Of a stretch of DNA of 63,338 nt, positions 1 to 63,338 are shown one piece after another; the stretch's first letter is position 1, and each line of letters opens with the position of its first letter. The stretch spans positions 1 through 63,338 of the forward strand of contig CASFZJ010000014.1 in the NCBI GenBank assembly GCA_949299165.1, read 5' to 3'. Origin of the DNA: an uncultured bacterium. Its GTDB lineage: Bacteria > Bacillota_I > Bacilli_A > RFN20 > CAG-826. Made by a program: the position numbers and the translations under genes. The notes beneath the pieces are model-generated. The model searched no databases and was not told the origin of the DNA. It saw nothing but the letters and a program-made list of their open reading frames with translations.

Positions 1-25
1 CATAATCAGATTTGTATTTACTCAT
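1..25 (-). CDS. 5' end of a CDS running off the window (MSKYKSDY...)
   Basis: Minus strand GGAGG-aaattaat-ATG AGT AAA TAC..., open to the window edge. Confidence 0.6.
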
Positions 26-136
26 ATTAATTTCCTCCACATGGTAATTATGAATAATCCAGTAGAGAAGAGAATGGTGTTATTTATTTACCAATACTAA
101 ATAATTTAAAAATATCGTGGTTCTGCAGAGTTTTCC

Positions 137-170
137 AAAAAAAAGAGGATTTCAATCTTCGAAAATCCTC
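137..170 (-). terminator. Intrinsic terminator downstream of tRNA-Ala
   Basis: Minus strand GAGGATTT..AAATCCTC stem followed by T8. Confidence 0.7.
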
Positions 171-251
171 CCTACAATTTATTTTTTAAACGAATTAAGT
201 ACCGCAAATTTCTTCTGATTTTAAGTACTTAAGTTCGGATAGATTTAAGTT

Positions 252-327
252 TGGTGGACCATACCGGGCTCGAACCGGTGACCTTTACAATGCCATTGTA
301 ACGCTCTCCCAACTGCGCTAATGGCCC
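252..327 (-). tRNA. tRNA-Ala(GGC)
   Basis: 76-nt cloverleaf, acceptor GGGCCAT/ATGGTCC with G3:U70, anticodon loop ATGGCAT (A32-U38 typical of Ala-GGC), TTCGA T-loop, encoded CCA. Confidence 0.97.
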
Positions 328-338
328 AGCGCTTGATT

Positions 339-368
339 ATTATATACAAAAGATAGTTTTGATAGCAA
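339..368 (-). promoter_or_regulatory. SigA-type promoter of tRNA-Ala
   Basis: TTGCTA-18 nt-TATAAT just upstream of the tRNA. Confidence 0.6.
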
Positions 369-479
369 GATAATTTTTAAGTTCAAGAAATAAACACTCT
401 CGATTTTGCGTCTATTTTAATAACTAAATCTATTTAAGTTTTTGTTTAAAAGTATAAAATAAATACGAGGCACAAAGTT

Positions 480-1487
480 ATGAACAAAAGAAACATTCTA
501 GATGATTTAAATAAGTTTATTGATAGCGAATATAATATCATTTTACTTGATGGACCATGGGGAAGTGGTAAAACTTATTTATTAAATGAATATGTAAATA
601 ATTATCAAAACAAGGATGTTAGATTTTATTATGTTTCACTTCATGGAATGAAAAATATTGATGAAATCAATACAAATTTATTTATGAAAGTTCATCCTGA
701 TGCTAAAAATATCACAAGTATTGTGCCTAATGTTATTAATCCTTTTGAAGAAGAAGTTGATACTAAAAAAACTCTCGCTTATTTATTGAAGATTAATAAA
801 ATTAAACCAGATAAAATTGTTATTTTAGATGATCTTGAAAGATATGCTTCAAGTGATTATGATGCATTTTTATCTTACTTAACAAATTTAATTGCAACAG
901 GTTGTAAGATTATTGTTGTGTCTAATCTTTTAGATTTTGGAACAAGTGAATTATTCCTTTTTAATACATATAAAGAAAAAATCTTTGATCGTATTTATAA
1001 AGCTGAGCTTTTTGATAAAGACGTTCTCAATGCTAAGTTTGGAAAATATGAAAAATATGTTGATGATACTATCGTTGATTTAAGTAAACAGAACTATCGT
1101 TTAATCGAAAAAATAGTTACATTTTTAGATGAAATCTCTGCAAAACTCGATTTAAATTCTATTAAACTTAATGAAAAGGGAGCTAGAGATCTCTTATATT
1201 ATACAACTATGTTTGTTTCAACATATTTTGAAAGTAGAAGAGCTTATTTAAACAAAGTCTGTGACCGTTTATCTGTTGAACAAGAAAGAGATTTAAAATC
1301 TCGTTCAGCCAGCGAAGCTTCATTTTTGGATGTTAATTTAATTTGCATTGAACACATTAACTACAAACTTAAAAAACCACATTATGATGATGAATATTTA
1401 ATCTTTTTAGGTTTATACAAAGCTTATATGTATTCAGAATATGAGCTTTTACTTGATTTTATTAAGAAACACAAGTTTACTAAGTAG
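480..1487 (+). CDS. KAP-family-like P-loop NTPase
   Basis: LLDGPWGSGKT Walker A, YVSL strand, ILDDLER Walker B, YKEKIFDR motif. Confidence 0.75.
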   Translation: MNKRNILDDLNKFIDSEYNIILLDGPWGSGKTYLLNEYVNNYQNKDVRFYYVSLHGMKNIDEINTNLFMKVHPDAKNITSIVPNVINPFEEEVDTKKTLAYLLKINKIKPDKIVILDDLERYASSDYDAFLSYLTNLIATGCKIIVVSNLLDFGTSELFLFNTYKEKIFDRIYKAELFDKDVLNAKFGKYEKYVDDTIVDLSKQNYRLIEKIVTFLDEISAKLDLNSIKLNEKGARDLLYYTTMFVSTYFESRRAYLNKVCDRLSVEQERDLKSRSASEASFLDVNLICIEHINYKLKKPHYDDEYLIFLGLYKAYMYSEYELLLDFIKKHKFTK

Positions 1488-1493
1488 GAAGTT

Positions 1494-2408
1494 ATGAATT
1501 TATCAGTTTTAGCAAATGACATTGTTATCAATCCTAACGGGCCATTTGGTCAATTTTTAGAATTTTTATATATTTTTATTATTGGTAGTTTCTTAGGTTA
1601 TCTAGCCGAAGTTCTTTTTAGAAGATTCGTCTCGATGAAAAGATGGATTAATCCAGGATTTTTAAAAGGGCCTTGCCTTCCTTTATATGGATTTGGCTTA
1701 GGGACACTTCATTTAATATCGACTAATACTTTTAAAAATCTTTGTGATGTTAATACTATTCCTGATTATTATCATGCTCTTGCAATAGATGGAGGAAGCG
1801 GAACTTTACCATTTTGGGCAGTTTCTTTGATTGCAATTTTATTTATTGCTGTTGGAATGACTTTAATCGAATATATTGCCGGTTTAATTTTTGTTAAAGG
1901 ACTTCATATTAGACTTTGGGACTATTCAAATTTAAAAGGAAATATCCAAGGAATTATTTGTCCATTATTTAGTTTTATTTGGTTAATCGCAGGTGTTATA
2001 TATTTGTTTGGCATCTCTCCAGCATTAGCTAATGCGATTGATTTTATGATCGCTAGACTTTGGGGAATGACCTTCTTACTTGGCGGATATTTCTCTATTT
2101 TCTGTTTAGATTTTATAAATTCGCTTATCCTTTCTATTAAGTTAAGCGGAAGCGCAAAGAAGTTAAATATCACTGTTGATTTCGAAAAATTTAAAATTTT
2201 GCAAATAAAAGATGTAAAAAGTAGTAGAATAAACGCAATGGTTGAAAATCTTAAGAAAAGTACTCAACCATTAAATGATAAAATTAGTAAAATGAGCCAC
2301 GAAATTAAAAGACATATGTATATCGGAAACAAGATACCTGAAAAATCTAGTGCTGAAAAAGATGAAACACCTAGAACTAAAAGTAGAGAAAATAGTGAAA
2401 AGTTTTAA
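1494..2408 (+). CDS. CmpB/TMEM229-like membrane protein (putative ABC transporter permease)
   Basis: NPGFLKGPCLPLYGFG and LWDYS..N..G.IC motifs, multiple TM helices. Confidence 0.8.
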   Translation: MNLSVLANDIVINPNGPFGQFLEFLYIFIIGSFLGYLAEVLFRRFVSMKRWINPGFLKGPCLPLYGFGLGTLHLISTNTFKNLCDVNTIPDYYHALAIDGGSGTLPFWAVSLIAILFIAVGMTLIEYIAGLIFVKGLHIRLWDYSNLKGNIQGIICPLFSFIWLIAGVIYLFGISPALANAIDFMIARLWGMTFLLGGYFSIFCLDFINSLILSIKLSGSAKKLNITVDFEKFKILQIKDVKSSRINAMVENLKKSTQPLNDKISKMSHEIKRHMYIGNKIPEKSSAEKDETPRTKSRENSEKF

Positions 2409-2442
2409 CTTTTCATTTTTTTATATATGAGAGGAGAAATTT

Positions 2443-3069
2443 ATGTTACACGTTGTTGATAACCCATTAATTGCTGTTAAATTAAATTACATGAGAGATG
2501 AAAGAACAAATTCTAAAGATTTTAGAACTTTACTTGATGAAATTTCATCTTTAATGACTCTTGAAGTTTTTAAAGATTTAAAGGCAGTGCCTACTGGAGA
2601 TAAAATTAAAACACCTACAAATTGTGAAATTGATAAATTAAAACTTAATTACAATATCATTGTTGTCCCTATTTTAAGAGCAGGAATTGGAATGAGTAAT
2701 GGTGTTATCAATATGCTTCCAACCGCAAGAATTGGTCATATTGGTATGTATAGAGATGAGAAAACATTAAAACCAGTTGAATATTTCTGCAAATTACCAT
2801 ATGTAAATGACCCACTTGTTTTAATCTGTGATCCAATGCTCGCAACTGGTGGAAGTGCTTGCGATGCAATTTCTTTAATTAAAAAGAGAGGTTATAAAAA
2901 TATTAGACTTTTAAATCTTGTTGGCGCTCCAGAAGGCGTTAAAAAGGTTCAAGAAGAACATCCTGATGTTCATATTTATATTGCTTCACTTGATGAAAGA
3001 TTAAATGAAAAAGGTTATATTCTTCCAGGACTTGGTGATGCTGGTGATAGAATCTTTGGAACTTTATAA
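2443..3069 (+). CDS. upp: Uracil phosphoribosyltransferase
   Basis: VPILRAG, DPMLATGGS, YILPGLGDAGDR. Confidence 0.97.
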   Translation: MLHVVDNPLIAVKLNYMRDERTNSKDFRTLLDEISSLMTLEVFKDLKAVPTGDKIKTPTNCEIDKLKLNYNIIVVPILRAGIGMSNGVINMLPTARIGHIGMYRDEKTLKPVEYFCKLPYVNDPLVLICDPMLATGGSACDAISLIKKRGYKNIRLLNLVGAPEGVKKVQEEHPDVHIYIASLDERLNEKGYILPGLGDAGDRIFGTL

Positions 3070-3090
3070 TTAAATTAAATTTAAGCAAAA

Positions 3091-3140
3091 TAAAATGGTC
3101 AATTTTAACTAACTATGTGCTGGTTATTTGACCATTTTTT
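3091..3140. terminator. Hairpin terminator after upp (possibly bidirectional)
   Basis: AAAATGGTCAA...TTGACCATTTT inverted repeat with A/T tails. Confidence 0.6.
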
Positions 3141-3293
3141 ATTAGTTTTTTTGTAAAAAAATATAGGAAAAAATATTAAAAACTCTACAAAAATTAATTT
3201 TTTTCCAGAAATTTTATCAAAAAGCTAAGGAATATTTAAAATTCCCAAGCTTTTTTAATTTTTTCCTAGAAATTTTGAAAAAAAGTGCATTTT

Positions 3294-5153
3294 TTAATCT
3301 AACTCAGTTTTGCCTTCGTAGAGTGCGTAATATTTTCCTTTAAGTTTTAATAAGTCATCGTTTGAGCCACGTTCAACAATTTTTCCGTTTTCAAGATATA
3401 AAATTGCATCGCTATTTTTAACGGTTGATAAACGATGTGCAATAACAAGAACTGTTCTATTTTGCATCAAGACGTCCATAGATTTTTGAACAAGTTTTTC
3501 ACTACGAGTATCAATATTACTTGTGGCTTCATCTAGAATTAAAACAGGTGGCATACTTAATGCAGCTCGAGCAAGGGCTAGAAGTTGTCTTTGGCCTTCT
3601 GATAAATTGTGTCCATCATCATAAAGCATTGTGTCATAACCATTTGGAAGCATTCTAATAAATGAGTCACAATTTGCAATTTTAGCTGCTTTAATTACTT
3701 CTTCATCGGTTGAGTGCATTCTAGAATATTTGATATTTTCTTTAATTGTGCCAGTAAATAAGTGAGTATCTTGAGTAACCATTGAGATTGATCGTCTAAG
3801 CCCTTCAAGTTTCATATCTTTAACATCAATTCCATCATATAAAATTTCACCTTTTTGAATATTATAGAATCTAGTAATTAAAGAAATAATAGTAGTTTTT
3901 CCTGCTCCAGTTGAACCAACAAATGCGATTTTTTGGCCATCTTTAGCGTAAAAACTAATATCTTTTAAGATGTCTTTTCCAGGTACATAAGCAAATGTTA
4001 CGTTTTTAAATACAATCTCACCTTTTAAAGGAACAAGAGTATAAGTGCCATCTTTTTGAGGAACTTTCCAGGCGTAACGTGATTTATAATCGTGAAGAGT
4101 TGAAGCATCTCCTAGTTTAACAAGTTCAACTGTGCCTTTATCTTCTTCCTCTTTTTCGTCTAAGAATCTAAAGATTCTTTCACTTCCTGCAAGAGCTGTA
4201 AGAATGGTATTAACGTGTTGAGTAAAGAAGTTAAATGGTTGAGCAGATTGTCTAACATTAACAATATAGGTAGTTAAAGCGCCAATTCCAACAATCCATC
4301 CATTAACAAGAAAGATGGAACCAACAATACATGCACAAGCAAATTGAATATAAGATAAAGAAACAATAACAGGAACATTAAGTTGAGTGTGGAAGAAAGA
4401 TTTAGTAGAAGCATGGAGCCAACTTTTATTTACCTCATCAAAACTATTAAAACTATCTTCTTCATGGTTAAATGCTTTTTCAACTTTTGTACCATTTATA
4501 TCTTCTTCAACTTTAGCGTTGATACTTGCAATTTCGCTTTGTTGCATAGTGAAATATTTACGACATTTTTTAGTATTTAATACGATAAATATCGCAATTA
4601 TTGCCATAAATGCGTAGTTCATTAAAGCAAGATAAATATTGATTACAGCAAGGACAACAATTGTGCCAACAATATTACAGAAAGATAAAATAATATTTGC
4701 AAAACTATCGTTTAAAGCATTAACAAGAGTATCGACATCATTAGTGAAATAACTCATGATTTCACCATGATTATGTTGATCAAAATAAGATAAAGGTAAA
4801 TTTTGGTTATGAATGGATAACTCTTTACGTAAGTTATAAAGAACGCTTTGCGAAAGACGAACCATAATTTGTGTATAAGCTAAATCACAAAGTACACCTG
4901 CTAGATAAATTCCAATAAGAGTTAGAGTAGAAGTTAATAAACCAGGATAATCTTCGTTTTTTATTGCGGTATCAATGACATTACCTAGCATATAAGAGCC
5001 AAAGATATTCGCAAACGAAGTATAAATTACTAAGATTACAACTAAAATTAATAAATATTTCTTCTTACCAAAATAATGGAATAATCTTCCAAGTGTTTTA
5101 AAGATATTACTTGGTCGAGAATATTTTTGAGGAGTAGAGTTAATTTTTGGCAT
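3294..5153 (-). CDS. Heterodimeric ABC exporter subunit (TMD+NBD, consensus catalytic Glu)
   Basis: GSTGAGKT, LSEGQRQ, LDEATS, AHRLST; N-terminal TM helices. Confidence 0.92.
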   Translation of the reverse strand: MPKINSTPQKYSRPSNIFKTLGRLFHYFGKKKYLLILVVILVIYTSFANIFGSYMLGNVIDTAIKNEDYPGLLTSTLTLIGIYLAGVLCDLAYTQIMVRLSQSVLYNLRKELSIHNQNLPLSYFDQHNHGEIMSYFTNDVDTLVNALNDSFANIILSFCNIVGTIVVLAVINIYLALMNYAFMAIIAIFIVLNTKKCRKYFTMQQSEIASINAKVEEDINGTKVEKAFNHEEDSFNSFDEVNKSWLHASTKSFFHTQLNVPVIVSLSYIQFACACIVGSIFLVNGWIVGIGALTTYIVNVRQSAQPFNFFTQHVNTILTALAGSERIFRFLDEKEEEDKGTVELVKLGDASTLHDYKSRYAWKVPQKDGTYTLVPLKGEIVFKNVTFAYVPGKDILKDISFYAKDGQKIAFVGSTGAGKTTIISLITRFYNIQKGEILYDGIDVKDMKLEGLRRSISMVTQDTHLFTGTIKENIKYSRMHSTDEEVIKAAKIANCDSFIRMLPNGYDTMLYDDGHNLSEGQRQLLALARAALSMPPVLILDEATSNIDTRSEKLVQKSMDVLMQNRTVLVIAHRLSTVKNSDAILYLENGKIVERGSNDDLLKLKGKYYALYEGKTELD

Positions 5154-6909
5154 CTTCGCTACCTCCTATCTTTTGAAGTGAATCAATATCGCGATAAATC
5201 TCATCTTTTTCTAAAAGTTCATCATTTGTGCCGATATTTGTGATTCTTCCATTATCTAAAACAATGATTTTATCAGCGTCTTTGATAGCACTGATTTTTT
5301 GAGAAATAACTATTTTTGTCATCTCTGGTAAATCATTTTTTAGATTAGCTTTAACTTTAGCTTCGGTGATTTTATCAAGGGCAGAAAAAGAATCATCTAA
5401 TATTAAGATTTTAGGATTTTTTAATATTGCTCGAGCAATACAAAGTCTTTGTCTTTGTCCTCCACTAACAGAAGTTCCGCCTTGAGAAATCATTGTATTG
5501 AATCCATCACTTAATTGATTAACGATGAAATCGTAACATTCTGCAATTTTACATGCTTTTTCAATCTCTTCCATAGTAGCGTTTTTATTACCCCATTTAA
5601 GGTTATCTAAAACTGTTCCTTTAAAGAGAAGTGGAGATTGGAAAGAAATAGAAATTCCTTCTCTTAATTCATATAAGGAATAATCTTTAATGTTGTGTCC
5701 ACCAATTAAAATCTCGCCTTGAGTTGCATCATAAAAACGATCAATTAATGAGATGAGAGTTGACTTAGAAGAGCCTGTTTGGCCGATAATTCCCACAAAT
5801 TCCCCGTTTTTTATTGAAAAATTGATGTTTTTTAAAACGTATTCATCAGCATCGTTTTTATATTTGAAGAAGACATTTTTAAATTCCACATCACCTAATT
5901 CGACTTTGAGTTTTGAAGAAGTGTTATCAATAATTTCACTTTTTGCATCAAGAACTTCATTAATTCGATAAAATGAAGCGGTTGATCTATTAATAGCCAT
6001 GAAGACATTCGAAAGCATCATGATTGTTGCTAAAAGTTGCATAACATAAGTTAAGAAAGTTTGAATATCTTCAAGAGCAATAGCATGTCCTGGTTGAAGG
6101 TAAAGAATTCCACCAAAATAAATTATTGCAATCATTGTGCCGTAATTTGCTAATTGACCAGCAGGCATTGCAAGAGCATTAATAGAAAGAGTTTTTCTAG
6201 CAGTTTTTGTTAATGCTTCATTCGCTTTATTAAACTTTTCGATTTCAAAATCTTTTTTGTAATAAGCTTTGATTGTTTTAATTGCGATAACTGATTCTTG
6301 AGTAACACGGTTAATGTTATCTAAAAGTTTTTGAATGATTAAAAACTTAGGTTTAACAACAAAAACAATGGTGAAAATTATTAAAGCTAAAAATACAAGT
6401 GCCACAAAGAAAACGATTGAAAGAGTTGGTGAAATAATAAGAGCGAAAGTTAATGAAAAAATCATCATAAATGGTGCTCTTAAAGTTGGGCGGAGACACA
6501 TGCATAAGGTATCGCTTAAAATTTGAACATCATTTGTTAAACGAGTGATTAAAGAAGAAGCGCGGAATTCATCAAGATTTCTAAAAGAATAAGCTTGAAT
6601 CTTTTTATATTCTTCTTTTCTGATTTCATATCCAAATCCACGGCAAGCAATGGCACTAAATTTTGCACTTAAAACACCTAAAAAGAATGAAAAAACTGAA
6701 ATTGCAATCATCACGCCACCTATCATCAATATGTAATTTAAATCCATTGTGTAGGTGATATTATCTGTTGTATGAATGCCATTTGTTATCAAAACATTCA
6801 TTAAAAACGGCAAAGAAACTTCGCTAACGCATTCAAGAATGATACACAGTATCGCTATAATAAATTCTTTCCTATAAGGCTTAATAAACCTTGCAAACTT
6901 TTTAACCAT
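5140..6909 (-). CDS. Heterodimeric ABC exporter subunit (degenerate NBD); start probably MVKKF at 6909 rather than 6975
   Basis: GQTGSSKST, VSGGQRQ, LDDSFSALD (Glu->Asp), ISQK (His->Gln); overlaps partner gene. Confidence 0.9.
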   Translation of the reverse strand: MVKKFARFIKPYRKEFIIAILCIILECVSEVSLPFLMNVLITNGIHTTDNITYTMDLNYILMIGGVMIAISVFSFFLGVLSAKFSAIACRGFGYEIRKEEYKKIQAYSFRNLDEFRASSLITRLTNDVQILSDTLCMCLRPTLRAPFMMIFSLTFALIISPTLSIVFFVALVFLALIIFTIVFVVKPKFLIIQKLLDNINRVTQESVIAIKTIKAYYKKDFEIEKFNKANEALTKTARKTLSINALAMPAGQLANYGTMIAIIYFGGILYLQPGHAIALEDIQTFLTYVMQLLATIMMLSNVFMAINRSTASFYRINEVLDAKSEIIDNTSSKLKVELGDVEFKNVFFKYKNDADEYVLKNINFSIKNGEFVGIIGQTGSSKSTLISLIDRFYDATQGEILIGGHNIKDYSLYELREGISISFQSPLLFKGTVLDNLKWGNKNATMEEIEKACKIAECYDFIVNQLSDGFNTMISQGGTSVSGGQRQRLCIARAILKNPKILILDDSFSALDKITEAKVKANLKNDLPEMTKIVISQKISAIKDADKIIVLDNGRITNIGTNDELLEKDEIYRDIDSLQKIGGSEDAKN

Positions 6910-7014
6910 ACGCAAAATTTTAGTCTCAATAATTGAACATTTCAATATACTTTCTATATGGAAATATTCTACCAAAAATATTAGAATTATTCTTGTAAAT
7001 AAAAGGAGATTTTT

Positions 7015-7770
7015 ATGTCAAAAAAATATCAATTAGTTCTTATTAGACATGGTGAATCTGAATGGAATAAATTAAACTTATTCACCGGTTGGACTGACGT
7101 TGAACTCAGTGAAAAGGGAGTTGAAGAAGCTAAACTTGGTGGTAAATTATTAAAAGAAGAAGGATTCCACTTTGATGTTGCTTACACTTCATATTTAAAA
7201 AGAGCTATCCATACATTAAACTTCGTTTTAGGCGAAATGGGTGAAGAATTTATCCCAGTTCATAAAACATGGAGATTAAATGAAAGACATTATGGCGCTT
7301 TACAAGGTTTAAACAAAGCTGAAACAGCTGAAAAATATGGTGAAGACCAAGTTAAAGTTTGGAGAAGAAGCTATGATGTTCAACCTCCAGCATTAAAAGT
7401 TGATGATTCAAGAAATCCAGCAAATCAAGAAACATATAGAAATGTAAGTGTTGATGATTTACCACTCACAGAATGTTTAAAAGATACAGTCGCTAGAGTT
7501 TTACCATACTGGGATTGTGAAATTAAACCAGCTATCGTTAGTGGTAAAAGAGTTATCATCGCAGCTCATGGCAACAGCTTAAGAGCACTTGTTAAATATC
7601 TCGAAAAGATTAGTGACGATGATATCGTTGGTGTCAACATTCCAACAGGTGTCCCACTAGTTTATGAATTTGATGAACACTTCAATGTTTTAAGCAAAAG
7701 ATATCTTGGCGATCAAGAAAAGATTGCTGCTGCAATGAACGCTGTTGCAAATCAAGGAAAAGCAAAATAA
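7015..7770 (+). CDS. gpmA: 2,3-BPG-dependent phosphoglycerate mutase
   Basis: [26 protein letters not shown]; SD AAGGAG. Confidence 0.97.
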
Positions 7771-7776
7771 TAACCT

Positions 7777-8322
7777 ATGTCAATTAACGATATTGTAATC
7801 GTTGTCTTAATTATTTTAAGCGCGATTTCTGGTATTGTTTCAGGCTTTGTTAAGAAATCAAGTAGAATTGTTTCATTAGGTGTAGCAGGAGTTTGTGCTT
7901 TCTATTTAGGAAGTACAATCTCTGACGCTTTAGTTAATAATATTGCTAGCATTCAAGAGTGGGTTAGCCAAAATGATGTTAACGCACTTGCAGTTTTAAT
8001 TGGCTCATATGTTGGTACATTCATTATTGCTTTAATCCTAGTAAAGATTATTTTAAAACTTATTTCTACTCTACTCGAAAATATGGGTCCAATTGGTGCA
8101 TTTCTTGATAAAGGCCTCGGATTAGTTGCTGGCATTTGTATTGGATTCGTTCTTGCTGATATTTATGTTTGGTGTTTATATGGCGTAAGCTGCATTAATG
8201 CTGACACAGCTGAATGGGTTATAAATGACGCTAAGTTATATATGGAAGGTACAAATTCCTTAACTCAACTAATCATGAATATGAACCTTGGGTCAATTGG
8301 TCAAACATTCCCTGGTTTATAA
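7777..8322 (+). CDS. CvpA (colicin V production) family membrane protein
   Basis: N-terminal D..I...G..SGF, LDKGLG.VAG...G motif, 4 TM. Confidence 0.75.
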   Translation: MSINDIVIVVLIILSAISGIVSGFVKKSSRIVSLGVAGVCAFYLGSTISDALVNNIASIQEWVSQNDVNALAVLIGSYVGTFIIALILVKIILKLISTLLENMGPIGAFLDKGLGLVAGICIGFVLADIYVWCLYGVSCINADTAEWVINDAKLYMEGTNSLTQLIMNMNLGSIGQTFPGL

Positions 8323-8345
8323 AAAAAACACTATAAAAAAATACC

Positions 8346-8384
8346 AAAAACTCCGGAAAAAGTATTAAATTCCCGGAGTTTTTT
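8346..8384. terminator. Terminator hairpin after gpmA-cvpA
   Basis: AAAAACTCCGG...CCGGAGTTTTTT. Confidence 0.65.
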
Positions 8385-8490
8385 CAATTTTTGCGATGTT
8401 TTTTGCAAAAATACAGATAAAAATGCAAAATATGCTAAATTTTTTCAAAATTATACATATTTTTAAGCAAAAACCCTGCAAATTTAAAAT

Positions 8491-8520
8491 AAAAACGGGA
8501 ATTTTTGTTTTCCCGTTTTT
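8491..8520 (-). terminator. Terminator hairpin after the LRR lipoprotein gene
   Basis: AAAAACGGGAA...TTCCCGTTTTT. Confidence 0.65.
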
Positions 8521-8540
8521 ATGTTTCTTATTGAGATTGC

Positions 8541-10820
8541 TTATTCGACAATTCTTATATTAGAACGATATCCAGTTGGTGTACCGTTTGTATATAAGTC
8601 TTGAACTTCCTCTTCGGTATGTTCGAAATACAATGTGTCATAATAATAACTATCAAAAGCATATGTTCCTATTTCAGTTACGCCTTTTGGAATTAAAACA
8701 TATTCTAAATCGACATTTTCAAATGCGCTATATCCAATTGTTCTTAAGAATGGAGGAAGATCTAATAATCTACCATTAATTGTTGTGCCTTCAAATTCAT
8801 CTTCACTATAGTTTATATGGAATGTGGTATATGAAATATTAAAATCACAATTATAAAATGCCTCATATCCTATTTCTTCCAATTTAAATGGAAGCGTTGA
8901 AAAACTTACATATGAACAATTATAGAAAGCGCGGTTTCCAATTCTTGTGATTCCTTTTGGCAAATTGATTTGTCTTAAATTAGTATTAACACCGTCAAAA
9001 GCATAATCATTAATTAGTTTAATTGTGTCAGGCAAGGTTAAATAGTGATATGAACTTGAATAATTGAAAACATTATTTGAACCATCACCTATTGTAGTGA
9101 CTTCATAGGTTTCGCCAAATAATTCAACGTTTTCTGGAATCGTAATTTGCCCCATTGTGTTGATTTTAGTCAAAGTAGCAGTTTTATCGGCGTTGAATTC
9201 ATAAGTGAAATTACCAACAGCTACACTATAAGGTGTGTCATAGTTGAAATTACTAAATTCTTCAGTTGCTGAGAATAGACTTAAATCGCTAGCAAATCCT
9301 GTAGCTACATCGTCATCTGATGCTCTTTCAAAGTAAACATCAGAAGTGTTAGTTAATTCAAAAGCATTTTCGCCAATTGAAGTAATGTTTTCACCAATAT
9401 AAACTTTAGTTAAACCAGTTGCATTAGAAAAAGCGTTTGCAGCAATTGTTGTAACAGTTGTTGGTAAAGCTAAATATACATTAGGTAAAGTGCCATAAAT
9501 TGTGCCATCAAATAATGGATTTGTGCCATCTCCAACAGTTTTCAATGTGCGATAAGAATTATTTGTCAAATCTAATGCGTGAGGTTGAGGAACTGGAATT
9601 TCGTAGTTATATGTGCCTTGATAACCCACTTTATTTGCAACAAGATCACCATTTGTATTAACTGATAAATCATATGTTACATATTCAACAGTAGGAATAT
9701 TTGTTGTATCGTTAACTTCATAACCTTCGATTGAATCAACACTAGCTAAATCGACTTTTTCGCCAGGAGCATATTCTATTCCATCAACTTCATAATAAAC
9801 ATTATGTCCAACAATATAAGGAAGAGTATATTCACTTTCACTAGAGTAGTAGTTTTCAACATGCTCAATTTCTTGTGCAGTTCCACCAGTTTCAGTTGGA
9901 TTAAGATAGAAATTCATTGTAAAACTACGTTGAGACTCTTCGGATAGTGTATAAGTTTTATCTTCAGTAACATAATCATCAATATAGTAATGACCATTTT
10001 CTTCAACAATATCAAAGTTTGTAGAATCAGCAGTAGCTTGATAAATTCTTGATCCATCAGTACCAATATCTTCAATTATAGAAGCAGGAATTTCAGTTCT
10101 TTGACCATAAGTCACTTCTAAAGTTTCGCCATATTTTGTGCCGGAAACACTATATAATTCAACTTCAAAAGTACGATAACTCTCGATAAAATTAGCTGTT
10201 AAAGTTGTATCTCTATCAATTGTTAAATCAGTTTCCTTGAAAGGATTTTCTGTGTCGTATTCATATGAATATTTAGCAGTATCTGGTCGAGTTGGTGTGT
10301 CTTCTGGAAGAGTGAAAGTACTTCCTTCATCTGCGTAAGTTGTTGAATAAACTTCATTTGTATATTCATCAACGATAGAAACGCCAAATCTCTTAGTTAA
10401 ATCATAAGTTGCAATATAAACTTGATCTTGAGTTACTGGTTCGAGTGAAGGATACCATTCTTTGAAAGTAAATTTATATTCACTTGTTGATTCAAGTGTT
10501 GGAGTAGTATCTGGAGCAATTGGAAGATCTCCTCTATCTAATCTATCACTTGCAAGTAAAGTACCATCAGCGTTTCTAAATTCAATAGTGAATGGACCTT
10601 GATCTGGCTCTGGGCTAGGTTCTTCAGGAACAGTAACAAAACCTTTATCGCCACCAATATCTTCTAAAGTTTCGCTAGGTGTATCGGGATTTGGTTGGAC
10701 TGGAGTTTCGCCAGGATTATCGCCTCCTGGGTTTTCTCCTGGATTATCAGCAGGTGGATTTGAACCACATGCGCTAATTAAAGGTAATAATGCTAATAAA
10801 AGTAATTTACGTTTTTTCAT
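8541..10820 (-). CDS. Surface lipoprotein with beta-rich repeats and BspA-type leucine-rich repeats
   Basis: Lipobox LISA-C, Pro/Gly/Asn linker, repeats such as LPxxVTxIxxxAF (TTIAANAF, SIGENAF, RIGNRAF, EIGYEAF). Confidence 0.85.
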   Translation of the reverse strand: MKKRKLLLLALLPLISACGSNPPADNPGENPGGDNPGETPVQPNPDTPSETLEDIGGDKGFVTVPEEPSPEPDQGPFTIEFRNADGTLLASDRLDRGDLPIAPDTTPTLESTSEYKFTFKEWYPSLEPVTQDQVYIATYDLTKRFGVSIVDEYTNEVYSTTYADEGSTFTLPEDTPTRPDTAKYSYEYDTENPFKETDLTIDRDTTLTANFIESYRTFEVELYSVSGTKYGETLEVTYGQRTEIPASIIEDIGTDGSRIYQATADSTNFDIVEENGHYYIDDYVTEDKTYTLSEESQRSFTMNFYLNPTETGGTAQEIEHVENYYSSESEYTLPYIVGHNVYYEVDGIEYAPGEKVDLASVDSIEGYEVNDTTNIPTVEYVTYDLSVNTNGDLVANKVGYQGTYNYEIPVPQPHALDLTNNSYRTLKTVGDGTNPLFDGTIYGTLPNVYLALPTTVTTIAANAFSNATGLTKVYIGENITSIGENAFELTNTSDVYFERASDDDVATGFASDLSLFSATEEFSNFNYDTPYSVAVGNFTYEFNADKTATLTKINTMGQITIPENVELFGETYEVTTIGDGSNNVFNYSSSYHYLTLPDTIKLINDYAFDGVNTNLRQINLPKGITRIGNRAFYNCSYVSFSTLPFKLEEIGYEAFYNCDFNISYTTFHINYSEDEFEGTTINGRLLDLPPFLRTIGYSAFENVDLEYVLIPKGVTEIGTYAFDSYYYDTLYFEHTEEEVQDLYTNGTPTGYRSNIRIVE

Positions 10821-12682
10821 TATTGAGCATCCTCCGTTAAAGTATAAAGAATATAAGAAGTGAACGTTTTGTCGTGATAGGTGTAACTAAGTTCATAAAT
10901 TGTTTGGGTATCATTAACTTGTGAAATAGCACTAAAATTAACATCATCATAAGTATCGTAATCATAGGAATAAGTTAATACATCTTCAGAACCAGCTACG
11001 CAAATGCTTATTGTATCATTGTAGTATTCGTAATTAATTATTAATCCACTCGACAAACTGATTCCTAATGTTTCTACTGAACTATAATTGTTATAGTTTG
11101 TATTTATCAATCCATCGCCATCTTTATCGTTAGTGTCATACAAGAATTTATGACCATTATATGTTTCGCCAACAAAATCGTAACCTAAACCAGTTATTGT
11201 ATTAGTTAAAAGTTCTTGATGAGAGGTCAGTCTATAAGTATTATCATGATTTTGAACAATGACATAATCATCGGTTACTGAATCAATTCTTCCAACATCA
11301 TCGATTAATTCCATACTTCCATTTGAAGCAACGGTGTAGCAAGATGAACCAATTTCAGCAACCATGCCACCAGTTAACTTGTAATAGTCAGCATTAAATA
11401 AATTTTCATCATAAACATAATATTTTGTTGGAGTTAAACTATCTTCGATTTCAGCAGCATAAGTTAATCTACTTAAACTACCATCTTCTTCGATAAATCT
11501 AACTTTGACAAGTTGTCCATAATAAATGCTGACCTCGTCATTAATATTTCTAGCGTAATATTTTGGATTATCTTCAATGATGAAATTGACGTCATCAGTG
11601 TAATAAGTATCTCCATTTTTTAAATCTAGAGCATAAGCCCATGATTTATAAGTAGTTTTACCAGTTGTTGGGTTAGTTTCATTTTCATTGTAAACGAAAT
11701 ATACCGCACTATCAGTGTATAGAACTTTTTGAGTGTTGTTTCCGCTTTCTAAAGGAAAATTAGTGATGAAGTTGCCATCCTTATCATATATTGTTTTTCC
11801 ATCTGTCAACCAATCAGAGTTCATGTGCCCATTATAAAGAGGTTGCCCAATGATGTTATCTTCTGCAACTGTAGGGAAGTAAGTTTCATAATCTTCCCTG
11901 GTATCTTTATAAATATAAACACCATTTACTTCCTCAAGAATGTGATAGGTGTATCCATTTTTACCAGTTTCAATATCAGAATATGTATCGTTTATGATGT
12001 AATAATTTTTGCCACCGACTTGATGATTAAAACTTTGTAAGTTGTGATCTTCATCATCAGTTCTATAAGACAATATTTTATTACCTACAAAGTCATAAAC
12101 TTGATAATATTCATAACTTGTTGGATAAAATCCAGAATTATCGATTCGTGTTTCGATAATTTCGAAATATGGGCCATTATTTTGAGTATTGGTTACTATA
12201 TCAGCAGAATGAGTTGATGCTTTATAATCAATTTTGCATATTTCTTCACCTGTTAAATAGTTAAAGTAAGTATAAGTAGTGACGTCTTCCGATGATGAAT
12301 CAAGAGGGTCGGCTGGTTTAAATTCAGTGTAATAACCGACTTGGCTTTTGAATCTGCTATTCATTGGAGAAACTAAATTAATAGTTCTATCAGTAAATTT
12401 GAAATTAGCTGTTATATCTTCAACATCTGCAATGTGATTTGTTGTTTTTGTTGTTCCTTTAGCTAATTTCTCCATTACTGAATAAGGAATTCTATTTAGC
12501 TTTTCCCAAGTTGGCTCATCGACAGGATCTTCAGTTGTGTCGCCTCCAGGTGTTGGCCCAGGCTCAACAGTTCCTGGGTTCTGCTCATCGCCACCAGGTT
12601 CTTCAGGAGCAGGAGCTCCATAAGAACAAGACGTGACGAATAAGGCAGAAAATAATAAAAGTAATGATTTTTTTATTTTCAT
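10820..12682 (-). CDS. Uncharacterised acidic, Tyr-rich lipoprotein
   Basis: Lipobox VTS-C, Pro/Gly/Glu linker; coupled to next gene by TAATG overlap. Confidence 0.8.
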   Translation of the reverse strand: MKIKKSLLLLFSALFVTSCSYGAPAPEEPGGDEQNPGTVEPGPTPGGDTTEDPVDEPTWEKLNRIPYSVMEKLAKGTTKTTNHIADVEDITANFKFTDRTINLVSPMNSRFKSQVGYYTEFKPADPLDSSSEDVTTYTYFNYLTGEEICKIDYKASTHSADIVTNTQNNGPYFEIIETRIDNSGFYPTSYEYYQVYDFVGNKILSYRTDDEDHNLQSFNHQVGGKNYYIINDTYSDIETGKNGYTYHILEEVNGVYIYKDTREDYETYFPTVAEDNIIGQPLYNGHMNSDWLTDGKTIYDKDGNFITNFPLESGNNTQKVLYTDSAVYFVYNENETNPTTGKTTYKSWAYALDLKNGDTYYTDDVNFIIEDNPKYYARNINDEVSIYYGQLVKVRFIEEDGSLSRLTYAAEIEDSLTPTKYYVYDENLFNADYYKLTGGMVAEIGSSCYTVASNGSMELIDDVGRIDSVTDDYVIVQNHDNTYRLTSHQELLTNTITGLGYDFVGETYNGHKFLYDTNDKDGDGLINTNYNNYSSVETLGISLSSGLIINYEYYNDTISICVAGSEDVLTYSYDYDTYDDVNFSAISQVNDTQTIYELSYTYHDKTFTSYILYTLTEDAQ

Positions 12683-12771
12683 ATAAAAGTCCCCTTTGTT
12701 TCCTTAATTGTATCAAAAATCCGTCAGCTAAGTTAGAAAAAATTTCATTCGAAAGTAAAATTCGTTCCGTG

Positions 12772-12802
12772 AAAAAAATGTCCGTTGTTTTCACGGACAT
12801 TT
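12772..12802 (-). terminator. Terminator after thrS-ybaK
   Basis: AAATGTCCGT/ACGGACATTT stem followed by T-run on minus strand. Confidence 0.7.
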
Positions 12803-12836
12803 CTAAAAGTAAAGATAGTCGAGATTTGCAGGGTTT

Positions 12837-13304
12837 TTAGTCAAAAGTTATGTTTTTAAACTCTGCATTTGTTAATTTTTTGAGGTCGCTTACTTTCATG
12901 TGAACTTGAAGTCCAACGTGCCCTCCGTTGAGAAAAATTTTCTCAAATTGAAGAGCGGTGTCATCTATTGTGACTTTATAATTCTTTTTCATTCCGATTG
13001 GAGAACAACCTCCATGAACATAACCAGTTACTTTTAATAAATCTTTAAAAGGTATCATTTCAACTGATTTTTCATCAACTGATTTTGCAGCTTTTTTAAG
13101 ATCTAACTCTTTATTAACTGGAACAAGAAAGGCATAAAATTCTTTACTTTTTCCTTGTGTAATTAATGTTTTAAAACAAGTTGAAGAATCTTCACCAAGA
13201 ATTTTTGCAATATCGTTTCCAGTTAAAGTTTGATCTATTTGATACTCACGAGTCTCATATTCAATCTTATGAGCATCAAGTATTCTTAAAGCGTTAGTTT
13301 TCAT
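12837..13304 (-). CDS. ybaK: Cys-tRNA(Pro) deacylase, YbaK/EbsC family
   Basis: KTNALRIL, FKTL, LDLKK, TGYVHGGCSPIG. Confidence 0.92.
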   Translation of the reverse strand: MKTNALRILDAHKIEYETREYQIDQTLTGNDIAKILGEDSSTCFKTLITQGKSKEFYAFLVPVNKELDLKKAAKSVDEKSVEMIPFKDLLKVTGYVHGGCSPIGMKKNYKVTIDDTALQFEKIFLNGGHVGLQVHMKVSDLKKLTNAEFKNITFD

Positions 13305-15238
13305 TAAAGTTTTAAATTTTTTGGATCAACAAGAAGTGCTTTAGTTTTGATTTCTTCTTCAAGTAAAGCAATAAAATCATCTAAAGAAACTGTAATTTGC
13401 TTTTCTGTGCCATATTTTCTATAGGTAACAGTGCCATTTTCAACTTCTTTATCACCGATAACTAAAGAATAAGGAACTTTTTTGATAACAGAATTTCTCA
13501 ATCTATAACCAAGTTTTTCTTCGCTATCATCGATTTCGACTCTAATATCGTGTTCTCTTAATTTTTTAGCGACTTCTTGAGCATAATTATCGTGGAAATT
13601 GTGGTTTACTGGTAAAACTTTGACTTGAAGTGGTGCGCACCAAAGTGGGAAAGCGCCGGCAAAATGTTCTGTAATAATGCCAATAAATCTTTCAAATGAA
13701 CCAAGGATTGCTCTATGAAGCATGATTGGTCTTTCTTTTTCGCCTTTTGAATTGATGTAGACACAATCAAATCTTTCTGGAAGATTCATATCAAGTTGAA
13801 TAGTTCCACATTGCCAGATTCTACCCATACAATCTTTGAGTTTGAAATCGAGTTTTGGTCCATAGAAAGCGCCATCTCCTGGGTTAATTTTGAATTCGTG
13901 GCCACTGGCTTTACATGCATCAGCAAGGATTTTTTCACTTTGTTCCCAAATTGTATCATCACCAATATAATCAGATTCAGGTTTTGTAGATAAAACAATT
14001 GAGTAATCTAGACCAAAAACTGAATAGATTTTGTCATATAAACCAAGAAGAGTTTCAATTTCGTCTTTTAATTGATCACGTGTACAAAATATATGAGCAT
14101 CATCTTGAGTGAAACATCTAACTCTAAATAAGCCATTTAATGCTCCGCTTGCTTCATGTCTATGAACTTGACCAAGTTCACCAAGTCTAAGTGGTAATTC
14201 TTTATAAGAATGTCTTTCGCTGTTGTAAACTAGGATTGCACCAGGACAATTCATTGGCTTAATTGCGTAATCTTTTTCATCAATTTTAGTGGTGTACATG
14301 TTTTCTTTATAGTGATCCCAGTGTCCACTTGTAAGCCATAATTCTTTAGAAAGAATAATAGGTGTTTTAATTAATTTATAACCATATTCATCGTGAATTT
14401 TATACCACCAACTCTCAATTTGACGGCGGAGCATTAAGCCATTTGGTAAGAAAAATGGGAAGCCAGGTCCATATTCATTAATCATGAATAAGCCAAGTTC
14501 TTTACCAATTCTTCTATGATCTCTTTTCTTAGCTTCTTCTTTTAAACGTTCTCTTTCTTCAAGTTCTTCTTTTGTAAAACAAGCAAGACCATAGATTCTT
14601 GTTAATTGTTTATTATCAGAATTTCCCCTCCAATAAGCCCCAGCAATGGTGTCAAGTTTAAAGAATTTAACAAAAGAAGTGGATGGAACGTGAGGTCCTA
14701 AACATAAATCAAGATAACTTCCTTGTTTATAAACACTAATTTCATCGTTTTCATTTAATTCTGAAATAAGTTCTTCTTTATATTCGTCATTTTTAAAGAG
14801 TTCAAGGGCTTTTTCTTTTGAAACATCTTCTCTAATAATATATTCATTTTTCTTAGAGAGCTCTTTCATTTTGGTTTCGATTTTTCTTAAATCTTCTTCT
14901 TTTAAGACGTAGCCATTGAAATCGACATCATAATAAAAACCATCATCAATTGCAGGGCCAACTCCAAATTTAACGCCTTCAAAAAGCAAAGAAATAGCTT
15001 CGGCCATTAAATGAGCAGCTGAGTGATTTAAAATATGAAAAGCTTCTGGACTTGTTTTAGTGATAAGTTCAAAAACGCCTCCTTCTTTAATTGGGCGATA
15101 TAAATCGTATAATTTGTCGTTTAATTTATAGGCAATAGAATTTTTTGCAAGTGATTCAGCAATTGAAAGTGCCACATCGTGCCCATTTTTGCCATTTTCT
15201 ACATTAATTTTCTTGCCATCTTTTAAAATGAGTTCCAT
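13304..15238 (-). CDS. thrS: Threonyl-tRNA synthetase
   Basis: TGS and editing domains (HSAAH), RDHR, KPMNCP, FYGPK, HRAILGSFERF. Confidence 0.98.
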   Translation of the reverse strand: MELILKDGKKINVENGKNGHDVALSIAESLAKNSIAYKLNDKLYDLYRPIKEGGVFELITKTSPEAFHILNHSAAHLMAEAISLLFEGVKFGVGPAIDDGFYYDVDFNGYVLKEEDLRKIETKMKELSKKNEYIIREDVSKEKALELFKNDEYKEELISELNENDEISVYKQGSYLDLCLGPHVPSTSFVKFFKLDTIAGAYWRGNSDNKQLTRIYGLACFTKEELEERERLKEEAKKRDHRRIGKELGLFMINEYGPGFPFFLPNGLMLRRQIESWWYKIHDEYGYKLIKTPIILSKELWLTSGHWDHYKENMYTTKIDEKDYAIKPMNCPGAILVYNSERHSYKELPLRLGELGQVHRHEASGALNGLFRVRCFTQDDAHIFCTRDQLKDEIETLLGLYDKIYSVFGLDYSIVLSTKPESDYIGDDTIWEQSEKILADACKASGHEFKINPGDGAFYGPKLDFKLKDCMGRIWQCGTIQLDMNLPERFDCVYINSKGEKERPIMLHRAILGSFERFIGIITEHFAGAFPLWCAPLQVKVLPVNHNFHDNYAQEVAKKLREHDIRVEIDDSEEKLGYRLRNSVIKKVPYSLVIGDKEVENGTVTYRKYGTEKQITVSLDDFIALLEEEIKTKALLVDPKNLKL

Positions 15239-15255
15239 AAATCTCTCCTTTTAAT

Positions 15256-15476
15256 AAAAAACGTCCTTAGTTTACACTAAGGACGAATGTATCGTGGTAC
15301 CACCTTATTTATGAAAGTTTTATTTCTTTCATCACTTAATTGAATTCGTATCGTGAATTAACGTTAAGTTTCCTTAAATGCTCCAAAGTAGTTTTGCTAT
15401 TTATCTTTTAGAAGCTCGCACCAATTTGCTTCATTCTCTTGAAAAGAGGGAAATAACAACATGTCTTTATCAACGC
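15256..15476 (-). promoter_or_regulatory. T-box riboswitch (Thr) controlling thrS-ybaK
   Basis: T-box AAGGTGGTACCACG (15293-15306), terminator CGTCCTTAG/CTAAGGACG+T6, stem I with AGAGA/GGTGCGA-type motifs and probable ACT specifier (~15390-15392). Confidence 0.9.
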
Positions 15477-15511
15477 ACAAAAATAATAAATCTTTAATTT
15501 AATTTTGTAAA

Positions 15512-16975
15512 CTATAATAAATCTCTTTCTTGAGGAATTGTAACAATTCTCATGAAGTTTGTACGGCCGCTTCCAGTAGGTGTGCCGCCAGAAATTAAGA
15601 TTTGATCACCAGGTTTGCAGCCAAATCTCTTAGCATGAACAATTGCGACAACTTCCATATCTTCGATAAATTCTGGCATTCTCTTTGTCTTAAGTAAAAC
15701 AGAGTTAACACCCCAATAGATTGCATTTTGTCTAACGGTTGTTAATTTATTGGAGATTGAAAGAATTGGGCAACATGGTCTTGCTTTTGAAATTCTTCTT
15801 GATGATCTACCAGAATCAGTATAAGAAACGATGAGTTTTGCACCAATTAATTTTGCAGTATTACAAATTGCGTTAGCAATAGCATCGTTATTATCTTTGT
15901 TAGAAGTATCATATGCTTCTTTTGCAAAGTTTTCATAATCGAGTGTTTTTTCCATAGTTCTTGCAATTTTTGTTTGCATTAATACGGATTCGGCTGGATA
16001 ATCACCACTTGCAGATTCTCCAGAAAGCATGACGCAATCAGTAGATTCAACAATCGCAGTAGCGACGTCACTTACTTCAGCACGTGTAGGAATTGGTGAT
16101 TTCATCATTGAATCCAACATTTGAGTAGCGGTGATGACTGGTTTACCTTTTCTTCTACACATATTAATAAGTTTATTTTGAACGATAGGGACTTCTTCTT
16201 CAGGAATTTCAAGACCTAAATCGCCTCTTGCAACCATAATTCCATCGCTTTCGTTAACGATTTCTTCAAGACAATCCATTGCTTGATAGTTTTCAATCTT
16301 AGCAATAATTTTAATTTCTGGATGACCATGAGCGATTAAAATATCTCTAATATCTTGAACATCTTTTGCGCAACGGACGAAAGAAGCGCTAATGAAATCA
16401 ACTCCGTTTTCACAGCCCCAAATTAAATCTTGCTCATCTTTTTTGGAGATAAATTCAAGAGAATTCAATTTAGCACCAGAGCAGTTGACGCCTTTTTTTG
16501 ATCCAATTGCGTGAGTATTTAAAGCTTTAGTTACAATTTCTCTATTTTCTTCATCTTTTTCGATGACTTCAAGGTCTAATTTACCATCATCGATTTTAAT
16601 GTGAGAACCAACAACGACATCATCAAATAATTTTTCAAAAGTGACAGAGATTTTTTCAGGTGTGCCGAGAACTTTTTTCATTGAAATTCTGGTAATTTGA
16701 CCTTTTTTAATCTCGATTTTGCCATCTTTCATATCGTGGCAACGAATTTCTGGTCCTTTTGTGTCGAGCATTGTTGCGATATAAATGCCTTCTTTTTCTA
16801 AACTTCTAGCGAGTTTTAATTTTTCGAGTTGTTCAGAATAATCACCATGAGAGAAGTTCATTCTCATGATGTTCATACCATTAGCGATAAGTTTTCTAAG
16901 CATCTCAATGTTGTCGCTAGCAGGTCCGATTGTACAAACAATCTTAGTTTTCTTTTCTAAATTTACGTTTTCCAT
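15512..16975 (-). CDS. pyk: Pyruvate kinase
   Basis: TKIVCTIGPAS, RMNFSHG, DTKGPEIR, IMVARGDLG, ATQMLDSM. Confidence 0.98.
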   Translation of the reverse strand: MENVNLEKKTKIVCTIGPASDNIEMLRKLIANGMNIMRMNFSHGDYSEQLEKLKLARSLEKEGIYIATMLDTKGPEIRCHDMKDGKIEIKKGQITRISMKKVLGTPEKISVTFEKLFDDVVVGSHIKIDDGKLDLEVIEKDEENREIVTKALNTHAIGSKKGVNCSGAKLNSLEFISKKDEQDLIWGCENGVDFISASFVRCAKDVQDIRDILIAHGHPEIKIIAKIENYQAMDCLEEIVNESDGIMVARGDLGLEIPEEEVPIVQNKLINMCRRKGKPVITATQMLDSMMKSPIPTRAEVSDVATAIVESTDCVMLSGESASGDYPAESVLMQTKIARTMEKTLDYENFAKEAYDTSNKDNNDAIANAICNTAKLIGAKLIVSYTDSGRSSRRISKARPCCPILSISNKLTTVRQNAIYWGVNSVLLKTKRMPEFIEDMEVVAIVHAKRFGCKPGDQILISGGTPTGSGRTNFMRIVTIPQERDLL

Positions 16976-16995
16976 ATAGATTTATCCTTAATTTA

Positions 16996-17955
16996 TTATT
17001 TAATTAAATCGAAAGTGTGATATAAGTCTTCGTGTTTATTTCTAGGAAGATCGAAAGATTCGATAATATCGTAATATTTTAATTTGTTGTCGACAAGGCC
17101 AACACAAACTCCACCAATTCCTTGATCGAGCAATTCAACTGCATAAGATCCCATTCTTACAGCATTAAATCTTTCCATTGCGCTAGGAGTGCCGCCTCTT
17201 TGAATATAACCTAAGACATCTGCACGTGCATCCCATCCAGTTTCAGCAGCAATTTTTTTAGCTAAAGCGTTGACATCAAGAATTTTTTCAGCAACAAGAA
17301 CTAAAACGTGGTCTTGACCAGCTGCTTTTCTTGCTTTAAGAGTATCCATTAAATCTTTTTCGTTATATGGTCTATCGATTGTAATCATGTAATCAGCATT
17401 ACAAGCAATACCAGCATAAACTGTTAAATCTGGACAATTGTTACCCATGATTTCAACAACGACACATCTATGGTGAGATGACATTGTTTCGACAATTTTA
17501 TCGATTGCATCGCAAATATTATTTAAAGAAGTGTCAAATCCAATTGTAAAATCGCTACTTGCAATATCATTATCGATTGTTCCTGGAAGACCAACACAAT
17601 TAATACCCATTTCGGTAAGTTTCTTTGCGCCCATATAGCTTCCATCTCCGCCGATAACAATTAAAGCTTCGATTCCTTCTTTTTTAAGATTCTCAACAGC
17701 TTTTTGTCTTACCTTTTCTTCTTTAAATTCTGGTAAACGAGCAGTTTTGATAACTGTTCCGCCGTGGGCCATTTTATCTTCAGCAAAGTGTGGATCAACT
17801 TTTTTGAAATTATTTTCAATTAAACCTTTGTAGCCATCGTAAACTACATACATTTCTTTTCCTAATTTATATCCGGTTCTAATAGCTCCAACAAGAGCAG
17901 CATTCATTCCTGGAGCATCTCCACCGCTGGTTAATATGCCAATTTTTTTAATCAT
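16996..17955 (-). CDS. pfkA: 6-phosphofructokinase (start MIKKIG after AGGAGG)
   Basis: TSGGDAPGMN, IGGDGS, PGTIDND, LGYIQRGG. Confidence 0.97.
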   Translation of the reverse strand: MIKKIGILTSGGDAPGMNAALVGAIRTGYKLGKEMYVVYDGYKGLIENNFKKVDPHFAEDKMAHGGTVIKTARLPEFKEEKVRQKAVENLKKEGIEALIVIGGDGSYMGAKKLTEMGINCVGLPGTIDNDIASSDFTIGFDTSLNNICDAIDKIVETMSSHHRCVVVEIMGNNCPDLTVYAGIACNADYMITIDRPYNEKDLMDTLKARKAAGQDHVLVLVAEKILDVNALAKKIAAETGWDARADVLGYIQRGGTPSAMERFNAVRMGSYAVELLDQGIGGVCVGLVDNKLKYYDIIESFDLPRNKHEDLYHTFDLIK

Positions 17956-18114
17956 TGGGCAACCTCCTAACATTTAAAAATATTATAGTTAAAATCGTGA
18001 TTAATTTCTATATTTAACTATATTAAATATAGGTAAATAATTTTGAAAATTTTCATAAATTCTTTCTTTTATTTTCTAGTCATTTTTTCTTGCTTTTAAT
18101 GTATAATTTTAAAG

Positions 18115-19338
18115 ATGTTAGATGTTTGTAATGAAATTAGAGTAATAAAAAGAGGTTTGCTTCCTTTTGAAAACGTTGAATTTGTTTTTGACCTTTATTT
18201 GCCTCTTATTGGAAATGAAGCAACATTTTTATATTTATTTTTAATGAATAATGTAAAAAATGGCGAATTTAGTGGTAAATTTGGCGATTTAATTAACGCT
18301 TCAAAGATGGAAATGCAAAGTTTTCTATTGGCCAAAAAAACGCTCGAAAGCATTGGTTTATTATCCTTTTATGAAAATAAAAAAGATAATAAATTTTTGT
18401 TAATTGTTAATGATGCATATACGCCAAAAGCATTTTTTACAAATTTAGTGTTGAAAGGCTTATTTATCCAAAATTGTGGTGAAGAAAGAACCAAAAAGAT
18501 TCTTGAAAAATATAACGTTTCGATAAATACCAAAGGTTATAACGATATTTCGGCTAAAATTAATGACACATTTGTGATTGATTTTAACTCGAACTTTGCT
18601 GAACTTGATCAAAAAGAAGATTTAGTTGGCTTAAATAAAAACACCATTAAAGATAGTTTTAGTGATGTAAAATTACTCAATTATCTTAAGAAAAATACTC
18701 AAATTAAGATAAATTCTCTCACAGACGATGAAATTGATTTTATTCATAAAGTTGCAACATTATATGGAATGAAAGAAAAAGATGTTGGCGGACTAGTTGC
18801 GGATTGTTTTATTCCTGAAGAACCTGTTGGAAATAAAATTGATCGCAATAAACTTAGAAGAAACGCAAAAACGTATGTTAGAAGTTATAAAATTTCTAAA
18901 AATAAAACAGATAGCAAAACATTCATTAATTCAACAAGTGATATTGCAAATCTTGTTAATATGTATGAATCAATTTCGCCACGTAAATTCTTAATGTCTA
19001 AGCAAAACGATGTTGAACCAAGCGATGCTGATAAAAATTTAATTGAAGAACTTAGCTTTGATATGGGCTTTTCAAATGGAATTATCAACGCACTTTTAGA
19101 CTATGTTTTAAGAACTAAAAATGGTGAATTGTCAAAAAATTATGTTTTGAAAATCGCGACAACATTAATCAGAAAAGGATGTAAAAATACTTTAGATTGC
19201 TTGAATTTATTAAGTTCTCCAAAGCGTGAAAACAAATCCGATTTCGTGAAAACTAATTTTGATAAACCAGAAAATTCCGACAATTCTTTAAATAATCTAG
19301 ATGATGATGAATCGGAAGATTACAAAATTTTCGATTAA
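18115..19338 (+). CDS. dnaB: Bacillus-type replication initiation/helicase-loader protein DnaB (DnaD domains)
   Basis: LYLPLIG.EA..LY, LESIGLL, C-terminal G.INALLDYVL...YV.KIA; paired with dnaI. Confidence 0.8.
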   Translation: MLDVCNEIRVIKRGLLPFENVEFVFDLYLPLIGNEATFLYLFLMNNVKNGEFSGKFGDLINASKMEMQSFLLAKKTLESIGLLSFYENKKDNKFLLIVNDAYTPKAFFTNLVLKGLFIQNCGEERTKKILEKYNVSINTKGYNDISAKINDTFVIDFNSNFAELDQKEDLVGLNKNTIKDSFSDVKLLNYLKKNTQIKINSLTDDEIDFIHKVATLYGMKEKDVGGLVADCFIPEEPVGNKIDRNKLRRNAKTYVRSYKISKNKTDSKTFINSTSDIANLVNMYESISPRKFLMSKQNDVEPSDADKNLIEELSFDMGFSNGIINALLDYVLRTKNGELSKNYVLKIATTLIRKGCKNTLDCLNLLSSPKRENKSDFVKTNFDKPENSDNSLNNLDDDESEDYKIFD

Positions 19339-19354
19339 TAACGAGGAAAAATCT

Positions 19355-20242
19355 ATGGAAAAAGTGAAAATGAATATTAAAATTTCAAATAATGATTTAA
19401 AAGAGTATTCAAATACACTTTATAATGAAATTCAAAATGATAATTTCTTTTCACGTGTAAAGGAAGAAGGTTGGACTGATTTAGAAATTAAGAACAACGT
19501 TACAAAGTTTAAAGAATACTTGTCTGATATGCATAAAGCTGAGGATATTAAAACTTATGAAGATTGCTTGAGAAACAATATGACTTCAAGATTAGTATTA
19601 ATAAGAAACGGAAATATTATTGAAAGAAGTTATGAAACATTAAAACCTTATCAAGATTATGTAGATTATATCTCGAAATTTTTCTATGCAGATTTTGGTG
19701 ATTTACCACACGATGCTTCGTTTTCTAATGTAATCAAAAAAGTTAAAAGCAGTCTTGCTAGATGTTTTAAAGCCGGAAAGTGGGTATATCTAACTGGCGC
19801 TTTAAGAAGTGGTAGAAGCTACGCTGCTCTCGCTATGTTAAATTGGTATTACGAAAAAAATAAAGATAATGAAAAAATTAAATACGCTTTTATTGATTTT
19901 CCATTAAGAATTAAAGAACTTAACGATTTGTATTTTAAAAATAAAACTGATTTTAATGAATTAATCGAAGCTTATTCGAATATCGATTATTTAGTTATTG
20001 ATAATTTTGGGAATGAATATAAAAATGAACTTATTAGAGATGGAATAATTTATCCAATTTTAATGAATAGGGCAGCAAAAAAGAAAATGACTATTTTCAC
20101 AAGTGATTTTTCGATGAGCGATTTGCCATATTTATATAATTTCAAAAAAGGATATCCTGATTTGATGGCCAAAAAGATTATTGAGTTATTGAAAAGTTCA
20201 ATTGGTGAAGAAACAAATTGTGGTAATTTACCAATTTATTAA
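19355..20242 (+). CDS. dnaI: DnaI-like helicase loader with degenerate Walker motifs (start probably MEKVK at 19355)
   Basis: YLTGALRSGRS, LVIDNFGNE, RDGIIYPILMNR, TIFTSD resemble DnaI; follows dnaB. Confidence 0.75.
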   Translation: MEKVKMNIKISNNDLKEYSNTLYNEIQNDNFFSRVKEEGWTDLEIKNNVTKFKEYLSDMHKAEDIKTYEDCLRNNMTSRLVLIRNGNIIERSYETLKPYQDYVDYISKFFYADFGDLPHDASFSNVIKKVKSSLARCFKAGKWVYLTGALRSGRSYAALAMLNWYYEKNKDNEKIKYAFIDFPLRIKELNDLYFKNKTDFNELIEAYSNIDYLVIDNFGNEYKNELIRDGIIYPILMNRAAKKKMTIFTSDFSMSDLPYLYNFKKGYPDLMAKKIIELLKSSIGEETNCGNLPIY

Positions 20243-21621
20243 TCTTCTAAAACCTGATCAACTTGTTTATATAGAGTTTCAAAATCACCTGTTGCTTCAA
20301 TAAATTTCACTTTAGGTGATTTTATATAAGAATAATCCTTATTTAACGATTTTGATGATTGAACATTATCATTTCTATTTTTTAAATTCTTAATTTGTTG
20401 TTCATCACTAATTTTAATAACTATGATTTTTTTGAACATATATTCAATATGAGCTTTAAAAAGAGTAGGAGCTTCAATTGCGATTTTATCGTTATTTTGC
20501 AAAATTAAAATGAGTCTTTCTTCAAGAATTGGATAGATATAATTTTCTAATTTTTTCTTGATTTCTGGAAAATTAATCAAGGTTTTGCGGGCTTTTTGTA
20601 AAATTGCATGGTTTTCTACATCGAATTGAATGTTTAAAATTTTGCTAACTTTTGCTTTAATTGCAGGTTCTTTATATAAAGCGTGAACTAGTTCATCACA
20701 AGAAAAAGTTGCATAACCTTTAGTTTTTAAATAATTTAAAACGGTAGATTTTCCACTCCCAATTGGGCCGGTGATTCCGATAGCTTTTTCTAAAGAATGA
20801 TTAATTTGGCAGTTAGGACAGAAAGTTGTGCCTCTTCCGTTTAAGAAAGTTTTGTGGAAAGTTGTGCCACAATTTGGACAAGTATCACCAACTCTGCCAT
20901 AAGCTAAAAGTTCTTCTTGAAATTTACCATCAACACCTTCGCTAGGATGAAAAGAGTGAATAGTTGATCCACCTAGTTTAATAGCTTTATCAAGTGTAAT
21001 TTTGGCGTATTTTACGATATTTTTTATGTCATCTAGAGTCAATTCGTTACCTTTTGTAAATGGATTGAGTTTACATTGGTACAAAATTTCATCAGCATAA
21101 ATATTCCCGATTCCACAAAGTATTGATTGGTCAAGAAGTAACTCTTTTATTGGTTTCTTTTTTGAGAATTTTTTATACAAATCATCGACGTCTTTTTCTT
21201 CAACTTTATTAGCTTCAATTCCAAGTTTTGAAATCATTTTTAAATTTTTATAATTTGCTTCATCACTTAAATACATTAAGCCAAATTTTCTTGTATCATC
21301 AAAAGCTAAAAATTCCCCATTTTGAAGGAAAAATAGCGCAGAAGTTGCTTTAATTCTTGGATTTTCTTCTTTTGTAAATCTGAATTTTCCTTCCATTCTT
21401 AGATGAGTAACAATTACTAAGTCGTTAGTTAAATGCAGGAAAAGAAATTTTCCATAGCGAGTTACATCTAAAAATTTTTGACCAATTAATTTTGTTTTAA
21501 ATTCATTTAAATCAGATTGAACTAATCGATCATAATAAACTTCAACATTTTTAATAGTTTTTCCTTCAATTAAAGGTTTTAAAATATTTTTTACAGTTTC
21601 TACTTCAGGTAATTCAGGCAT
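20239..21621 (-). CDS. mutM: Fusion: formamidopyrimidine-DNA glycosylase (MutM/Fpg) + dephospho-CoA kinase (CoaE)
   Basis: MPELPEVE, HLRMEG, GIGNIYADE, CPNC..CPNCQ zinc finger, then IGITGPIGSGKS and CoaE-like C-terminus in one frame. Confidence 0.92.
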   Translation of the reverse strand: MPELPEVETVKNILKPLIEGKTIKNVEVYYDRLVQSDLNEFKTKLIGQKFLDVTRYGKFLFLHLTNDLVIVTHLRMEGKFRFTKEENPRIKATSALFFLQNGEFLAFDDTRKFGLMYLSDEANYKNLKMISKLGIEANKVEEKDVDDLYKKFSKKKPIKELLLDQSILCGIGNIYADEILYQCKLNPFTKGNELTLDDIKNIVKYAKITLDKAIKLGGSTIHSFHPSEGVDGKFQEELLAYGRVGDTCPNCGTTFHKTFLNGRGTTFCPNCQINHSLEKAIGITGPIGSGKSTVLNYLKTKGYATFSCDELVHALYKEPAIKAKVSKILNIQFDVENHAILQKARKTLINFPEIKKKLENYIYPILEERLILILQNNDKIAIEAPTLFKAHIEYMFKKIIVIKISDEQQIKNLKNRNDNVQSSKSLNKDYSYIKSPKVKFIEATGDFETLYKQVDQVLED

Positions 21622-21623
21622 AA

Positions 21624-24218
21624 CTATTTAGCAGAGAACCAATCTCTAGCATAACCTCCATCAACAATCAATTTAACTTTAAGTTTGACGCAATTTTCCA
21701 TTTCTTTTTTTATAACTTTTAAGAATTCATCTTTTTCATCGTCATAAACTTTAAATATAAGTTCATCGTGGATTTGAGAGACGATTCTTGATTTAAAATT
21801 GTGTTTTTTGATTGCATCATAAACTTTAATCATTGCTGTTTTCATTAAATCAGCGGCACTTCCTTGAATTGGCGCATTCATCGCAGCTCGTTTTGCAAAT
21901 TCTCTAATTTGATATTGAGAAGATTGAAGTTCAGGAAGGTATCTTCTTCTATGGAACATTGTTTCAGCATATCCTTTTTCAGTGGCTTCATGGATTAAAT
22001 GATTTAAGAAAGTTTTAATTTCAGGGAAAGCTTGATAGAAATTTTTGATAATTTCTTTCGCTTCATTAATTGAACAACCGAGTTGTTCGCTTAATCCAAA
22101 ATCGCTAATTCCATAAACTATTCCAAAATTAACAGTTTTTGCTTGTCTTCTTTCATCACTTGTTGGTTCGCGGTCTAAATTAAATATCTTTTTAGCGGTA
22201 GAAGCATGAACATCTTCATCATTATTGAAAAATTCGATCATGCTTTTTGCATCAGAAAGATGAGCAAGAATTCTGAGCTCAATTTGAGAATAATCAAGAG
22301 ACAAAATCGATAAATTAGGTTCTTTATAGAAAAATGCTTTTCTAATTTGCTTACCTTCTTCGTTTCTTGTTGAAATATTTTGAAGATTTGGTTCGCTTGA
22401 AGAAAGCCTGCCAGTTGTAGTTAAAGCTTGGTTAAAAGTTGAGTGAACTTTTCCGTCTTCATGAATATAAGGAATAAGTCCATCAACATAGGTAGAAATA
22501 ATTTTTGCATATTTTCTATATTCAAGAATTTTAGAAATAATTGGGTGCTCATCGACTAAAGTTTCTAAATAGTCGACACTAGTTGAGCCTTTTTTATTGC
22601 CTTTTAATCCAAGTTTAGTGAATAAAATCTGTGATACTTGTTTTGGCGAATTAATATTAAAATCTTCCCCAGCTAATTCGTGGATTTCTTTAGTTAGTTC
22701 GTCAAGTTTTGCTTGATAAATTGATTTAAAAGAAAGAAGTGTTTCTTTATCAAGTGGAAAACCTTCAAGTTCCATATCGCAAAGAACTATTGTTAAAGGT
22801 TGCTCGATATTAATTAACAGATTATATTGGCCTCTTTCTTCGAGTTTGTCTTTAATTTCTTTATACAATTCTTTAATGTAAAAAGCAGTAGCAACACTAA
22901 TTTCTTTATTTGAATCAGCAAAAAGTAAATCTTTTTTTGTCGCATAACTTATATCAATTGAGTAAGTATTAAGTAGTGTCTCAATATCGTTTTTGATTGA
23001 AGAATCAAGTAAGTAATTTGCTAAAAGTAAGTCGAAATATAAACCATTAATTTCAATATTATTTTTAGACAAAATATATCGATTTTTCTTAAAGTCAAAA
23101 GCGAATTTTTTAATTTTTTCATCACGTAAAATGTTAAGTAACTTTGTATCTTTTAATAAGTTTTCTTTTGTAATGTAATAAACATTTTCGCTAGCTCTAA
23201 ACGACAATCCAAACATTTCAGCGTCATGATAATTTACGTTTTCTGCATCAACATCAATAGTAATTTGATCTTCGAAATTTATATCATTTGTATCAAAAAC
23301 CTCGCAAAACTTAACTCTTTTATTAATTTTTTCTTCAACTTTGAGATTTTTTGGAAGCTTAGAAACTAAACTTTTGAATTCGTATTTTGTCGCAAATTCA
23401 CTAATAGAATTGAATTTATATCCATTATAAATTACATCCTTTATCGAAATAGGAATTTCAGCATCTTTTGCAATGATTGCAAGGTGTTTACACATTCTTC
23501 CGTTTTCTTGATATTCAATAATATTTTGCCCAACTTTTGTTTTAGTGTTTGCGTTTAAAATAATATTTTCCAAATCACCAAAAGAAGCGATTAATTGTTT
23601 AGCAGTTTTATCACCAACTCCTGGTATACCTTTTAAATTATCAGAATCATCACCTCTTAAACCTTTATAATCAGTAATTTGAATTGGGTTAAACCCCCAT
23701 TCTTCTCTAAAAGAAGCAGGAGTCATCTCTTTTATATCTTTTAAACCTTTTTTGATGAGTTCAATCGTGATATTTTCGTCAATCAATTGAAGATAATCTT
23801 TGTCGCTTGTGTAAATATAAACTTTATATCCATCTTTTTCGGCTTTATTTGCAATTACACCACAAATATCATCAGCTTCAAGCTCATCACATTCATAATG
23901 AGTAATGTTTAATTTATCTAAAAATTCACGAGCAATAGGGAATTGAGTTATCAATTCTTCAGGTAAGGCAGGACGGTTGGCTTTGTAATCTTTATATTCT
24001 TTGTGCCTAAAAGTTTTTTTGCCAGCGTCAAATGCAACAAAAATTCCATCTCCTTTTTTGATATTAGCAAGAAGAGAAGTGATCATATTTGAAAAAGCAA
24101 AAATAGCATTTGTTGCTTGTCCACTTTTCGTCCTCATTACATTACTTGGATCATAATAAGTTGCATAAAATGCCCTAAATAATAAACTATTTCCATCAAT
24201 TACAATAATTTTTGCCAT
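21624..24218 (-). CDS. polA: DNA polymerase I
   Basis: IDGNSLLFRAFYA, EADD, TGRLSSSEPNLQNI, DYSQIELR, QIHDEL. Confidence 0.98.
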   Translation of the reverse strand: MAKIIVIDGNSLLFRAFYATYYDPSNVMRTKSGQATNAIFAFSNMITSLLANIKKGDGIFVAFDAGKKTFRHKEYKDYKANRPALPEELITQFPIAREFLDKLNITHYECDELEADDICGVIANKAEKDGYKVYIYTSDKDYLQLIDENITIELIKKGLKDIKEMTPASFREEWGFNPIQITDYKGLRGDDSDNLKGIPGVGDKTAKQLIASFGDLENIILNANTKTKVGQNIIEYQENGRMCKHLAIIAKDAEIPISIKDVIYNGYKFNSISEFATKYEFKSLVSKLPKNLKVEEKINKRVKFCEVFDTNDINFEDQITIDVDAENVNYHDAEMFGLSFRASENVYYITKENLLKDTKLLNILRDEKIKKFAFDFKKNRYILSKNNIEINGLYFDLLLANYLLDSSIKNDIETLLNTYSIDISYATKKDLLFADSNKEISVATAFYIKELYKEIKDKLEERGQYNLLINIEQPLTIVLCDMELEGFPLDKETLLSFKSIYQAKLDELTKEIHELAGEDFNINSPKQVSQILFTKLGLKGNKKGSTSVDYLETLVDEHPIISKILEYRKYAKIISTYVDGLIPYIHEDGKVHSTFNQALTTTGRLSSSEPNLQNISTRNEEGKQIRKAFFYKEPNLSILSLDYSQIELRILAHLSDAKSMIEFFNNDEDVHASTAKKIFNLDREPTSDERRQAKTVNFGIVYGISDFGLSEQLGCSINEAKEIIKNFYQAFPEIKTFLNHLIHEATEKGYAETMFHRRRYLPELQSSQYQIREFAKRAAMNAPIQGSAADLMKTAMIKVYDAIKKHNFKSRIVSQIHDELIFKVYDDEKDEFLKVIKKEMENCVKLKVKLIVDGGYARDWFSAK

Positions 24219-24219
24219 A

Positions 24220-27200
24220 TTAAATCGCCTTCACACTTCCTACGAGGAAACTTCCTCTATTGTTTCTAATTTCATATCTTCCAGTTAATACAAGAATTTT
24301 GTTAGTATCAATTTGGCCAACTGAGGTTGCCCAAATTGAAGAGAAAAATGTTGTATCAACTTCGCCTGTTTCATCAAATATTGTAACAAAAGCCATTGGT
24401 TTTCCTTTGTCTTTGCCGTTTTTTACTACAATATTTTTAATTGAACGCACAATTCCAACAATAGTAGTGGTTTGTCCATTAATTAAATTTCCAATTTCAG
24501 TTCTTTTTAGGTTCTTGAGTTCTTCAGGAAGATGATTGAGTGGAGAATCACTAATCATAACGCCAAGAGCAGCGCATTCATTATCAAGTCTCTCCATTGG
24601 GTCATCAATACAATCTGGAATACGATATTCCATACCAAAGTCATTTAATAATTTTCCTTCTTGTGCCTTAACAATGTTTGCATATTGTATAGCGTTAGGA
24701 ATCGACATTTTTAATGCTTTTCTGTTTGAATAGAGAGTATCAAAAGCGCCAGCGTCAATTAATTTAGATAAGATTGTATCGGAAATTTTATCTTCTGAAT
24801 AAGTCATTCTCACTACAAAATTGATGAAAGATTCAAATTTTCCATTTTCTTCTCGTTCTTTTAAAATCGCAAGAACTGTTTTTGTTTGAAGTCCGCTAAT
24901 GCCAAGAAGTGGCATAAGTAAGCCATTTTCCCGCATTTCAAAACGAATGGTAGATTCGTTGATATTAGGTAAAAAGACTTTTAAATTCGAGCGACGAATT
25001 TCAGCAAGATATCTTGAAAATTTAGTATCGTTGCTTCCATATTGTTGATCTAAAATTGCACAATAAAATTCAATTGGATAATTTGCTTTAAGATATGCTT
25101 CTTTACATGCAATCATTGCGTAGCAGACAGCATGAGATTTATTAAAACCATAGTTAGCAAATTTTAAGATTTGTTCAAAAAGAGTGTTGGCTTCAACTCC
25201 ATTATGCCCATTTTTAACGCTTCCTTTAATGAATTTTTGTTTCATTTCAAGAAGTTCGTGACGATCTTTTTTACTGATTGCTTTTCTAAATATATCGGCT
25301 TCACTAAATGTAAAAGAAGCGTAAGCCTGAGCAATTTGCATAATTTGTTCTTGATAAACAATAATTCCATAAGTTTCTTTTAAGATAGGTTCGAGTGTTT
25401 TTGAAAGATAAGTTATTCTTTCTTGACCATGCTTTCTTCTCGAAAAAGAAGGAATAAATTGCATTGGACCAGGTCTATCTAAAGAAATAGTTGCAACAAC
25501 ATCTAAAAATGAAGATGGCTTAATGTTAACAATTGCATTATATGCAGCACTTGTATCGAGTTGGAAAATGCCCATTGTTTTAAATTCGCTAATTAATTTA
25601 AAAATTTCAGGAGTGCCATATGGTATTTCTTCCATTTTTAAGTGAGTTTTGCGGGTTTTTTCAATAATTTTAAGGCAATTATCGATAACTGTTAAGTTCG
25701 ATAAACCTAAAATATCCATTTTAAGAAAGCCTTGTTTTTCAAGATAATTTTTTTCATATTGAGTAATTAATTCTTGTTCGCCTTCATAATCAATAGGAAT
25801 GTGATCGAACAATTCGTCGTTATTTAAAATGACTCCAGCTGCGTGTAAACCTCTTTGACGAGGCAATCCTTCAATATAATGTGCTTTGTCAAAAATGAAT
25901 TTAAAATCTATATCACTATCAACTGCATTTTTAAAAGCAGGGATATTTTCATAAGCATAATCTAAAGAGAAATTTTTACTATTTTCATCTTTAAAATTAT
26001 TTGGGATTGTTTTAGAAAGTTCTCCAATAAAAGAAGCAGGGAAGCCATAAACTCTTCCAACGTCTCTTAAAGCTTGTTTTGCTGCAATTGTTTGAAATGC
26101 GCAGACTCTGGCGACTTTCTTAAAGCCATATTTATCGATTAAATAGCGGATAACTTCTTCTCTTCTAACATCAGAAATATCAATATCAATATCAGGCAAA
26201 GAATTTCTTTTAGCATTTAAAAATCTTTCAAAAAGAAGGTTATATTTAATCGGGTCAACATCTGTTATTCCTAGGCAATAGGAAATTAAACTGCCGGCAG
26301 CAGATCCTCTTCCTGGACCAACTGGAATGTTGTTGTTTTTAGCAAAATTAACATAATCTTGAACAACTAAGAAGTAATTAATATAACCGAGTTTTTTAAT
26401 TGTTTGATATTCGTAATTTAGCCTATTTTTATAAACAGGATTATTCAAATCAACGCCAAGTTTATTAGCACCTTTTTTGATTAAATCTACAAAATAATCT
26501 CTTGTTTCATCATCGCTTTTATCAAGATAATGAATTAATTCACCACGTTTTTCGTTGAAATTAAATTCAATTAAGTTTTTAATTTTTTCGCAATCTTTAA
26601 GTTCAAGTGGGGTATAAAATTTTAATATTTCTTCTTTTGTTTTGAAAAAATAGTGTGAATCAAGTGGATTTGTATTTTGTTCGATTGTAGTGTTAAGCCT
26701 AATTGCGTCTAATATGTTTATAACGATTGCATCTTCTTTTTTTAAATATCTAATATAAGGAAATGCGATGGTTTCGTAGTTATATTTAATAGCAAAATCA
26801 CGAATTAAATTTACATGACTTATTTGTTCTTTTTGGTAGACTTCTATACCTATGAAAAGGTGCGTGAAAACTTTTGAGAGTTTTAACATTTGGAGTCTTA
26901 AATTGTCATTTACTTGGTTAAATATTTCATTATAACCGATAGGTAAAACACATATTAAACCCTCGATATAAGGCAAAATCTCTGCAAAACTCAACTCTTT
27001 TCCTAAATTCTTTTCACGTGAAATAATAGAAGTGATGTGAGAAAGATTTTTGTAACCTGTCTCATTTTGTACAAAAAAAGTGAAAAAATATTTTTCACAT
27101 TTTACGTCCATTCCAATAATTGGAAAGATATTATTTTCTTTAGCGTAGTCAATAAATTCAGGTACGCCATACATTACATCTAAATCGGCAAGGCCAAGCT

Positions 27201-27303
27201 CTTCATATCCGCATTCTTTTGCCATCTTAAAAAGGTTTTTGAAAAGAATTCCACTTTTTAAAAAAGAATAGCCGCTGCGAATATGAAGAGGAATGAAAGC
27301 CAT
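24220..27303 (-). CDS. dnaE: DNA polymerase III alpha subunit
   Basis: GPGRGSAAGS, FERFLN, PDIDID, HAAG, YGFNKSHA. Confidence 0.97.
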   Translation of the reverse strand: MAFIPLHIRSGYSFLKSGILFKNLFKMAKECGYEELGLADLDVMYGVPEFIDYAKENNIFPIIGMDVKCEKYFFTFFVQNETGYKNLSHITSIISREKNLGKELSFAEILPYIEGLICVLPIGYNEIFNQVNDNLRLQMLKLSKVFTHLFIGIEVYQKEQISHVNLIRDFAIKYNYETIAFPYIRYLKKEDAIVINILDAIRLNTTIEQNTNPLDSHYFFKTKEEILKFYTPLELKDCEKIKNLIEFNFNEKRGELIHYLDKSDDETRDYFVDLIKKGANKLGVDLNNPVYKNRLNYEYQTIKKLGYINYFLVVQDYVNFAKNNNIPVGPGRGSAAGSLISYCLGITDVDPIKYNLLFERFLNAKRNSLPDIDIDISDVRREEVIRYLIDKYGFKKVARVCAFQTIAAKQALRDVGRVYGFPASFIGELSKTIPNNFKDENSKNFSLDYAYENIPAFKNAVDSDIDFKFIFDKAHYIEGLPRQRGLHAAGVILNNDELFDHIPIDYEGEQELITQYEKNYLEKQGFLKMDILGLSNLTVIDNCLKIIEKTRKTHLKMEEIPYGTPEIFKLISEFKTMGIFQLDTSAAYNAIVNIKPSSFLDVVATISLDRPGPMQFIPSFSRRKHGQERITYLSKTLEPILKETYGIIVYQEQIMQIAQAYASFTFSEADIFRKAISKKDRHELLEMKQKFIKGSVKNGHNGVEANTLFEQILKFANYGFNKSHAVCYAMIACKEAYLKANYPIEFYCAILDQQYGSNDTKFSRYLAEIRRSNLKVFLPNINESTIRFEMRENGLLMPLLGISGLQTKTVLAILKEREENGKFESFINFVVRMTYSEDKISDTILSKLIDAGAFDTLYSNRKALKMSIPNAIQYANIVKAQEGKLLNDFGMEYRIPDCIDDPMERLDNECAALGVMISDSPLNHLPEELKNLKRTEIGNLINGQTTTIVGIVRSIKNIVVKNGKDKGKPMAFVTIFDETGEVDTTFFSSIWATSVGQIDTNKILVLTGRYEIRNNRGSFLVGSVKAI

Positions 27304-28310
27304 TATTTACCTGTTTTGATTAATTCATCAAGTCTATTGATAAATTTTGGAAGTTCAGTTAAATCTTTGATTTGGCAACCGCTTGCTTGAGCGTGTCCGC
27401 CACCTTTAAATTCACTAGCAACGCCATTTATTACATAATCTCTTGTTCTAATTGAGATTCTAAAACATGGTTCTGTGACGTCTTCTGTGATAGAACACCA
27501 AATCTTAATTCCTTTAATATTTGAGAAAAGATTGACATTTTCTTTGCCTCTTTCACATGTTAAACCAAGAGAATCTAAATCTTTTTGTGTTAAAACGTAA
27601 TAAGCAACGCCTTCTGGTGAAAGTTTATAGTTATTTAAGATAAATTTAGTAACTTCTAAATCATCGACATTTTTCTCATACATTAAGGCATAAACGCTAG
27701 TAATATTAATACCTTTACTGATTAATTCTGAAGCAACTTCGAAGGTGTGAGGAGTAGTTGAAGAATATTGGAAACGGCCACTATCACCAACAAGAGCAAT
27801 ATAAAGATAACGTGCAGCAAGTTCGCTTAAATTATAATTTTTAAAAGAAATAAGCATATTTGCGACAATTTCTGAAGCTGCAGCTTTGCTTGTATCAGTA
27901 ATTGCTAGATTAAAAATCTCATCAGTTACAGGGTGATGATCAATTTTGATTTTATATTTAGCTTTTTCAAAACGAGGATCAGCGATTCTTTTTTTATCGC
28001 CAACATCGACAATAATTGCTAAAAAATCTCTATCTTTAAACCAAGAATCATTAACTTTGTCGGTTTCTGGAAAAAGCCCACGTGGCATAAAAGTGACGTG
28101 GTTATCACCTAAGATTTTAACGTCTTTATCTGGGAAATTTTCTTTAATCCAGGTTGCAAGGCCATATTGAGTTCCAAGTGCATCAAAATCTGGCATAATG
28201 TGCCTGAAAATTGCGATTTTTTTGTATCTTTTTATTTGAGCAAGAACTCGAGAAAATTCTTTTTTATGTTTGTCGTTTTCAATTTTTATGTAATTTATTC
28301 TTTGTGCCAT
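27303..28310 (-). CDS. nrnA: DHH/DHHA1 oligoribonuclease / pAp phosphatase (NrnA)
   Basis: RHIMPDFDA, IDHH, GDSGRF, GGGHAQASG; precedes dnaE. Confidence 0.88.
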   Translation of the reverse strand: MAQRINYIKIENDKHKKEFSRVLAQIKRYKKIAIFRHIMPDFDALGTQYGLATWIKENFPDKDVKILGDNHVTFMPRGLFPETDKVNDSWFKDRDFLAIIVDVGDKKRIADPRFEKAKYKIKIDHHPVTDEIFNLAITDTSKAAASEIVANMLISFKNYNLSELAARYLYIALVGDSGRFQYSSTTPHTFEVASELISKGINITSVYALMYEKNVDDLEVTKFILNNYKLSPEGVAYYVLTQKDLDSLGLTCERGKENVNLFSNIKGIKIWCSITEDVTEPCFRISIRTRDYVINGVASEFKGGGHAQASGCQIKDLTELPKFINRLDELIKTGK

Positions 28311-28322
28311 TAATTAATTCCT

Positions 28323-29519
28323 TTATTTTAAGCAGATATTGTAAGCATCACGCGCAATCATAACCTCTTCATCAGTTGGAATGACTACAACTTTAATTTT
28401 ACTATCTGGAGTTGAGATTAAGCCTTCTTTTCCACCAACCATTTGAGCATTTAATGTAGGATCATAGTTAACACCGAGTGCCTCTTTAATGTTATTTAAG
28501 GCGACTTCTCTATAATCTGGAGCATTTTCGCCAATTCCTGCAGAGAAGATGATTAAGTCACATCCACCAAGTCTAACATAATATTGACCAATGAAATCAG
28601 CAACTCTTCTTGCCCAAAGTTTCATTGCAAGAATAGCGTGTTTATCACCTTTTCTAGCTGCGTCTTCAACATCTCTTGAGTCATTTGAGATACCACTAAC
28701 GCCCAAAAGTCCGCTTTTTTTGTTCATTTCTTGGAAGATTGTTTCATTGTCTTTACCACTCATTGCAACAATTTGATAATAAACACTTGGGTCCATATCG
28801 CCAGTTCTTGAATTCATCATAATTCCACCAAGTGGAGTAAGTCCCATGGATGTTGCAACACATTTGCCATTTTTAGTAGCAGTGATAGAAGCTCCACTTC
28901 CAAGGTGACAAATAATCATTCTCTTATCTTTTGCTTCAGGAATATATTTTTCGCCAACTTCACTTAAATATTTGTGCGATGTGCCATGAGCTCCATATCT
29001 TCTAATATTATATTTTTCGGTATATTCATATGGAATTGGGTATGTGTAATCTTCTTCTTCCATTGTTTGATGGAATGCGGTATCAAAAACAGCAACTTGT
29101 GGGACATTTGGTAAAACTTTTTTGAAAGCTTCATATCCGGTTAAATGTGCTTTATTATGAAGTGGAGCAAGTGGAATTAAACTCGCAACTTTATTTACAG
29201 TATCTTCGTTCCATAAAACGCTATGTGAGAAATAGCTTCCACCTTGAACAACTCTATGTCCAACAGCTTTAATTTCATCTAAATGTGAAATAACTTTCTT
29301 TTCAAGCATTCCTTTGACAACTATATCAACAGCAACAGCGTGATCTTGAACAGGTAAAACTTTTGTATCTTTTGTGCCATCATATTTGATAGTAAAAATA
29401 CCATCATCATGGCCAATTCTTTCAACAATTCCTGAGCAGAGAACTTTTTCTTCAGGCATTTCATATAATTTGAATTTAACACTGCTAGATCCACAGTTGA
29501 CTGACATTACTTTTGACAT
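28323..29519 (-). CDS. ackA: Acetate kinase
   Basis: NCGSSSVK, GHRVVQGG, APLHN, FDTAFH, HGTSH, TDEE. Confidence 0.97.
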   Translation of the reverse strand: MSKVMSVNCGSSSVKFKLYEMPEEKVLCSGIVERIGHDDGIFTIKYDGTKDTKVLPVQDHAVAVDIVVKGMLEKKVISHLDEIKAVGHRVVQGGSYFSHSVLWNEDTVNKVASLIPLAPLHNKAHLTGYEAFKKVLPNVPQVAVFDTAFHQTMEEEDYTYPIPYEYTEKYNIRRYGAHGTSHKYLSEVGEKYIPEAKDKRMIICHLGSGASITATKNGKCVATSMGLTPLGGIMMNSRTGDMDPSVYYQIVAMSGKDNETIFQEMNKKSGLLGVSGISNDSRDVEDAARKGDKHAILAMKLWARRVADFIGQYYVRLGGCDLIIFSAGIGENAPDYREVALNNIKEALGVNYDPTLNAQMVGGKEGLISTPDSKIKVVVIPTDEEVMIARDAYNICLK

Positions 29520-29738
29520 AATAAAAACTCCTCTTTAAATTCCTTTATTATTATAGACATTTCTTCTTAAAAATTTAACTAAGATGTCAAAAATTATTGT
29601 GCCTAATGATGAATAAAAAATGTAAATAAAATGAAAAATTTTCTGTAAAGTTATGAAAGTTTTTAACATTTTTTATTTTCTCTTTAAAAGAGTAAAAATA
29701 CATTTTATAATCAATTTATAAGATTTTGGAGGTAATAT

Positions 29739-31676
29739 ATGGCCTATGGCTTATTATTTGACTATTTAACTGGTCAATGTATCGAAGCTTATAAATATTT
29801 CGGTGCACACTTTGAATCAAGAGAAGTAAAAGAAATAATTTCTATTCCGCTAAAAAAAGACCCTTCAAGAACTAAAAAAAGTTCAAGAAAAAAGTTAATT
29901 GAAGGCGTTGTATTTAGACTTTATGCTCCTTGTGCCACGGATGTTAGTGTAATTGGCGATTGGAACAATTGGGATCCTGGTATTCACAAGATGAATAAAG
30001 TCGATGAATCAGGCGTTTTTGAGATTTTTATTGAAGGTCTTCACAATTATTCTTTCTATAAATATCATTTCAAAAATGCTCGTGGAGAATATGTCGACAA
30101 AGCAGATCCATTTGCATTTTTAAGTGAATATCGTCCTGGCTCTTGCTCAAGACTATTCAATATCAATGGATTTATTTGGCATGATGCGCCATATCTTAAA
30201 CAACGTTCAAGAAATTTTGATGCGCCAATGAGCATTTATGAAATGCATCTTGGAAGTCGGAGAGGAAAAGTTGACGGCAGAAATCTCTCTTACGAAGAAA
30301 TTGCCGATTATCTCATTCCTTATTTAAAAGAAACTGGATTTACTCATATTGAAATTATGCCTATTACTCAATATCCATTCGATGGAAGTTGGGGATATCA
30401 AGCAACTGGTTTCTATAGTGTTGATTCACGTTATGGAAATCCGATGCAACTTATGAGTTTTGTTGATAGAATGCACCAAGCTGGAATTGGAGTTATCTTA
30501 GATTTTGCGCCGGTACATTTTGCTACAGATCCTTGGGCACTAAAAGATTTTGATGGAACACCAATGTATGAATATGGAAATGAACATATGTATTCACCTT
30601 GGGGAAGTTGTCAATTTGACTTAGGAAAAGATCCTGTTAGAAGTTTCCTTATGAGCGCCATGAGATATTTTGTTGATTATTTCCATTTTGATGGAATCAG
30701 AGTTGATGCTGTTAGCAACATCGTTTATTGGGATGGAAATAAAAACAATGGTGAAAACACAGGTGCCACCGAATTTATTAGAAGACTTAATGGAAAAATG
30801 CATTATGCTGATCAATCAGTTATGATGATTGCTGAAGATTCAACGGATTTCCCAGGAGTTACCAAACCACTTGAATATGGCGGACTCGGATTTGACTACA
30901 AATGGGATCTTGGTTGGATGAATGATACATTAAAATATTACGCATTAGATCCAATTTACAAAAAGTACGACCATAACAAACTCACATTCTCAATGGCTTA
31001 TTTCTTCAGTGAAAACTTCCTCTTACCATTATCACATGATGAAGTTGTTCATGGAAAAGGCACTATTTTGAACAAAATGTGGGGTGATTATGACCAAAAA
31101 TTTGCTTTAGTTAGAAATTTATATACTTATCAATTCGCTCATCCAGGTAAAAAACTCAATTTTATGGGTAATGAACTTGCAAGTTGGGATGAGTGGAACG
31201 AAACAAAGTCTTTACCTTGGGAACTTAAACGTTTCCCAAAACATGATAGTGTTTCACGTCTTGTGAGAGATTTAAATTTAATTTATCGCAAAGAAAGTGC
31301 AATGCATTATGAAGAATATAACCCAGTTCATTTTAATTGGTTAATGGTTGATAACAAAAACGATAGTGTCTTCGCTTTTGAAAGAAGAGTCGGAGATTCT
31401 CACCTCGTTTTCATCTTTAATATGACACCAAATTATTATGAAAGTTATGACATTGGAATCACAAGAGAAGGCACATATACTGAAATCTTTAATTCCGATA
31501 AAGATGTATATGGAGGTAGCAATGCCTATAATGGACTCGATGTCATGTCTTATTATTGGGGACCAGAAAACAAACCACACAAAATTAGCGTAAAAATCGC
31601 GCCATTTGCAGCAATGATTTTCAAATATGCTCATAAAAATGGTGAAGAAATAAAAGAAAAAAAGGAAGGTAAATAG
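29739..31676 (+). CDS. glgB: 1,4-alpha-glucan branching enzyme (GH13); contains CGG at a conserved Trp
   Basis: GSWGYQ, DGIRVDAV, IAEDST, LSHDEVVHGK, HPGKKLNFMG. Confidence 0.96.
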   Translation: MAYGLLFDYLTGQCIEAYKYFGAHFESREVKEIISIPLKKDPSRTKKSSRKKLIEGVVFRLYAPCATDVSVIGDWNNWDPGIHKMNKVDESGVFEIFIEGLHNYSFYKYHFKNARGEYVDKADPFAFLSEYRPGSCSRLFNINGFIWHDAPYLKQRSRNFDAPMSIYEMHLGSRRGKVDGRNLSYEEIADYLIPYLKETGFTHIEIMPITQYPFDGSWGYQATGFYSVDSRYGNPMQLMSFVDRMHQAGIGVILDFAPVHFATDPWALKDFDGTPMYEYGNEHMYSPWGSCQFDLGKDPVRSFLMSAMRYFVDYFHFDGIRVDAVSNIVYWDGNKNNGENTGATEFIRRLNGKMHYADQSVMMIAEDSTDFPGVTKPLEYGGLGFDYKWDLGWMNDTLKYYALDPIYKKYDHNKLTFSMAYFFSENFLLPLSHDEVVHGKGTILNKMWGDYDQKFALVRNLYTYQFAHPGKKLNFMGNELASWDEWNETKSLPWELKRFPKHDSVSRLVRDLNLIYRKESAMHYEEYNPVHFNWLMVDNKNDSVFAFERRVGDSHLVFIFNMTPNYYESYDIGITREGTYTEIFNSDKDVYGGSNAYNGLDVMSYYWGPENKPHKISVKIAPFAAMIFKYAHKNGEEIKEKKEGK

Positions 31677-34094
31677 ATGATTTTTTCAAATAAAGACGAG
31701 TTTGCAAAAGAATTTAAATCAAGAATGTCTGCAAAATATGGACGTTCTCCATCTGATGCACACGTGCTCGAAAAATATGATATTCTTGGTGAAATGGTTA
31801 GAGATTATGCCGGCTACAACTGGCGTAAAACCCACGAATATTTAAATAACACACACTCAAAACAATTGATTTATTTCTCAATGGAATTTTTAATTGGTCG
31901 TTTACTTACAAATAACATGATGAACCTTGGAATTTATGATATTTGTAAAGATGGCTTAAGTGAACTTGGAATTGATATTGGTGAACTTGAAGATATGGAA
32001 GCTGATGCTGGACTTGGAAATGGAGGTCTTGGTAGACTTGCAGCTTGTTTCTTAGATTCGATCGCTTCACTTGGATATCCAGGAAATGGGAACTGCATTA
32101 GATATGAATATGGTTTTTTCAAGCAAAAAATTGTTGATGAAAAACAAATAGAATTACCAGATCAATGGCTACAAAATGGTTATGTTTGGGAAGTTAGAAA
32201 ACCAAAACATTCAGTTGAAGTTAGCTTTTATGGAAATGCTGAAACTTTCTTAAAACCAAATGGCGATTATGGAATTAGAACAGTAAATTCGACAAAAATC
32301 ACAGCGTGCCCATATGATGTTTCAGTAGTTGGTTATAAAAATGGAGTTGCAAACAATTTAAGACTTTGGAAAGCTCAACCAAGTGAACAAAATTTCCCAT
32401 ATAACATTTCTTTTGATGAATATTTAAATCAAATTAATGAACTTTGTCATGGACTTTATCCAGATGATACTACAGAACATGGCAAACTCCTTAGACTTAG
32501 ACAACAATATTTCTTCGTTAGTGCAGGACTTCAAAGTGCCATTAGAGGATTTATTCGTTTAGGTGGAGATTTACATAAATTCTACGAAAGTTATGTTTTC
32601 CAACTCAACGATACACATCCAATTTTAGCTATTCCTGAACTCATGAGATTACTCATGGATGAACATGGATTTGGATGGGATGAAGCTTGGGAACAAGTTA
32701 CAAAATGTATTGCTTACACAAACCACACAGTCATGCCAGAAGCTCTCGAAAAATGGCCAATTCAATATATTCAACAATTAATGCCACGTTGTTACATGAT
32801 TATTGAAGAAATCAATCGTCGTACACTTATTTGGATGAATCAAAATGGAGTAAGTGAAGGTGAAATGAACAACATGCAAATAATTAAAGATGGCATGGTA
32901 AGAATGACAAATCTTGCGATTTTCACATGTTACAGTGTAAACGGGGTTGCTGCTCTTCATACAAATATTTTAAAGAAAGAAACATTTAAAGATTTCTATA
33001 AATATTTCCCAGAAAAATTTAATAACAAAACAAATGGTGTCACTCATAGAAGATGGCTCATGTACTCTAATCCAGAACTCGCTAAATTAATTTCATCAAA
33101 AATTGGTGGTTCTTGGATTACAAATCCTGATGATTTAGAAAAATTACTCAAATATCAAGATGATAGAGAAACACTTGAAGCTTTAAGAAAAGTTAAGCAC
33201 AACAACAAGATTAAACTTGCTAACTTTATTGAGAAAAATTATGGAATTAAAATTGATACTCACTCAATAATCGATACTCAAATTAAGAGACTTCATGCTT
33301 ATAAGAGACAACTTTTAAATGTTTTCAGAATAATGCATTATTATTTTGAATTTAAAACAAATCCAGATTTTAAAATGGTGCCACATACGTTCATTTTTGG
33401 TGCCAAAGCTGCCCCAAGTTATGTTTTCGCAAAAGAAATCATTACACTTATTAATTCAGTAGCTAATGTTATCAATAATGATCCAAATGTTAACAAATTT
33501 ATGAAAGTTGTTTTCATGGAAAACTATGGTGTTTCACTTGCTGAACTCATTATTCCTGCAACTGACATTTCTGAACAAATTTCAACTGCTGGTAAAGAAG
33601 CTAGTGGTACAAGTAACATGAAATTTATGATGAATGGTGGATTAACTCTTGGAACTCTAGATGGAGCTAACGTTGAAATTAACGAAAGAGTCGGAGATGA
33701 TAATAGCTTTATCTTTGGTTTAAAAGTCGCCGATATCGAACAAATCAAGAAGAGTGGAATGTACAATCCTTGGGATATGTACAATAGAGATCCAAACATC
33801 AGAAGAATTTTAGATAGTTTATTTAATGGTCCATGGTGTGAAGGAATTCATGATAGATTTAGAGGAATCTTTGATGAAATTATGAATCATGGTGATGAAT
33901 ATTTTATCCTTATGGATTTCCAAGCTTATCTTGACGAATCTAAAAAAATTGAAAACTATTATAAAAATAGACAATCTTGGACTAAGAGCTGCTTAATCAA
34001 TATTGCAAAGAGTGGTTACTTCTCAAGCGATAGAACAATTGAGCAATATAATAAAGATATTTGGCACCTCAAGAAAATTAAATTTGATAAATAG
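31677..34094 (+). CDS. glgP: Glycogen/maltodextrin phosphorylase (GT35)
   Basis: GLGNGGLGRLAAC, QLNDTHP, KRLHAYKRQ, EASGTSNMK. Confidence 0.97.
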   Translation: MIFSNKDEFAKEFKSRMSAKYGRSPSDAHVLEKYDILGEMVRDYAGYNWRKTHEYLNNTHSKQLIYFSMEFLIGRLLTNNMMNLGIYDICKDGLSELGIDIGELEDMEADAGLGNGGLGRLAACFLDSIASLGYPGNGNCIRYEYGFFKQKIVDEKQIELPDQWLQNGYVWEVRKPKHSVEVSFYGNAETFLKPNGDYGIRTVNSTKITACPYDVSVVGYKNGVANNLRLWKAQPSEQNFPYNISFDEYLNQINELCHGLYPDDTTEHGKLLRLRQQYFFVSAGLQSAIRGFIRLGGDLHKFYESYVFQLNDTHPILAIPELMRLLMDEHGFGWDEAWEQVTKCIAYTNHTVMPEALEKWPIQYIQQLMPRCYMIIEEINRRTLIWMNQNGVSEGEMNNMQIIKDGMVRMTNLAIFTCYSVNGVAALHTNILKKETFKDFYKYFPEKFNNKTNGVTHRRWLMYSNPELAKLISSKIGGSWITNPDDLEKLLKYQDDRETLEALRKVKHNNKIKLANFIEKNYGIKIDTHSIIDTQIKRLHAYKRQLLNVFRIMHYYFEFKTNPDFKMVPHTFIFGAKAAPSYVFAKEIITLINSVANVINNDPNVNKFMKVVFMENYGVSLAELIIPATDISEQISTAGKEASGTSNMKFMMNGGLTLGTLDGANVEINERVGDDNSFIFGLKVADIEQIKKSGMYNPWDMYNRDPNIRRILDSLFNGPWCEGIHDRFRGIFDEIMNHGDEYFILMDFQAYLDESKKIENYYKNRQSWTKSCLINIAKSGYFSSDRTIEQYNKDIWHLKKIKFDK

Positions 34095-34102
34095 TACTAA
34101 TT

Positions 34103-34129
34103 AAGAGCCGGAAGTTCTGGCTCTTTTTT
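34103..34129 (+). terminator. Terminator after glgP
   Basis: AAGAGCCGGA-AGT-TCTGGCTCTT followed by T-run. Confidence 0.75.
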
Positions 34130-34343
34130 GATAAGATACTAGAAAAAAGCATAAAAAGTCCATGAATTTTATCAAAAAGGCTGGAAATTTTATTCTTTTT
34201 CCAGAACTTTTTAAAAAAACATAGTAAATAATGAAAATTGTCTAATAAAAAATAATAAAAATGGAGAAATTTTAGCAAATATACACGTTTTTCTATAAGT
34301 ATAAAAATCCTAGAATGCTATAATTAAGGCGGAGGTTATCATT

Positions 34344-34952
34344 ATGTTTGATAGACTTATAATTTTAAGTGGATTAGAAATTGGCGCAATTATTGGCATT
34401 GTAGTTGTAGCAGTTGTTGTTCTTTTGGTAGTGATTATTCTTTCTTGGTGGATTGTAACAATGAATTGGTTTAGGAAGAATGAAGTTAAAGTTAAAGAAG
34501 CAAGTAGTGGGATTGATGTTGCTTTAACTAAAAGATACGATTTATTAACAAAATCATTAGCAACCGTTAAAGGATATACCAAACACGAAACTGAAACTTT
34601 AGAGAAAATTGTTTCTTTAAGAAAATCTAATATGAATGATTTAACAATTGATGAGAAAAATAAATTAAATGAAGAGTTAGATACGCTCGAAAAAAATTTA
34701 AATCTTGTTGTCGAAAATTATCCAGATTTAAAAGCCGATTCACAATTTTTAACTCTACAAAATCAAATAAGTGAAGCTGAAGATCAACTTCAAGCTGCAC
34801 GTAGAATCTATAATTCTAATGTTTCTATATTTAATCAAAAAAGAGTTTCTTTTCCTACTTCAATAGTAGCTAACGCAATTGGTTATAAAAAAGATTTAGA
34901 ATTTTTTATCGCAAGTGAAAATAAAAAAGAAGATGTAGAAATCACCTTCTAA
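34344..34952 (+). CDS. lemA: LemA family protein
   Basis: N-terminal TM, IDVALTKRYDL, ENYPDLKA, RRIYN..V, FPT.IVA. Confidence 0.93.
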   Translation: MFDRLIILSGLEIGAIIGIVVVAVVVLLVVIILSWWIVTMNWFRKNEVKVKEASSGIDVALTKRYDLLTKSLATVKGYTKHETETLEKIVSLRKSNMNDLTIDEKNKLNEELDTLEKNLNLVVENYPDLKADSQFLTLQNQISEAEDQLQAARRIYNSNVSIFNQKRVSFPTSIVANAIGYKKDLEFFIASENKKEDVEITF

Positions 34953-34995
34953 TTTTAAAAAAACCTTGCAAATCCAAACTATTTTTTCAGAATAA

Positions 34996-35499
34996 TTAAG
35001 ATTTTAATCTCTTTTTAATAAAGTTTTCAATTTCAGAAACGTCCATTTTTAAAGAAATCGCCATCTCTTGAAATATATTATTTTTAATTTCTCTTAAGAA
35101 ATTTTCGTCGGTAAAAGATAAAACTTTATTGTTATTTTCTAATTCAATTTTTTTAGACTCAATAGATTTTATTAATTTAAAAACATCTGTCGGCCCACCT
35201 TTATCGTAAAGTTCACGGAATTTTGCTTTCCTAATTTTAGGATTTGCTATCCAAATTTCTTCAATTGATGGAATTGAATCTATTAATTTTAAAATTTCTC
35301 TTTTAGTTAAAATTGCTCGAATAATGCCAACTCGATCAGCAGGAATAAAATATTTAGTTACTTGATTGTCTAAAGAAGAATATGGGACAAGCACGTAATA
35401 ATCGTTTTTCCCCATACCAACATCATAATCAAAAAGTATGTCAATTATCTTGCATACCTGTCCTTTTTTATTGATAACTAAATCATCTTTATTGAACAT
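34996..35499 (-). CDS. CarD-like (CarD_CdnL_TRCF) transcription regulator
   Basis: MF.K.D.V....G.VC.I N-terminus, YYVL.P, C-terminal helical region. Confidence 0.7.
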   Translation of the reverse strand: MFNKDDLVINKKGQVCKIIDILFDYDVGMGKNDYYVLVPYSSLDNQVTKYFIPADRVGIIRAILTKREILKLIDSIPSIEEIWIANPKIRKAKFRELYDKGGPTDVFKLIKSIESKKIELENNNKVLSFTDENFLREIKNNIFQEMAISLKMDVSEIENFIKKRLKS

Positions 35500-35653
35500 T
35501 TTAAATCTTCCAAAGTCATTATAGCATTTAAAAAAAATTAAAACTAGTTAAAAATTCCGATAATAGTCGTATTTTTTATAAGGAAATAGGTTGGAAATTT
35601 ATAGATATGGACACCTAGAATAAAAAAATTTCGAAAAATTTTTAAAAATAATA

Positions 35654-35682
35654 TTGCATAAAATTTTTTTCCTTGATATAGT
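35654..35682 (+). promoter_or_regulatory. Promoter of tRNA-Asp/Phe
   Basis: TTGCAT-17 nt-TATAGT with extended TG. Confidence 0.65.
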
Positions 35683-35712
35683 TATTAAGCGCGTTCGAAA
35701 CGCACACAAAGC

Positions 35713-35788
35713 GGACCAGTGGTGTAGCGGTTAACATGCCACTCTGTCACAGTGGAGATCGCGAGTTCGATTCTCGTCTGGTCCGCCA
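35713..35788 (+). tRNA. tRNA-Asp(GTC)
   Basis: GGACCAG/CTGGTCC acceptor, loop CTGTCAC, G73, CCA. Confidence 0.97.
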
Positions 35789-35804
35789 ATTATATTGAAG
35801 AGCC

Positions 35805-35880
<76 letters not shown>

Positions 35881-35892
35881 GCTAAGTTTTAT

Positions 35893-35919
35893 AAAGATCC
35901 TATGTTGGGGTCTTTTTTT
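35893..35919 (+). terminator. Terminator after tRNA-Asp/Phe
   Basis: AAAGATCCT..GGGGTCTTT + T-run. Confidence 0.7.
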
Positions 35920-35976
35920 CTGCATTTATTTTGCTTTTTATTTTTATTTAATTTAATCTTTTAACGAGGTGGTTGA

Positions 35977-36879
35977 ATGAAAGATTTGATTATTATTGGA
36001 GCCGGACCTGCCGGGGTATGTGCGGCAATTTACGCTAAAAGAAGCAATTTAGATTTTTTACTTTTTGAAAAGAATTGTATTGGCGGCAATGTCGTTAATG
36101 CTTTCGAAATAGAAAATTATCCTGGTGTTGGAAAAATTGTTGGTAGTGATTTAGCTATTAACTTCATGAATGAACTTGACGCTTTAAACATTGAAGTAAA
36201 TTATGAAGAAATTGTTAAAATTGAGAAAAAAGACTGCTATTTTGTTTTAACAAATGCGGATGGAGTTAATTTTGAAAGCAAAAAAGTTTTACTTGCTTTA
36301 GGTACTAAATCTAGAAGACTTGGTTTAGAAAACGAAGAAAGTTTAATTGGAAGAGGTGTTTCTTTCTGCGCTACTTGTGATGGAGCGTTTTATAAAGATA
36401 AAATAACCATGGTTGTAGGCGGAGGCAATAGTGCCTTAACAGAAGCTCAATATCTCGCTAAAATTGCAAAAAAAGTCTATATAATTACTAGACATGAGTT
36501 AAAAGGCGCTAAAAAAGAAATTGAAGCTTTAAATAACTATCCAAATATTAAAGTTATTGAATTTAAGCAAATTAGAACTCTTTTAACCGAAAATGACAAA
36601 TTAACTGGTGTTGTGCTTTTTGATACAAATACTAAAGAAGAGATGTCAATTGCTCTTGATGGAGTCTTTGTTTATATAGGGCAAGATACAATGAGTGGAT
36701 TAGTAAAAGATTTAAATGTAACTGACGAAAGAGGTTTTATCAAAACTAATTCAAGTTTTGAAACTGATTTTAACGGACTTTATGCAGTTGGTGATTGTAT
36801 TGTAAAAGAAGTAAGACAAGTTGCAAGTGCAGTAGGCGATGCTGCAACCGCAATGCATTTTATCGAAAAAAGTTTATAA
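35977..36879 (+). CDS. trxB: Thioredoxin reductase
   Basis: GAGPAG, ENYPG, GVSFCATCDG, GGGNSA, AVGD. Confidence 0.92.
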   Translation: MKDLIIIGAGPAGVCAAIYAKRSNLDFLLFEKNCIGGNVVNAFEIENYPGVGKIVGSDLAINFMNELDALNIEVNYEEIVKIEKKDCYFVLTNADGVNFESKKVLLALGTKSRRLGLENEESLIGRGVSFCATCDGAFYKDKITMVVGGGNSALTEAQYLAKIAKKVYIITRHELKGAKKEIEALNNYPNIKVIEFKQIRTLLTENDKLTGVVLFDTNTKEEMSIALDGVFVYIGQDTMSGLVKDLNVTDERGFIKTNSSFETDFNGLYAVGDCIVKEVRQVASAVGDAATAMHFIEKSL

Positions 36880-36919
36880 AAATATTTATTTAAATAAAAA
36901 TAGAAATTAAAATATCAAT

Positions 36920-37630
36920 GTGAAAAAGTTAGTTAAGTCATTAAATACTTTTATTTATGCAATAAGTTTTATTGTTTTAGTAATTTCTGTTCCGATTGCA
37001 ATTGTGCTTTTATGGAGAGGATTTTACTATTGGCACATTGATTTATTAGATATCACATCTTTAACCGGTTATACCAAAGATGAACTTATTATGTCTTTTA
37101 ATGAACTGATGGATTCTCTTATTTTCTATAAACCATTTGGCGAAGGCGTATTCCAATATTCTGAAAGTGGAATGAATCACTTTCTTGATTGTAGAGTGCT
37201 TTTTACAATCGACTTAATTGCAGCGCCAATTAGTTTAGTTATTTTTGCGCTTTATTCCATATTAATTAAATTTAACTTTATAAAAGTATATAAAGTTAAG
37301 AATTTTTCTATTTTATTTTTTGCTTCGTTTGTACCAATTATTGCATTTGGCGCACTTGCGATATTTGCTTTAATTGATGTTGATGCAGCTTATGCTTTTT
37401 TTCATGCAGTGCTATTCCCAGGGAAAGATAATTGGCTATTCAATGGTAATACAGATCCCATAATTTATGCTTTGCCAGAGCAATTCTTCCTTGATTGTGG
37501 AATTTTTATCTTTGGATTAATTTTAATAATTTTATTAGTTGTAATTATTTTTAATATTATAAGACAAGTTAAATATTCATCTGTGAGAGTTTATAGTAAA
37601 TATGATTTATTGAAAAGAGGAGTAAAATAA
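36920..37630 (+). CDS. TIGR01906/DUF1461-like integral membrane protein
   Basis: S.SG..HF.D...LF and FFH..LF....W.F....DP.I..LP..FF motifs; GTG start. Confidence 0.8.
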   Translation: MKKLVKSLNTFIYAISFIVLVISVPIAIVLLWRGFYYWHIDLLDITSLTGYTKDELIMSFNELMDSLIFYKPFGEGVFQYSESGMNHFLDCRVLFTIDLIAAPISLVIFALYSILIKFNFIKVYKVKNFSILFFASFVPIIAFGALAIFALIDVDAAYAFFHAVLFPGKDNWLFNGNTDPIIYALPEQFFLDCGIFIFGLILIILLVVIIFNIIRQVKYSSVRVYSKYDLLKRGVK

Positions 37631-37631
37631 A

Positions 37632-37973
37632 ATGCCATTTATAAATTTAAAAACTAACGTAAATATTGATCTAAAACTTGAAAACTTACTTAAAACTTCA
37701 TTAGGCGAATTAATTAAAATCATTCCAGGAAAGAGCGAGAACTGGCTTATGATTGATTTTGAAGGAAGTAGAACTATGTATTTTAAAGGAAGTAATGATA
37801 GATGCGCGATGATTGAAGTTAAAATATATGGCGAGGCACCTGTAAGCGCTAAAGAAAAGTTTACCGAAGAAGTTACTACTTTAGTTTCAAAACAACTTTT
37901 AATCCCAAAAGATAGAATATATGTAAGTTATTTTGAAACATTTAGTTGGGGTTTTGCAGGGAATAATTTTTAA
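37632..37973 (+). CDS. MIF/phenylpyruvate tautomerase-like protein
   Basis: N-terminal MP, IPGKSENWLM, IP.DRIYV, WGF.G. Confidence 0.85.
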   Translation: MPFINLKTNVNIDLKLENLLKTSLGELIKIIPGKSENWLMIDFEGSRTMYFKGSNDRCAMIEVKIYGEAPVSAKEKFTEEVTTLVSKQLLIPKDRIYVSYFETFSWGFAGNNF

Positions 37974-38009
37974 TTACAAATAATAGCAAATTTGCTATTA
38001 TTTATACAT

Positions 38010-38083
38010 GCACGATTAGTTTAGTGGCAAAACGTTAGCTTCCCAAGCTGAATTCACGGGTTCGATTCCCGCATCGTGCTCCA
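38010..38083 (+). tRNA. tRNA-Gly(CCC)
   Basis: GCACGAT/ATCGTGC acceptor, loop TTCCCAA, U73, CCA; one A.C mismatch in T-stem. Confidence 0.93.
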
Positions 38084-38097
38084 GTTAATAACAAATT

Positions 38098-38119
38098 GTC
38101 CGGCACTGTCTGGACTTTT
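38098..38119 (+). terminator. Terminator after tRNA-Gly
   Basis: GTCCGG..CTGGAC + T5. Confidence 0.6.
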
Positions 38120-38212
38120 TATTTAAAGTAAAATTTGTTTCTTATATTCTTATTTTCTTGTTGATTTAGATTTTTAAATATTAGAGAATAGTTGCGTTTT
38201 GGGAGAGAGTTT

Positions 38213-39403
38213 ATGGCTATATTACTCTTAATTATTATCTATATTGTATTTATTTCACTTGGATTGCCTGATTCACTTGTTAGCGCCACTTGGCCAGCAG
38301 TTTCACAAAGTTTAGGTATTAGTGAAGATTTCCAAGGAATTTTAACTTTTACTATTTCTTTATGTACGATTATTTCATCATTTTTGACGCCTTTTTTAGT
38401 TAAACATTTAAAAGCTAAAGGTGTTATTATTCTTTCCATTTTATTTACTTGCGTTGGTTTGATTTGTATTTCTTATTCGCCAAATTTTGTTTGCCTTGTT
38501 TTAAGTGGAATTCCGCTTGGCTTAGGTGCAGGAGCAATTGACTCAGCTTTAAATAATTATGTTGCTTTAAATTATAAGGCGATTCATTTAAATTGGCTTC
38601 ACGCTTTTTGGGGAATAGGTGCTTCAATTTCTCCTCTTATTTGTGGTGCATTTTTAACTGATATTAATGGTTGGAGAAATGCTGCGCTATGTCTTGCAAT
38701 AATTCAATCTTTTATACGGTTACTTTGCGTCATTTCAATTAAAGTTTGGAACAAAGCCGAACTTCAATTTGAAAAGCGAGATGAAGGTGAAAAAGTAAGC
38801 GAATCTAAAGGATTTCTTAAAACTTTAAGAATTGCAGGAGTTGTGCCTGCTCTTATTGGCTTCTTTTGCTATATAGCAATTGAACAAACAACTGCACTTT
38901 GGTTTTCCTCAATGTGTGTTTTTGAACTAGGAGTTAACGAAGATCTTGCTGCAACTTGGACCTCATTATTTTACTTTGGCATAATGGGTGGAAGAATTTT
39001 ATCAGGTTTATTCTCGCTCAAAATTAATGACAAGAATTTAATTAGAATAGGACAAGGAGTAATTTTAGTTGGTGCAATCTTAATGTGTCTTACATTCAAT
39101 GTTTATATTTTACCTGTTGGACTTGTTATTATCGGACTTGGATGTGGGCCAGTTTATCCTTCGATAATTCACTCAACTCCAACAAGATTTGGCAAAACAA
39201 ATTCACAATCAGTTATTTCAATTCAAATGGGTTGCTCTTATATTGCAAACGTTACAATCGCTCCATTTTTCGGAATTATTGGTAAAAATACTACTTTTTT
39301 AATTCTTCCTTACGTAGTTTTAGGAATATTAATTATTTTCTTTTTAACTAACGAATTAGTTAATAGATTAGTTAAAAAGAACCAAGTTGAACAAAATGTA
39401 TAG
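38213..39403 (+). CDS. MFS transporter (start probably ATG 38213)
   Basis: About 12 TM; FISLGLPDS, GLGAGAIDSALNNYVA, NWLHAFWG.GA. Confidence 0.9.
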   Translation: MAILLLIIIYIVFISLGLPDSLVSATWPAVSQSLGISEDFQGILTFTISLCTIISSFLTPFLVKHLKAKGVIILSILFTCVGLICISYSPNFVCLVLSGIPLGLGAGAIDSALNNYVALNYKAIHLNWLHAFWGIGASISPLICGAFLTDINGWRNAALCLAIIQSFIRLLCVISIKVWNKAELQFEKRDEGEKVSESKGFLKTLRIAGVVPALIGFFCYIAIEQTTALWFSSMCVFELGVNEDLAATWTSLFYFGIMGGRILSGLFSLKINDKNLIRIGQGVILVGAILMCLTFNVYILPVGLVIIGLGCGPVYPSIIHSTPTRFGKTNSQSVISIQMGCSYIANVTIAPFFGIIGKNTTFLILPYVVLGILIIFFLTNELVNRLVKKNQVEQNV

Positions 39404-39449
39404 TTTGGTAAATCTTGCCAAACTTTTTTTATTGTTCTAATTTGTTGCT

Positions 39450-39664
39450 GAGAAAAATGATTTAACTAAAAAGTGAAGTACTTGTACTTCGCGAGTTCGA
39501 TTCTCTACCTTCTATGATCTTTTTTAAGATCTAGTGCTCGTGAGGAGCTTCCTGAATCATGGAACCCACTCCGACGAATCGTGTGGAAAACGTTCTCAAA
39601 CAGGCTTATGGCTTATATTCGGCTGCCGGTCAACCTACATTGATAGCGTCAAATCATTTTTCTC
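39450..39664 (-). ncRNA. Putative structured ncRNA, copy 1 (family not recognised)
   Basis: 17-bp closing stem (fully paired with one G.U on the minus strand), 100-bp core identical to copy 2, internal hairpins incl. CGA-UUCG-UCG. Confidence 0.6.
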
Positions 39665-39913
39665 TACATTTAATTTATCTAGTTATTTTTAGGTAAAGTA
39701 ATATGCTATCAAATATTGCTTTTATAGATAAAACTTGCAAATCTTCTTGTGTTCTCATAAGTAGCGCTAAGTCAAGATTAATCACCTCCTTTGTTAAAAA
39801 TTTAATAAGAAATTAAATATTGGGAAATTAAGAAATAAAGATTTATGAATTTTTGAAAGTTTCATAAAGCTAATGAACTCTAAATTTCTTAATTTGTAAA
39901 GTGTTTTGTTGCT

Positions 39914-48826: not shown

Positions 48827-49867
48827 ATGGAAGACAGTGTTTATGATGTTTCTTTGACGGACGACAAAAACGAAGAAAAGAATCAAAAAAAGAAAATAGA
48901 AGTATCTTATTATCAAGCTCGTTTCACACAAAAATGTGGAGCAATTTTACTTGATTTTGTTCTTTTTGCAATCTTGGCTTTAGCTCTTTTTATTGGCGCA
49001 AAAAGCATTGTTGAAGCAACACCATATTTCCAAGAAATCAATCAAAAATATGACGAGGCAAGATTAAATTCAAAACTTTATGTTTATAGTAAAGACGTTG
49101 AACGAGTAGAAGATGTTGTAACTTATTTAAATAGAATAAAATCTATGTCAACTATCGAAAAAGAAGATTATTTACTTGATTCAATAAACGGATTTTTCTT
49201 ATCTGTACCTAATGAAACTAGTAAACTACAAACTGAATTTGAAGAATACATATTAAATCCTGATTTCTTATATGAAGGCGCTCCATTTTATATTAAAGAT
49301 AATAGTGGAGAAATCATTAAAAACCCTAATTTATCAATTCCATCAAGTGCATATTATGAAAATGTTTTGAGTAAATATTTTGATGAAGTAGCTTTAGCTC
49401 AATTTACAATCCTTACTCCAAATGTTTTAGATTATCAAAGATATCAATCAAATATGCTTTTATTTTTAGAAATTCCGGTTGGAGTTTCGCTTTCTGCTAC
49501 CATAATTTGGTACATTATCCCTGTTTGTTTTTCTAGAGGTAAAAGAACTCTTGGAAGACTTGCATTCCATACCGCACTTATTGGACCTGATAATTATTCA
49601 TTAAAAATTGGAAGATTTACTATTCGTTTCTTAATCTTCTTCTTTGCTGAATTAGTATTAAGTGTATTTACTTTATGCATTCCTTTGATTATTTCTCTTT
49701 CGATGAGTGCTTTCTCAAAGAAAAAACAAAATTTTCATGATTATATGCTAAATATTCGTGAAATCGACACCTATGACTCGAAAATTTTCAAAAACAAATT
49801 CGAAATCATCAAAAATAAGAATGAACGAAAACCAATTGACTTCTCAATGAAGAGAGATTCTTTATAG
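48827..49867 (+). CDS. RDD-family membrane protein (start probably ATG 48827)
   Basis: A.LLD, RTLGR, IRF, Q.FHD motifs. Confidence 0.75.
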   Translation: MEDSVYDVSLTDDKNEEKNQKKKIEVSYYQARFTQKCGAILLDFVLFAILALALFIGAKSIVEATPYFQEINQKYDEARLNSKLYVYSKDVERVEDVVTYLNRIKSMSTIEKEDYLLDSINGFFLSVPNETSKLQTEFEEYILNPDFLYEGAPFYIKDNSGEIIKNPNLSIPSSAYYENVLSKYFDEVALAQFTILTPNVLDYQRYQSNMLLFLEIPVGVSLSATIIWYIIPVCFSRGKRTLGRLAFHTALIGPDNYSLKIGRFTIRFLIFFFAELVLSVFTLCIPLIISLSMSAFSKKKQNFHDYMLNIREIDTYDSKIFKNKFEIIKNKNERKPIDFSMKRDSL

Positions 49868-49982
49868 TTTGATTTCATATTTATACGATAACTATCGTTT
49901 TTATTAAATAAGTGACATTTTTATGAATTAGTTTCTAATTTAAAATTTATGAGTTGTCTTTACATTTTCTTTTTCTTATAAT

Positions 49983-51533
49983 ATGGCTATGAAATTGAGA
50001 AGACTTACAAGTTGTTTTTTAGGTATGTTCTTAGGCTTGACTCTCTGCTCGTTTAGCCCTAATAACATAAACAACGCAGAAAGCGCACTTAATAATAATG
50101 TTTTACGTGCTGAAAATGTAGCAGAAGAAGCAAATGTTGATGAGCAAAAAGGTACTCTTAACGAAGACCTTGAAGTAGACATTAGAAATTATGCTGTAAC
50201 TGATTTAACTGCTTCTTTCCAAGTAGTTATTAGTTTTTCTGATAGTGCAAATTTAAGAAACAATTACGCTGTTGGATATTATGGTGAAGGTGAACAATAT
50301 TTACCTGCTTCTTTGGCTTTTACTGTAAAAGATTCGAACGGAAATCTTGTTCAAAGAAGCGCTCCTATCAATAAAGTTCAAAGCTCAAATGAATTATTTG
50401 ATGGTCTAGGAAGCAATCTTGGTCAAACATCAATTAGTACTTTCTGTGATATTGATCTTGCTTATGGAGAGGAAGTTCTTTATAAGGAAGGCGTCCAACT
50501 ATTAAATGTCTTCTTTTATGATAGAGAAAGCAGAGAAGTTCGCTTAGATCAAAATACATATTGTGATGTAACTTCCGATAGACTTGATGCTGCTGCATAT
50601 GCTCCAAAATACAATGTCGAAGATTTCTTCGAATTAACATATACCGGAAGCGCTAATTATAGTGGTTTCTCATCATTTACATTTAATGTCGATGATCATG
50701 GTGTAGAATTATATCCAACATTTAACACAACAACAGCTAGAGCTGTAAGAAATAATGAATCTGATCTTGAAAGTGGAAAAATGTATATCAAATCTACTTT
50801 AAACTTCAGTGGTACAACAACATTTATCTTGACCTATAGTGATGGTTCAGTTCAAGAAATTCCATCAAGTAATAAAAACCACGAAATTACAAATGGTGGC
50901 CAAGTTGTTTTATTACTAGAAGGTATTGATGCAACAAATGTCGTTAATGTTGAAATTTATGACATTTATTATCAAATGAATCTATTCAATGTCGAGACAA
51001 ATAGTAATGTTTCTAGAACTAGTGCTTCACAACGTTTTGGTAGAATTTATACCCATATGGTTGATTTGAAGGATTCTAATGGAAATGTTGTCGTACAAAA
51101 AGATGCAAGTTTCAATCATACTAATGGCGATTTAATTGTTGGTCTTGTATTTGGGATTTCCTCTATTTTATTCTTTGGAAGCGTAATTCCTGCATATTTC
51201 TACTTAAAACAAAAGAATAGAAACGATGAATTTAAGAGAATGAATACCAAGAGTTACGTAACAACTGCAACCTATGGATATTTATGTATTGAATCTGTTT
51301 TATTACTTATTACCTATATCACTATTAGAGCTACAATTTTAAATAACACACTTACAGTTTATAACCCAACCGACGCATTCATTGTTGTCTTTGGCGTAGC
51401 AAGCATTATTTTAATCGGATACTTTATTAGATATTTTGTTATTATGATTAAAAATAATATCGAAAAGAAGAGAAGAGATAGACTTAACATCAATCAAGAT
51501 GTTATTGATGATGGTACATTAATTATTCGTTAA
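49983..51533 (+). CDS. Uncharacterised exported protein with three C-terminal TM helices
   Basis: Signal peptide, beta-rich ectodomain, 3 hydrophobic segments; first gene of the ABC/nuclease run. Confidence 0.75.
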   Translation: MAMKLRRLTSCFLGMFLGLTLCSFSPNNINNAESALNNNVLRAENVAEEANVDEQKGTLNEDLEVDIRNYAVTDLTASFQVVISFSDSANLRNNYAVGYYGEGEQYLPASLAFTVKDSNGNLVQRSAPINKVQSSNELFDGLGSNLGQTSISTFCDIDLAYGEEVLYKEGVQLLNVFFYDRESREVRLDQNTYCDVTSDRLDAAAYAPKYNVEDFFELTYTGSANYSGFSSFTFNVDDHGVELYPTFNTTTARAVRNNESDLESGKMYIKSTLNFSGTTTFILTYSDGSVQEIPSSNKNHEITNGGQVVLLLEGIDATNVVNVEIYDIYYQMNLFNVETNSNVSRTSASQRFGRIYTHMVDLKDSNGNVVVQKDASFNHTNGDLIVGLVFGISSILFFGSVIPAYFYLKQKNRNDEFKRMNTKSYVTTATYGYLCIESVLLLITYITIRATILNNTLTVYNPTDAFIVVFGVASIILIGYFIRYFVIMIKNNIEKKRRDRLNINQDVIDDGTLIIR

Positions 51534-51547
51534 GTAAGGAGAAATAT

Positions 51548-53449
51548 ATGGATATCAAATTAAAAGGTTTAACAAAAGTCTTCCCAGGAAATCCAAAAAA
51601 GCACATTAAAGATACTGTTGCTGTTGATGATTTTGATTTAGTAGTCCCTGATGGAAAACTAGTTGGTTTACTTGGCCCATCTGGTTGTGGTAAATCAACA
51701 ACTCTTTACATGATTTCTGGTCTTCAAACACCAACTTCAGGTGAAGTTTGGTTTGGTGAAGAAGAAGTTACAAACCTTTCTCCTGAAAAAAGAGGTATTG
51801 GTTTAGTTTTCCAAAACTATGCTCTTTATCCTCACATGACGATTTATAAAAACGTCGAATTCCCATTACTTAATTTAAGAGTCGAAGTACCTTTAGTTAC
51901 TTTCTTCAATTATCACATTACATATACTTATGAAATGAAAGAAGATGATCATTTAGAAGGTATCATCCGTTCAATTAAAACTTTAGTTGGTAAAATTGGT
52001 ATTTCCAAAAAAGGTTTTAAAGTTACATCTTCATTAAATGGTAAATCTCTTAAACTTGAAATCGATTTATTAAATACAAACTCTAAGAATAAAGATGTTT
52101 TCTTAGATAATTTCCCAAGAATTATTGAACCATTAACAACAGATGTACTTGAAGCACAATCTTCAGATGCTTATTTTGATTCCAAAATGAGATATACATA
52201 TTATCTTGATAAGGCGCATAAAATTGTTAATGGACAATTTGTTTTTGAACTTAATGTTGAAAAAGATAAGAGCGCAATTTTAATTGCCGATATTTTAGAT
52301 TTCATTAGAGGACATGGATTTAAAATCACATATTCTCCATCTTATGAAAATAAAGGAAAAACAATTTTACTTGTTTCTTTAAATCATCACTCAGAAGAAA
52401 GTGCAGAACAAGTTTTAAAAGAAACCTGTGAAAAATTCAATTGTACTGGCTCAATTCGTATTGACAATGTCGATACAAAAGATATCAGAAAACAACTTTA
52501 TGTCGCTTTAAAGAAATATTTTGCTCACATTAAAGAATTAGCTGCTTACGATGATAAAGGTGACACTCAAATTTATTTCATAATTAAGAAATTAAAAGAA
52601 GAAGAAATTGAAGAAGTTAAAGAAATCATGCACAAAACATTTGACATCAAAAAGGAAGACGTCAAAACAAGTGTTGCATTATCTTATAGAAAACTTACAG
52701 CTAACGAAAGAAAAGATATCGTTTACGATACAGCAAAACTCGTTCAAATCGAAGAATATCTCGAAAGAAAACCTGCTCAACTTTCTGGTGGTCAACAACA
52801 ACGTGTCGCTATTGCTAGAGCCTTAGTTAAAAAACCAAAAGTCTTATTACTCGATGAACCTTTATCTAACTTAGATGCACGTTTAAGACTTCAAACCAGA
52901 GAAGAAATTCGTCGTATTCAACAAAATACAGGAATTACTACAGTTTTCGTCACTCACGACCAAGAAGAAGCAATGTCAATTTCTGATCAAATCGTCGTTA
53001 TGAAAAACGGAGTCAAGCAACAAGTTGATACTCCACAAAACGTTTTCAACAATCCAAAGAATTTATTCGTTGCTCAATTCTTAGGCAATCCACCAATCAA
53101 CGTTTTTAAAGGCACAATCAAAAACAAAGGTGTCTATATTGGTGAAGATTTAATTTATGAAACAACAAGTGATGTAGCTGATCAAGAAGTCTTCGTTGCA
53201 ATTAGACCAGAAGGATTTGCTGTCACAAACGAAAAAACAAAAGTTTTAAACGCTGAAGCTGAAATGATTCAAGTTTTAGGAAGAGATATTTCCGTCATTG
53301 CTAAAAATAAAAATTGTTTAACTCCAACATTTAAAGTTATCATTCAACAAACTGATGACAAGTTAGTTGGCGCAATTAAACTCAAAGTTTTAGCAAACAA
53401 ACTCTTTGTATTTGATTCACAAACTCAAGAAAGAATTTATCTTGATTAA
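51548..53449 (+). CDS. CUT1 (MalK/UgpC-like) ABC ATPase with ~270-aa insertion
   Basis: GPSGCGKST, VFQNYALYPHM, LSGGQQQRVA, LDEPLSNLD, VTHDQEEA. Confidence 0.92.
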   Translation: MDIKLKGLTKVFPGNPKKHIKDTVAVDDFDLVVPDGKLVGLLGPSGCGKSTTLYMISGLQTPTSGEVWFGEEEVTNLSPEKRGIGLVFQNYALYPHMTIYKNVEFPLLNLRVEVPLVTFFNYHITYTYEMKEDDHLEGIIRSIKTLVGKIGISKKGFKVTSSLNGKSLKLEIDLLNTNSKNKDVFLDNFPRIIEPLTTDVLEAQSSDAYFDSKMRYTYYLDKAHKIVNGQFVFELNVEKDKSAILIADILDFIRGHGFKITYSPSYENKGKTILLVSLNHHSEESAEQVLKETCEKFNCTGSIRIDNVDTKDIRKQLYVALKKYFAHIKELAAYDDKGDTQIYFIIKKLKEEEIEEVKEIMHKTFDIKKEDVKTSVALSYRKLTANERKDIVYDTAKLVQIEEYLERKPAQLSGGQQQRVAIARALVKKPKVLLLDEPLSNLDARLRLQTREEIRRIQQNTGITTVFVTHDQEEAMSISDQIVVMKNGVKQQVDTPQNVFNNPKNLFVAQFLGNPPINVFKGTIKNKGVYIGEDLIYETTSDVADQEVFVAIRPEGFAVTNEKTKVLNAEAEMIQVLGRDISVIAKNKNCLTPTFKVIIQQTDDKLVGAIKLKVLANKLFVFDSQTQERIYLD

Positions 53450-53464
53450 TTTGTAGGTTAATTT

Positions 53465-54535
53465 ATGGAAAACCAAAATATCGTAAGAAGTGAAGATAAA
53501 ACATTAAATATGAATCAAGTATTTGACGGAAGAAAAGATTCATATGTTTCTCAATACGATGAGAAGAAGGATGTCATCGTTCACTTTGTTTCTAGAAAAA
53601 AATTAAAAGAAAAATTCAAGGTTGGCGGAGTTTTAGATAACGAACAATCTAATAACTGGAAAGCTTGGCTTTATCTTGCTCCAGTTTTAATCCTCATGGC
53701 AATCTTCTTAATTTATCCTCTTATTAACACAATTGTTATCTCGTTTATGAGTAATTACAATTATGTTACTGGAGATTTTGATGGCTTTACTTTTGATAAC
53801 TTTGGCGCCATTTTAGGCTTAAGTGATATCAATGGTTTTAGGGATAATCGTCTTATTGATTATGGTTTTGCAAACACCTTTATCTTAACGTTTGTAACCG
53901 TTCCTTTATCGTTGATTATTGCCTTACTTATCGCAGTTTTACTTAACTCGATTAAGTGGTTCCAAAAAGTTTATCAAATCGTATTCTTCTTACCTTATGT
54001 CACAAATACCATCGCTATTGGTATGGTTTTTAGTGTTCTTTTTGACCGACAAGGTATTATAAACTTCATATTTGGAAGTGATATTACCTGGATTTATGGT
54101 GCAGATCGTTGGACAGCTATGGTTCCTCTTTGTATCTACATCATTTGGTCATCTTTACCATTTAAAATTTTAATTCTTCTAAGTGGTCTTCAAGGAATTG
54201 ATAAACAATATTATCAAGCTGCTAAGATTGACTCTACTCCAAAATGGAGAGTCTTATTAAGAATTACAGTTCCAGCTTTATCACCTCAAATTCTCTATTT
54301 AATGGTCACCTCATTTATTGGAGCATTTAAGGAATATAGCTCAATTGTTGCTTTATTTAATGGTCCAGGCACATCAACTGGAAGCTACAATATGTATACT
54401 ATCGTTTACTATATTTACGATAACTTAAATACAAATACTAGCTTTGCTGCCGCAGCTGCCGTTATCTTATTCATAATTATTCTCATCTTTACCTTCTTAC
54501 AACTCTGGGTTTCTAAGAAGAGAGTTTACTATTAA
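53465..54535 (+). CDS. CUT1 ABC permease (MalF/UgpA-like)
   Basis: GLQGID..YYQAAKID EAA-like loop, 6 TM. Confidence 0.9.
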   Translation: MENQNIVRSEDKTLNMNQVFDGRKDSYVSQYDEKKDVIVHFVSRKKLKEKFKVGGVLDNEQSNNWKAWLYLAPVLILMAIFLIYPLINTIVISFMSNYNYVTGDFDGFTFDNFGAILGLSDINGFRDNRLIDYGFANTFILTFVTVPLSLIIALLIAVLLNSIKWFQKVYQIVFFLPYVTNTIAIGMVFSVLFDRQGIINFIFGSDITWIYGADRWTAMVPLCIYIIWSSLPFKILILLSGLQGIDKQYYQAAKIDSTPKWRVLLRITVPALSPQILYLMVTSFIGAFKEYSSIVALFNGPGTSTGSYNMYTIVYYIYDNLNTNTSFAAAAAVILFIIILIFTFLQLWVSKKRVYY

Positions 54536-54548
54536 GGAGGAAATTAAT

Positions 54549-55529
54549 ATGACAAGTAGTGCAAAAATGAAAGAATATATTAATTTCTACGATGACAAAG
54601 ATTTAGATGTTGATGTCTCAATCGTTATCAAAGAAGGTAATAGAAGTGCAGATTCAATCAGAAAGAGAGAGAAGGTTTCTCGTATATTTATTACAATTAT
54701 CCTTTATATTGTTGTAACTTTCCTCGCTTTACTTATGGTCTTCCCATTTTATTGGATGATCATTACCTCTCTTAAAAACAACACTGAAATTATCAGTGCT
54801 AATCAAACATTTTTCCCAACCATAGTCATGTGGACGAACTATGTTTATGTTTTTAACCATTTCCATTTTGTAACTTATATGGTTAATACAATCGTAGTTG
54901 CTGTCTTCTCAACACTTGGTACATTAATTACAACTATCTTTGGTGCATTCGCCTTTGCAAGATTAAACTTCAAAGGGAGAGATGCTTTATTTATGGTTTT
55001 CTTAATGACAATGATGATTCCTGGCGAAATGATGGTTATTTCAAATTACATCACAGTAGCTGCATTTGGTTGGATTGGTGAAAATGCTAATTTAATGGAT
55101 GCATATCTATCAATGATTGTTCCTTTCTGGGTTAGTGTCTTCTACATTTACTTGCTTAGACAAAACTTTAAGCAAATTCCTAATGAACTATATTTAGCTG
55201 CCAAGGTCGATGGTAAGAGCGATTGGTCATTCTTATGGAAGGTCATGGTTCCTCTTGCAGCCCCAACGCTAATCTCTATAACTATTTTGAAATTTATGGG
55301 TACTTGGAACTCATATGTTTGGCCAAATCTTGTCGCCAACAAAGATGAATTCCGTCTCATCTCAAACGGTTTAAGAGGAAGTAGTTTCGTTGATCCTGAC
55401 TCAGGTAGAGTTGAATATGGTTACCAAACAGCTGCAACTGTCCTTGTTACAGTTCCTCTCTTCTTACTATTTGTCTTCTTTAGAAAGTACATTATGAGAG
55501 GCGTTGGACGTGCAGGTATTAAAGGTTAG
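54549..55529 (+). CDS. CUT1 ABC permease (MalG/UgpE-like)
   Basis: FPFYWM..TSLK, IP.EL..AA.VDG, WNSY.WP. Confidence 0.9.
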   Translation: MTSSAKMKEYINFYDDKDLDVDVSIVIKEGNRSADSIRKREKVSRIFITIILYIVVTFLALLMVFPFYWMIITSLKNNTEIISANQTFFPTIVMWTNYVYVFNHFHFVTYMVNTIVVAVFSTLGTLITTIFGAFAFARLNFKGRDALFMVFLMTMMIPGEMMVISNYITVAAFGWIGENANLMDAYLSMIVPFWVSVFYIYLLRQNFKQIPNELYLAAKVDGKSDWSFLWKVMVPLAAPTLISITILKFMGTWNSYVWPNLVANKDEFRLISNGLRGSSFVDPDSGRVEYGYQTAATVLVTVPLFLLFVFFRKYIMRGVGRAGIKG

Positions 55530-55550
55530 AATGGAGGTCTTAGTATTAAG

Positions 55551-57026
55551 ATGAAAAAAAGATTTTTAGCAATTGCATTATTAGCTCTTTGCGGAACCGT
55601 GTTAAGTGCGTGTGGAGGAAATGAAGATAACCCAAATACTCCACCTCAAACTACACCAGAAGGTGGATTTATTGATACACCTACAACAATCTATTTATGG
55701 ACAACAGCAGGCACAGATAGCCAAAACGTTTTAAATAGATGGGTCGAAGAATTTAAAGAAGTTGAACCAAAAGTCACTGTTGTTAACGTTAAACAAAGTG
55801 CAAGTTATGACGAACTTGAAAATTTGATTCGTACTGGTTTTACTGGAAACAACTACCCTGATATTGCTTATGCTTATCCAGATAACGTTGCTAACTATAT
55901 TGATTTTGGTAAAGCTGTAAAACTTGATTCATATATCGATAATCCAACTTATGGATGGACAGCAGAAGAAAAAGCTGACTTTATTCCTGCATATTTACAA
56001 GAAGGTCAACAATATACTGTTGAAGGAACATGGTCTTTACCATTCTCTAAATCAACTGAAGCTATGTTCTATAACGAAGATGTTCTCATTGGCTTAGATT
56101 TAAGTAAAATTGACGCAACAATCAATAATGGTGATCCACTCAATGCTCAATATTTAAACAATTTGACTTGGGAAGAATTATTTGGAAAATTAGCTCCAGC
56201 AATTCTTAAATATGATGCTGAAGTTAGAAACATCATCGAACCATGTGATGACACTAAAACTAGAGTTTTAGGTTATGATAGTGATGATAACTTATTTATT
56301 ACTTTAGCAAGACAATATGGTTTACCATATACTAGTGTTGAAAACGGTAAAGGTTCAATTGATTTTAACACACCTGAGATGAAAGAATTATTAAAGGATT
56401 TTAATGGTTATTATCAAGCTGGATATTTCACAACAAAAGGCGCTAATGAAGGCAACTATGTTAATGAATTATTCACAAAGAACCAATTATTATTCTCAAT
56501 CGGTTCAACAGGTGGTACAACATATCAATTTAGCGATGACAACCCAATGAATATTGGTGTTGCTAGAATTCCACAACATCAAGGTGGAACAGCTTCAACA
56601 ATTATGCAAGGCCCATCAATGGTTATCTTAGACCATAACGATGAAAACAGAAGACTTGCTTCTTGGTTATTCTATAAATATATGACAGAAGCAGAAAATA
56701 CTCTTGAATGGGGTACTTCATCAACTGGATATTTCCCAATCAGACAAAGCAATTTAACTGATCCAGAATATCTTGAATTATCTGATGTCGAATCAAAGCA
56801 AGACCAATCAATTGATAGATTACTAGCTAGTGTCAATAATTACTTCCCAACAATGGATGATACATTATTCACAAGTCCAGCTTTCAAAGGTTCTTCACAA
56901 GCTAGAACAGCTGTTGGTGGCGCTTTCACACAAGCATTATTAGCAACAGGTGATGAAGCTGCTATTGATAAAGCTATTACTGATGCTTTAAATGCTGCTG
57001 AATCTACAGCTAACTTAGCTCTTTAA
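55551..57026 (+). CDS. Extracellular solute-binding lipoprotein 1
   Basis: Lipobox LSA-C, PDIAYAYPD, LPFSKSTE, IGSTGG. Confidence 0.88.
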   Translation: MKKRFLAIALLALCGTVLSACGGNEDNPNTPPQTTPEGGFIDTPTTIYLWTTAGTDSQNVLNRWVEEFKEVEPKVTVVNVKQSASYDELENLIRTGFTGNNYPDIAYAYPDNVANYIDFGKAVKLDSYIDNPTYGWTAEEKADFIPAYLQEGQQYTVEGTWSLPFSKSTEAMFYNEDVLIGLDLSKIDATINNGDPLNAQYLNNLTWEELFGKLAPAILKYDAEVRNIIEPCDDTKTRVLGYDSDDNLFITLARQYGLPYTSVENGKGSIDFNTPEMKELLKDFNGYYQAGYFTTKGANEGNYVNELFTKNQLLFSIGSTGGTTYQFSDDNPMNIGVARIPQHQGGTASTIMQGPSMVILDHNDENRRLASWLFYKYMTEAENTLEWGTSSTGYFPIRQSNLTDPEYLELSDVESKQDQSIDRLLASVNNYFPTMDDTLFTSPAFKGSSQARTAVGGAFTQALLATGDEAAIDKAITDALNAAESTANLAL

Positions 57027-57092
57027 TAGAACAAATTTAAAAATTTATTTTAAAAATTTAATTTAGCAGAAAAACGAAAAGGAGACGTACTT

Positions 57093-58532
57093 ATGAAACA
57101 TTCTAGAATTACAAAATTATTTGGAGGTATTTTATTGTCCGCCTCCTTTTTGGTGACTGCTTGTGGTGGTGGCGGTGAAAACGCCGATCCTAACAAAATT
57201 GTTTTTTGGCACACATTTGGACAAGATATTGCTAATACTGTCCAAAATAAAATCGATGAATTTGAAGAAATGTATGAAGAAGCAAACAACGTAGATATTC
57301 AAATTGATTTTGAATACCGTGGTGGATATGATGAAATGCTTGATGCAGTTTCAAAAGGTTTTGGCGTTGGAAATACGCCAACAATAGCTGTTGCTTATCC
57401 AGATCACGTTGCTGATTATCTTTCTTTAGAAACAAATTCATCAAAATGGGTCTACGATCTTGAACCTTTCTTCAACGATCCAGAGATTGGTTTTGATAAA
57501 CAAGAAGAATATAACCCTTCTTTAAAAGGGACAGAAGATTTTGTACCTTCCTTTTTAGATGAGGGTCAACACTACGTTAAAGAAGGAACTTATTCTTTGC
57601 CTTTAATGAAATCTAGTGAAGTTTTACTTTATAACTCTGAAATATTAACACTCGTTTTAAGAGATTATCTTAAAGGTGAAATCGTAAATGTTGACGAATA
57701 CATGAACTCAATTTCTTGGGATGAATTCATGGACTTATTAAGATTTACCAATGAAAATTTAGAAAAATATGGTAATGGTTTGATTACACCAATGGTTTAC
57801 GATAGTGATGCAAACTTATTTATCGGACAATCTTTCCAAAGAGATATTCCTTATGTTTCAATGGAAAATGGTGTTGGTAGTATTGATTTTAATAATCCAG
57901 AAGCAAAAGCGATGGTTCAAGAACTTAAAGCTTGTTATGATGAAGGATTATTCTTAACAAAAGGTACAAACGACAATGAATATGGTAGTAATACTTTCAC
58001 AAATATGGAATGTATTTTTACTGTCGGTTCAACAGGTGGCGCAGGCTATAACGATCCAGGTGCGGCTGGATTTGAGGTCGGAATTGCTAAAGTTCCTAGC
58101 GCTTCAAAAGATGAAGCACATACAAAATATGTTTCTCAAGGCGTTACATTAACAATGTTACGCAATAACTCTTTAAGTGTAGAAGTAAATGATGCCCGTG
58201 CTCGTATTGCTTGGCAACTCATGAAATATTTAACTAGTGAAGAAGTCAATATTGATATTTGTATGTCTTCTAATGGCTATGCTCCAGTTAGAGAATCTTG
58301 TTATACAAACGAAGTTTATGCAAGTTATTTAGAAGAAAGTGATTTTATGCCTCGCTGTGCAAAAGTTGTTGCTGAAGAAATTAATGGTAATTACTTTAAC
58401 TATCCAGTTTTTAAAGGCACAGCTGCAGCACGTGATCAAGTAGGTGGCATTATCACTCAAGTTTTCCTTGGTGAAAAAGATATTGATAAAGCTTTTGCTG
58501 ACGCAGAAGAACAAACCAATATTATGATGTAG
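57093..58532 (+). CDS. Extracellular solute-binding lipoprotein 2 (paralog of 55551)
   Basis: Lipobox VTA-C, IAVAYPD, LPLMKSSE, VGSTGG. Confidence 0.88.
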   Translation: MKHSRITKLFGGILLSASFLVTACGGGGENADPNKIVFWHTFGQDIANTVQNKIDEFEEMYEEANNVDIQIDFEYRGGYDEMLDAVSKGFGVGNTPTIAVAYPDHVADYLSLETNSSKWVYDLEPFFNDPEIGFDKQEEYNPSLKGTEDFVPSFLDEGQHYVKEGTYSLPLMKSSEVLLYNSEILTLVLRDYLKGEIVNVDEYMNSISWDEFMDLLRFTNENLEKYGNGLITPMVYDSDANLFIGQSFQRDIPYVSMENGVGSIDFNNPEAKAMVQELKACYDEGLFLTKGTNDNEYGSNTFTNMECIFTVGSTGGAGYNDPGAAGFEVGIAKVPSASKDEAHTKYVSQGVTLTMLRNNSLSVEVNDARARIAWQLMKYLTSEEVNIDICMSSNGYAPVRESCYTNEVYASYLEESDFMPRCAKVVAEEINGNYFNYPVFKGTAAARDQVGGIITQVFLGEKDIDKAFADAEEQTNIMM

Positions 58533-58540
58533 GTGATTTT

Positions 58541-59983
58541 ATGAATAGAACAACTAAATTAAAATATGTTTTCTCTAATCTATTTATTGTAAGTTTTGCT
58601 TTAATTGGTGTAACCGCTTGTGGGGGCGAAACTGATGATCCTAGTAATACTAACTTTATAGATTATGCTAAAGATGGCGATGTAAAGTTAACTTTAGAAT
58701 ATGAAGGTCACGATTTCTTTACTGATGGAATTGGTGAAGTTGATCTTTGGACTGCAATTGATGGAGATACAGCACATTTTAAACCTGTTGGTGATTCAAA
58801 TGGCGATCTTTTAAAAGCTAGGTTTTATGGAATCGATACTCCTGAATCGACTGGAAAAGTTCAAGAATATGGAAAAGCTGCATCAAATTTCACTAAAGAA
58901 AAATTAAAAAATGCTGATGAACACGGCACAATTGTTGTTTCTTCACCATTTTTTGAATATCGCGCACCTGAAACTGATTCAACTGGAGGAAGATATCTCT
59001 CAGTTATTTGGATTAATGAAGAAAAAGAACATGCTCCAATTGAAGAACTTCAATGTTTAAATTTAATGATTGTTCAAGAAGGTTATTCTTGGGTTAAAAA
59101 TTTAGCTGAAGTCCCTGAATACGTTGAAACATTTACTGCAGCCGAAGAACAAGCAAGAGATTTAAAACTTAATTTGTTCTCAGGCGAACCTGATCCACTA
59201 TTTAACTATGGTGATTATGTTGATGTTTCATTATTAGAACTTAAAAATGCTGTTGTCGAATCGCTTAAAGATCCTAACTATGAAAATCCATATAATGGCG
59301 CCAACGTCAGAATTCAGGGTACAGTTGCAGGTTACGTTAATGGCATTTTGTACTTGCAAGGTTATTTTGATGAAGAAACTGGTAGTATAAATCCAAATGG
59401 AGAATATGCAGGTATTAACATATACACTGGTGAGAGCAGTGCTCCAACTCGTTTTACTACTCAAAATACATATATTCAACTTTGTGGAGTTGCTGAAGAT
59501 AGCGAAAACTTTGGTTTCCAAGTAACTGGCGTTTATTCTATGCCACGCATTGAATCATCAAAAGTTAACGAAAACGATGGGAAAGTTATCTATAAACCAA
59601 ACGAAATTGATGACTCATTAAAAATTCATGAATTTACTTATTCACCAACCGAATTAAAAGATGAACAATTTGAATGTTTATTCTCACCTGTTACATTAAC
59701 CGAAGAAGTTGTAGTTACTGGTGGATATAATGGCGATGATTCAATTACTCTTTATATTGAAGACAAGAATGGAAATTCACTTGATTACAATGTTTACGTT
59801 CCTTTTGTTTATCGACCAGATAAAAATGATCCAACTCTTTCATATAGAAGTTATGAAGATTTTGTTGGAAAATCTTTTAAAGTCAATGGAGCGATTTATA
59901 ATTTCCATAAAGCAAGAAGTGGAAATATTTCTTATCAATTAATTCCAACAGAAAGTTCTTCATTTGCGCTTGTTAGTGAATAA
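58541..59983 (+). CDS. Thermonuclease (SNase-family) lipoprotein with C-terminal OB-fold-like region
   Basis: Lipobox VTA-C, IDGDT, RFYGIDTPE, GRYL, NL..VQEG, AE.QAR. Confidence 0.88.
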   Translation: MNRTTKLKYVFSNLFIVSFALIGVTACGGETDDPSNTNFIDYAKDGDVKLTLEYEGHDFFTDGIGEVDLWTAIDGDTAHFKPVGDSNGDLLKARFYGIDTPESTGKVQEYGKAASNFTKEKLKNADEHGTIVVSSPFFEYRAPETDSTGGRYLSVIWINEEKEHAPIEELQCLNLMIVQEGYSWVKNLAEVPEYVETFTAAEEQARDLKLNLFSGEPDPLFNYGDYVDVSLLELKNAVVESLKDPNYENPYNGANVRIQGTVAGYVNGILYLQGYFDEETGSINPNGEYAGINIYTGESSAPTRFTTQNTYIQLCGVAEDSENFGFQVTGVYSMPRIESSKVNENDGKVIYKPNEIDDSLKIHEFTYSPTELKDEQFECLFSPVTLTEEVVVTGGYNGDDSITLYIEDKNGNSLDYNVYVPFVYRPDKNDPTLSYRSYEDFVGKSFKVNGAIYNFHKARSGNISYQLIPTESSSFALVSE

Positions 59984-59995
59984 AGGAGGTAAAGA

Positions 59996-60682
59996 ATGTA
60001 TTGTTCAAATTGTGGTTTAAATATCTCAAAAAAGATGATTGATAAAGCGTTAGATCAAGATACAAAACACGTTAATGATATCGAATATCTCGCTAAATCT
60101 TTACTTTCTACAAAAAAGAATGCTTTTAAAGAAGAATTAAAAGTCATTAAATACGAAGACAAAGAAAATTACAAAACAAGAAAAGTTGAGTTGTTAAATA
60201 AACTCAATGAAGAAGTTAAAGTAATTTCTGACAAATTAGATCAAAATGATTTAGCATACTTCCAAGAAGTACTTCATGTTAATGACAAAAGAAGTGTAAA
60301 TACTTTAGATTATTTTGTTTGTCCACGCTGTGGAAAAATCGTTAAACCTAATTTAACTGAAGGAGAGAGCAAAGCTTTAGCTCGCGCAGCTCACTCAGAA
60401 ATTCATAGAGGAAGAAACAATATTTCTTCTGGTATGTGTTCTTTAATGATTGGCTTAATTTTAGCAATCATTGGATTTATGTTCTTTGCTTTATCTTTTA
60501 AAGCAACAAATGGTGGAGTTTTAGATACAAGTTGTGTTGAATTCTATGTCTTCATCGTTTTAGTCGTTTTTGGTTTTGTTTTGATTGGCTATGGAATATT
60601 CAATTTCTTCTACGGCAGAAACAAAATCAACAACTATGAAACACTCCTCAAAGAGATGAATAACGGAGCGTTTCATCAATAA
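59996..60682 (+). CDS. Membrane protein with split zinc-ribbon and two C-terminal TMs
   Basis: YCSNCG at N-terminus, VCPRCG ~105 aa later, 2 hydrophobic helices. Confidence 0.7.
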   Translation: MYCSNCGLNISKKMIDKALDQDTKHVNDIEYLAKSLLSTKKNAFKEELKVIKYEDKENYKTRKVELLNKLNEEVKVISDKLDQNDLAYFQEVLHVNDKRSVNTLDYFVCPRCGKIVKPNLTEGESKALARAAHSEIHRGRNNISSGMCSLMIGLILAIIGFMFFALSFKATNGGVLDTSCVEFYVFIVLVVFGFVLIGYGIFNFFYGRNKINNYETLLKEMNNGAFHQ

Positions 60683-60786
60683 ATAAGTTATTTTTATTCG
60701 CTTTATATTTTATTTGTCTCAAAAAGATGTAATTCGAATATAAATATAAATTTAAAAAGAATTTTATAGATATTAAGGAGGAAATT

Positions 60787-63156
60787 ATGTCTAGAAAAAA
60801 ATTCAAAGGGGCTCTTCTAGCAGTTAGTTTATTAACATTCTGTGGATTTGCTACCGTTAGTTTAACATCCTGTGGTGACACTTATACTGGTGCAACTGTA
60901 GAAGGTGTTACAAGCGTATCTATTGCAAACAAAGATGAATTAATCGCTGATGGATGGCACGCTGGAACAGAAGGTAAAATGCTTGATTTAACTTTTGCTG
61001 GTGGCGAAGTTAACCAAAGAGAAGCTATGCAAAGTGGTGCACTCGAAATTACATCTTCAGATGATAAGGTTGCTAGCGTCAGTGGACTTTATATTTTACC
61101 TGTCGGCGAAGGAAAAGCTACAATTTCTGTAACAATCCATTCAAGTGAAGGACATTTTACAGATACAGTTGAAGTTAACATCTTATTTGCTTTAACAGAA
61201 CCAGAGCCAACAAAAATTACTGTTAAAGAATTATTAGCTCTTGATTATGAAGAATGGGAAAACTCAGTCATTCAACCTGTTTATGAAGTAACTGGTATCG
61301 TTGGTGATTGGTATCGTCCACCTGTTACAAAATATGGTAATTTCTATCTTCAAGATTTAGAAGATGAAAAATCACAAATTATTATCTATGGTTCTACAAC
61401 AAAAGAAGATGCATTAACATTTAATGCAGGAAAATGGAGTTTCAACAACCCACAAGACTTCCTTGGTGAAAATGATGAAACACCAGTTAAAAAAGGTGAT
61501 ACAGTTACTATGAAAGTTATGCTTGATAACTATAATGGTGTTAACCAAGCAATGGGCGTCTTCACTGACATTCAAAAAGCTCCAGTAATTCCTTATACAG
61601 ATATTACTCTTAAAATTGCTAATTCAACATTAAAGATTGGTGAAGCTACAAAGTTATCTCATACATTTGCTCCTGAAAATGCAAATACTGGCGAAATCAG
61701 TTACTCAATTGCAAGCCAAACTCCAGCAAAAACAACTGCAACTCAAGCAGAAGGTGATGAAGAAGAAGCTAAACCAGTTATTGACTTAGTCGATGATCGT
61801 GTTTATGGTTTAAATCCAGGAACAGCTACACTTGTTGCTAAAGGTGGAGATTTCACTTCAAAGCCAATTACAGTCACTGTTACTGAAGAAATGGTTACAT
61901 ATGGTAACATTCAAACAATCTATGATGATTTTGCTAACCAAAAAGGTAAACAAGTTTACTTTAGTGCAAATTATTTAGGCTCATACAAAGGTGAACAAAA
62001 CTATGGTTCATATGTTAACTATGGTGATTATGCAATTCTTCTTTATAAATTCAATATGCCAAGTGCTGTAAAAACAGGTAATGATGTTTACGTTACAGGT
62101 GAAGTTGATATTCATAATGGTTTAGTCCAAATTGCTGATGCACATATTATCAACCCTGGTAAATCTTTAAAAGTTCCTGGTGCAAGTAAACTTGACTTAG
62201 AAAAATTAGATGGTATTGACGGAAAAGATGCTAGTAGAGAAGCAACTGTTACTGGTAAGATTTCTGATTATGCTACTGATGATTATGATAACGTTACATT
62301 CAACGTTACAACTGCAAGTAATGCTAAAGTTTCTGTAAAAGCAGATACTAGATATACAAATGCAAATGAACTTCTTAAACTTAATTCACTTAAAGATGGT
62401 GATGAAGTTTCTTTAAAAGGTAATATTACATTTAATGTTGAAGATTTAGAAACTGTACCAACTGATGCTACTGGTTTACAACTTGTTAATTTAACTGTTA
62501 CATCTGATGTTGATGTTAAAATTGAAGCTACTTCAATTGCTGATACATATAAAGCTGGCGCAGGAAAATTAACTGCTGTTTATGGTAAATATATGGGTTC
62601 ATTCGCTGGCACAAAAAATAATGGATACTATATTGGTGATGGTGAATATGCTTTATATATTTATGGTGGTACTGCACCAGAAGGAACAAAAGTAGGTGAT
62701 GATTTAGTCGTTACAGGCGAAACAGATACTTACAATGGATTATTCCAAATTGCAAGAGGCTCTAAAGTTGTTAAAGATACTCAAGAAAGAGCAAAAGATC
62801 CTGTCGTTCTTGATATTACTGGCGACTTAACTGAAATTAATGGTCAAGATGCAAGTAGAGAAGCAACAATTTCTGGCACAATAACAGAGTATAAATTTGG
62901 CGCAAAAGATGAAGATCATGATTATGAAACAGTTACTTTAAAAGTAAGAAATGCTGCTAATGCAAGCGTAGAAGTTAGAATTGATTCTAGATATAGTTCA
63001 GCTGAAAACTTTGCTGCATTTAAAGCTTTACAAAAAGATGGAACTGTAAAAGTTAAAGGTAATATTTCATTCTTTAATAAAGATGCTGGCGATGGCGTCA
63101 TTAATAAAGATTCTAAAGGTCTTCAAATCGTTAATCCAACTTTAGTTACTGAATAA
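60787..63156 (+). CDS. Lipoprotein with Ig-like (Big_2-like) domains and tandem OB-fold-like repeats
   Basis: Lipobox LTS-C, SSDDKVASV..G.ATI, YGNFYLQD, G..V.VTG....NG..QI repeats. Confidence 0.8.
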   Translation: MSRKKFKGALLAVSLLTFCGFATVSLTSCGDTYTGATVEGVTSVSIANKDELIADGWHAGTEGKMLDLTFAGGEVNQREAMQSGALEITSSDDKVASVSGLYILPVGEGKATISVTIHSSEGHFTDTVEVNILFALTEPEPTKITVKELLALDYEEWENSVIQPVYEVTGIVGDWYRPPVTKYGNFYLQDLEDEKSQIIIYGSTTKEDALTFNAGKWSFNNPQDFLGENDETPVKKGDTVTMKVMLDNYNGVNQAMGVFTDIQKAPVIPYTDITLKIANSTLKIGEATKLSHTFAPENANTGEISYSIASQTPAKTTATQAEGDEEEAKPVIDLVDDRVYGLNPGTATLVAKGGDFTSKPITVTVTEEMVTYGNIQTIYDDFANQKGKQVYFSANYLGSYKGEQNYGSYVNYGDYAILLYKFNMPSAVKTGNDVYVTGEVDIHNGLVQIADAHIINPGKSLKVPGASKLDLEKLDGIDGKDASREATVTGKISDYATDDYDNVTFNVTTASNAKVSVKADTRYTNANELLKLNSLKDGDEVSLKGNITFNVEDLETVPTDATGLQLVNLTVTSDVDVKIEATSIADTYKAGAGKLTAVYGKYMGSFAGTKNNGYYIGDGEYALYIYGGTAPEGTKVGDDLVVTGETDTYNGLFQIARGSKVVKDTQERAKDPVVLDITGDLTEINGQDASREATISGTITEYKFGAKDEDHDYETVTLKVRNAANASVEVRIDSRYSSAENFAAFKALQKDGTVKVKGNISFFNKDAGDGVINKDSKGLQIVNPTLVTE

Positions 63157-63178
63157 TAACAATTTGCCTCTCAAAATA

Positions 63179-63200
63179 AGAGCTCCTAGCAAGGAGCTCT
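63179..63200 (+). terminator. Hairpin after last lipoprotein gene
   Basis: AGAGCTCCT-AGCA-AGGAGCTCT; no U-tract, so termination is uncertain. Confidence 0.45.
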
Positions 63201-63254
63201 GGTCCTTTACAAAATTTTAGGGTTTTGTAGGGTTTCACAAAAAAAATAGTTTGT

Positions 63255-63298
63255 TGGCAAATTAGGGTCACCGAATGAAATCGGGACCCTTTTTGCTA
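63255..63298. terminator. Long GC-rich hairpin, probable terminator
   Basis: GGCAAA..AGGGTC.CCGA/TCGG.GACCCT..TTTGCT. Confidence 0.5.
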
Positions 63299-63338
63299 GA
63301 ATAATACGAAAAAACGAGTTTTTATAAAAGCTTTACAA

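Follow-up and report, generated by a model that had tools for sequence, protein, structure and literature searches.

[quoted passage not shown] The rationale set out in that paper combines a low GC content, the rarity of CGG, a dedicated tRNA(CCG), and an ICG anticodon that reads the other three CGN codons. The name Onthovivens is applied to an RFN20 lineage of Bacilli in a 2026 paper (NAR, PMC13092985) and in a preprint of the same year (10.64898/2026.05.03.722492), and a further 2026 preprint (10.64898/2026.04.02.715157) describes the recovery of known reassignments from about 2.7 million assemblies. In its treatment of other lineages, PMC8629427 also presents a CGG-to-Trp change in Anaerococcus (Clostridia), a low-GC member of the Bacillota with a Trp-like tRNA(CCG), where CGG is so rare that no supporting conserved sites were found. 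For the Absconditabacteria, the same source gives CGA and CGG as Trp and UGA as Gly. In Mycoplasma capricolum, an AT-rich, small-genome relative, the CGG reader has been lost and the codon is unassigned (Oba et al. 1991, as cited in PMC8629427), a condition presumed to be an intermediate stage.

The window analyzed here is a 63,338 nt stretch of DNA from an uncultured gut bacterium, contig C14 of a 39-contig assembly of 1,432,224 bases with a GC content of 30.0% and an estimated completeness of 98.4%. Coding sequences were represented by a set of 1087 ORFs, with a minimum length of 120 aa and no overlaps, selected by a crude longest-ORF rule and no gene finder, and covering 86% of the DNA. CGG occurs 186 times among their 411,247 codons, in 162 ORFs, a frequency of 0.45 per 1000, so that the rarity of in-frame CGG remarked upon in the initial annotation of the window extends to the whole genome. 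The other codons of interest number 2462 (TGG), 9133 (AGA), 1994 (CGT), 921 (CGA), 794 (AGG) and 604 (CGC). If CGG specifies Trp, it accounts for 7% of Trp codons (186 compared to 2462 TGG).

A CGG-to-Trp reassignment such as that found here is already known, having been published in 2021, and the report of that year cited in the initial annotation, concerning uncultivated Bacilli, corresponds to the account in PMC8629427. The RFN20/Onthovivens case differs from the present one in nothing of kind. The codon and its new meaning are the same, the GC content (30.0%) falls within the range of 0.26–0.38 given in PMC8629427, and CGG is present at 4.5 per 10,000 codons compared to fewer than 6 there, the denominators being ORF codons in this study and Pfam-aligned codons in the other. 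Also shared with the published description are a tRNA(CCG) with G73 and without A20, and a retained tRNA-Arg(ACG) for CGU, CGC and CGA. Among the GlgB relatives of this genome are two public metagenome-assembled genomes (MAGs) labeled Candidatus Onthovivens sp., with identities of 83% and 78%, and the one at 83% carries CGG in a GlgB Trp column; further relatives are labeled uncultured Bacillales, Mollicutes or Bacilli. UBA and UMGS MAGs, a type already public by 2021, also occur among the relatives. Because Onthovivens MAGs lie at 78–83% GlgB identity and the RFN20 clade was later given that name, sequence similarity makes it most likely that this genome belongs to the published RFN20/Candidatus Onthovivens clade and does not represent an independent event, a choice that the initial annotation had left open. 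The sequencing runs listed as containing this DNA include no RNA run and are dated 2023, so the assembly is probably later than the 2021 screen.

The more distant systems are similar in part. With Anaerococcus, as described in PMC8629427, the genome shares the CGG-to-Trp change, a Trp-like tRNA(CCG) and membership of the low-GC Bacillota, but the two belong to unrelated classes, and conserved supporting sites are plentiful in this genome. The capture by Trp of one Arg codon in the CGN box is held in common with the Absconditabacteria as reported there, whereas here CGA aligns to Arg and a tRNA-Arg(ACG) is present. Evidence against a reading of CGA as Trp came from alignment to a congener (G008) and to an outgroup from another family (G024), in which CGA faced Arg at 147 of 288 and 61 of 131 positions, respectively, with Trp outside the seven commonest partners listed. 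The genome is like that of M. capricolum in being AT-rich and small and in the loss of a CGG reader, and differs from it in that a dedicated tRNA appears to have taken up CGG again, with the codon in use at 186 sites.

Six in-frame CGG codons were located in the window. The five named in the initial annotation, within glgB and the GNAT, MFS, ABC and dnaE genes, were all in frame at the coordinates it gave, but its manual list was incomplete, having overlooked a CGG at 19313–19315 (plus strand). The latter was detected by an in-frame scan as codon 5 of an ORF without a Pfam family (19301–20242), and may precede the actual start codon. Pfam searches agreed with the gene names GlgB, MFS, ABC/FtsX, DnaE and GNAT, and PDB matches back those of GlgB and GNAT. 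In the ORF for an ABC ATPase/FtsX permease fusion (40519–43317), CGG is codon 323 (41485–41487, plus strand) and falls in a variable linker. In dnaE (24220–27303), it is codon 791 (24931–24933, minus strand), which faces Phe in G008 and Asp in G024 within poorly conserved surroundings. Both sites are uninformative, as had been judged earlier.

Two other sites in the window were less decisive than first proposed. Codon 51 of the GNAT acetyltransferase (ORF 44027–44488; CGG at 44177–44179, plus strand) had been likened to an RWKE sequence in YafP-type proteins. Only 3 of 30 relatives yielded homologues, so the comparison depends on four alignable sequences, in which the facing residues are W, W, L and F (the last being PDB 2fiw), and never R. 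A non-Arg position is upheld, but the case for Trp is weaker than claimed, and the data would fit an aromatic or hydrophobic residue. Codon 176 of the MFS transporter (ORF 38192–39403; CGG at 38717–38719, plus strand) was noted for lying within a helix unsuited to Arg; the hydrophobic context is evident and the residue is Leu in congener G008, so that the site agrees with Trp without deciding for it.

The remaining site in the window is codon 174 (30258–30260, plus strand) of glgB (29739–31676, plus strand), which encodes a 1,4-alpha-glucan branching enzyme of 645 aa with Pfam and PDB matches to GlgB. The codon coincides with the Trp that is invariant in the YExHxGSW motif. The motif reads IYEMHLGS(CGG)RG in this genome, and the matching segment of the E. 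coli GlgB structures (PDB 4lpc and 1m7x) is IYEVHLGSWRRH, where the W of IYEVHLGSW faces codon 174. Relatives recovered by genome search had TGG at this position in 25 of 29 cases and TTT in the remaining four. Across 110 GlgB loci, comprising this genome, the 29 relatives and 80 further public loci, there were 105 TGG, 4 TTT and a single CGG, that of this genome, and TGG was present even in relatives that are 96% identical. The motif YE.H.GSW, cited in the initial annotation as typical of branching enzymes, is well founded, with TGG in 105 of the 109 other loci and W in E. coli. Over the whole gene, with a W column defined as one with more than 60% W, the 36 loci of at least 77% identity contained 12 CGG codons, ten of them in W columns, two in variable columns and none in R columns. 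Among the 74 loci below 77% identity, no CGG was found in a W column and dozens occurred in conserved R columns.

A similar pattern was seen across the genome when the ORF products were compared by tblastn with partly fetched relatives, with a minimum identity of 35% for hits, and a count was kept of the residues opposite each codon. With congener G008, of which 733 kb out of about 1.3 Mb were used, 53 CGG sites could be aligned, and these faced W at 33 and R at two, both of the latter being likewise CGG codons in G008. The rest of this tally was Y (7), F (4), A (2), K (2) and Q (1), with two sites beyond the seven residues listed. The outgroup G024 (400 kb) gave W at 10 of 15 sites, G119 (354 kb) gave W at 9 of 17, and G046 (357 kb) gave W at 9 of 13, with no R in any of the three. 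Control codons behaved as expected of their usual meanings against G008: TGG faced W in 74% of cases, and CGT, AGA and CGA faced R in 64%, 65% and 51%, respectively. Pooling of G008, G024 and G119 made 64 of the 186 CGG sites assessable, the incomplete retrieval of the comparators leaving the other 122 without an aligned homologue. At least one comparator had W at 42 of these 64 sites, and W, Y or F at 53, while an Arg codon other than CGG faced none. No comparator had W at the remaining 22 sites; at 11 of these Y or F was aligned, and the others mostly had different residues. The TGG controls showed a comparable spread. Log-likelihoods of the pooled facing residues, calculated with empirical emission tables that were derived from these alignments using every other codon, were -134 for W, -352 for Y, -356 for F and -504 for R.

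The comparison was also made in the reciprocal direction. The 16 CGG codons of G008 (0.10 per 1000 aligned codons) faced W at 11 positions in the present genome, CGG at two and R at none. The 93 CGG codons of the outgroup G024 (1.5 per 1000) were aligned with R in 50 cases and with K in 12, with W absent from the seven commonest partners listed, and the pipeline is thus able to report Arg where Arg is meant. The change in CGG is limited to near relatives, the outgroups using the codon as Arg. From the genome-wide sites, the likelihoods and the Trp-like tRNA(CCG) described below, we conclude that this genome very probably reads CGG as tryptophan, in support of the initial proposal.

ARAGORN predicted 43 tRNAs in the assembly. 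The Arg-type tRNAs are ACG, UCU and CCU only, each of 77 nt, and neither an Arg-type tRNA(CCG) nor a tRNA(UCG) was predicted by this program in the draft assembly (98.4% complete, 39 contigs), the state of which means that an Arg-type CGG reader could be unassembled. The sole tRNA(CCG) is a 74 nt gene on the minus strand of contig C30 (G000:C30:7845–7918), outside the window, in keeping with the earlier observation that the window has none. It is labeled Arg(CCG) by ARAGORN, yet its features are A1:U72, G73, a 7 nt D-loop (AATGGTA, with U20 and not A20) and a 4 nt variable loop, and its anticodon is at position 33, as in the tRNA-Trp(CCA) on contig C20. A gene of this description, with Trp identity elements and a CCG anticodon, was what the initial annotation had suggested should be sought. 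The marks of a Trp acceptor used by Shulgina and Eddy (2021, PMC8629427) are G73 and the lack of A20, with A/G1:U72 as support, and the methods of that paper cite Himeno 1991 on Trp identity elements; all three are found in the tRNA(CCG) of this genome.

Nine more genes for a tRNA(CCG), each with A/G1:U72 and G73 and with a residue other than A at position 20, were recovered, from eight genomes of the genus (G015, G001, G009, G002, G006, G008, G101 and G173) and from G119, so that A20 is missing from all ten genes examined. A pattern search of 201 genomes of the family was noisy at two mismatches, returning mostly tRNA-Trp(CCA), and only sequences with an intact CTCCGAA loop were kept from it. 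In the outgroups G020, G027, G024 and G030, the tRNA(CCG) is Arg-type, with a GGATAGAG-type D-loop. In a tree of the recovered CCG genes and the short-arm tRNAs of this genome, all CCG tRNAs grouped with the Trp(CCA) tRNAs and at a distance from the three Arg tRNAs, which suggests that tRNA(CCG) descended from a Trp tRNA. The pairwise identity of tRNA(CCG) with tRNA-Trp(CCA) is only 0.64–0.74, and a tree of 74 nt cannot tell one origin from several. The genes flanking tRNA(CCG), those of an FMN reductase together with small unknown ORFs, differ from the ones found in G009, G002 or G119. Gene order was also considered as a sign that an ancestral Arg tRNA had been replaced in place, and was uninformative, the flanks being common to G015 and G001 only.

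The genome has one gene for tryptophanyl-tRNA synthetase (TrpRS; C10:15555–16553; TIGR00233, 359 bits). A genome search with the Pfam family tRNA-synt_1b found no second TrpRS, returning two genes of which one is TrpRS and the other, a 419 aa frame, is taken from its length to be TyrRS. Adaptation of TrpRS to the new tRNA was considered and set aside: a single column (V65 versus A) separates 17 members of the genus from 9 outgroups, and just one such column gives no sign that the anticodon pocket has been re-tuned. TrpRS normally reads A36, and C35 and G36 are Arg identity elements, serving as the anticodon determinants of ArgRS. Both C35 and G36 are still present in tRNA(CCG).

These retained bases favor the view that CGG is decoded ambiguously, either because tRNA(CCG) carries Trp in some cases and Arg in others or because the codon is read inefficiently, the genome then being at an intermediate point of reassignment. 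A TrpRS without a clear compensating change would agree with this, as would the small share of Trp codons taken by CGG (7%), which is expected if the codon is still costly to use, and Shulgina and Eddy themselves, where PMC8629427 takes up the question, allow that ambiguity is possible short of experiment. The distribution of the codon speaks otherwise. CGG is found at Trp positions that are invariant and important to structure, GlgB W174 among them, a non-CGG Arg codon faces it at none of the 64 assessable sites, and frequent insertion of Arg is hard to square with such a pattern; in addition, A20 is missing from every one of the ten tRNA(CCG) genes. We consider ambiguous decoding improbable.

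Reading of CGG as Trp is the preferred explanation, and could operate as follows. The single TrpRS would charge both tRNA-Trp(CCA) and tRNA(CCG), while ArgRS would pass over tRNA(CCG) because A20 is missing. The tRNA-Arg(ACG), once deaminated to ICG, would decode CGU, CGC and CGA and, with these three covered, CGG would be left to tRNA(CCG) and be free to change its meaning alone. The history would then follow the codon-capture scheme of Shulgina and Eddy. AT pressure, reflected in the 30% GC content, may have driven CGG near to zero; the Arg-type tRNA(CCG), which outgroups still have, would have been lost; and a tRNA of the Trp family with the anticodon CCG may then have captured the codon. 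CGG would now be returning through single T-to-C changes at TGG sites.

Much less credible than ambiguity is the proposition that CGG still means Arg, with the observed sites reflecting tolerated Trp-to-Arg substitutions or chance. It could draw on the MFS, ABC and dnaE codons, each uninformative when taken singly, but the profile of facing residues resembles that of TGG and is unlike that of any Arg codon (log-likelihood -504 for R against -134 for W). CGG codons of G024 returned R at 50 of 93 positions in the same pipeline, and no Arg-type CGG tRNA was found in the assembly. We regard a conserved Arg meaning as highly unlikely.

Sequencing or assembly errors, in which CGG would stand for a true TGG, were also named in the initial annotation as a way in which the reading could fail, and are more improbable still. 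The Logan contigs of run X1, possibly the source sample, cover 29061–32043 with no differences at a word depth of 13.9, and run X4, which comes from another sample, has a contig over 29740–30590 with one difference, the only one listed in that range being at 30542 (among the 40 best-supported of more than 1000 differences). Both retain CGG at 30258–30260, with word depths of 13.9 and 14.6. These data are contigs and not raw reads, and among the six sites speak for the glgB CGG alone. Errors would also have to account for the dedicated tRNA(CCG), and for the CGG codons in other GlgB Trp columns of other species of the genus, which come from independent assemblies. Editing of mRNA from C to U, which would restore UGG and leave the genetic code itself unchanged, predicts an identical pattern at the DNA level but does not explain why a Trp-like tRNA(CCG) is conserved or why an Arg-type reader of CGG has been lost. 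We know of no such site-specific C-to-U editing system in Bacillota, and consider editing as improbable as sequencing error.

A separate observation concerns G119, a species of the same family that is labeled as a different GTDB genus and that has a Trp-like tRNA(CCG). Its own CGG codons face W at 9 of 12 positions and R at none, and its Arg-type tRNAs, by pattern search, are ACG, UCU and CCU only. Its congeners G046, G087 and G164 have an Arg-type tRNA(UCG), and blastn searches with the tRNA(CCG) of G119 found no match in its five congeners. In G046, there are 6 CGG in 58,465 aligned codons, two facing R and the others K, A, W and I. The proteins of G119 were nearer to those of G046 than to those of the present genome in 58 of 70 comparisons. 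The pattern in G119 points to either a second capture of CGG or a reversion in its congeners. That the CGG-to-Trp capture has been repeated, or reversed, within one RFN20 family is a tentative suggestion which we hold to be possible but somewhat doubtful.

The reassignment described here is one more well-supported case of a published change of a sense codon, for which the supporting sites are unusually plentiful, and in itself raises no new question. Its practical consequence is that gene callers using translation table 11 misplace Arg at about 7% of Trp positions in this genome (186 sites), including W174 in the catalytic domain of GlgB, and that protein prediction, structure models and metaproteomic searches of Onthovivens-like gut bacteria should take CGG as Trp. 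A second capture in the neighboring genus, as hinted at by G119, would help to order the steps of the process, with the Arg reader lost first and a Trp-type reader gained afterwards. If that capture is both independent and unpublished, the family would offer close genomes from before, during and after the capture of a sense codon.

The re-use of CGG at tryptophan positions is more advanced in the genome under study (G000) than in its congener G008. Whole-genome comparison of Trp sites common to both revealed 34 at which G000 has CGG where G008 has TGG; the reverse arrangement was found at only 11. Within the window itself, the manual scan of the initial annotation had listed five CGG codons but overlooked one more that is in frame, at 19313-19315, where it forms codon 5 of an ORF at 19301-20242. 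No Pfam family was found for this ORF, and since it shares 38 bases with the ORF before it, its true start may lie downstream of the called one.

The Trp-like tRNA(CCG) gene of G000 (contig C30, 7845-7918, minus strand) was compared with the canonical tRNA-Trp(CCA) gene (contig C20, 23885-23958) and with loci from relatives (L031-L035 and L210-L220). The tRNA(CCG) genes have diverged rapidly inside the genus, with pairwise identities down to about 0.70-0.78, and in every one of them the first base is A or G, paired with U72, whereas the tRNA-Trp(CCA) genes have G1:C72 and are far more uniform. TrpRS sequences share 66-84% identity within the genus (loci L243-L259), against 77-96% over much the same genomes for GlgB, the product of the gene carrying the focal CGG. 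The word depth of metagenome contigs rises 10- to 100-fold at window positions 35204-36491 and 43576-44200, over the genes for tRNA-Asp/tRNA-Phe and tRNA-Lys, as expected because conserved tRNA sequences are common to other community members.

In G119, a genome from another GTDB genus of the same family, nine of the 12 CGG codons occur at Trp positions and none at Arg. It carries a Trp-like tRNA(CCG) of its own at C2:1514-1587 (locus L272; also L175:1487-1560); loci L224-L242 belong to this observation too. Three of its congeners (G046, G087 and G164) have instead retained an Arg-type tRNA(UCG). This pattern may reflect a second, independent capture of the codon, or else a reversion in the congeners.
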